From an uncultured Bifidobacteriaceae bacterium (GTDB lineage: Bacteria; Verrucomicrobiota; Verrucomicrobiia; Limisphaerales; JADLHS01): 41,395 nt of DNA. The stretch covers positions 23,658-65,052 of the forward strand of contig CAZNOE010000001.1 in NCBI GenBank assembly GCA_964574525.1, given 5' to 3'. Position 1 is the first letter of the stretch. Every line of letters begins with the position of its first letter. Position numbers and translations under genes: made by a program. The notes under the pieces were generated by a model that worked only from the letters and a program-made list of their open reading frames with translations, did no database searches and had not been told where the DNA came from. Below, in pieces: positions 1 through 41,395 of this stretch.

Positions 1-1
1 G

Positions 2-2662
2 CGCTGTTATGCTCGCACTAGGGCCGAACAACATCACTGTCCCTTGCACCGTCACGTTGCCACCCGAGGTGCCCAGCAAGCCGGCAGTGTGAAGCTCGCC
101 GGTCACGTGAACCTTGTTGGAGATGGAATTATCGGTCCCATCGTTGAGATCATAATTTCCGACCGGGGACAACGCATACAGGAAGATTCTTCCGTTTTGG
201 GCGACGGCGCTCGAGGTTCGATTCGCGCTGGTGTCAATGCTGCCGACCTGGATGGTCGAAGCCCGGATGGTCATGTCGGAACCATTGTTGCCGCCGGGGT
301 CCTGGTCCGAGTTATCAATCTTGCCCGTGATGATCACGTTGCCGGTCGCGGTAATGGACGAGTTGCGGAATGAGACGTTGGAGTTCTGGACACGCATGTC
401 CATACGGGCGAAACTGACGTTCACAACATTGGTTATGAACAGAACGCGAGGCACGGAAGTGGAGAGTGTAATACCAACAATCCTGCCAGCACCGGTAATG
501 CTGTTGGTGCCACCCAGGTCGAGGGTAAACTGCCTCTTAGTGTTGCGGTCGTTGTAAATTTCGGTGTTGATGATCGCGCCGTCATCCATTTGTAGGTTGC
601 CACCAGTGAACACGAACTTGATCGAGTTCTTGTTGGTATTGCCATTGGGAGACATTTGAATCTGTCCTGTCGCCGTGATGCGCATCGCGATGGGAATGGT
701 ATAGACAGACGGGTCGGCGTCGGTGCCCGAGCCGGAGAGCGTGACGCCCTGGCCGGCGTGCTGATTCGCAACGCCATCCCAGACCTCGATACCAGAGATG
801 GTAATGGCACCAGGAGGATCTATCGTGATCTGCAACGTGGCACTTGCATTGCGAGTCGCATCCGCAACTTGCACACTCCAAGTGTTGGTTCCGACATCAC
901 CTCCGGCAGGTGTGCCTGACAGCGCACCATTGGCCGCGACCGTCAGCCAGGCCGGACCGCTGAGTTTGCTGAAGGTCAGCGCGTCACCATCCGGGTCGGC
1001 CGCGTTGGCCGCCAAGGTTTGGTTCCCAATCCCGTAACTCACGTTGACAGCTCCGTTCGGTTTGATGATGGGCGAAGCGAAGAACTTGGGAGCGCCGCCA
1101 ACCAGGATCTGCAGCGTCGCAGTGTTCGTTCCAGTCCCATCGGTGACGGAAACGACCCAGGTGTTGGTGAAGGTATCGTTGACGGTCGGAGTGCCCGACA
1201 GCGCGCCGTTGGCTGCAACATTCAACCAAGCCGGGCCGCTGACTTTCGCGAAGGTCATTGGGTCACCGTCCGCGTCAGACGCCGAATCCGCCAGGGTTTG
1301 TCCGGTGTAGGCCGTGTCCTGGAAGGCTTTGGCTTTGACGATCAGGTTCGTGTTGAACTTGGGCGGCCCGCCCACTCTGATTGACAAAGTCGTGATGTCA
1401 AACCGCACACCATCACTCACCGCCACGCGGAAGATATTCGTGCCGGAATCGTCATTCTGAGGCGTGCCCGTCACCGCGCCATTGGGCGCCACGGACATCC
1501 ACGCTGGACCGCTGCCTTTGGAGTAGGTCAGCGCGCCGCCGTCGGGATCAGTGGCAGTGAGCGAAAAACTATACGGCACGCCCGGCGCACCAAGAGGCCC
1601 GAAGATCGGATGCGAAGTGAAGGCGGGGGCGCTGCCTGGCGGAGTCGAGCCGTTCCAATTCACATCAAAGGCCGGCGTGATGCTGGCGCCCGCGATGTTG
1701 ATAAACAAATCTTTCTGGGGCGCGCCCAAGGTATCGTTGCCGGCCCTGACCGATAGTGTTCCACCGCTTGCCTGGTCCACCGAAAAGCCACCGTTGAGTT
1801 GCAGCACGACCGATTGCAACGTGATGCCGCCGCCAGTGGTTCCGGCGCCGTGAGTGGTGACGGAACCAGTCAGGATCAGCCGATTTGTGAACGTATTGCC
1901 CCCTGTGGGATCGTAATTGGATCCCGGGTCGAGTGCCTTCAACGTGATGTCGCCGTTCCGGGAGCCGCCGCCAGTTCTCATGGCCCGCGTGTCAACCGTG
2001 TTCAGGTTCAGCGATGCCGCCTTGATTGTCACGTTGGGAGCATTGTTGCCTCCTGTGTCGATATCGCTGTAGTTCACCGGGCCGGTAATGGTGACGTTGC
2101 CGGCAGCCTCGAGGTTTAACGCCGGCACATTCCCGTTCACATTCTCCACATGCAGGTCAATCGTCGCCAGGCTGATGTCCTGGACGGTTTGAATGGTCAG
2201 GCCGCGAGGTAAATAGGCTTTGTCGCCTCCTGCGCGCAAGCCGATGATCTTGCCCGCCCCGGTGATGTTGCCATTGGCCATATCCACAACAAAGTCCTGC
2301 TGGCCAGAGCGCGAGGGGCGCTGGAGATCAATGGTGGCCCCGTCATTCATTTGCAAGTTGCCGCCGGAAAACATAAACCAGACGGAATAGTCGTCATACG
2401 GATTGTTCCGATCGGCAGAGGCGCTGAGTTGAATGTAGCCATTCGTGGTGATGAGCATTCCTTCGGCTGGAATGGTGTAAATGAAAGGATCGAGACGGGT
2501 CCCCGAGCCGGAGACCGAGACACCGTCCGCGGCGTGAGGATTATTGGTTCCGTCCCACACTTCGAGGTTGGTCACGGTGACGAGCGCGGCCGTCGCCGAC
2601 CATTGAATGCCCAAAGCCATAGTGCCGGCCAGGAGTAGAGATGCCAGTTTGTTTTTTTGCAT
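2..2662 (-). CDS. Large secreted protein (partial, runs off the left edge): signal peptide, beta-helix-like domain, 3 Ig/cadherin-like (He_PIG-type) repeats, second beta-helix-like domain
   Basis: Absent from the ORF track because it has no stop in the window. Translated by hand from ATG 2662: MQKNKLASLLLAGTMALGIQWSATAALVTVTNLEVWDGTNNPHAADGVSVSGSGT...; repeats such as ATDPDGGALTYSKGSGPAWMSVAPNGAVTGTP. Colinear with the C-terminal half of 16087-21369. Confidence 0.88.
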   Translation of the reverse strand, partial: MQKNKLASLLLAGTMALGIQWSATAALVTVTNLEVWDGTNNPHAADGVSVSGSGTRLDPFIYTIPAEGMLITTNGYIQLSASADRNNPYDDYSVWFMFSGGNLQMNDGATIDLQRPSRSGQQDFVVDMANGNITGAGKIIGLRAGGDKAYLPRGLTIQTVQDISLATIDLHVENVNGNVPALNLEAAGNVTITGPVNYSDIDTGGNNAPNVTIKAASLNLNTVDTRAMRTGGGSRNGDITLKALDPGSNYDPTGGNTFTNRLILTGSVTTHGAGTTGGGITLQSVVLQLNGGFSVDQASGGTLSVRAGNDTLGAPQKDLFINIAGASITPAFDVNWNGSTPPGSAPAFTSHPIFGPLGAPGVPYSFSLTATDPDGGALTYSKGSGPAWMSVAPNGAVTGTPQNDDSGTNIFRVAVSDGVRFDITTLSIRVGGPPKFNTNLIVKAKAFQDTAYTGQTLADSASDADGDPMTFAKVSGPAWLNVAANGALSGTPTVNDTFTNTWVVSVTDGTGTNTATLQILVGGAPKFFASPIIKPNGAVNVSYGIGNQTLAANAADPDGDALTFSKLSGPAWLTVAANGALSGTPAGGDVGTNTWSVQVADATRNASATLQITIDPPGAITISGIEVWDGVANQHAGQGVTLSGSGTDADPSVYTIPIAMRITATGQIQMSPNGNTNKNSIKFVFTGGNLQMDDGAIINTEIYNDRNTKRQFTLDLGGTNSITGAGRIVGITLSTSVPRVLFITNVVNVSFARMDMRVQNSNVSFRNSSITATGNVIITGKIDNSDQDPGGNNGSDMTIRASTIQVGSIDTSANRTSSAVAQNGRIFLYALSPVGNYDLNDGTDNSISNKVHVTGELHTAGLLGTSGGNVTVQGTVMLFGPSASITA

Positions 2663-2892
2663 AGTGGTTAGAGGGTTGGTTTTGAATTTGTTTTACGCCG
2701 ATTTCACGCCAGCCAGATTTCTTGAACACTGCCTCGCGACAGACCGGATGGTGCCATACATTCCAGCGGTGTGTTCGTGGTACGAAGCAAATCTCGAATT
2801 CACAGAGCTTAGTTTTGTCGAGCTTACCTTGGTGGATCCAATTCAGTCCAATACCGCTTTCGCATTGGAACGATGCCTCAAAGGTATCAATC

Positions 2893-4161
2893 TTATTTTC
2901 CACGAGGCTGCGAAACGCGAAAACGATTCTGGAGTGCAGTTTTGTTTTCAAAATAGCGCCGAAGCGCGTGCGCCAGGTCGCCGCCGAGCGCGCGTGCGGA
3001 CGCGGGTGAGACCTCCTGGCCACCCGCGGTGGCATAAGGGATTTCCATCACCGTTGCGACCGCAATTCCCGGCAGATGACTTTCCCAGGCGAGGCACGTC
3101 GAGGCGATTTCTTCCTCGCGGTTCCAGCGCGCACCGGCAGGGAGATCGTGGCGCCCAAAGTAACGCAGGGGACCGCGCCCCTCGCGCTCGAGGATGCGCT
3201 GAAACACGTTCGCTTCTGCGGCCACGCTCGGGACCATGCTGCCGGCGAAAAAGATCACTTCCGCATCGCCCGGCCCATCTGCGGCTCCGCGCAGTTCCGG
3301 ACAGTGCAGGTCCAGGGCAAACCGGAGCGAGCCGTTTGGCCATTGGGCGACGAGGCGTTTCAGAGCGGCGACTTCAGGGTAAAGACTGACGCCTGTGTAA
3401 TCCTGCCAATGGTCATGCGGAGCGCGGCACTTTCCTTGATCTCCATCCTCAACACCATCCTTGTCCATGAACGGAACGGCCACGAGTTCGACGTTTTGCC
3501 GCAGCCACGCGCCGTCGGCATTGGGGGCCAGAACACTCTCAAGCAAGCCTTCCAAGGTAAAACTGGCAATTGACTCGCACGCATGGTGGCGGGCAGTCAC
3601 AAGAACGCGCAACGGCGGGTGTTCTTCCACCCGGCCCGCGCGCAACAGTTCGACGGGCCGGCTCTTTTTCGAGCTGCAAAGCCGACCCACCGACAGTGCC
3701 GGGTCGCGGGCGTGGCGACGCAAAAAACGATTCAGGTCGCTTTGCAGGTAGGAAGGCGCCACACAGAAGCGCGCCTCTGGGACCCGTTTCGGGAATGGAT
3801 ATTCGAAGTCGAAGCCGTTCGTCGTAAATCGAACCGTGTTGATGCCCAACCAAAACCAGGAGCGACCGCTGTCGTGACTGATCGCGGGCCCGCGCGAGCT
3901 GACGGCGGTGCCATTGGTAAAATGGAATGTCACGTGACGTCCCTGGGCATTGCGCGCGCGGAAATGCCAGTAGAACCAGTTCACTCCCGGGATGGTATCG
4001 CGCAGGTCCTGGCGCAGGTACACCTGGTTCGTCTCAAGTCTGTTGATCAGGATGTTTCCGCCGGGAAAACTGCCATCAACCAGGAGTTCGGTTTTCCCCG
4101 CGAAACCCGCGCCAGCCACGCTGAAGGCCAGCAGAAGAATTCGCAGCGCGGAGGGCTTCAA
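2893..4161 (-). CDS. M14-family zinc carboxypeptidase-like protein, secreted
   Basis: HxxE motif (ARHHACES), VPFMDKDG and a third ligand in LDLH; N-terminal domain with WFYWHF; signal-peptide-like start with TTG codon. Confidence 0.8.
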   Translation of the reverse strand: MKPSALRILLLAFSVAGAGFAGKTELLVDGSFPGGNILINRLETNQVYLRQDLRDTIPGVNWFYWHFRARNAQGRHVTFHFTNGTAVSSRGPAISHDSGRSWFWLGINTVRFTTNGFDFEYPFPKRVPEARFCVAPSYLQSDLNRFLRRHARDPALSVGRLCSSKKSRPVELLRAGRVEEHPPLRVLVTARHHACESIASFTLEGLLESVLAPNADGAWLRQNVELVAVPFMDKDGVEDGDQGKCRAPHDHWQDYTGVSLYPEVAALKRLVAQWPNGSLRFALDLHCPELRGAADGPGDAEVIFFAGSMVPSVAAEANVFQRILEREGRGPLRYFGRHDLPAGARWNREEEIASTCLAWESHLPGIAVATVMEIPYATAGGQEVSPASARALGGDLAHALRRYFENKTALQNRFRVSQPRGK

Positions 4162-4206
4162 GGTTAAGACTGAAGGAACGACAAAAACTCGTTCACGTGC
4201 ATTTCT

Positions 4207-5625
4207 TCAGAACTCACGATCCTCCCACCGCCCCGGTTGCGGCATAGGATACTTTCCGTCCGGCCCGAGCTGGACCGGGGCGGGTGAATCCATTGAAAAC
4301 TTGTCCACGCCGGGCGCGAATTCGTGTGTGTCGCTTAACATCTCGTCAAACGTGACGGTCTGCCCTGTGTGCACCGCTTTGCGACCCATCGCGACCACCA
4401 GCGCCGCTTCCGCCCCACGCTTCACCTCGTTAAAAGGTTTGTCCTGCCGGATCGCCTCGATCAAGTGGTCCCATTCCAGTTGGTAAGGGTTTGGTTCAGG
4501 CTGCGGAAAAGCCCATTCCATCTTGGCCCGGGAAACCTCCTGCCCTCGATAAATGCGGCACTTGGCCGGCGTGTGCATAAAAGTCGAGATCACCGCCATG
4601 CCTTTGGTTCCATGTGCATAGCTGGCAAATTCTCCACGGCATCCAGGCATGTTCCGCGAATTGAGGAACAGTTTGGTACCATCTCCGAAGGTGTATTCGA
4701 CCGAGTAGTGATCGAAATTCTGATCAACGGCGTCGCCGCGGTAGCAGCGGGAGCCCATGCCCTCGGCGCGGACGGGCCACGCGTCTTTCATCCAGCAACA
4801 CTCGTCCACGTTGTGCGCGACGTAATCATGAAAGACTCCACCACTGGCCCACATGAAACCGAGATACTTTTGCACTTGATAGAGCAATTCGCTCAGGTTG
4901 TCGGGCTTCGGACCGGTATCGCCAGCCGGGCCACCCAGTCGGTAGCTCCTTAAAGTCAGGATTTCTCCGATCTGGCCTTGCTTGATACGGTCGTAGAGTT
5001 CCCACCGCCCCTTGCAGTGGCGGCACATCAATCCGACGCCGACTTTGAGGTTCTTCTTTACGGACTGTTCGCCCAGTTCAAGCATTCTCCGCGTTGTGGG
5101 GCCATCGAGACTGATGGGCTTCTCCATAAAAACGTTTAGACCCTTCTCGATCGCATACCTGAAATGCACCCATCGGAAAGCGACCGGGGTCGTGAGAATC
5201 ACAACGTCCCCCGGCTTCAAGCAATCCATCGCTTTCTGGTACGCATCAAATCCGAGGAATCGGCGATCCGGCGGCACATCAACCTGTGCAGGTGCAAAGC
5301 CCCCCACCCGCCGCTCAATCCCTGTCTCGACTTTCTCAGCGGCACCTTTCAATGCTTCGTAGCTGGCGGAAAGCCGCTCCTTGAAGACATCCGCCATGGC
5401 GACCATCCGGATGGGTCCGCTTTGAGTGGCGAGCGCATTGGCCGCTGCTCCCGTCCCGCGGCCGCCGCACCCGACCAGGGCCACGTTAATGTTGTCACTC
5501 CCGGCGGTGTATCCGGGCAGCGCAATAGCCGAGGTCAAGGCAGTGGCTGCCACAACTTTGCCCGACGTGTTGAGGAATTGGCGACGCGTGGTTCGGTTGA
5601 GTTCCAGTGCTTCGGTTATGTTCAT
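4207..5625 (-). CDS. Gfo/Idh/MocA-family oxidoreductase with Tat signal
   Basis: TRRQFL twin-arginine signal, GCGGRG Rossmann motif, VFMEKP motif. Confidence 0.92.
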   Translation of the reverse strand: MNITEALELNRTTRRQFLNTSGKVVAATALTSAIALPGYTAGSDNINVALVGCGGRGTGAAANALATQSGPIRMVAMADVFKERLSASYEALKGAAEKVETGIERRVGGFAPAQVDVPPDRRFLGFDAYQKAMDCLKPGDVVILTTPVAFRWVHFRYAIEKGLNVFMEKPISLDGPTTRRMLELGEQSVKKNLKVGVGLMCRHCKGRWELYDRIKQGQIGEILTLRSYRLGGPAGDTGPKPDNLSELLYQVQKYLGFMWASGGVFHDYVAHNVDECCWMKDAWPVRAEGMGSRCYRGDAVDQNFDHYSVEYTFGDGTKLFLNSRNMPGCRGEFASYAHGTKGMAVISTFMHTPAKCRIYRGQEVSRAKMEWAFPQPEPNPYQLEWDHLIEAIRQDKPFNEVKRGAEAALVVAMGRKAVHTGQTVTFDEMLSDTHEFAPGVDKFSMDSPAPVQLGPDGKYPMPQPGRWEDREF

Positions 5626-5741
5626 CGGAATGAATTCAGGTCTAAAACTTCAGCCTTCGCTTCGGTCCCGGGATCCACGAGTGCGCTGTGGTCAAGCTGA
5701 CGCCATGGCTTCATGCCGGCTTTTGCGAACGATCCTCAACC

Positions 5742-6155
5742 TCAGGGCCGCACCCCGGCGTTGTAGAGTTGATTGGCCAACGCCGCCTGCGCCTCATAAA
5801 ACTCCTTGTTGACGAGGGCCGGGTTTTGCTTCGCAGCCTGGTGCACTTGCAAATACACTTTATGCACTGCCTGCACCTGTTCCCGGGAAAGATTGCCATG
5901 CGCCACGACGTTCGCCATCGGCCGGACGGCCTCGATATAATGTGATCTTTGGGTGTCAAGGTCTCCGGTCGCAGCGGCGTTGATGGCCGCAGCAGCCGCG
6001 CTCACCACCTGCTTGGTCGCGGGTTCGGCTGTTTTGAAATTCTGTTCCAGCACCTGGGTCGTTTCTGCCGCGCTCGGGCCTTTGTGGCCGCAACCGATGC
6101 CAGCGAACATGGCCAGCGCCGCTGAACCAATGAAGCTGAGTTTCAAGAGTTGCAT
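5742..6155 (-). CDS. Small hypothetical lipoprotein
   Basis: Hydrophobic leader ending AGIGC (lipobox-like), helical body; lies 44 nt downstream of the pseudopilin gene on the same strand. Confidence 0.7.
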   Translation of the reverse strand: MQLLKLSFIGSAALAMFAGIGCGHKGPSAAETTQVLEQNFKTAEPATKQVVSAAAAAINAAATGDLDTQRSHYIEAVRPMANVVAHGNLSREQVQAVHKVYLQVHQAAKQNPALVNKEFYEAQAALANQLYNAGVRP

Positions 6156-6199
6156 CGCATTTAATCAGATCAGTCTCCGCCAGCCGGTTCGAATTTCGG

Positions 6200-6967
6200 T
6201 CAAAACGCGGGTTTGAATTCTTCGCGTGAACTCGCCTCCGTGGCGATCCAAGGCACCACTCTGCCGGTCATGCTCACCAAACCGAAGTCCAGGCTGGTGA
6301 GTTTTTTGTACTTCGAATAGGACGCGTGCCCGTCGCAGAAAACGAGATTCCCGCCCTGCTCGTGAGCGTTGGACATGTACTCTCGTCCAGCCGCCTCGAT
6401 GTACGTGTGCCACTGGGTGTAGGTGCCCTGCGATGGATTATGCGCGGGTTCAGGTTCGGTCAGGAAAAGACTGCTGCGGATATTCGATTCCTGAAGCACG
6501 ACAACGCCAGCCGGATTTTTGATCGCTGAAAGTTTACGATCGAGCACCATGTGATTCGGATGGAGCCCTGCATCACTGACGGTTGTCGGAGGAAAGGAAT
6601 CGGATGCCTTCAAGGAGGGGCAGGCGTACACGCGCGTGGGGGATTGATTGTCCAGCCTGCTACCGAGATAGGGAAGCAAGACCTGCATGAAGTTGGCCGG
6701 CGCGAATGGACTGCCGAAGTCGGGCACATTATGCTCCAGCGGCAATTGGCCGTTGCTGGTGTCGTTGTAAAGGTTGTAGGCGAGGCCGACCTGCCGCATC
6801 TGGCTGAGGCATTGGGTGCGCTTGGCTTTTTCCTTCGCTTTCGACAGTGCGGGCAACAACATGGCCGCCAAAATCGCAATGATGGCGATGACGACAAGCA
6901 ATTCGATTAAAGTGAAGCCTCTCAAAGACTCTCGATTCTCTCTACTAAGTGCACATGGTTTCATCAT
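6200..6967 (-). CDS. Prepilin-type N-terminal cleavage/methylation protein with C-terminal H-X9-DG motif (DUF1559-like pseudopilin)
   Basis: [25 protein letters not shown] and [14 protein letters not shown]. Confidence 0.93.
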
Positions 6968-7080
6968 GGTGACGGGGCGCTTATTGATTTCCGAATCTTA
7001 CGCCCGCCGTGAGGCGCACGCTAATACAATTTTGGGATGGCCGCCATGCCACTCCGGCATGATGATTCGAAGACAGGACT

Positions 7081-9930
7081 TCATTGAAGCGGGAGCTTGT
7101 ACCGGCTCGTTTCGATTCTTCCACCGGCCACGGTCGTGGCGTGAATCTGAAACTGAAACTCGCGGGAAGCGTCGTCCACCGGAACGCTGAATTCGAAGGG
7201 ATAGTGTGTGTCCTCGATGCGCCTGGGGCCGGCAGCCGTCTCGAACTCCAACCCAGCGGCGGTGAGGTCGCGTTCCGTGGCCTGCAGGTACACATACGCA
7301 CTGGTCAGTCCGCGGCCCGCGCGGAGGGCCATCGCCTGCACCATGCCGATAGGCGTTTCCCATGCCGCGTGACTCAGAGCGTTCAAGCCGTTCACGGTGC
7401 CATCCAGAAATCGTTTCTGAACGCGCGGAGTAACTTCGAGGCCCTCCACTTCCAGCACCGTAATCCCCTTCGGCCCAACTTCTGTTGAGACACGCCCTTC
7501 GTGGAAGGTAGCGTCCTGTTTCACTTCGTTCTCACGCCACACTCGCACCCGGTAGGAGCGACCGCTGTTCCACGGCACCGCGTCTGGGTTTAACTGAATC
7601 TCTGCGCGCTCGCTGCGCGAGGATTGGTTCATGAGAATGAGAAACAGATTCGTACCTGAATACGCGGCGAGGTAATTGATCTGAATGGAACTGCACCGGA
7701 GCAACTTCGCTGGCATCCAGAGTTGGACATTTTTCGTTTCGTGAATGCGTCCCGGCCGGTGGCCATGAACGTTGAGCTGCAGGTAGGCGTAGCCGAATGC
7801 CGCCTCGGCCGGAAAATCAATGCCGCCGTGCGACCGATAAAAAGCCTCGGCCACCAGATAGTCGTACAGCAGCGCGATCTGCGGCCAAAGATGGTTGTAA
7901 TAGATCTCATTGTAATTACGCGGTCCCAGAGGCCGCAAAAGATAATCCGGACGTTGGTACACCGTCGCAAACTCACCATTGATATCGTAGCCTGGAAAAC
8001 TTGCGTAGCGACCCACCACCGCGCTGCGGCCCAGGTCAGCGAAGAAATCATCCTGGAGATAATGTGCCAGGCGCATAAAGTACGCGGCGTGCGGAGCCAG
8101 AAAGACCGCCTGATTCATGGAAAACGTCACAGCGGATTCCGGCGCGAGGCCAGCCTGCGCGACTCGCCACGCGGGAACGCGCTGTTCGCGTACCACCAGC
8201 GGTTCGTCGCGATCGGCAACGGATTCACCCTGCCTCGATTTTCGGCCGCTGGCGTAACCGCCGACGTGATTACCCTTATGGACCGTGACCGTAGTTGGCG
8301 GCGGCATGGGACTGGTCCAGATCACTGTCGCGAATTCGCGCGCCCCGCATGCCGCTGCTTCGAGGTAGCGTTGCTCGCCCGTTTCTTCGAAAAGATCGAG
8401 AAGGCTTTTCCAGTTGGGAAAGTAGTCGCTCCAGAACTGACCGCCTTTGGCAATCTGTGCGTCCGCAAAATTCTCCTGAGGGCCTTTGATCCGTTTCGTG
8501 ATGTACTTATCCGCCTTGGCGCGTGCGGCGTCCAGGTACGCACCGTCCCCGGTGGCGCGATAGAGCGCCAGCGCGTTTGGCCAGTCGTCACCCGGACTGC
8601 TCTTCCCAAGGTTCAGCACGCGCGGTGGCGCCTGGTAGAGCCGCCGCGCTTCGTCAAGCAACACAGGGCTGCGCTGGCCAGTCACGCTGAACATCGCCGC
8701 CAACTCGCCCGCTTCGCAGGCCGGACCGCGTAGAAAATGCGACGGCCCTTCATGGTCCTTGGTGTCGGCATGAGCAGAGAATCCGAACTTCTCGCGTGAA
8801 AGCAGATATTCCATCGTCGGCAACGCCCGCCGCCAATAGATGTCTTCGTCGTCCGTGATGATCGCCACGCTCAGTGGATGCAGCGCCGAAACGACCTTTG
8901 TGTTGCCGGCAATCTCAGTGCCATAATCAAAGCCGCGCAACTCCGCAAGCCAGCCTCCGTAGAGGTCGTTCATACCAAGCGCGATCATGTTCTCGATGGT
9001 GTCGTTCAGCGAGCAGGTCGCATTCACGCGATAATCCTGGAACCCACAAATATCGCGGGCGATGTGTTGGTACATCCCGAACCAATCGCCGCGCTGTAAC
9101 AAGACGCGAAACCGGAACTCGAAATGGTCGCCAGCTTTGAACTGCGATTCTGGCAATCCCAGCACTGGTGCGACAACCGAGGGTTGCACGCGGCACTCTG
9201 GATTCATAAGCAGCAGCCCGAACCGGGATTTCTCAAACATCGGCATCCGGAAAGGCGTCTCGCTCGGATCGACCGCCACACCCAACGAATTGCCGCCAGT
9301 GCTCAAGATCACCGCCGGCGTTGTCGCCATGTGCTCCAGCGAAAGGATCGGACCTGCCGGGAACCGTCGCCCATGCCACACCAGTGGTTGCCAGACATAA
9401 GAGACCTCCTCGCGTGGGTAAGCCGGCACGCCGCGATAACACACCGCAAACCATCCTTCGACCTTTGGCTCCAATCGAAAAGCAACCACCAAGTCGCGGG
9501 CGTTTTGCGCGAGTTCAACTTCTGCGCTGAACCGAAAAAGAGGATGATTCGGATAATGAAGGATGGCGTGTCGCCGGCTGCTCTCAATTCGGTCTGCGAT
9601 TACCGCGTGCCGATGCGCCGCTTCGAAAATGCTCGTCGTGCGCGCACCGTCCGTCTCACGTTCCCAGGCCGGAACTGAAAAATCATAGGCGGTAGGCTCC
9701 GCGCCAGGAGAAAGGGGACGCGGCTCCATTTTGATTTTGGGATTGTTCGATGCGTGGAGAATCTCAAACGTCGAGTCTAATTCGATCTGTGCGCCGTCAC
9801 TCGAAAACAACACATGGTCGTTGACGACTTCGACATGAGCTGTCCCTGTTTTCGCGGATGCGGCAGCCCGGATCAGGAGGGCAGCCAGGCCCAAGCAACG
9901 TCGGATAAGTCCCGGTTTGAAATTACGCAT
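7081..9930 (-). CDS. Large secreted hypothetical protein, possibly containing an alpha/alpha-toroid (glycosidase/lyase-like) domain
   Basis: Long ORF; likely start MRNFKPGLIRRCLGLAALL at 9930, since the longer start overlaps the DapA-like gene. Helical-hairpin motifs LYRATGDGAYLDAA and LFEETGEQRYLEAA. Confidence 0.72.
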   Translation of the reverse strand: MRNFKPGLIRRCLGLAALLIRAAASAKTGTAHVEVVNDHVLFSSDGAQIELDSTFEILHASNNPKIKMEPRPLSPGAEPTAYDFSVPAWERETDGARTTSIFEAAHRHAVIADRIESSRRHAILHYPNHPLFRFSAEVELAQNARDLVVAFRLEPKVEGWFAVCYRGVPAYPREEVSYVWQPLVWHGRRFPAGPILSLEHMATTPAVILSTGGNSLGVAVDPSETPFRMPMFEKSRFGLLLMNPECRVQPSVVAPVLGLPESQFKAGDHFEFRFRVLLQRGDWFGMYQHIARDICGFQDYRVNATCSLNDTIENMIALGMNDLYGGWLAELRGFDYGTEIAGNTKVVSALHPLSVAIITDDEDIYWRRALPTMEYLLSREKFGFSAHADTKDHEGPSHFLRGPACEAGELAAMFSVTGQRSPVLLDEARRLYQAPPRVLNLGKSSPGDDWPNALALYRATGDGAYLDAARAKADKYITKRIKGPQENFADAQIAKGGQFWSDYFPNWKSLLDLFEETGEQRYLEAAACGAREFATVIWTSPMPPPTTVTVHKGNHVGGYASGRKSRQGESVADRDEPLVVREQRVPAWRVAQAGLAPESAVTFSMNQAVFLAPHAAYFMRLAHYLQDDFFADLGRSAVVGRYASFPGYDINGEFATVYQRPDYLLRPLGPRNYNEIYYNHLWPQIALLYDYLVAEAFYRSHGGIDFPAEAAFGYAYLQLNVHGHRPGRIHETKNVQLWMPAKLLRCSSIQINYLAAYSGTNLFLILMNQSSRSERAEIQLNPDAVPWNSGRSYRVRVWRENEVKQDATFHEGRVSTEVGPKGITVLEVEGLEVTPRVQKRFLDGTVNGLNALSHAAWETPIGMVQAMALRAGRGLTSAYVYLQATERDLTAAGLEFETAAGPRRIEDTHYPFEFSVPVDDASREFQFQIHATTVAGGRIETSRYKLPLQ

Positions 9931-10028
9931 TCGAATTGCATCTGGAAGTTTGAGCCGCAGCGTCCAGCGCGACTGGAGCTGACTTTTCGGGCTCACAAGA
10001 TTTCCAAGCGGGCTGTCCCGCTGGTGGG

Positions 10029-11108
10029 CTAGGGAACGATCGCTCTGGCTTTGGCACCCGCTGTGCGCTTGACCCGGAGACCGACCTTCCTTGGCTCGTT
10101 GTTGCCGCTGGCTAAATGTGCCTGATCTGCGCCATTGGGACAAAAGAAGCCTAGGTCTTCAAGCGAGTCAGCGATATGCTGAATCTCCTTGCCGGAAAGG
10201 GGCCGCACCGGTCGCCGGAAGACCGGCCCCGGGAACCGGCCCATGAGCCACAGCGCCGTTTTCATTCGTTGATGCGCACCGCATCCTGGTTCGCCGAAAT
10301 TGTAAATGAGGCGAGACAGCGGAGCGACTTTGCGCTGCGCGTTTTTCGCGCGCGCGAGGTCACCACAGAGCGCTGCATGGACCAACTCGACCATCAACTC
10401 CGGCGCAAAGCCTGCAAAACCAATTAACGCGCCGTCGGCCCCTTCCAATAAAGTCGGCAGAAGAAACTCATCGTGGCAAGTGACGACACTCACGCGCGGG
10501 GCGGCTTCCTGAAGCTTCTCGTAGTCGTAAATCCAGCGGCTCATGTCGCGCGTGCCCATCTTGATCATCACGACTTGGGACACCTTTACGATCTCGATCA
10601 TTTCGGCCAGCGAATAGCCCGCCTTCGTCCAGGCCGGATACTGGTGAATTATGATGGGCACATCCGCGCCTGCCGCAACATCCTCCACGAAGCCAACGGC
10701 GGTCCGGGAACTGCGCCCGAACCGCAGCCAATGATGCGGAGGCATGAGCAGAATCGCATCGGCTCCGGCGGCCTTGGCCGCCAGCGCATGGTCGATGGCT
10801 TCGTGGCTACCTTCCGCACAAACGCCGGATACGACCTTTACTGCACGCTGTTTCGTCGTTCCCCCGCGCAACGTCCGGGCTAGCACCCGAGTCACCTCTT
10901 CGCGCTCGCTCGGACGCAGCGACATCACTTCTCCGGTGTGCCCGTTGCAAACCAGTCCCCGGATGCCCTCGACGGAAGCCAGATCGGCGAAGTACTGGTC
11001 AAGCCCTTCGATGTCCAAGGACTCATCCGAGCGGAAGGCACAAAGCGTTGCCGCGAAAACCCCGCCCCAGGGATGTTGCTCCCATCCGAGTTTGTTATTG
11101 GTGCTCAT
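10029..11108 (-). CDS. Dihydrodipicolinate synthase (DapA/NAL) family aldolase, substrate unknown
   Basis: NGHTGE substrate loop, GADAILLMPP, HQYP and the Schiff-base Lys in IKMG. Confidence 0.9.
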   Translation of the reverse strand: MSTNNKLGWEQHPWGGVFAATLCAFRSDESLDIEGLDQYFADLASVEGIRGLVCNGHTGEVMSLRPSEREEVTRVLARTLRGGTTKQRAVKVVSGVCAEGSHEAIDHALAAKAAGADAILLMPPHHWLRFGRSSRTAVGFVEDVAAGADVPIIIHQYPAWTKAGYSLAEMIEIVKVSQVVMIKMGTRDMSRWIYDYEKLQEAAPRVSVVTCHDEFLLPTLLEGADGALIGFAGFAPELMVELVHAALCGDLARAKNAQRKVAPLSRLIYNFGEPGCGAHQRMKTALWLMGRFPGPVFRRPVRPLSGKEIQHIADSLEDLGFFCPNGADQAHLASGNNEPRKVGLRVKRTAGAKARAIVP

Positions 11109-11238
11109 TTCTTGTTGATGGCTTCGCTATGGCTTCAAATAACCGTGCCAAGAGAACGAACGCCCGCCAAGTTGCTGTGCGCGCGTGTTCTATCGCCTAA
11201 GATCAGCCGTTGTGTCCAATGCCAATATCTTATTACTG

Positions 11239-11257
11239 TCATCCCTTACGGGAATGA
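11239..11257. promoter_or_regulatory. Possible LysR-type operator (T-N11-A dyad)
   Basis: TCATCCCTTACGGGAATGA, an imperfect dyad between the divergent DapA-like and LysR genes. Confidence 0.4.
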
Positions 11258-11360
11258 GTCTCCCCGCGGATTAGATGTTGTGCCAGACGTTATGTCGCAC
11301 CCGGGGTTTCTGGAATCTCTCGCAGTTGTTGGTTGACCTGCGCCATTTTGCATCGTTACG

Positions 11361-12377
11361 ATGCGGCAAGAGCTTGTGGAACTTAGACACCTTCGATACT
11401 TCATTGGCATCGCTGAAGATTTGAGCTTCAGCCGTGCTGCCGAGCGATTGCACGTCGCGCAGTCCGCGTTGAGCCGCCAAATCCAGGATTTGGAGGACGA
11501 GCTGAAGGTAAAACTGTTCAAGCGGGATAAGCGAGGTGTCTCTCTCAGCGCGGCGGGCGAGGTTTTCCTGGACAAAGCGCGAAAGCTCGTCTCGGCGAGC
11601 CAGCAGGCGATTGAATCGGCCCGCAGCGCGGCGCGCGGAGAACTGGGCCAGCTTGAGATCGCTTACATCGGCGCGCTATCCGACGGATTGGTTCCGCGGC
11701 TCCTTCGGCGTTTCCGAACGAAATTTCCTCATGTTCACATGAGACTGCGCGCGTTGCGTCCCTGGCAGCAGGCGGAAGCCTTGTTGGAAAACGACTTGAA
11801 CCTCGGCTTCATTGGCCTGCCGATGCCCGACTTGAGTCCACGCCTTAACTTCGAGGTGTTCCGCCGCGACCGCATGGTGGTCGCTCTTCCCATCGGTCAT
11901 CCACTGCTGGGCCGGCGCGTCTTGCGGTTGATTGATCTGGGGACGGAACCATTTATCTTCCTCACCCGGGCGGGAACACCGGTCTATTATGACTGGCTCA
12001 TGCATCTTTGCCATGACGCCGGCTTTCATCCCAACGTGGTACAGGAAGTGGAGAGTGGACAAACCGCGGTGGAGCTTGTGGCGGCCGGTTCGGGGGTCGC
12101 ACTGTTCCCGGCGACGGCCCAACAGCAGCTCCACGGTGACATGAGCTTTCACGCGCTCGCCGGACTTCCCCAGTTCGAGTTTGCGGTTGCTTGGAGGAAA
12201 GATGACGATTCGCCGGTGTTGAAAGCTTTTCTCGAACTCTTTCGCCACGAACTGCGCCTGCCCGGCGTCGCTACCGAAGCCTTGCCCGCTTCGCTCCCAA
12301 TTGAACACTCCGCTCGCCTGGCGCCGCTGAAAAATCCTGCTCCAAACAAGCTGCACGTTCTCCCACGGGCAATTTGA
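11361..12377 (+). CDS. LysR-family transcriptional regulator (true start may be GTG 11376)
   Basis: ELRHLRYF...SFSRAAERLHVAQSALSRQIQDLE HTH followed by a substrate-binding domain. Confidence 0.95.
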   Translation: MRQELVELRHLRYFIGIAEDLSFSRAAERLHVAQSALSRQIQDLEDELKVKLFKRDKRGVSLSAAGEVFLDKARKLVSASQQAIESARSAARGELGQLEIAYIGALSDGLVPRLLRRFRTKFPHVHMRLRALRPWQQAEALLENDLNLGFIGLPMPDLSPRLNFEVFRRDRMVVALPIGHPLLGRRVLRLIDLGTEPFIFLTRAGTPVYYDWLMHLCHDAGFHPNVVQEVESGQTAVELVAAGSGVALFPATAQQQLHGDMSFHALAGLPQFEFAVAWRKDDDSPVLKAFLELFRHELRLPGVATEALPASLPIEHSARLAPLKNPAPNKLHVLPRAI

Positions 12378-12501
12378 TTTTGTTGCTCGAGAGTCGCAAC
12401 TTCACACCGCAAGCGGGGAACCCCTGCGAAGTCGGCTTCGCGATCGGAGACCGTCTATCCACCAATTTGGAATGCCCCCAAGGAATCGTCGTAATACCCT
12501 A

Positions 12502-14142
12502 ACCCGGCGTAGCCGGAACCAAGAGTTTCTGGTAAATCGGGTGGCATGAGTGAACCGACACCTGCTCCCGCCGACACGCCTCAAGTCCAACTGCTGACGC
12601 AACGCTACGCCGACCACATCGCCGGCACGCTGGGCTGTTGGGATCGCGTCATCCTCACCGGCACGCTCACCGATGTCTGTCATGCCGGCGCCGTGGAGGG
12701 CTGGTTGCGCCGGGATAATATCCGCTGCTTCGATCTGAAGGTGTTCGCCGAGCCGCTGCGCGATGCGGTGCGCGATCACGCGATCCTCACGGCGCGGGCC
12801 GCCGGTTTGAGCATCGAATACATTGAGCGCAAAAACTTCCGCAAGGAGGATCGTGTGGCCGACGTGCTGCAACAGCGCGGCGACGCGCCGGGTTTGGTGC
12901 AGGTGTTCTCGGCCATGGAAGCCTGTCAGGCCTTCAAACCCTGGCATGACAAAACCACGGGCAAGACCGGCCTGCGTCCCACCGCCGGCAAATGTCTGCA
13001 CTACTACTTTTATTTCCTGCATCCGCGGCTGGGGTTGGTGTATGTGCGCGTGCCCACCTGGCTGCCCTTCCGGCTGCAAATCTATTTCAACGGTCACAAC
13101 TGGCTGGCCAGCCGGCTGCGACGCGCCGGACTGAAGTTTCAAATGGCAGACAACGCGCTGGTCGAGTGCGCCGATTGGAAAAAAGCCCAGGCGCTGGCCG
13201 ATGATTTTTCGCTCGATCAACTCAAGCGCGACCTGGACGGACTGGCCCGCCAGTGCGTGCCGGCCTTGCTGGAGCGTTTCCGGGGCGGCTATCACTGGAG
13301 CCTGATGCAGGTGGAGTATTCGTTGGACCTGGTGTGGCGTTCGGCCGAGAACCTCGCGCCGGTCTATGAAGAGTTGAGCCGGCAAGCCATCTTCACCGTC
13401 AAAGCGCCGGAAGTCGCCAAATTCCTGGGCAAACGTTTTCCGGCGAACACCGACACCGCGCTGGGCAGCGATTTTCACACGCGCGTGGAGGGCACGCGCA
13501 TCAAACACTTTCTGGGACCGGCCTCGCTCAAGCTCTACGACAAGCGCGGGCGGGTGCTGCGCCTGGAATGCACGGTCAACGACGTGACCTTTTTTTCGCA
13601 CCACCGCAAGGTGGAACATCGGGACGGGCCGCCGACCTACGAAGTGGCGCCGCTCAAGAAAAGCATCTTCAGCCTGCGCGATCTGCGCGGGCTGATGCAC
13701 GCGGCCTGCGCGCGGTATCTGGCGTGGTTGAGCCGGCTGGAAGACCGCTCCTCGGGCCAGGTGGACCTGGACAAACTCAGCCGCCCGGCCAAGGACGCGG
13801 CGGCGCGGAGTTGGCGCGGGTTCAATCTGTTTCTGAGCGCGGACCTGCAAGGCATTCTGGCGGTGCTGGCGGGCCAACATCAGATCAGCGGCCTGACCAG
13901 CCGGCGGCTGCAGCGGCTTTTGCCGCGATGGACGCGCAGCCAGATCGGGCGACTGCTGCGGAGATTGCGTTTGCATGGGCTGATCAAGAAAGTGGGCAAG
14001 ACCTACAAATATTACGCGACGAGTTTCGGTCAGCGCCTCCTGCTGGCGGGCTTGAAGCTCAAAGAACACCTGCTGCTGCCGACGTTGGCTGCCGCCTGAA
14101 AATGTTGCGCACTTTGCATGACATTTTTTCATAAAGGGACTA
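12502..14142 (+). mobile_element. Putative insertion element 1 (non-TIR, Rep-like transposase)
   Basis: Begins after CTA (12499-12501) with a CCGGC-GTA-GCCGG hairpin; single ORF; ends with hairpin 14099-14127 plus GGACTA 14137-14142. Boundaries are inferred. Confidence 0.68.
12546..14099 (+). CDS. Putative transposase with Rep_trans-like motifs and C-terminal winged HTH
   Basis: QVEYSLD, SLKLYDKRGRVLRLECTVND, KCLHYYFY and C-terminal RLRLHGLIKKVGKTYKYY. Confidence 0.75.
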   Translation: MSEPTPAPADTPQVQLLTQRYADHIAGTLGCWDRVILTGTLTDVCHAGAVEGWLRRDNIRCFDLKVFAEPLRDAVRDHAILTARAAGLSIEYIERKNFRKEDRVADVLQQRGDAPGLVQVFSAMEACQAFKPWHDKTTGKTGLRPTAGKCLHYYFYFLHPRLGLVYVRVPTWLPFRLQIYFNGHNWLASRLRRAGLKFQMADNALVECADWKKAQALADDFSLDQLKRDLDGLARQCVPALLERFRGGYHWSLMQVEYSLDLVWRSAENLAPVYEELSRQAIFTVKAPEVAKFLGKRFPANTDTALGSDFHTRVEGTRIKHFLGPASLKLYDKRGRVLRLECTVNDVTFFSHHRKVEHRDGPPTYEVAPLKKSIFSLRDLRGLMHAACARYLAWLSRLEDRSSGQVDLDKLSRPAKDAAARSWRGFNLFLSADLQGILAVLAGQHQISGLTSRRLQRLLPRWTRSQIGRLLRRLRLHGLIKKVGKTYKYYATSFGQRLLLAGLKLKEHLLLPTLAAA

Positions 14143-14144
14143 CG

Positions 14145-14192
14145 CCTTTTCCCAGACTGGCGCTGGGAAAAGGAGATTCGCCGCTGGCGAAT
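14145..14192. repeat. Two tandem perfect inverted repeats
   Basis: CCTTTTCCCAG-N7-CTGGGAAAAGG (14145-14173) and ATTCGCC-GCT-GGCGAAT (14176-14192). Confidence 0.9.
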
Positions 14193-14234
14193 AGCAGGTG
14201 AAATCATTGGCCGTACTGGGTTACACTTCCGGGT

Positions 14235-15893
14235 ATGAATCCCACCGATGATCTGTCCTGTTATTACGCGGAACTGCTGGAAGGCACCTACGATTGTGTC
14301 GATCGCGTCGTCCTCAATGCCTATTTCCCGATGGGGCAGACTGGCGGCGGGTTGCGAACCTGGTGGCGGCAACTCCACGGTAGCGACGCCAGCCTGGATG
14401 ACGCCCATCTGCGCGAGATGGCCGGAGCCTTTTCCCGCCGCCTCACCGCCTACTGCGCCAAACAACAGGTGCCCCTCATCGAAGCCCAAGCCGGCGAGCG
14501 CAAGCATGAGCTGGCCGAGCCCTATCTGCCCAAGGATCCGAAGTTTCGCGGTTTGTTTATGGTGCTCACTGGCAAGGCTCCGGCGCCGGTGTGGGAAGTC
14601 AAACGCAACCCCCAGAATCAAATCATCGAAGTGCAACATCGCCGCCAGTGGCCCTACGTGAAGCACTATTATTTTCATCTGATGGACGCGGAGTGGGGGC
14701 ATGTGACGATCCGCATGTGCGGTTATCCGCCTTTTGGAGCGCAGGTGATTCTCAACGGGCACGAGTGGGTCGAGCGTCAAGCCCGCCGGCAACGGGTCGT
14801 CGCCGTCAAGGCGGGCAACTGTTTTGTGGAAGGCAGCGACTTTGGTGAGCTCAACCGGTTGGGGGCGCTGTTGCAGCGCGCTTCGGCCATTGGCCGATTG
14901 CGGGCCGTCTGCGAGCGTTGGATTTATTCGAGCGCCCTCTGCTTCGGGCTGACGCGGGCTGAACAGCAGCGCAGCCGTTTCGCGTATGCGTTTTCGGTGT
15001 TCCAAATGGAATTAAGCCGCAATCTGCTCTTCCAGCGCGGCACGACCCTGGACGAGGTGTATCAGAAGCTCATCGACCGGACGCGCGTGCGTCTGGATCT
15101 GGAGCAGTTGAAGACCATCTTCGGTTTCCGGCATCGCCCGCACGTCAAAGCAAAGCGGGGACGCACGGAGCCGGAGGTGGTCAAGGCGGTGCAGACGCAT
15201 GGCTACGACCTGACGGTCTTCAAGGTGCAATGGGGCCACCTCACCCTGAAGATTTACGACAAAGGCGGGCGAGTGCTACGGGTGGAGGTGGTGGCGCACA
15301 ACGCCAAGGATCTGCGCTGCGGCAAAGTGTTGGAGAAACTGCCGGTCTTGCTGGAGCGCATGAGCGGCATGCTGGTGCGGTTTTTGAACACGGTGCAGGT
15401 GGCGCACGTGAGCTTCCTGGATCAGGGTGCCTTTGAGCGTTGGGCCGAACCGAGCACGCGAGGCACGCGACGATTGGCGGGCATGGATTTGAATAAAGCC
15501 CGCAACCGACACGCGGTCGACGCCGTGGTGGGACTGGCCACCCAACCCGAGGGCTTCACGTTGGGAGAACTGGCTCAGGCGGTGCGCTCCCGCAGCGGGT
15601 GGAGTCAAAGGAAGTATTCCGTCCGACAAGCGGCTTACGATCTGGCCAAATTGCGCGGCAAGAAACTGGTCAAGCGCCGGGACAAATCGCGGCGTTATCT
15701 CAGCGAGCCCAGCGGCGTGCGGACGCTCTGCGCGTACCTGCTCTTGCGCGAGCAGGTGATTAAACCACTGCTGGCGGGCGTCAATCATCGGCTGGGACGG
15801 CCACCTAAAATCGTCGCGCCCTTGGATCAACATTACCTCAACCTGCGCCAAGAAATGAACCGAACCTTTGAAACCCTTGGCTTGGCGGCCTGA
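14235..15893 (+). CDS. Putative transposase with Rep_trans-like motifs and C-terminal winged HTH, paralog of 12546-14099
   Basis: CVDRVVL, KHYYFH, NGHEW, QMELSRN, TLKIYDKGGRVLRVE and YDLAKLRGKKLVKR. Confidence 0.75.
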   Translation: MNPTDDLSCYYAELLEGTYDCVDRVVLNAYFPMGQTGGGLRTWWRQLHGSDASLDDAHLREMAGAFSRRLTAYCAKQQVPLIEAQAGERKHELAEPYLPKDPKFRGLFMVLTGKAPAPVWEVKRNPQNQIIEVQHRRQWPYVKHYYFHLMDAEWGHVTIRMCGYPPFGAQVILNGHEWVERQARRQRVVAVKAGNCFVEGSDFGELNRLGALLQRASAIGRLRAVCERWIYSSALCFGLTRAEQQRSRFAYAFSVFQMELSRNLLFQRGTTLDEVYQKLIDRTRVRLDLEQLKTIFGFRHRPHVKAKRGRTEPEVVKAVQTHGYDLTVFKVQWGHLTLKIYDKGGRVLRVEVVAHNAKDLRCGKVLEKLPVLLERMSGMLVRFLNTVQVAHVSFLDQGAFERWAEPSTRGTRRLAGMDLNKARNRHAVDAVVGLATQPEGFTLGELAQAVRSRSGWSQRKYSVRQAAYDLAKLRGKKLVKRRDKSRRYLSEPSGVRTLCAYLLLREQVIKPLLAGVNHRLGRPPKIVAPLDQHYLNLRQEMNRTFETLGLAA

Positions 15894-16086
15894 ACGCTCC
15901 GCCACACATCGACAACTTGTTGTCTCCTGTTCTTGGACTAATTGCGTTGGACGAAAGCCACAGTTTACCGCAAAGATTCACCAGTTCGTGATCAACGTTC
16001 TTCCAACCCGGCTCCTTCAAGGCGATCCAGATCAGCCATCAGCTCGCCGGCCGTTTGCGGACCCGCCATGCTCAAGGTCTGGCGTC

Positions 16087-19000
16087 GTGGTTCGAAACAA
16101 AACTCGGAATAGCTGGCTAGCCGACGTTCGGTTTCTTTTTGCGTGCTCGGGCTTGTGGGTCGTGGCGATGGCGGAAGTTTCATGCCTAGCTCAACTTCCT
16201 ACAGCACGCGACACGAACATTGCAGCACTCTGGCTCTTTGATGAAACCAATTACACCTGCACGCCGTTGTTGGATGCCAGCCCGAACCAGAGCGATCTGC
16301 GGCTGCTGGGCGCGGGACAACTGACCGCCGGCAGGTATGGCAACTGTCTGCGCCTGCTGCCGGGAACCGACTTTCACGCGTACTACTCCGAGTGGGACGG
16401 CTCGGTTGTGCCTCGATTCATGGGCCGCGCAGACGGCGGGCCTTCTGGCTTATGGGGTCCGACCATCACACCGGGGCAATTGCTCGCGGCGTTGGCGGGT
16501 CTGGAATGGACCTGCGAGTTCTGGCTGAAACTGGCAGCGATTCCAGGAATCGAAGCTGCGGTTTTGCACCTCGGATACGGATATGACCCGGGCTTCGCAA
16601 TCAACCTGTGTGGAGGCGCTGGTTATTTTTCCCTCACTAACGCCTACGGCGGCTGGGCGGCGGTCTGCCCCATTCAGAACGGCAGCCTGACCAACGGCGG
16701 TTGGCATCACGTCGCATTCACGCTGTCGGCGACTGGAGACCGGGTGAAACTTTACCTCGATGGACAACTTCAAAACGGGAGTACGCGCTCAGCCATTCCT
16801 CTGCAGCCGGTGCCCCCAACCGTTTATCCAGCTTCCCTCGCGACAAGCCACGGTGTGTTCGACAATACGCTGAACTACGAGTTGTTCCGCCAGAACCGAT
16901 TCAATCTGTCTCTGGGTGAGGATCGGCATGGACTTTCTGACTTGGACGGATACCTGGATGAGTTGCGAATTTCTTCCCTCGTCCGCTACCAGGGCAACTT
17001 CGCCCTGCCCGGCAGCTTCTCACGAAACTATGGCTCCAACCCGCCGCCGCTCGCCGTCGTCACCGGTCCGCCGCTCTTATTCGGGACGGGCGCGCCAACG
17101 GGAACAGTGCAGCTCGGCGCGCGGCGGCACCTGTTCATTGACGGAGCGCTGCTCGATGTCACGAACAACGTTCGCTGGACGGTCAACACGCCGCGGGTGG
17201 ATGTCATGAGCCAGATTTTCAGCGGCGACAACAGCGCCGTGGATCACGCTGGCGACGTGTGGCTGGTGACACCCGACAGCTACGAGTCGGACCTTGGACT
17301 GACCAGTTTGTGGGAATCCGGTGACGGCACGAACTTCAGCGCGCCGAATCTGGGCGTGATCAATTACGCAGGCTCGTCGAACAACAACTACATCCTCGAT
17401 TGGACCCCGATGTGGGCCCGAGCGTTCAAGGATCGCAATCCAAACATCCCGACGGACGAGCGCTTCAAAATATCCGCCTGGGTGGCCAACTCAGGCATTC
17501 ATCTTTATACCTCGCCCGATTTGATTCATTGGTCTCGCAACGAAACCATCATGTTGCCGTTGGTCAGTGGCGGCGGCGCGGAAACTTTTTTTGACGACCA
17601 GAACGGGCGTTACCAGTTTTTCATCAAGCGCGACCCGAACATGAACACCGCGGGTTGCGCGACAGCCGCCGGGCGACTGGGCGTGGGGTTTACAACTCGA
17701 GCGGTCAGCAAGCCCTGGCCGTTCCAGCCGATGCCTTCTCCGGGTTTCGCGGGCTGGGCCTCCCCGGCCGTCACCTGTGAAGGCCCGATTGTGTTTGGCG
17801 TTAACACTTATGGGGAAGTGTATCGAACGCGGACGATCAAATACGAGTGGGCGCCGGACGCCTACTTTGCATTTCTTTGGCGCTTCACCACTGCCACCCA
17901 GGTGCGGCAAACCGAGTTGGCCATCAGCCGCGACGGCGTCAATTGGAGCGGCTTGGCGCCACTGGGCATGTATTTGCCGACCGGCCTGAACGTCGGCGGA
18001 GTGACGATGGTCGAGGGGCTTTGTCAGCAAGGGCTGATTCGCCGTGGAAATGTCATCTGGCAATACGCAGAATTTAACTCCGGCCCGCACGGCAATGGCG
18101 CACAAAAACGCAACGGCCGCCTGGTGCAACGCCTGGATGGATTTGTCTCACTCGACACGACCAACACCACCGGAGTCGCCAGAACGCGACCGCTGGTTTT
18201 CGCCGGCAGCTTCCTCACACTGAACCTCGACGCGCGCAACGGCGTCACCCGCGTGGCTCTGCTGAACGAATTGGGCGCACCGCTGCCAGGCTACGATCTG
18301 GCCGATTGCGACCCGATCACAACTGACTCCATCAACCATATCGTCACCTGGCATGGCAGTTCATCATTGTCCAACCTCGCTGGCAGCACCGTGCGCCTCA
18401 AGCTCGAGATGACCCGTACCAAATTGTACGCGCTGCAATTTGGACAACCCGGACCGGTCGTCGTGGATTCCGCTGAAAACTGGAACGGACTTGAGAACCC
18501 GCACGCAGTGGATGGCGTGACGTTGACCGGCGCGGGAACACCGGCGAACCCGTACGTCTATGCTCTGCCCGCCGGCATGACCATCACCGCCAACGGCGTA
18601 GTGCGACTCAGCTCGGACTTGGCGGCCAGCAACACCAGCGAAGACACGACGATCCGATTCTTCTTTGCCGGGGGCAACCTGCAGATGGATGCGGGAGCGA
18701 TCATTGATGTCACCCGGCCAACCCGGAGCGGCCAGCGCGATTTCCTGCTCGACTTGAACGGCGGCGACATGACGGGATCGGGGCGCATCGTCGGCCTGCG
18801 CGGACCCGGCAACAACCGCGCTCAGAAGCCTCGGAACATTTCAATCACGAACGTCCGTGACGTCAACCTGCTGGACTCGGATCTTCACACCGAGAATTCC
18901 GCGGATGCTCTCTCCGGGATCAGTATCGTCGCTCGCGGGAAGGTTGCGATTCAAGGCAAGCTCGACACCAGCGACCTCAGCACTGGTGGAAACGCCGCCG

Positions 19001-21369
19001 GCAACATCGTGGTCTTCGGCGAACAAGTGCAAGTCAACAACCTCGACACGCGCGCCTTCCGCGCGGACGGCCAGGCCGCGAACGGGTACGTTGACCTGCG
19101 TGCGCTCGACGCCAATGCCGGGTACGATACGACCAGTGCCGCCAACGCGTTTACGAACCGGCTTGTCCTCAATGGCAGCCTGCGACTGGCCGGCCTCGGG
19201 CCAAATCTCACCAGCATCGTCCGGCTCTACGGTGTGGTCGTCCAACTCAACGGCGGCTACTCGCTGGCACTGCCGGGCAACGGCCTCATTTCTTTTCGTG
19301 CCGGCGTACCCAACTTGGGAACGCCACCAGACGATTTGTTCATCAACGCTTCGTCGCAAAATCCGCCGGTCGGCCACGTCGTCAATTGGGATGGCGTGCC
19401 TCCGGCCAGCACCGGTCCCAGTTTCACGACCAACCCAATTGTCCTCAGTTCAGCTTTGGCTGGGCTTGCCTACAGCAACTCCATCGCCAGCCTGGCCACC
19501 GATCCCGACGGCAATCCGCTCGCTTACGCCAAAGGCTCCGGGCCTGCCTGGCTTCTGGTTGCGCTCGACGGCACGCTTTCCGGCACGCCGACTCTCGCTG
19601 ATGTCGGGACCAACACGTGGCTGGTTTCGGTTACCGATGGATCGCGCTCCGCGTTGGCCACGTTGAAGATCAAGGTCGGCTCCAAGCCGATTTTCACCGC
19701 AAGCCCGATCGTCAAAGCGGCTGCATCGCAAGGCATGCCTTACGCCGGCACGCTCGCGAATGTCACTTACGACCCGGATGGAGATACGCTGACCTTCGCG
19801 AAGGAGAGCGGATCTGGCTGGCTGACGGTCGCCGCGGACGGCGCTCTGTCGGGAACCCCGAATGGCTCCGACACTTTCACGAACTTGTGGATCGTCTCGG
19901 CAACGGATGGGTCTTCCTCGAATGCAGCCATGCTGCTGATCAACGTGTGCGGCGAACCGAAGTTCTTCGTGGATCCCGTCGCAAAAGAAGATGCCTGGGC
20001 CAGTAACAACTACGCCATCGCCGGTCAGACGCTTGCGAGCAGCGTCGCTGACCCTTGCGGTCAACCGTTGACCTTCGCCAAGGCTGGCGGGCCGTCGTGG
20101 TTGAGTGTTTCGCCGGATGGCTCCTTGTCCGGAACTCCAGCCAATGGAGATGCGGGCCTTAACACCTGGACCGTTACCGCCAACGATGGGACTTACACGG
20201 CGACTGGCGCGCTGCGCATTCTGGTGCATTCTGCTGCCACGAACATCGTGATTTCCACGGTCGAACAATGGGATGGCGTGCAGAACCCACATGCTGCAGA
20301 CGGAGTCACGTTAAGCGGATCTGGCACGGACGCGGACCCGGCGGTTTATACGATGGCCGCAAACATACGCATCACCTCGACGGGCGGGATTTCGATTAGC
20401 GCGCGCCCGCCGGCCGGCGGTCAGGACCAGCCGCCGGACAACACGGTGATGCTGAGGTTTCTTTCGGGCAACCTGCAGATGGACAATGGCGCCTTCATCA
20501 ATATCGCCCGTCGAAGTCGCAGCGGTGTCCGGCACGCGATCTTGAGCATGGGCCGCGGCAATATTACCGGCGCGGGCCGGATCAATGGACTTTGGGACAT
20601 CGTGTCCACCCCGCGAATCTTGACGATCAACGATGTCCATGACGTGAGCCTTAGCGGCATTGATCTGCATGTCGAGAATGTCAACAACAGCGGACGGCAC
20701 CTCACCATCACGGCTAGCGGCAAAGTTTCGATTTCGACGATTGATAACAGCGACCGCGATCTGATGGGCAACGACGCCGGAGATGTGAACATCAACGCCG
20801 AGGCGATCCTGGTCGGGGGGATCAATGTCGCTGCCTATCGGGCGGACGGAGTGGCCAAGAATGGAGATATTCGCTTGTCCGCCCTTGCGTCGCCGCTCTA
20901 TGACCTCACGGCGGCCGCGGCCAACACCGCGCAGAATCGCTTGGTCTTGACCGGTCTCGTATTCACCGCTGGAACGTCCACCAATCGGCCCGGCAATGTG
21001 ACGCTGGCCGGCGTCATCGTCGAAACCAAACCGGGCTTCCAATTGCAGATGCCGCCGACCGGCGCGCTGACGCTTAACGCCGGCATGTATCCCAACGGCG
21101 TCGGCGCCAAGGCAACCGACATGTTCATTGACCGGGCCGGCAGCGGGCTGACGCCAGCTTACATTGTGCAATGGTCCGGTCAGTTGTATCCGCGCCTGAC
21201 CATCACGCACAGCGGCACCAACGTTGTCCTGCAGTGGAATGTTGATGACTACACCTTGCAGGAGAATTCCACTCTGACGAATCCGCTTGGCTGGACCAAC
21301 CTGCCGGACCTCAGCCCGGCAACGCGCCCGGTTGGGTCCAATTCCGGATACTACCGATTGAAAAGGTAG
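16087..21369 (+). CDS. Giant secreted multidomain protein: LamG-like, GH32/43-like beta-propeller, beta-helix-like domain, 3 Ig-like repeats, beta-helix-like domain, C-terminal YRL-type domain
   Basis: WHHVAFT...LYLDG...LDELRIS (LamG); LFIDG...SRDGVNW...RLDGFVSL (propeller family); DPDG..L.F.K..GP.WL.V..DG.LSGTP three times. Start placed at GTG 16087 because the ORF-track start lies inside element 2. Confidence 0.85.
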   Translation: MVRNKTRNSWLADVRFLFACSGLWVVAMAEVSCLAQLPTARDTNIAALWLFDETNYTCTPLLDASPNQSDLRLLGAGQLTAGRYGNCLRLLPGTDFHAYYSEWDGSVVPRFMGRADGGPSGLWGPTITPGQLLAALAGLEWTCEFWLKLAAIPGIEAAVLHLGYGYDPGFAINLCGGAGYFSLTNAYGGWAAVCPIQNGSLTNGGWHHVAFTLSATGDRVKLYLDGQLQNGSTRSAIPLQPVPPTVYPASLATSHGVFDNTLNYELFRQNRFNLSLGEDRHGLSDLDGYLDELRISSLVRYQGNFALPGSFSRNYGSNPPPLAVVTGPPLLFGTGAPTGTVQLGARRHLFIDGALLDVTNNVRWTVNTPRVDVMSQIFSGDNSAVDHAGDVWLVTPDSYESDLGLTSLWESGDGTNFSAPNLGVINYAGSSNNNYILDWTPMWARAFKDRNPNIPTDERFKISAWVANSGIHLYTSPDLIHWSRNETIMLPLVSGGGAETFFDDQNGRYQFFIKRDPNMNTAGCATAAGRLGVGFTTRAVSKPWPFQPMPSPGFAGWASPAVTCEGPIVFGVNTYGEVYRTRTIKYEWAPDAYFAFLWRFTTATQVRQTELAISRDGVNWSGLAPLGMYLPTGLNVGGVTMVEGLCQQGLIRRGNVIWQYAEFNSGPHGNGAQKRNGRLVQRLDGFVSLDTTNTTGVARTRPLVFAGSFLTLNLDARNGVTRVALLNELGAPLPGYDLADCDPITTDSINHIVTWHGSSSLSNLAGSTVRLKLEMTRTKLYALQFGQPGPVVVDSAENWNGLENPHAVDGVTLTGAGTPANPYVYALPAGMTITANGVVRLSSDLAASNTSEDTTIRFFFAGGNLQMDAGAIIDVTRPTRSGQRDFLLDLNGGDMTGSGRIVGLRGPGNNRAQKPRNISITNVRDVNLLDSDLHTENSADALSGISIVARGKVAIQGKLDTSDLSTGGNAAGNIVVFGEQVQVNNLDTRAFRADGQAANGYVDLRALDANAGYDTTSAANAFTNRLVLNGSLRLAGLGPNLTSIVRLYGVVVQLNGGYSLALPGNGLISFRAGVPNLGTPPDDLFINASSQNPPVGHVVNWDGVPPASTGPSFTTNPIVLSSALAGLAYSNSIASLATDPDGNPLAYAKGSGPAWLLVALDGTLSGTPTLADVGTNTWLVSVTDGSRSALATLKIKVGSKPIFTASPIVKAAASQGMPYAGTLANVTYDPDGDTLTFAKESGSGWLTVAADGALSGTPNGSDTFTNLWIVSATDGSSSNAAMLLINVCGEPKFFVDPVAKEDAWASNNYAIAGQTLASSVADPCGQPLTFAKAGGPSWLSVSPDGSLSGTPANGDAGLNTWTVTANDGTYTATGALRILVHSAATNIVISTVEQWDGVQNPHAADGVTLSGSGTDADPAVYTMAANIRITSTGGISISARPPAGGQDQPPDNTVMLRFLSGNLQMDNGAFINIARRSRSGVRHAILSMGRGNITGAGRINGLWDIVSTPRILTINDVHDVSLSGIDLHVENVNNSGRHLTITASGKVSISTIDNSDRDLMGNDAGDVNINAEAILVGGINVAAYRADGVAKNGDIRLSALASPLYDLTAAAANTAQNRLVLTGLVFTAGTSTNRPGNVTLAGVIVETKPGFQLQMPPTGALTLNAGMYPNGVGAKATDMFIDRAGSGLTPAYIVQWSGQLYPRLTITHSGTNVVLQWNVDDYTLQENSTLTNPLGWTNLPDLSPATRPVGSNSGYYRLKR

Positions 21370-21391
21370 CGGGGATGACTGTTCCCATTGA

Positions 21392-22660
21392 ATGAAACGT
21401 CGCGAGGCATTGAAAAGTTTGGCCACACTAAGCTTGCTGCCAGCGGTCTCCTGCGTCCGGGTTCCCGGACACGATCGTCTCGTGTCGGAATCTGGTCGAG
21501 GCCACGAGCAGCAATGGGCAAAGCCGTTGGCGCAGAATTACCAGATTCTTGCGCAGTCACCCGACCCGCAAACAATTTTCATGGGTTCACCTTCGATCCT
21601 CAGCCACACCCACGGCCGCCTGGTCGCCAGTTTCGAGCAGTTCAGGAAGGAGGAATCCGATGGGAAGACACCGCAGTGCCGGATCATGACCAGTGACGAC
21701 GGCGGTCGGAGTTGGTTGCAGCGGGCGTCCAACCTCATCATGTGGGGCTCGCTGTTTGAGGTCGGCGGAGGCGTTTACATGATTGGCAATCACGTGCGCA
21801 GCCGCGATATCCTGGTGGCGCGCTCGGCAGATCACGGTCAAAGCTGGACCGAGCCGGTCGTCGTGGTCAAAGGCGCTTATGTCGGCGGCAGCACAAGCGT
21901 AGCGAAGAAGAACGGGTTTATCTATCGCGCCTTTGAAGAATCGCGTCCGCGAAACCAATGGCCCTCCCTCGTCGTGGCGGGTGACACGCAACGCGACCTG
22001 CTTGGCCCCCGCGCCTGGCGCAAATCCAATTCGGTTGATTACCCCGGCACGCCGCCCACCCTCAGCCGCGGCCGGTTCCCGGAAGATTACCCCAATCATA
22101 TCCCCGCCGATGGTTGGCTCGAAGGCAACGTGGTCGAAGTCGGTGGCCGTTTGCACGTGCTGTTGCGTGTGCGCATGGACGGTGAGGCCACCGCCGGCAT
22201 GGCCGCGGTTTGCGACCTTGAGGACGACGGCGCGGCGTTGAAACTGCGGTTTGGCCAATTCCATCCGATGCCTGGCGGTCAGTGCAAATTCCAGATCGTG
22301 AGGGACACCGCGACCGGGTATTATTGGACAACGGTGACGATCCCAACCGACACGATGCAAGACGCCAGGGTGATGTGGCAGAATGGTTTTTTCGGTTCGC
22401 CGGGAAACGAGCGACGCGTGTTGATGCTGATGTACAGCTTGGACGCGCTCAACTGGCTGATGGCGGGATGCGTCGCCATGAGCCAAAGTCCTCTCGAATC
22501 GTTCAGCTACGCATCACAAACCATCTCTGGCGAAGACCTGTTAGTCTTGGCCCGCACTTCGCGAGGCGGAAGGAATCAGCATGACACGAACATGATCACG
22601 CTCCATCGGGTCCGCGGCTTTCGACGACTGGCGCTCGATCTGCGACCGCATTATCCTTGA
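21392..22660 (+). CDS. BNR/Asp-box (sialidase-like) beta-propeller protein with Tat signal
   Basis: MKRREALK leader; Asp boxes SDDGGRSW, SADHGQSW, SLDALNW. Confidence 0.85.
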   Translation: MKRREALKSLATLSLLPAVSCVRVPGHDRLVSESGRGHEQQWAKPLAQNYQILAQSPDPQTIFMGSPSILSHTHGRLVASFEQFRKEESDGKTPQCRIMTSDDGGRSWLQRASNLIMWGSLFEVGGGVYMIGNHVRSRDILVARSADHGQSWTEPVVVVKGAYVGGSTSVAKKNGFIYRAFEESRPRNQWPSLVVAGDTQRDLLGPRAWRKSNSVDYPGTPPTLSRGRFPEDYPNHIPADGWLEGNVVEVGGRLHVLLRVRMDGEATAGMAAVCDLEDDGAALKLRFGQFHPMPGGQCKFQIVRDTATGYYWTTVTIPTDTMQDARVMWQNGFFGSPGNERRVLMLMYSLDALNWLMAGCVAMSQSPLESFSYASQTISGEDLLVLARTSRGGRNQHDTNMITLHRVRGFRRLALDLRPHYP

Positions 22661-23846
22661 GCCTGGCGTGGCGGCTTGCTCGAGCACGAACGCCCTCGGA
22701 GTCGTCCCGTCGGTTTGGCGACCAGAGCGCTGAAGAGGGTGGCCGGGTTACCATCGGTTGTTGCGAGCACTTGTCTGACAAGCAGTGCCGTTACGCCCAC
22801 GTCCGCGTCATTGAGAATCATGATGCCCGCGTGGTCATGCACTGGCGCTACGCCCTCTGCGACGTGCAATACAAGCTCGCCCGGAAGGATGGAATCAGCA
22901 GCACAGCGTTGTGGGCTGACGAGTAATATTCCATTTCCCCGGACGGTGTCGCCGTTCGCTATTCTCAAGTGCATGGCACGGATGAATGTAGCATCACGGA
23001 ACCGGAGGCCCTCAACAGTCCGAGCGAAAGAGTCGAGGACAATCTCGACGGGCAGGCGGTGACCTTGGCCAACCTGCGGGGGGACACCCGCAGCTTCAGT
23101 TGGAACCCTTGGCCCAACAACGACCGTGTCGGTGCGCCCTTCGACTATGCCCTGCCCGACGCCAACATCTGCATCGTGAACTTCAAGTCGCGCAGCAACC
23201 CCTTCTACACCTACGAGCCGGGCACCCGCATCATCCCCTACGGCGGCGGAACAATAGGGCTCCGTCCGGAGTATTCCAAGTTTCCCACCTGGAACCACTG
23301 GCCGGTTTCGCAGTACCCTTCCGACGGCCATTATCCGGTGGTTCCGGACTGCGTCACCAGCTCGGCGGTCACCTCGCCTGAACCACCGATGAACGTCGCG
23401 AGGATTTCGTGGAGGGCCGGTTCATCATGGGCTTGACTGACCAACCTGCGGCCAGGCTGGCCAAGCTGGCCAAGTCGTGGCTTTACGCGCCGGAACTCAA
23501 GGTGGGGCGGGGAGGTTGCAGCAGCGAGGGATATGATCCCACGCAACGGGCGTATGTTCTGGAATGCAAACGGCCCGGGCAACCGTCTGTCACGGATATC
23601 GAACTGGACGGCAACCCCTACCGGCCGGTCGTGAATCCCTGCCTCGTCTTCCATAACTGGGGCGACGCCGAAGTCACGCTCAAGGCGAACGGTCAGGAGG
23701 TGCCGCGGGGCAAGGACTTCCCCTTCGGCCAGCGCGATTCGTTGGAAGGCCGGGATTTGATTGTGTGGGTCAAGGTTGAATCGACCACATCGGCGCGCAT
23801 GCAACTCGCACCGGTTCCAAAACGCGCCTCCAAAGCCCTTCTGTGA
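22657..23846 (+). pseudogene. Fragmented hypothetical gene (apparently 5'-truncated, internal stop, frameshift)
   Basis: One frame reads through TAA 22924-22926 (WADE*YSISPDGVAVR) into ORF 22969-23436, then shifts near 23392-23405 into ORF 23409-23846. No convincing start or signal peptide. Confidence 0.7.
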
Positions 23847-23905
23847 AAGCGATTCGGTGAGGTCAAATAGGTTTCTGCAGTTTCGGCACAAGCCGCAGGC
23901 CTGGC

Positions 23906-24003
23906 TGGCACTTTCATCAAGAGATTTGGCGTTTTTGCCATCCCTGCCTGCTCGCCTGGCTGGCTACACTGGTTCACATGGACTCAACATCTGGATCGAA
24001 AGA
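23906..24003 (+). repeat. Direct repeat copy 1 (~97 bp; upstream region plus first 8 codons of the second DapA-like gene)
   Basis: TGGCAcTTTCATCAAGAGATTTGGCG...GGCTACACTGG...ATGGACTCAACATCTGGATCGAAAGA matches 28189-28285. Confidence 0.9.
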
Positions 24004-24172
24004 CGTGGGTAGCGTTATTTAATCGAATGTTTCAAGGCGGGAAAATCCAATCGCGCATGAACATGGATGAATACGATTTCGTCAGGTGTGGACATTGTCC
24101 CCCGGTCTCGCCAGTTTTAACGCAGAACCAAAGAATGTGAAACCGTTGCAACCAAGAAATCATGGCCCAAAG

Positions 24173-26708
24173 ATGACTTTGTTGTCACTCCAAGCCTTCG
24201 CGATTTTGACGGCAACCGCGTTTGCTGACGACGCAGATCCGTCCCGTCTCCCGCCACCTGCCAACGCAAAGGTGCAATTCATTCGAGATATTCAGCCGAT
24301 CTTCTCGAAGCATTGCTACACCTGCCACGGACCGGACAAGCAGGAAAGTGATTTACGTTTGGATGTAAAATCCGCCGCGCTGAAAGGCGGCGAGTCCGGC
24401 CAAGTCATCATCGCGGGCAAAAGCGCCGAGAGCCGGTTGATCCGACTCGTTGCCGGGTTGGAGAAAAATCTGGTCATGCCCAAAAAAGGCGAGCGTTTGA
24501 CGCCACAACAGCTTGGACTGCTCCGCGCATGGATTGATCAAGGTGCAATCTGGCCGGAGTCCACAGCCGTCGCTGCGGACACCGACAAATCCGACTGGTG
24601 GAGTTTCAAGCCCGCGACGCGCCCATCGTTGCCGAAAATCAAAAACCAAAAATGGCCGCGCAATCCGGTTGATCGCTTCATCCTCGCGAAACTTGAAGCG
24701 GAAGGAATGTCGCCGTCACCGGAGGCTGACCGGCGCACACTCATACGCCGGCTGAGTTTTGATCTGACTGGCCTGCCGCCTGCGCCGGAGGAGGTGGAAA
24801 CTTTTGTCCGTGATCGAAGCAAGCTGGCTTACGAGAAACTCGTGGACCGGTTGCTCGCCTCGCCGCGTTACGGCGAACGCTGGGCGCGGCATTGGTTGGA
24901 TACGGTTCACTACGGCGAGACGCACGGCTACGACAAGGACAAGCCGCGACCAAACGCCTGGCCGTATCGCGATTACGTGATCCGCGCGCTGAACGAGGAC
25001 AAGCCCTACTCGCGATTCGTCGAGGAACAACTGGCCGCCGATGTTCTTTTTCCCGACAAACTCGACGGAGTGGTCGCGCTGGGCTTCATCGCTGCCGCTC
25101 GACGAGGTGCGGCTCGTCCCCGTGCGTCCGGCTGATTTTCCAGCCCCGGATGGCTATGGGTTTCCTGTGCGCTTTCGCGTGGAGCTTTCGGAAAACGCGG
25201 ACTTCGTTTCGTCGGAAATTCTTGCCGACCCCACCGCTGCCGACTTCAAGAATCCTGGCAGGCAACCTGTTTCGTTTCCGTCGAAAAACAAACGCGCGCG
25301 CTACGCCCGCGTCACAGCCACGCGCCTGTGGGAGGCCTCGATTGATTACGTTTTCGCGCTTGCAGAACTGCAGGTTATTGTGAGCGGAACGAACGCGTCC
25401 CTCGGAGCAAGAGTGAGCGCGCTGGATTCGACCGAGGCGGAGAACTGGTCGACAAGATTCCTTGTGGACGGTTTTGACAGTCGCGTCAAGTTGCCCGATC
25501 CGCACCCCGTTGCAACGCTTGGCGAAAAAGAAAAACTGGAAGCCGAAGTCCAATCGCTCGCCGCGAATCGCAAGCAACTGGTCGAAGGATTGACGGACGA
25601 TGCCACACGCAAAGCACTGGCGCTGGTCTCGGATCAGTTGACCCGCATCGATGGCGATATCGCCGCGCTGCCGCCGCCAAAGAAAGTTTATGCGGCCGCC
25701 AGTGATTTCAAACGGGAGGGCACATTTATGCCCGCCAAAACGCCGCGTCCGGTATATTTGCTGGCGCGAGGCGACGTGAAAAAGCCCGGCGACTTGATGT
25801 CCGCCGCCGGGGTTTCCTGTGTTCCGGGCCCGGAGCCGCAGTTCAATGTTTCGGACGATGCAACCGAAGGTGCGCGCCGTGCTGCGCTCGCGAAGTGGAT
25901 TACCGATCCCAAAAACCTTTTGACGCGCCGTTCCATCGTGAACCGCGTCTGGCTGCATCATTTCGGTCGTGGCATTGTTGAGACACCGAATGACTTTGGT
26001 CACATGGGTGCGGTGCCCACGCATCCGGAGTTGCTCGACTGGCTGGCTTTTTGGTTTGTGGACAACGGCGAGTCGTTGAAGAAACTGCATCGGCTGATCG
26101 TCACCAGCGCCGTGTATCGGCAAAGCTCCGCGGTCAACCCTGAGTCCGCCAAACGTGACGGGGACAACCGTCTTCTTTGGCGGATGCCTCGCGTACGTCT
26201 TGATGCTGAAACCATCCACGACTCGATGCTCCAAGTTAGCGGCAAGCTTGACCTCGCCATGGGCGGGCCCTCGGTGCAGCATTTCTTTTTCAAGGATGAC
26301 CACTCGCCGGTATATGATTATACGCGATGCGATGTGGACAACCCGGCTGGAAACCGGCGTAGCATCTACCGATTCATCGTGCGCAGCGTTCCCGATCCGC
26401 TGATGGAGTCGCTGGATTGTCCCGACGCTTCGATTCTGACACCGAAGAGAAGTGTAACTGTTACCGCGTTACAGGCGCTGGCCATTCTGAACAACCCATT
26501 TGTGTTGCGCCAAAGCGAGCATCTGGCCGCGCGCGTTGCCAGTGCGGGCGACCTGAAGAAGCAAATAGAACAAGTCTATGAGCTGACGCTGAATCGTCCG
26601 CCGACAAAAACAGAGATGAAGAAGCTCGTTCCGTTTGCGGAAAAGCATGGGATGGCCAGCCTCTGCCGGCTCATTTTCAATACGTCTGAATTCATGTTTG
26701 TTGACTGA
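24173..26708 (+). pseudogene. Planctomycete cytochrome c / DUF1549 / discoidin-like / DUF1553 protein, broken by an internal deletion and frameshift near 25097
   Basis: CYTCHG heme motif, YGERWARHWLD (DUF1549) and NRVWLHHFGRGIV (DUF1553); after ALGFIAA the frame jumps to LDEVRLVP. Confidence 0.82.
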
Positions 26709-28185
26709 TGAACAATTCCACCTGCCACATCTGCTCCTCGCAACAAGCGCCGGTTCAACTCGGCGCGGAAGACACGCGGTTGGTTGATCGCCGCGAGTTT
26801 CTTTGGCGTTTCGGTGGCGGCTTGGGCGGTATCGCTATGGCGCATTTGCTGGGGCAACAGGGATTGCTTGCGGAGACACTGAAGCCGAAACCCGAGTTCA
26901 ATGGCGGTTTGCATCATCGCGCCAAGGCCAAGCGCGTTGTGCAGTTGTTCATGTCCGGAGCCGCCAGCCAGTGCGATACGTTTGATTACAAGCCCGCACT
27001 CATCAAACGCCACGGAGAGAAGTTCGATCCCGGCGGTAAGGTGGAATTGTTTCAAAGCGATCCGGGTGCAGTGATGAAAAGTCCGTGGGACTGGAAGCAA
27101 TACGGCCAGTGCGGCAAATGGATCAGCGACCTTGTGCCGCATATCGGCTCGTGCGCGGACGACATCGCGTTCATTCACTCGATGGTGTCGAAGTCCAACG
27201 TGCATGGCCCGGCGACATTCATGCAGAACACAGGGTTCGTGCTGCCAGGATTTCCCGCGATGGGTTCATGGATTTCCTACGGCCTCGGCAGCCTGACGGA
27301 CAACCTGCCGACGTTCGCGGACTCGCGCCAAACGGCGCGTCGAACTGGGGCGCGGGTTTTCTTCCTGCCGCACATCAAGGCACGATGATTCGAGTCGGAA
27401 AACCGAATCCGATCTACGATTTGTTCCCGCCACCGTCGGCAAAGTTCGTCACATCAGAAAGCGAGAAGGAAACGCAAGCATTACTGAAAGAGTTGAACCA
27501 GGCGCATCTGGCATCCCGCGCCGGTGATTCGCGACTGGACGCGCGCATCGCCTCGTACGAACTGGCCGCCAAGCTCCAGCTAAGCGCGCCCGAAGTACTC
27601 AATCTTGCCAGCGAATCAGCCGCGACCCGGAAGCTCTACGGTCTTGACGACAAAATCACAGAAGATTTCGGCACACGCTGTCTGGTTGCGCGACGGTTGC
27701 TGGAACGCGGCGTCCGGTTCGTGCAGATTTGGAGCGGTGCGGACAATGGTCATCCCCGCCGGAACTGGGACAGCCACGAAGATCTCGCCAAGGATCATCT
27801 CGACATGGCGCGCAGCATGGATCAACCGGCCGCCGCACTGGTCAAGGATTTGAAAGCACGGGGCCTGTTGGAGGACACGATTGTGATCTGGACGACGGAA
27901 TTTGGCCGGATGCCGTGCGGCCAGGGCAGCAAAGGCCGGGATCACAACCCATTTGCGTTCACGAGTTGGGTGGCGGGTGGCGGGTTCAAAGGCGGATTCT
28001 CATATGGTGAAAGCGACGAGTGGTCCTACAAAGCCGCGACCGATCCAACGTATTGCTACGATCTGCACGCAACGATCCTCCACCAACTCGGCATTGATCA
28101 CACCAAACTGGCATTTCGTCATAACGGAATTGACCGTCGCCTCACCGATGTGCATGGCGAAGTGATCCACGACCTGATCGTTTAA
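26708..28185 (+). pseudogene. DUF1501 protein, frameshifted near 27316
   Basis: RREFL Tat leader, LFMSGAASQCDTFDYKP, WDSH, EFGRMP, GRDH; split between ORFs 26708-27388 and 27085-28185. Confidence 0.85.
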
Positions 28186-28188
28186 TGG

Positions 28189-28285
28189 TGGCATTTTCAT
28201 CAAGAGATTTGGCGCTTTTGCCATCCCTCGCTGTACACGTGGCAGGCTACACTGGGTCAATGGACTCAACATCTGGATCGAAAGA
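28189..28285 (+). repeat. Direct repeat copy 2 (native upstream region and start of the second DapA-like gene)
   Basis: Matches 23906-24003 with scattered mismatches; the last 26 nt are identical. Confidence 0.9.
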
Positions 28286-29197
28286 AAATCTGCATTGGAA
28301 GAAACATCCGTGGGGTGGCGTCATCCCGGCCACATTGTGTGCCTTCCGCAAAGACGAAACGGTGGATGGCGAGGCGGTTGATCGCTACATCACCGAGCTT
28401 GCCAAGGTGCCAGGGATTACCGGGCTGACGTGCAACGGCCACACCGGCGAGATCATGTCGCTGCGGCCACCCGAGCGGGCTGCCGTCACCCGCGTCGTCG
28501 CGGGTGCCGTGCGCAAGACCGGTCGAAATGTAAAAGTGATTTTCGGGGTCATGTGTGAAGGCAGCCTGGACGCGATTGATCATGGGCGGGCGGCCAAGGA
28601 GGCGGGCGCAGACGCGATCCTGCTGATGCCGCCACATCGGCGGGCGCGGATATTCCGATCGTGATCCATCAATACCCCGCCTGGACAAAAGCAGGCTACA
28701 GCCTGTCCGAGATGCTCGAGATGGTGAAAATCCCACAGGTCGTCTCAATCAAAATGGGCACCCGCGATCTTTCGCGTTGGCGTCATGATTACGAAAAACT
28801 CAAAGCGGCGGCTCCCCACGTCACAATCATCACCTGTCACGATGAGTTTCTTTATTCCACATTGGTTGAAGGCGCGGATGGGGCGCTCATAGGATTCGCC
28901 GGATTCGTTCCCGAGTTGATGGTCGAACTCGTTCATTCTGCGCTCGATGGCGACACGCCTCGCGCTCGCAAAGCACAGGAACTGGTGTCCCCGCTGGCGC
29001 GTCTCATTTATGGCTGTGGAGAGCCGGGTTGTAGTGCGCACCAACGGATGAAGACGTGTCTCTGGCTCATGGGGAAATTTGCCAGCCCGCGATGCCGTCG
29101 CCCGCTCCGGCCCATGGCTCGGGAGGACATTGAGCGCCTGCGAACAGCACTGGAAATCTTGGGATTCCGGTGTCCGACCGACCCGACTTCCGCCTGA
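28260..29197 (+). pseudogene. Second DapA-family aldolase, frameshifted by an internal deletion at 28638/28639
   Basis: Close paralog of 10029-11108; the 20 residues HWLRFGRSSRTAVGFVEDVA are replaced by 2 nt, about a 58-nt deletion if lengths were equal. Confidence 0.87.
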
Positions 29198-29233
29198 CCC
29201 GACAATCAGCCAACGCATCCTTCTCAACTGTTT

Positions 29234-30619
29234 ATGAAAATTCCAATGGGCCAAAAGATCGGGAATTCCATCGTCATTTTTCTCCTCTTGATCGGGTTGA
29301 GTCAGCACTTCGCAGTTGCGGCGCCCACGAAACAAGAAGCGCTGGCGGCATTGCGAAAAGCCGCGGAGTTTTACGTCACCAAGGTCGGCAATGAAGCCGG
29401 TTACCACGGGAGATATACCGTGAACCTCGGTTCCGGTGAATCCGGCAAGAAAGGTGAATGGCAGATCTCTGGGAGCGGCCCGCAGACAACCCAGGGGGCA
29501 ACGCCAACGGTAGGTATGGCTTTGCTCGAAGCATGGGAGGCAACCGGTGATCGTTACTTTCTGAAAGCCGCGCAGTCGGCAGCTCATGGCCTTCTCAAGG
29601 GACAGATGTGCTCGGGTGGTTGGGACGAACGCGAAACCGAACTCAACCCAGCCGAGCGCCAGAACTATCGGTTCCTCGCCGACGGTGGCTGTTCGAGTAC
29701 TGAAGAATGGGTTCGCGATTATTATCTACCCAACGAAACCAGCGACAAGCAGGTTGGTAAACGGCGCAACATGACGAACCTGGACAACAACATCACGCAG
29801 AGTGTGCTGCGGATGTTGATGCGTGTTTATTCGTACTACAACATCAACGACGATTGCATGCTCAATGTGATGGATGCGATGCTCGAAGCAGCGCGGATTT
29901 ACAACGAGCCGAAATACCGGGCGTCGGCGGAGAAGGTCGGCGTCTTTCTCCTGCTCGCACAGATGCCGGATCCACAGCCAGCATGGGCACAGCAATACAA
30001 TCGCGAGATGCATCCGGACTGGGCCCGAAGCATGGAGCCGCCCGCCATTTCGGGCCGTGAGTCGGTAAGCGTCTTGTATGCGTTGCTTGCACTTTATCGC
30101 GAAACGGGCAAGGCCAAATACTTGGAGCCGATCCCGCGAGCCTTGGATTATTTGAATCGCTGCGTCTATGTGAAAGACGGGAAGCGCGTGCTGGCGCGGT
30201 TTTATGAACTCAAGACCAACCGGCGGCTTTACATCTCACCCGGAGCGCCGGGCGTCCGCGCGATCACTTATAGCGACGAGAACTTGCATCACGGTTACAC
30301 CTTCGCAACTCCCGCGGAGCCGCTCGAGAAAATCGCCGCGCAGTACCGCGAGCTTCTCGCGGCGAAGCCGGAAGACATCCGCCGTCCGGAAAAACTCAAG
30401 AGCCTGAACCCCATCACTGAAACCAAACCGCCGGAGATGTCAAAGACCGAGTTGGCTGAGAAAGTCAGCGAGGTCATCGCTGCCCTCGATGAGCGTGGTG
30501 CTTGGTTGGAGGCTGACAACACGGGAAAGAAAAAAGTACAGCCCGGCGAGCGCGTCATCGCCTCAGGCACTTTCGCGAAGAATGTAAAGCTCCTGAGCAA
30601 CTACCTCTTGAACCGGTGA
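29234..30619 (+). CDS. PL10 (pectic acid lyase)-like secreted protein, probably with an in-frame internal deletion
   Basis: NLDNNIT, INDD, AWAQQY...ARSMEPPAISGRES, ARFYE; lacks the AQ..GGWPQ segment seen in the PL10 domain of 32063-34207. Confidence 0.72.
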   Translation: MKIPMGQKIGNSIVIFLLLIGLSQHFAVAAPTKQEALAALRKAAEFYVTKVGNEAGYHGRYTVNLGSGESGKKGEWQISGSGPQTTQGATPTVGMALLEAWEATGDRYFLKAAQSAAHGLLKGQMCSGGWDERETELNPAERQNYRFLADGGCSSTEEWVRDYYLPNETSDKQVGKRRNMTNLDNNITQSVLRMLMRVYSYYNINDDCMLNVMDAMLEAARIYNEPKYRASAEKVGVFLLLAQMPDPQPAWAQQYNREMHPDWARSMEPPAISGRESVSVLYALLALYRETGKAKYLEPIPRALDYLNRCVYVKDGKRVLARFYELKTNRRLYISPGAPGVRAITYSDENLHHGYTFATPAEPLEKIAAQYRELLAAKPEDIRRPEKLKSLNPITETKPPEMSKTELAEKVSEVIAALDERGAWLEADNTGKKKVQPGERVIASGTFAKNVKLLSNYLLNR

Positions 30620-30666
30620 GCGTCAAGAAGGGATGCCCGCAACAAAAACTACAGCGCTTAACTGCC

Positions 30667-32034
30667 ATGAAATGTTTTCGCCTGATTGTCGTCGCAGTCC
30701 TGTGCGCCTGTTGCACCGCAACCTTTGCCGCCGACTCACTGCGCCCGAACATCGTTATTTTCCTCGCCGATGACCTGGGCTGGGCGGACGTTCCTTGGCA
30801 TGGTTCGACCTACAAGCTCCCGCACCTGAGCCGCCTTGCGACCGAGAGTGTGCGTCTGGAATCGCACTACGTTCATCCCATGTGTTCGCCGACGCGTGCG
30901 GCGCTGATGACCGGCCGATACGCCAGCCGCTTTGGTGTCACGGCGGCCCAGAACGCCCGCGCCTTGCCGTTCGACACCGTCACGCTCGCAACAGCGATGA
31001 AGTCCGCCGGCTACGAGACCGCGCTGACGGGCAAATGGCATCTCGGTTCGAAACCCAAGGAGGGACCACAAAAGTTCGGCTTCGACCACAGCTACGGTTC
31101 GCTGGCGGGCGGCTGTGGGGCGTACGACCATCGTTACAAGGCTGGCCAGAACAGCCGGACGTGGCATCGCAACGGCCAGTTGATTGAAGAGGAAGGGCAC
31201 GTCACCGACTTGATCGCGCGCGAGGCGGTCGGGTGGTTGAAGCAACGCGGTGACAAACCGTTCTTTCTGTACATCCCCTTCACGGCGATCCATGTTCCCA
31301 TGGATGAACCGGAAAAGTGGCAGCAGATGAACGCGCACCTCGCCGAGCCCGGCCAACGGTTGAGGGCCGCGTGCGCTTCGCACATGGACGACGCGATCGG
31401 CCAAGTGCTGGCCGAACTGGATCGAAAAAAGGTTCGCGACAACACGCTGGTGATTTTCTTTGGCGACAACGGCGCACACCCGCTCAGCGACAATCAGGGC
31501 GGTACCTATCCCGGCGAGTATGCGCGCGTGCAAATCGGCAACGACAACAAGCCCTTGCGCGGACAAAAAATGCAGGTTTACGAAGGCGGCATCCGCACGC
31601 CCGGCATCGCCAGTTGGCCGGGCAAACTCAAGCCATGCGAAATCCAAACGCCGCTGCATGTCGTGGATTGGATGCCGACGCTCTGCGAGCTGGCCGGTGT
31701 AAAGCCAGCGCAGGATTTGAAATGGGACGGCATGAACATCTGGCCCGTGCTGGCCCAACCGGGGAAAACGATTCAGCCCCGCACCTTGTACTCCGCCGCG
31801 GCGAACTTCCACGCCCGGATGGTTCGCCACGCCGATTGGAAGCTCGTGGTCACCGAAGCCAGGGAGAGCAAGAGCGCGACCGAGGAATTGTTCGACCTGG
31901 CAGCGGATCTCAGCGAGACAAAGAATTTGGCCGCCGAGAAACCCGAACTGCTGGCCAAAATGAAGCAACGTCTGGCCGAGATCACGGTTCGCGACAAAGA
32001 CGCCGTGGTGATCCAGGAAGGGCGCGCCAAATAA
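30667..32034 (+). CDS. Cys-type arylsulfatase (S1 family)
   Basis: ADDLG, CSPTRAALMTGRY, GKWHLG, GDNG; signal peptide from ATG 30667. Confidence 0.95.
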   Translation: MKCFRLIVVAVLCACCTATFAADSLRPNIVIFLADDLGWADVPWHGSTYKLPHLSRLATESVRLESHYVHPMCSPTRAALMTGRYASRFGVTAAQNARALPFDTVTLATAMKSAGYETALTGKWHLGSKPKEGPQKFGFDHSYGSLAGGCGAYDHRYKAGQNSRTWHRNGQLIEEEGHVTDLIAREAVGWLKQRGDKPFFLYIPFTAIHVPMDEPEKWQQMNAHLAEPGQRLRAACASHMDDAIGQVLAELDRKKVRDNTLVIFFGDNGAHPLSDNQGGTYPGEYARVQIGNDNKPLRGQKMQVYEGGIRTPGIASWPGKLKPCEIQTPLHVVDWMPTLCELAGVKPAQDLKWDGMNIWPVLAQPGKTIQPRTLYSAAANFHARMVRHADWKLVVTEARESKSATEELFDLAADLSETKNLAAEKPELLAKMKQRLAEITVRDKDAVVIQEGRAK

Positions 32035-32062
32035 CACCCGCGAGTGATTCCGATCTTGGGCA

Positions 32063-34207
32063 ATGAATTCACCACCGGCAGAGAGGGATATTATGACTTG
32101 GAATAGCCGTCTTTATGGGCTGGCTGCGCCTTTCATTTTTGTTTGGCTGACGATTTCGCAACTCTCCGCAGCGCCGTTGGTCAGCAATGTGCTCACCCAG
32201 CAGTGGAATGATGGTTCACGATTGGTGGACGTACTCTATGATCTCTCCGCTGGGGGCAACTCCATGGAGGTGCATGTGGTCTTCTCGAAGGACGACGGAC
32301 AGACCTGGAATTTGATCCCGACGAAAGCGGCTTTGTCAGGTGATGTTTCCAAAGGCGTGGTCAATGGCGACAAAAAGCACATCGTTTGGAATCCCATGAT
32401 TGATGAAGTCGAAGTCGGACTGCCACGAATCAAGGCCAACGTGATTGCTGTGGACACAGCGGCGGGGACGACGGTGGCCGTGAATTTGCCCGGAGCAGTC
32501 GAATTGCAAATGGTGCGAATCCTGGCAGGCAGGTTTCGCATGGGTTCTCCCAAATCAGAGCGGGGACGATCAGACGATGAAGGGCCGGTTCATAGCGTGG
32601 CGCTCCCATACGATTTCTACATCGGAAAATTCGAGGTTACGCAGGCTCAATGGCAAAGCGTGATGAGCAACAACCCGGCGAAAGTTTATGGCATGGGCGA
32701 CGACTACCCTGTTTTCTATGTTTCGTGGGACGACTGTCAGGCATTTGTTGCTGCGTTGAACCGGCTTGGCCAGGGTTTGTTCCGCCTGCCGAGCGAAGCG
32801 GAGTGGGAATACGCCTGTCGCGCCGGCAGCACGGAGCGCTATTATTTCGGCGATTCACTCAACATTGCGGATGCCTGTGAAAACGGCGACGCGGGAAAAC
32901 TGCCCGGCAATCGCACCGACTACATGTGGTACTGCGGCAGTGGACCGTCCGAGCCTGATCCAGATTTTGGGACCGCGCCGGTTGGCGGGCGGAAACCCAA
33001 TGCCTTCGGTTTGCACGACATGAGCGGCAACGTGTGGGAGTGGTGCCTGGACGAATATCATTCGGATTATCGAGGCGCGCCGAACAATGGCAGCGCCTGG
33101 ATCGACAAGGCGGGCGCGCCACGAGTGCTGCGCGGCGGCGGATGGGGCTATCATGCACGCCACTGCCGTTCCGCGTCCCGCGCCGGTTACACTCCGGGGC
33201 GGAGGTACACATTTCATGGATTGCGGCTTGTTTGGTTCCCTTACGCCAGAGAATCCGACGCGTGGTTTGCTTCATGGGATGCGACGGCAAACGCGGACAA
33301 CATCGTTTCGTACCAGTCCAAACTCGGCGGCTGGCCCAAGAACACGGACATGATCACGCACGGATATCAGGGCGAGAAGTTCACCAAGAATTGGGAGGCC
33401 ACGATTGACAACAGCGCCACATTCACCCAGATGGAATTTCTGGCGCGTGCCTATCACGCTACCGGTCACCCGCGTTTCGAAGCGTCGTTCAACCGCGGTC
33501 TTGATTTTCTCCTGAAGGCGCAGCACGACTCGGGCGGCTGGCCGCAGCGTTACCCGCTTTGTGGCGATTACGGCGACCACATCGTTTTCAATGACGGGGC
33601 GATGGTCGGTGTCATGCGCCTGCTTCGGAACATTGAGCGACGACCGGAATTCTCCTTCGTGGATGCGAAGCGACGTAAGCTTGCCAAGGCAGCGTACGAG
33701 AAGGGGCTGAAATGCATGCTCGATTGCCAGATCAAGGTCGGCGGCCAGCGCACGGGTTGGGGCGGACATCATGATGCAAAAACCCTCGCACCACGGCGAG
33801 GCAGGATCTACGAAGCTCCCGGCATTTGCGGACGCGAGACGGCTTCCATTCTTGCTTTCCTGATGAGCCTGGAGAAGCCATCGCCCGAGACCATTGAAGC
33901 GATTGAAGCCGGTGTCGCCTGGTACAAGCGCAATGAACTTCCGGCTATCCGGCTGGAACGTCAGGGCGGAGATGTGGTCGTTGTTCCCGATCCGACGGCG
34001 CCGCCGCAGTGGGCCAGGTTTTATGACCCGGAAACGGGCCGTCCTATTTTCTGCGGTCACGACGGCGTGATCCATCACAGCCTGGCCGAGATAGACAAGG
34101 AACGGCGGCTCGGCTACGGCTGGTACACGCGCGCAGGTGAGGAAGCCATCCTGGAATTTCCGTTTTGGAAAGCACGGCAGAAGTTGAGCAAATCAAAATC
34201 ACATTGA
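32063..34207 (+). CDS. FGE-sulfatase (SUMF1-like) domain fused to a PL10 pectate lyase domain
   Basis: RLPSEAEWEYACRAG and PNAFGLHDMSGNVWEW, then GGWPKN, TIDNSAT, GGWPQRYP, FNDGAM, WARFYD, ERRLGYGWY. Confidence 0.88.
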   Translation: MNSPPAERDIMTWNSRLYGLAAPFIFVWLTISQLSAAPLVSNVLTQQWNDGSRLVDVLYDLSAGGNSMEVHVVFSKDDGQTWNLIPTKAALSGDVSKGVVNGDKKHIVWNPMIDEVEVGLPRIKANVIAVDTAAGTTVAVNLPGAVELQMVRILAGRFRMGSPKSERGRSDDEGPVHSVALPYDFYIGKFEVTQAQWQSVMSNNPAKVYGMGDDYPVFYVSWDDCQAFVAALNRLGQGLFRLPSEAEWEYACRAGSTERYYFGDSLNIADACENGDAGKLPGNRTDYMWYCGSGPSEPDPDFGTAPVGGRKPNAFGLHDMSGNVWEWCLDEYHSDYRGAPNNGSAWIDKAGAPRVLRGGGWGYHARHCRSASRAGYTPGRRYTFHGLRLVWFPYARESDAWFASWDATANADNIVSYQSKLGGWPKNTDMITHGYQGEKFTKNWEATIDNSATFTQMEFLARAYHATGHPRFEASFNRGLDFLLKAQHDSGGWPQRYPLCGDYGDHIVFNDGAMVGVMRLLRNIERRPEFSFVDAKRRKLAKAAYEKGLKCMLDCQIKVGGQRTGWGGHHDAKTLAPRRGRIYEAPGICGRETASILAFLMSLEKPSPETIEAIEAGVAWYKRNELPAIRLERQGGDVVVVPDPTAPPQWARFYDPETGRPIFCGHDGVIHHSLAEIDKERRLGYGWYTRAGEEAILEFPFWKARQKLSKSKSH

Positions 34208-34242
34208 TTCCCGGCCCACGATTAGAACCATCTTAACCAATT

Positions 34243-36375
34243 ATGAACGCGAAGAGAATCCTGTTGGCCATATTCCCGGGAATGGTGCTCGCCCTTTCGG
34301 CGGCAGCATTTCCGACTGGGAAGAGTTACACCAATTCGATCGGCATGAGATTCGTCCGTCTTGAGCCCGGTCGCTTCATGATGGGTGAAGAGCAGCCCCT
34401 GCCCGTGTCAATCGCCGGCTGGGACGAGCGTCGGGGCAGATCCCAGTTTCCTCCCAATGATGATTTTGATGAACGTCCGGTGCATGAAGCGACCATCAGT
34501 CAGCCCTTTTATCTCGGCATTTTTGAAGTGACGAACGAACAGTATGAACGGTTCGACCGATTGCACGCGCATCTACGGGGCAAAAACGGGTTCTCCGTTG
34601 ATAACAATGAAGCCGCCATTTACGTGAGCTGGCATGAGGCCCGGGCTTTTTGTGATTGGCTCGCCGAGCGCGAGGGATTGCCATATCGCCTGCCCACGGA
34701 AGCGGAGTGGGAATATGCCTGCCGCAGCGGCACGGTCACGCCGTTTTCCTCCGGTGATGAGCTTCCCGCCGCATGCGTTAAGAATCCGGGGCACAGTTGG
34801 TATCCGGTGCTGCCTCGCAGCGGTGGCCGCCGGGAACTGGTGACGCTCCGGGTGGGGGAAACGCCGCCCAATCGGTGGGGGCTTTATGACATGCACGGCA
34901 ACGTGGAGGAATGGTGTCACGATTGGTACGGCGCTTATTCCGCCGGGCCACAGGTTGATCCGGTCGGTCCGGCGCAGGGCGATTTCAAAATCACGCGAGG
35001 TGGCAGCCATGGAACGCCTCCCTACTATTTGCGGTCGGCCAACCGGATGGGCGCACTGCCCGAGGACAAGAGTTGGTTCATCGGATTTCGCGTTGCGCTC
35101 GGTGACATGCCGCGGACGTCTCCCTTGCCCGCGACCGGGACCGTGCGGCATCAGCAAAACGTCCGTCAGGACGTGCCCCCCGGCGTCTTCACGCCTCCTG
35201 ATCCTGCCAGGCCGTACTTCGAGGGACCCAAGCAGTTCGTGAAAATTGAGCCGGACTCGACCGGCCCCCTTTTCAGCTGGCACAATCACCACACGGCAAT
35301 TGCGGAATGCCCGAACGGAGACCTCCTGGCCCTCTGGTTTACGACCGAAACGGAATCCGGCCGCGAGATGGGCGTGGCCGCCAGCCGGTTGCGATTTGGC
35401 GAACGCGAATGGGATACCGCCTCGCCGTTCTGGGACGCTCCAGATCGCAACGACACCGGCCCGGCGCTGTGGTATGACGGCGAAAGAACGCTTTATCATT
35501 TCAACGGACTATCCACCGCGGGCACATGGGGGCCGCTGGCTGTGATCATGCGGACTTCCGTGGACAACGGCGTCACCTGGTCCAAAACGCGTTTGATCCT
35601 CCCGGAACATCGCTCCCGGCATCAAGTGGTTCAGTCCGTCTTCCGGACCCGTGAAGGCTGGCTGGTGCTGCCGTGCGATGCCACCCCGAGCGGAAGCGGA
35701 GGCACCGCCATCCATATCAGCAAGGACAACGGAAATACCTGGGCGGATGCAGGCGGTACGATTGCCGGAATCCACGCCGCCGTGGCTCAATTGCGCGACG
35801 GACGATTGCTGGCGTTCGGTCGCGGCGACGAGATGGGGGACCAGGATTCTCCCTTCCAGTTTCCGGGTTCCAACCGGAGCAATCCCCAGGAATACCGGCC
35901 GGCAACGCAAAGCATTTCCGCCGACATGGGTCGCACCTGGACTTACACGCCAGGTACGTTCCAACCGATCAGCGGCGGCCAGCGACTGGTGTTGCTGCGT
36001 TTGCAAGAAGGGCCATTGTTGGCCGTCTCGTTCGCCAACGAAACGGACGAGGGACGTCCGGTGCCGCCCGTCAAGTTCACCGATGCTTCCGGCCGGCTGC
36101 GTGAGGGTCGCGGGCTGTTTGCAGCGTTGTCGTATGACGATGGCCGCAACTGGGCGAAAGTGCGCCTAGTGACTGACGATGGTCCGGCTCGTGAAGTGAA
36201 AACCACCAACGGCCGGTCCACCTTCAAGCTCAGTCCGGAGAGTGCGGAGCCCAAGGGTTATTTGTCGGTCTGTCAGGCACGAAACGGCGTCATTCACCTC
36301 CTTTCAAGTTGGAATCATTATGCTTTCAACCTGAAATGGATCGAAGCGGCTCCGCCGGCGGTCGCCTCCAACTGA
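34243..36375 (+). CDS. FGE-like domain plus BNR/sialidase-like propeller protein
   Basis: RLPTEAEWEYACR, MHGNVEEW; Asp boxes SVDNGVTW, SKDNGNTW, SYDDGRNW. Confidence 0.9.
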   Translation: MNAKRILLAIFPGMVLALSAAAFPTGKSYTNSIGMRFVRLEPGRFMMGEEQPLPVSIAGWDERRGRSQFPPNDDFDERPVHEATISQPFYLGIFEVTNEQYERFDRLHAHLRGKNGFSVDNNEAAIYVSWHEARAFCDWLAEREGLPYRLPTEAEWEYACRSGTVTPFSSGDELPAACVKNPGHSWYPVLPRSGGRRELVTLRVGETPPNRWGLYDMHGNVEEWCHDWYGAYSAGPQVDPVGPAQGDFKITRGGSHGTPPYYLRSANRMGALPEDKSWFIGFRVALGDMPRTSPLPATGTVRHQQNVRQDVPPGVFTPPDPARPYFEGPKQFVKIEPDSTGPLFSWHNHHTAIAECPNGDLLALWFTTETESGREMGVAASRLRFGEREWDTASPFWDAPDRNDTGPALWYDGERTLYHFNGLSTAGTWGPLAVIMRTSVDNGVTWSKTRLILPEHRSRHQVVQSVFRTREGWLVLPCDATPSGSGGTAIHISKDNGNTWADAGGTIAGIHAAVAQLRDGRLLAFGRGDEMGDQDSPFQFPGSNRSNPQEYRPATQSISADMGRTWTYTPGTFQPISGGQRLVLLRLQEGPLLAVSFANETDEGRPVPPVKFTDASGRLREGRGLFAALSYDDGRNWAKVRLVTDDGPAREVKTTNGRSTFKLSPESAEPKGYLSVCQARNGVIHLLSSWNHYAFNLKWIEAAPPAVASN

Positions 36376-36517
36376 TCCCGTTCGAGCCGCATCTCGGGTT
36401 ATCGTTTTTCGCAAATAAAATGGCTGAATTTCCATTCTCGCCCCGCCGGTTTTCGTGAAAAGATTTGCAGCACGTCACGCTACAATTCGTGGAAGATCGC
36501 TGTTGGGTACAAAAACT

Positions 36518-39115
36518 ATGAAGAGTTCATCGTCAGTCTGGGTGCTGCTCCTGGCGGCCGCCGTCGCACAAGGAGCGTCCACCATTCCCTCGGAGACCAC
36601 GTTTACCAATTCGATCGGAATGAAGCTTGCCCGCATTGCGCCGGGCACTTTCAAGATGGGCCAGGGGCAGACCCCGCTGCCTTCTGACATTCTGCCAATG
36701 TTCCGCGGCCGCGGCCGGATTGACGCGTTTCGTGATGGGGATTTCGACGAGAAACCGGCGCACAAGGTGAGGATCACGAAGCCGTTTTACATGGGCGTCT
36801 TCGAGGTGACCAATGAGAAATACGAGCTGTTCGACCCGGAGCACAAGCAGCTCCGGGGCAAGGAAGGTTACTCCAAGGAGAATAACGAGGCGGTGGTGTA
36901 CGTGGACTGGTATCGCGCAGAGGCCTTTTGCCGCTGGCTTTCGGAAAAGGAAGGTCTCCCTTACCGCCTGCCCACCGAAGCGGAGTGGGAATACGCCTGC
37001 CGTGCCGAAAGCGCGACGCATTTCCACACGGGCGACGATCTGCCGGAGGCGTTTCGGCAACAGGTGAAATCAACCAGCAAGGCGGTGACGGTTGGCCGCA
37101 CGCCGCCCAACGCCTGGGGACTCTATGACATGCACGGCAACGTCGAGGAATGGTGTCTCGACTGGTATGGACCTTATCGCTCCGGCTCTCAAGTGGATCC
37201 TGTGGGTTTTGCCAGCGGAGATTTTCGTGTCACGCGGGGAGGCAGTGTCGGAACGGACATTTACTATCTGCGGTCTGCGAATCGGCTGGGTACTCTGCCC
37301 GAAGATCGTCACCCATTGATCGGCTTCCGCGTGGTGCTCGGGGAGCTTCCCAAAACCAAGCCCTCCCCGCCGCCGCCACTTCCATTGAACCAGCAAAAAG
37401 TGGTTCAGCGCGATCCCGCCAAAGTGTCCGTCGGACCTGACCTGGGCAAACCTTACTTCCATGGCGTCCGGTCGTTCGTGAAAATGCCGGTGGATGCGAA
37501 TGGTCCGCTGTTCGCGGCGCACAACCATGATCCGGCGATTGTCGCGTGTCCCAATGGTGACCTGCTCGCGATCTGGTACACCTGCGTTTCGGAGACGGAC
37601 CGTGAACTGGCACAGGTTGCCAGCCGCTTGCGTTGGGGCGCTGATGATTGGGAGCCCGCTTCGCCGTTCTGGGACGTACCGGATCGGAACGACCATGCAC
37701 CCTCGCTCTGGAACGATGGTCGCGGCACCCTCTATCATTTTACGGGAGTGGCGTACGCTGGCGGTCATTATTACAACGCACTCGTCATGCGGACCTCGCG
37801 GGACAGCGGCGCAACGTGGTCGGCCGCACGCATTATTCGGCCCGAGTACCAGCGCTCGGCAAACATGCCGAGCGAACCGGTCATCCGCCTGCGCGACGGT
37901 GCTATCGCCCTCGTCAGTGACGGCGGCGGAAGCCATCTCTACATCAGCCGCGACGAAGGTCTGACCTGGAACGACCCGGGCGGTCGCATCAAAGGCATTC
38001 ACGCGGGCCTGGTGGAACTCAAGGACGGCCGGCTCTTCGGCATGGGCCGCACGGATGAAAATCCGATGCCGATCTCCATTTCCAGCGACGGGGGAAAGAC
38101 TTTCACCTACCACGACAGCGAATTCCCGGGAGTGGGCGGCGCGCAACGGTTGGTGTTGATGCGTCTGCGGGAAGGACCATTGTTTCTGGCCGGGTTTGCC
38201 GATTTGGGAATCAAGATCACGGATGCCTCGGGCAAGCAACGCGAGGTCCGCGGCGTTTACGGAGCACTTTCCTTTGATGAGGGCAAAACTTGGCCGCACA
38301 AACGTTTGATCAGCGATGACGGTCCGGGCCAGCCCATCGAAACCACCGGCGGCGGTCTCGTCATCATGAGCGAGCGCAATTCGGAGTATCGCGGATACAT
38401 GGCCGGTTGCCAGGGCTATGATGATGTGATTCACCTGATCACCAGCCGTTCGCACTTTGCATTTGATCTTAAATGGCTCACGACTCCGCCTCCGCCGGAG
38501 CGGTATCCTCCGGTCCGGGTCAAGCCCGTGGTGGAAACGTTCGCCGGCCCGAAGAAATTCGATGCGGAAGGCTGGGCCTCGTACAAGGGGTACAACGGAG
38601 GCTTCAATGGCAAGGGCCAGTACACGATCGAATCGCTGACGCATAACAACGGCATCAACCGCATACTCGGCGCCGGTTCGTACGAAGCCACGGTGTCGTT
38701 CAACAACATCCGGTTCTATCACCCCGGACCGAATGTGTCCGAAGGCCTGGCCATCCGCATCTGGGATGCGCGCGCACGGACCTTCTCTTTTACCATTAAA
38801 GAAAACGGCATTACGATCGGAGCGGATGACAAGGACCCGGTTTCCACCGATCCGCGCCCGCGCACAAAAGGCGCCGCGCCTGCGGGGATTGCACTCACGA
38901 AGCCACCCACGTCCGCCAAAGTGAAGCTGGTCTGGAATGAAAAAACCCGGCGGATGCGCGCCTTCTACGGTTTAAACGGTGCAGAGGCCGTGACGGAAGT
39001 GCCCCAAAGTGAAGCCGGCGTTTGCTACGAAAAGCCTTTTACCGAGGCGACTTCGATCTTCTTCTTGATGAGCAACGGTTCGGTGGATATTGACCATTTT
39101 GAAATGAAACCGTAA
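36518..39115 (+). CDS. FGE-like domain plus BNR propeller plus extra ~200-aa C-terminal beta-rich domain
   Basis: Paralog of 34243-36375; signal peptide from ATG 36518 (MKSSSSVWVLLLAAAVAQG); SRDSGATW, SSDGGKTF. Confidence 0.88.
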   Translation: MKSSSSVWVLLLAAAVAQGASTIPSETTFTNSIGMKLARIAPGTFKMGQGQTPLPSDILPMFRGRGRIDAFRDGDFDEKPAHKVRITKPFYMGVFEVTNEKYELFDPEHKQLRGKEGYSKENNEAVVYVDWYRAEAFCRWLSEKEGLPYRLPTEAEWEYACRAESATHFHTGDDLPEAFRQQVKSTSKAVTVGRTPPNAWGLYDMHGNVEEWCLDWYGPYRSGSQVDPVGFASGDFRVTRGGSVGTDIYYLRSANRLGTLPEDRHPLIGFRVVLGELPKTKPSPPPPLPLNQQKVVQRDPAKVSVGPDLGKPYFHGVRSFVKMPVDANGPLFAAHNHDPAIVACPNGDLLAIWYTCVSETDRELAQVASRLRWGADDWEPASPFWDVPDRNDHAPSLWNDGRGTLYHFTGVAYAGGHYYNALVMRTSRDSGATWSAARIIRPEYQRSANMPSEPVIRLRDGAIALVSDGGGSHLYISRDEGLTWNDPGGRIKGIHAGLVELKDGRLFGMGRTDENPMPISISSDGGKTFTYHDSEFPGVGGAQRLVLMRLREGPLFLAGFADLGIKITDASGKQREVRGVYGALSFDEGKTWPHKRLISDDGPGQPIETTGGGLVIMSERNSEYRGYMAGCQGYDDVIHLITSRSHFAFDLKWLTTPPPPERYPPVRVKPVVETFAGPKKFDAEGWASYKGYNGGFNGKGQYTIESLTHNNGINRILGAGSYEATVSFNNIRFYHPGPNVSEGLAIRIWDARARTFSFTIKENGITIGADDKDPVSTDPRPRTKGAAPAGIALTKPPTSAKVKLVWNEKTRRMRAFYGLNGAEAVTEVPQSEAGVCYEKPFTEATSIFFLMSNGSVDIDHFEMKP

Positions 39116-39165
39116 GCCCGGGCGGTGGCAAAAAACAGCGTACTGAAGAACAAGACAACTGGATT

Positions 39166-40422
39166 ATGCAAAAGCAAATCGTGATTCTCGTTCTCGGATT
39201 CACTTTGACCTTGTCGAGCCTCAACTCGACTCAGGCTGCAGCGTTTGACTGGCCCCAATGGCGGGGCCCCGATCGCACCGACGTGTCGAAGGAAACCGGT
39301 TTGCTCAAGGAATGGCCCGCAACAGGACCGAAGCGACTTTGGCTTTATGAACAGGCCGGGCTGGGGTATGCCGGATTCTCCCTGGCTGATGGGAAACTTT
39401 ATACGATGGGGGCGCGGGCGCAGACCGAATACTTGATTGCGCTGGATGCGGCTACGGGCAAGGAATTGTGGACGTCAGAAATCGGCCCGATGATGGGGAA
39501 CGATCGGGGCGATGGACCACGCGGCACTCCCACTGTGGACGGTGACCGGGTTTATGCACTGGGCGGGAAGGGTGCGCTGATTTGCGCCGCGGCGAAAGAC
39601 GGCCGTCAACTTTGGAAAGCCGCGATGAGTGACTTCGGCGGCAAGTTGCCCAATTGGGGATACGCTGAATCGCCCCTGGTGGACGGAACCAAAGTCATTT
39701 GCACGCCGGGCGAATCTCAAGGTGCCATCGTGGCCCTCGACAAGTTGACCGGCAAGCTGATCTGGCAATCCAAGGAGTTTACGGACGGGGCACAATACAC
39801 TTCACCGATCGTAGCGGAGGTGAACAAAACAAGGCAGTACATCCAACTTACAATGCAACACGTCGTGGGAATCTCTTCCGCGGATGGAAAGGTCTTATGG
39901 CAGTCTCCATGGCCGGGCAAAACCGCTGTGATCCCCACTCCGATTTATCACGATGGCCAGGTGTATGTGACTTCCGGTTACGGTGTGGGTTGCAAACTCG
40001 TCAAGATCGGCAGCGACAACGCGGTGAGTGATGGTTACGAGAACAAGGTCATGAAAAACCACCACGGCGGCGTGATTCTCGTTGGCGACCATGTGTATGG
40101 CCACTCCGACGGCTCGGGATGGATTTGCCAAAACTTCAAGACCGGGGAGGAGGTCTGGAATGATAACAAGGAAAAACTTGGCAAAGGCGCCATTGCCTAC
40201 GCCGACGGAATGTTCTACTGCCTCGAAGAAACCAGCGGCACGGTCGTGCTGATTGAAGCGACCACCGCCGGTTGGAAGGAGCATGGCCGGTTCAAGCTCG
40301 ATCCTCAAACCAAACAGCGCAGTCCCAAAGGCAAGGTTTGGACGCACCCGGTCATTTCAAATGGACGGCTGTACCTGCGCGATCAGGAACTGGTCTTCTG
40401 TTACGACGTGAAAAAGCGTTAA
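39166..40422 (+). CDS. PQQ-binding-like beta-propeller protein (PVC type)
   Basis: DWPQWRGPDR start, ALDAATGKELW-type repeats, WTHPVISNGRLYLRD. Confidence 0.9.
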   Translation: MQKQIVILVLGFTLTLSSLNSTQAAAFDWPQWRGPDRTDVSKETGLLKEWPATGPKRLWLYEQAGLGYAGFSLADGKLYTMGARAQTEYLIALDAATGKELWTSEIGPMMGNDRGDGPRGTPTVDGDRVYALGGKGALICAAAKDGRQLWKAAMSDFGGKLPNWGYAESPLVDGTKVICTPGESQGAIVALDKLTGKLIWQSKEFTDGAQYTSPIVAEVNKTRQYIQLTMQHVVGISSADGKVLWQSPWPGKTAVIPTPIYHDGQVYVTSGYGVGCKLVKIGSDNAVSDGYENKVMKNHHGGVILVGDHVYGHSDGSGWICQNFKTGEEVWNDNKEKLGKGAIAYADGMFYCLEETSGTVVLIEATTAGWKEHGRFKLDPQTKQRSPKGKVWTHPVISNGRLYLRDQELVFCYDVKKR

Positions 40423-40453
40423 GCACGAGGCTAATCTCCTCTCACTATTAATA

Positions 40454-41395
40454 ATGGAAAACTCCTCAAGACATGGACTGCACGCAAAGTGGCCTGCCAC
40501 GGCGTGGCCTCACGTTGTGGGTTTCGCCGCCTTGACCTGTGCATTTGTATTGAGCTCGGCCGGCGCGGGACACGCGAGCACTTTCACAAACTCGCTCGGC
40601 ATGAAGTTTGTTCGCATCGAACCCGGGAGCTTTCAGATGGGGCGGTCGGGACGATTGCAACCCGAACTGCTCCCGCTCATCGGGGGCGGCGAGCGCGGTG
40701 GGCGCTTTGATTTTCTGGCGGAGGGCGACTATGACGAGAAACCGGTCCACAAAGTTAAAATCACGAAGCCGTTTTACATGGCCGTCCATGAGGTGACCAA
40801 CAAACGTTATGAACTTTTCGATCCGGAGCATCGGAGATTACGGGGCAAGGAAGGTCTTTCAATGGATGACGACGAGGCGGTCATCTTTGTGAGTTGGTAT
40901 GATGCCCAGGCTTACTGTCGGTGGCTTTCGGACCTGGAAGGTCTGACATACCGGCTGCCGACGGAGGCTGAATGGGAATATGCCTGCCGCGCCGGAACCG
41001 CTTCGCACTTTCATACCGGCGATTTTCTGCCGCCGGAATTTCAGAAGAAGCCCATGAGCGGGGACAAACCCCGCACACAGCTTTTCGTTGGGCGAACGCC
41101 GCCCAATGCCTGGGGACTTTTCGATGTGCATGGCAATGTCGAGGAGTGGTGTCACGACTGGTACGGCCCCTACCAGGCAGGTCCGGCGGTGGATCCGGTG
41201 GGTTATGCAGATGGCGATTTTCGCGTCACCCGTGGCGGCAGTCACGGCACCAAAGATTACTATCTGCGTTCGGAGAATCGTTTGGGCGCGTTCCCGAATG
41301 ACCGGCAATGGTTGATTGGCTTTCGGTTGGTGATTGGCGAGTTGCCCCACACCCCGCCGCTGTCCCCGCCTCCGCTTCCGCTGAATCAGCGGAAT
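40454..41395 (+). CDS. Third FGE-like paralog (partial, runs off the right edge)
   Basis: Absent from the ORF track. Hand translation: MENSSRH...AGHASTFTNSLGMKFVRIEPGSFQMG...RLPTEAEWEYACRAG...HGNVEEW. Confidence 0.87.
   Translation, partial: MENSSRHGLHAKWPATAWPHVVGFAALTCAFVLSSAGAGHASTFTNSLGMKFVRIEPGSFQMGRSGRLQPELLPLIGGGERGGRFDFLAEGDYDEKPVHKVKITKPFYMAVHEVTNKRYELFDPEHRRLRGKEGLSMDDDEAVIFVSWYDAQAYCRWLSDLEGLTYRLPTEAEWEYACRAGTASHFHTGDFLPPEFQKKPMSGDKPRTQLFVGRTPPNAWGLFDVHGNVEEWCHDWYGPYQAGPAVDPVGYADGDFRVTRGGSHGTKDYYLRSENRLGAFPNDRQWLIGFRLVIGELPHTPPLSPPPLPLNQRN

Follow-up and report, generated by a model that had tools for sequence, protein, structure and literature searches.

The best explanation of the window (the whole stretch of DNA that was analysed, 41,395 nucleotides) is probably that it carries two independent single-gene insertion sequences, arranged head to tail in tandem and belonging to one very large, unannotated family. 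The elements are mobile, with fixed ends and a specific target. The protein that they encode is most likely, judging from its modelled structure, a tyrosine nicking-and-joining enzyme that combines the TBP-like fold of Rep_trans initiators and relaxases with a winged-helix DNA-binding domain.

Organization of the two elements

Element 1 occupies 12502–14142 (1641 bp; all the features described lie on the + strand). Its only gene, ORF1 (12546–14099), encodes 517 amino acids with a predicted Rep_trans-like/TBP-like catalytic domain (residues ~25–400) and a C-terminal winged helix (~400–517), leaving non-coding ends of 44 and 43 nt. Element 2 follows at 14143–15940 (1798 bp) and belongs to a second subfamily. 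Its single gene, ORF2 (14235–15893, 552 amino acids), is a distant homologue of ORF1, with 22% identity.

The ends of element 1 are common to a 253-bp miniature and to a copy in another genus (G015:C50). Element 2 is present as a single copy in the source assembly, and its boundaries agree with those of relatives (L040, L108–L119, L134/L135); the contig of one relative (run X4) begins at 14146. Independent copies thus terminate at exactly the positions where the preliminary description of this DNA had placed the ends, and the motifs that it listed are all found in the sequence. At the right end of element 1 AAAATGT (14099–14105) and ACATTTT (14121–14127) are followed after 9 nt by GGACTA (14137–14142). 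At that of element 2 GACAAC (15911–15916), TT and GTTGTC (15919–15924) are followed after 10 nt by GGACTA (15935–15940) and then A15941. The far-left junction reads CCCTAA (12497–12502). Terminal inverted repeats longer than three bases are absent from element 1, its miniature, element 2 and their relatives; the left end of element 1 (ACCCGGCG...) and the reverse complement of its right end have CCC alone in common.

Copies and distribution

The elements have the general character of insertion sequences: they occur in many copies with identical ends between different flanks, have non-autonomous derivatives and are patchily distributed. The copy of element 1 in G015 is 90% identical and lies alone between other flanks. 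The miniature, which shares 31 bp at the left and also the right end with element 1, occurs in at least five copies in the same genome, complete in C128, C112 and C341, with four more cut by contig ends. Eighty element-1 loci were recovered from metagenomes. The family as a whole comprises >6000 clusters at 50% identity, and among 401 genomes of the phylum 11 have it, its copies including fragments and genes with in-frame stops.

Hairpins at the element ends

The right end of element 1 has an imperfect hairpin (14099–14127), a fixed spacer and then AGG(G/T)ACTA. Taken alone, neither 3′ hairpin folds better than chance when compared with 200 shuffles each (14095–14145, z = −1.51, with 13/200 shuffles folding as well; 15894–15945, z = +0.38, with 118/200). 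They are taken to be real because they are conserved, not because of the folding of single sequences. Among element-1 relatives, 58 distinct right ends have an imperfect helix of 12 pairs at a fixed distance from the end, and its covariation is 0.242, compared with 0.139 in shuffles (0/500 reach the observed value) and 0.09–0.11 with slid partners. The helix has no strand asymmetry (38 G-T versus 53 A-C cells), and a dimer may bind it as a double-stranded palindrome. In relatives of element 2 the right-end palindrome (15911–15924) is kept as GACAAC-(A/T)T-GTTG, with seven extra bases ahead of the final CTA.

Three hairpins that were absent from the preliminary description lie at the left ends. 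That of element 1 (CCGGC-GTA-GCCGG, 12504–12516) is located within a conserved left end, ACCCGGC...GCCGGAACCAA, which has a single match within the window and is kept in relatives down to 45% protein identity. Element 2 begins with two hairpins that are strong when compared with shuffles (z = −3.26). The first (14145–14173) has an 11-bp stem with ACT in the loop, and compensatory changes occur at nine of the 11 pairs among 13 sequences. The second (ATTCGCC-GCT-GGCGAAT, 14176–14192) is retained in relatives as a hairpin of other sequence. No Rfam family scored above threshold.

The target of element 1

The element-1 subfamily inserts at CCTA|A. In the window CCTA occupies 12498–12501, with the junction after 12501, and contigs of other element-1 copies part from the window sequence at 12497/12498. 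In the left flanks of 74 distinct sites of element-1 relatives both C nucleotides and the A are invariant and the T is present in 72; the preceding base is variable, while the first base after the junction is A in 73. The left flank of the G179 relatives (42% identical) is not CTA. At the other side, the terminus A-G-G-(G/T)-A-C-T-A is near invariant among 64 distinct right junctions (family consensus (A/T)AGG(G/T)ACTA), where the presence of CTA in 64/64 follows by construction, as the search pattern demanded it. The next base is A in 59, T in four and C in one; miniature copies likewise terminate at GGACTA followed by A, and in the window the original right flank starts at A15941.

CTA flanks every clean copy on both sides, an arrangement expected whether or not three base pairs are duplicated. 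Five elements (L040, L047, L107, L096 and L082) have a non-CTA triplet on one side, each with CTA on the other, and no element flanked by a matched non-CTA pair was seen. The comparison of flanks that the preliminary description had proposed supports its view that CTA marks the junctions. Among the contigs, to which the search was confined, no empty site, circle junction or excision joint was found; a right-end/left-end junction occurs once in 165 loci, in L092.

The encoded protein

Neither ORF1 nor ORF2 has a catalytic-domain match in Pfam or NCBIfam. The Rep_trans family PF02486 was matched by neither protein, and was absent at E ≤ 1 among the families listed (25 of 50) for 68 family members; a search of the source genome with PF02486 gave 0 matches. 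Comparison of the family with 30 Rep_trans proteins using hhalign gave a probability of 0.56%, and profile comparison with 19 Y1 transposases from the Y1_Tnp alignment gave 0.2%. Y1_Tnp and Y2_Tnp were likewise absent among the Pfam families listed, and DUF7845 was not one of the same first 25 families.

D33, E257, K329, Y331, R339 and E341 are invariant in all 68 members, with K333 in 67 and D261 in 66; ORF2 retains D33, E257, K329, Y331, K333, R339 and E341 (ORF1 numbering). No histidine is invariant among the 68, the best being H321 (58/68). HUH transposases, by comparison, carry a metal motif of the form His-hydrophobic-His and have their Tyr on a helix. D33, Q255-x-E257-x-A-x-D261, K329-x-Y331-D-K333 and R339-x-E341 are located on predicted strands with i, i+2 spacing, and reproduce the D / xExAxD / KxYDK / RxE pattern of Rep_trans proteins. 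They would correspond to motifs N′ (D), I (RxD..D), III (YxK) and IV (RxE), as these are defined in PMC4797284 and PMC5714925. In the Rep_trans alignment made here the family residues match RIDLCFDD, LRCYDK and IRWEVEF. Motif II and the glutamate of motif III are not recognisable in the family.

ORF1 is modelled with a pLDDT of 94.9 as a TBP-like catalytic domain followed by a winged helix. The best enzyme matches by Foldseek are the Rep_trans rolling-circle initiators RepD (4cwe_A, E = 9.8e-4, probability 0.97) and RepSTK1 (4cij, probability 0.93–0.98) using the whole of ORF1; the catalytic domain alone matched 4cwe_A with a probability of 0.98 and TBP with 1.00, and over all the Reps the probability was 0.92–0.98. 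An aligner independent of Foldseek matched the domain with TBP (Z = 8.8, 179 residues aligned, rmsd 3.8), RepDE (4cwc_A, Z = 7.2, 174 residues, rmsd 4.8) and RepSTK1 (4cij_A, Z = 6.9, 186 residues, rmsd 4.5), all three alignments covering the whole domain (residues 25–400). These scores are middling: Z values of 7.2 and 6.9 are below the safe level of the aligner, the Foldseek E value is ~1e-3 with TM 0.2–0.3, and the TBPs, which are not enzymes, outscore the Reps. Matches in a viral library were A0A2N9QVX7 (E = 4.9e-6) and A0A345MNV4 (probability 0.99), the latter an Inoviridae Rep_trans protein according to PMC13107129. The predicted fold of the catalytic domain is TBP-like, of the Rep_trans type, and not HUH. 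The analogy with Helitrons and IS91 drawn in the preliminary description gains support, because the modelled fold is that of a Rep_trans-type rolling-circle initiator.

Possible mechanisms of insertion

In the proposed mechanism Tyr331, assisted by a metal ion held by D33, E257 and E341, would nick a single strand behind the CTA of the left junction. With a second nick after the CTA of the right end, one strand would be released or copied, probably in circular form with ...CTA|A... at the junction, and would be joined into a target nicked after CTA; the target would not be duplicated. The logic would be that of IS91, Helitrons and IS200/IS605, but with a non-HUH enzyme. Since the right end of the family recreates the target, elements would pile up head to tail. 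There is perhaps an even chance that this is a further class of prokaryotic transposase, in which a Rep_trans-like TBP-fold tyrosine nickase-ligase drives a cross-phylum, CTA-targeting, hairpin-ended family by a rolling-circle or single-strand route.

Some of the same observations would fit site-specific recombination between a double-stranded circle and a target through a common CTA core, as with IS110 or tyrosine integrases, with the hairpins serving as double-stranded palindromic sites for a dimeric winged-helix protein. The CTA core is the same at both junctions, the right-end hairpin has no strand asymmetry, the protein has a winged helix and invariant Tyr, Arg and Lys, and L092 contains the right-end/left-end junction. 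This is nevertheless unlikely. The matches listed include neither families nor folds of integrases, resolvases or DEDD enzymes, nor Transposase_20, non-coding ends of ~44 nt are too short for a bridge-type guide RNA, and the Rep_trans-like pattern includes three carboxylates that tyrosine recombinases do not need.

A metal-dependent, DDE-like enzyme acting by cut-and-paste or copy-and-paste with a 3-bp staggered cut would make the flanking CTAs a duplication. A fixed 3-bp duplication would place CTA on either side of each clean copy, as is seen, and the acidic D33, E257 and E341 are invariant, but the absence of terminal inverted repeats and the five mismatched pairs of triplets argue against it. 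So does the TBP-like fold: no transposase or integrase fold is present among the structural matches listed, nor a Pfam DDE family among those listed for the 68 members. We consider this explanation improbable.

Integrated small rolling-circle replicons, plasmid- or satellite-like, in which the Rep would mainly replicate an episome and integration would be secondary, are improbable to the same degree. The predicted fold is that of replication initiators, and a catalytic domain with a MarR-like winged helix is also found in archaeal Rep-Arvir (PMC13107129, accessible part). Many contigs of the family are close to the element in length, but those of ~1643–1650 bp end in a few bases of differing flank with no closed junction (e.g. 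L072). Moreover, chromosomal copies occur at many sites together with miniature derivatives, and the junction in L092 is the only one of its kind among the 165 loci.

Insertion of element 2 behind element 1

The element-2 subfamily inserts at T(A/T)AG..(A/T)CTA|, which is the right-end motif of the family itself, and so it targets the ends of other members. Its left flanks end in CTA at 14 of 15 visible junctions, and the bases ahead of the CTA look like family right ends. As a consequence of this target, nine of 17 copies are immediately preceded, in the same orientation, by a family member or a miniature of one. In the window GGACTA (14137–14142) is both the right terminus of element 1 and the target of element 2, which is why element 2 lies exactly at that terminus, as the preliminary description had supposed. 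Its alternative, that GGACTA is a 6-bp target duplication, is refuted, because, apart from CTA, a given element-2 relative differs between its left flank and its right end. On one Mycobacterium plasmid two element-2-type copies that are 96.6% identical have left flanks alike in CTA alone.

That ORF1 and ORF2 make up one two-gene element (12502 to 15940) moving as a unit is highly improbable, and as an obligate unit is refuted: the order recurs in L040 and other tandem pairs, but element 1 is alone in G015 and has no element-2-type neighbour at 63 of the 64 distinct right junctions from metagenomes (the exception being L040, whose genes have diverged unequally from those of the window, with 63% versus 79% identity), and element-2 relatives lie behind partners of different kinds and subfamilies, behind a miniature (L109) or behind none (L135, L027 and L114). 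Invariable joint movement of the two ORFs, which the preliminary description had named as evidence against its own reading, is therefore not what is observed. Occasional co-mobilisation of both elements by read-through of the inner CTA is possible.

DISCUSSION

Helitrons have a 3′ subterminal hairpin near a CT-containing terminus, no inverted repeats or target duplication, and non-autonomous derivatives. The present elements similarly have a 3′ subterminal hairpin, set at a constant short spacing from a CT-containing end, and miniatures, but they are bacterial, are 1.6–1.8 kb in length and encode no Rep-helicase; they insert at CTA instead of A|T, and have hairpins at the left end as well. IS608 has imperfect subterminal hairpins at both ends, lacks inverted repeats and duplication, and inserts on the 3′ side of a particular short sequence, which is retained in the left flank. 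The hairpins at both ends and insertion 3′ of a retained short target are thus shared with IS200/IS605, whereas the protein is ~520 amino acids rather than ~150, and the hairpins of the left end do not resemble those of the right. IS110/IS1111 elements differ in their DEDD/Transposase_20 protein, not matched among the families listed here, and in a non-coding region of at least 100 nt that encodes the guide RNA, compared with non-coding ends of 44 and 43 nt.

From the accessible part of PMC5714925, IS91 and ISCR lack inverted repeats and target duplication, have a fixed short target resembling the terminating end, and have two different, structured ends, with one strand thought to move. The family resembles them in the absence of inverted repeats, the target like the terminating end and the dissimilar structured ends. 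It differs from these HUH Y2 elements in having no invariant His or Y2_Tnp match, and a predicted fold that is TBP-like rather than HUH/RRM.

With the Rep_trans proteins (PF02486: pT181-type RepC/RepD, RepSTK1, CTXphi Rep and MOBT relaxases such as NicK) the family shares the predicted TBP-like fold, with its large pseudo-symmetric sheet, and hairpin-bearing sites. A candidate catalytic Tyr likewise lies on a strand in (K/R)xYxK, accompanied by an N-terminal Asp and by strands with RxE and (R/Q)x(D/E)xAxD. The relationship is undetectable by sequence or profile, the domain has ~375 residues with large helical inserts and is joined to a C-terminal winged helix, and the gene is carried by insertion sequences that occur in many chromosomal copies, rather than by plasmids, phages or conjugative elements. 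The Rep-Arvir (DUF7845) initiator found in viruses and plasmids of archaea, described in PMC13107129 as Rep_trans kin by structure only, has the same architecture of an N-terminal TBP fold and a MarR-like winged helix, and the same viral-library matches, A0A2N9QVX7 and A0A345MNV4. The present family differs in being bacterial, in the context of the Tyr (KxYDK versus KHYYM) and in forming transposable elements rather than viral replicons.

In those parts of PMC5714925 and PMC13107129 that were accessible, rolling-circle and single-strand transposons use an HUH enzyme in every case, and the roles given for Rep_trans proteins are plasmid and phage replication and conjugative relaxase only. No account of such an element was found in the literature searched, which did not extend to ISfinder or subscription journals. 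If true, a Rep_trans-like transposase would be a new enzyme class among transposition chemistries and a non-HUH counterpart of those of IS91, Helitrons and IS200/IS605, and it would connect transposons with replication initiators of a second lineage. Thousands of genes labelled 'hypothetical' or 'MarR-family', at which metagenome assemblies break, would also gain names. The strict short target, together with a right end that makes its own target, renders the system easy to test, and it might serve as a small tool for site-directed insertion.

Terminal motifs of the two elements

Element 1 (12502–14142) and element 2 (14143–15940) lie head to tail, and on re-inspection of the window all the motifs of the preliminary description were found. 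The left junction reads CCCTAA (12497–12502). ORF1 (12546–14099, 517 aa) is followed on its 3′ side by the hairpin AAAATGT...ACATTTT (14099–14127), a 9-nt spacer and the terminal GGACTA (14137–14142). The arrangement recurs after ORF2 (14235–15893, 552 aa), with the palindrome GACAAC-TT-GTTGTC (15911–15924), a 10-nt spacer and a second GGACTA (15935–15940) with A at 15941. Folded as single sequences, the two right-end hairpins are no better than shuffled ones (z = −1.51 for element 1 and +0.38 for element 2); their significance derives from the comparison with relatives. Neither right end was flagged in a promoter and terminator scan. The only Rfam match, to mir-127 inside ORF1 (13655–13753), falls below the gathering score (24.1 bits against 60, E = 0.023), and is read as chance.

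The insertion is flanked by a 338-aa ORF (11361–12377), which by eye looks like a LysR-type regulator, and by a very long open frame (15868–21369, 1833 aa as listed). Since the listed start of the latter overlaps the end of element 2, the true start is probably downstream.

Ends of element 1 and its relatives

The source genome (1278 contigs, 82% complete) carries a 253-bp miniature of element 1. Three copies are complete, at C128:7533–7785, C112:1427–1679 and C341:366–618 (minus strand), and four are cut by contig ends (C1018, C131, C990 and C536). Over its first 31 bases the miniature is identical to element 1, and its last ~44 resemble the right end of that element; the interior is unrelated. 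The ends are all that the two have in common, and this bounds the cis-acting sequences. A lone copy of element 1 (90%) is present in a genome of another genus (G015), bounded by ...CCTA/ACCCGG and GGGACTA/A, where the slash marks the junction. A Y1_Tnp gene (G015:C50:31163–31501) is located close to the right flank of this copy; such genes, of the IS200/IS605 or REP-associated type, occur in 39 of 41 related genomes (G000–G040), with up to 21 matches per genome.

Relatives of element 1 were compared at 80 metagenome loci, where the left end ACCCGGC-NNN-GCCGGAACCAA is retained in relatives with as little as 45% protein identity. Counted over 74 distinct left flanks, the positions leading up to the junction are occupied by C (74), C (74), T (72) and A (74), and the element itself opens with A in 73 of them. 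The base preceding CCTA varies (C 33, T 17, A 19, G 5). The right end reads A-G-G-(G/T)-A-CTA at 64 distinct junctions, CTA being required by the search pattern that defined them. The flanking base is A at 59 junctions, T at 4 and C at 1, with random sequence beyond. The exceptions are CTC at loci L096 and L082, L099 that is without this end, and L091 that deviates. Extra copies of (C)CTAA stand a few bases upstream of the left junction at seven loci (L031, L059, L066, L078, L089, L093 and L104); earlier insertions may have left them as footprints or remnants, or they may reflect a preference for CTAA-rich sites.

Element 1 is an insertion sequence whose ends are defined by these comparisons; it has no terminal inverted repeats. 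The right ends of its relatives align without gaps from the terminus and have an imperfect 12-pair helix in common. RNAalifold predicted no consensus structure for them, and the helix was therefore specified by hand for the covariation test. Its cells are paired in 65% of cases compared with 57% in shuffles, and its covariation is 0.242 compared with 0.139, a value reached by none of 500 shuffles; slid controls gave 0.09–0.11. The comparison of G-T with A-C cells in this helix carried no strand signal, and the hairpins may function either in folded single-stranded form or as palindromes in duplex DNA.

Element 2 and the tandem arrangement

Element 2 is present as a single copy in the source genome. 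Its relatives were examined at 12 genome loci, at locus L040, as three copies in genome G179 and as two copies on a finished plasmid of Mycobacterium riyadhense. The plasmid copies are 96.6% identical and, as with all the family genes there, are annotated as 'hypothetical protein'; the second has an in-frame TAG. At plasmid locus L134 (NZ_OY970457.1 143332–146752) two family genes stand in tandem, and the hairpin in the right end of the upstream member is itself tandemly duplicated. The plasmid also bears a fragment of a family gene.

The left end of these elements opens with (C/G)GC and contains two hairpins, the first of which has compensatory changes at 9 of its 11 pairs. In its loop (window 14156–14162) ACT is retained in 12 of 13 sequences despite a wholly changed stem; GACT also occurs within the motif of terminus and target. 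On the right, these relatives have GACAAC-(A/T)T-GTTG, 14–16 bases, then TTAGCG(A/C)CTA. That of the window element (15925–15940) is 7 bases shorter than those at L108 and L113 (74–80% identity), which read GGATTAGCGACTA. The CTA now used as the terminus may have arisen, ahead of the original one, by a T-to-C change, and something similar may apply to L091 when set against L079, L085 and L093.

The left flank of the element 2 subfamily ends in CTA at 14 of 15 visible junctions (ACA at L117) and has the form T(A/T)AG..(A/T)CTA, which is the right-end motif of the family. A family member on the same strand lies directly upstream of 9 of the 17 copies (the window, L040, L111, L115, L119, L024, L026, L134 and L109). 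These partners are drawn from different subfamilies, and that at L109 is a miniature element of about 145 bp; no partner is present at L135, L027 and L114. At L092 an element-1-type left end directly follows the right end of another member. That ORF1 and ORF2 form one two-gene unit is contradicted by the differing or absent partners of element 2 relatives. The same observations, with the family right-end motif as left flank, bear out the proposal that element 2 was inserted at the terminus of element 1, and identify the tandem in the window as a targeted insertion.

The target site

The suggestion that GGACTA is a 6-bp target duplication fails, as beyond CTA the left flank differs from the right end within one element. 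A fixed 3-bp duplication and insertion after CTA without duplication give an identical sequence outcome. Five elements have a triplet other than CTA on one side, on the left CCA (L040 and L047) and TTA (L107), and on the right CTC (L096 and L082); all five have CTA on the opposite side, and no matched non-CTA pair was seen. Judged from sequence, these one-sided triplets lean against a 3-bp duplication, while falling short of proof. The left flank of the G179 relatives is not CTA.

No clean empty site was found for the flanks of the window insertion among 40 relatives, for those of the G015 copy among 24 genomes of that genus, or for those of three miniature copies in three same-genus genomes. 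One candidate, G002:C320, was rejected because a different gene stands between the flanks. Contigs of four sequencing runs contained no joint from excision of element 1, element 2 or the two together, and no circle junction; the only joints in them were those of the miniature element, and they are uninformative on excision and circles.

Size and spread of the family

ORF1 and ORF2 are homologous, aligning over their full length with 22% identity (E = 7e-21), and belong to a very large, unannotated family. Among the candidates scored there are more than 5605 clusters at 90% identity for ORF1 and more than 5850 for ORF2; when clustered at 50% identity, 6213 representatives match with E of 0.001 or lower. 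The source annotation of family proteins is 'hypothetical' or 'MarR family regulator'. Many members are found on element-sized contigs (1640–1650 bp and about 1800 bp), the behavior expected of repeats. Distribution within the phylum is patchy, with members in 11 of 401 genomes, frequently as multiple copies, fragments or stop-bearing genes.

Against Pfam, NCBIfam, PHROGs and PDB sequences ORF1 and ORF2 matched only a weak C-terminal winged helix, and sequence and profile searches of solved structures returned winged-helix regulators alone. Of 68 diverse members, 28 match the winged-helix model HVO_A0261_N, and the matches listed for the 68 include no family of transposases, integrases or Rep proteins. 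A Protein Atlas search from a 62%-identical homologue of ORF1 returned only the family's own unnamed clusters.

Structure of the ORF1 protein

The AlphaFold model of ORF1 (pLDDT 94.9, pTM 0.89) comprises a sheet-rich domain (residues 25–400) and a winged helix (about 400–517), the latter with Z of about 10 to HxlR, MarR and ArsR regulators. With the whole protein, the best Foldseek matches in the PDB are RepD/RepDE (4cwe_A, E = 9.8e-4, prob 0.97) and RepSTK1 (4cij, prob 0.93–0.98), then TBP. Other whole-protein searches had no Rep among the matches listed. Winged-helix matches filled these lists, and the catalytic domain was therefore folded alone (pLDDT 91.1). Foldseek then gave 4cwe_A at prob 0.98 and TBP at prob 1.00, and none of its matches reached an E of 0.001. 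A Foldseek-independent aligner placed TBPs at Z 8.8–7.4, RepDE at 7.2 (174 aligned, rmsd 4.8) and RepSTK1 at 6.9 (186 aligned, rmsd 4.5); these alignments span the whole domain, and lower-ranked ones half of it. In a viral structure library A0A2N9QVX7 is on top (E = 4.9e-6) and A0A345MNV4 has prob 0.99; PMC13107129 identifies them as a viral TBP and an Inoviridae Rep_trans protein, respectively. That source describes archaeal Rep-Arvir initiators as a TBP-fold catalytic domain with a MarR-like winged helix, a layout like that of ORF1.

As described by Carr et al. (PMC4797284) and Wawrzyniak et al. (PMC5714925), the Rep_trans site has a strand-borne Tyr in a YxK motif with R/K next to it; the metal ligands are two Asp, one N-terminal and one in RxD, and the RxE Glu. 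The invariant residues of the family are D33, E257 (in QxExAxD), K329-x-Y331-D-K333 and R339-x-E341; all fall within predicted strands, and ORF2 retains them. Thirty aligned Rep_trans proteins read RIDLCFDD, LRCYDK and IRWEVEF. The middling structural Z-scores count against a Rep_trans-like reading. Further points against it are that comparison by hhalign found no similarity of the family to Rep_trans (0.56%) or to Y1 transposases (0.2%), and that PF02486 has zero matches in the source genome.

A possible mechanism

Literature searches, with ISfinder, subscription journals and supplements outside their scope, found no description of the family. In the accounts of PMC5714925 and PMC13107129, replication and conjugation are the only roles credited to Rep_trans enzymes, and rolling-circle transposition is credited to HUH enzymes only.

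We suggest that a Rep_trans-like enzyme would nick the left junction after its CTA and become linked to the 5′ end of the element. A second nick after the CTA of the right end would allow the strand to be joined, with the junction ...CTA/A..., and the joined strand would be transferred into a target nicked after CTA. At both junctions, in the predicted circle and in the target the sequence is CTA/N. Any resident element would offer a ready target at its right end, which would explain the head-to-tail arrays.
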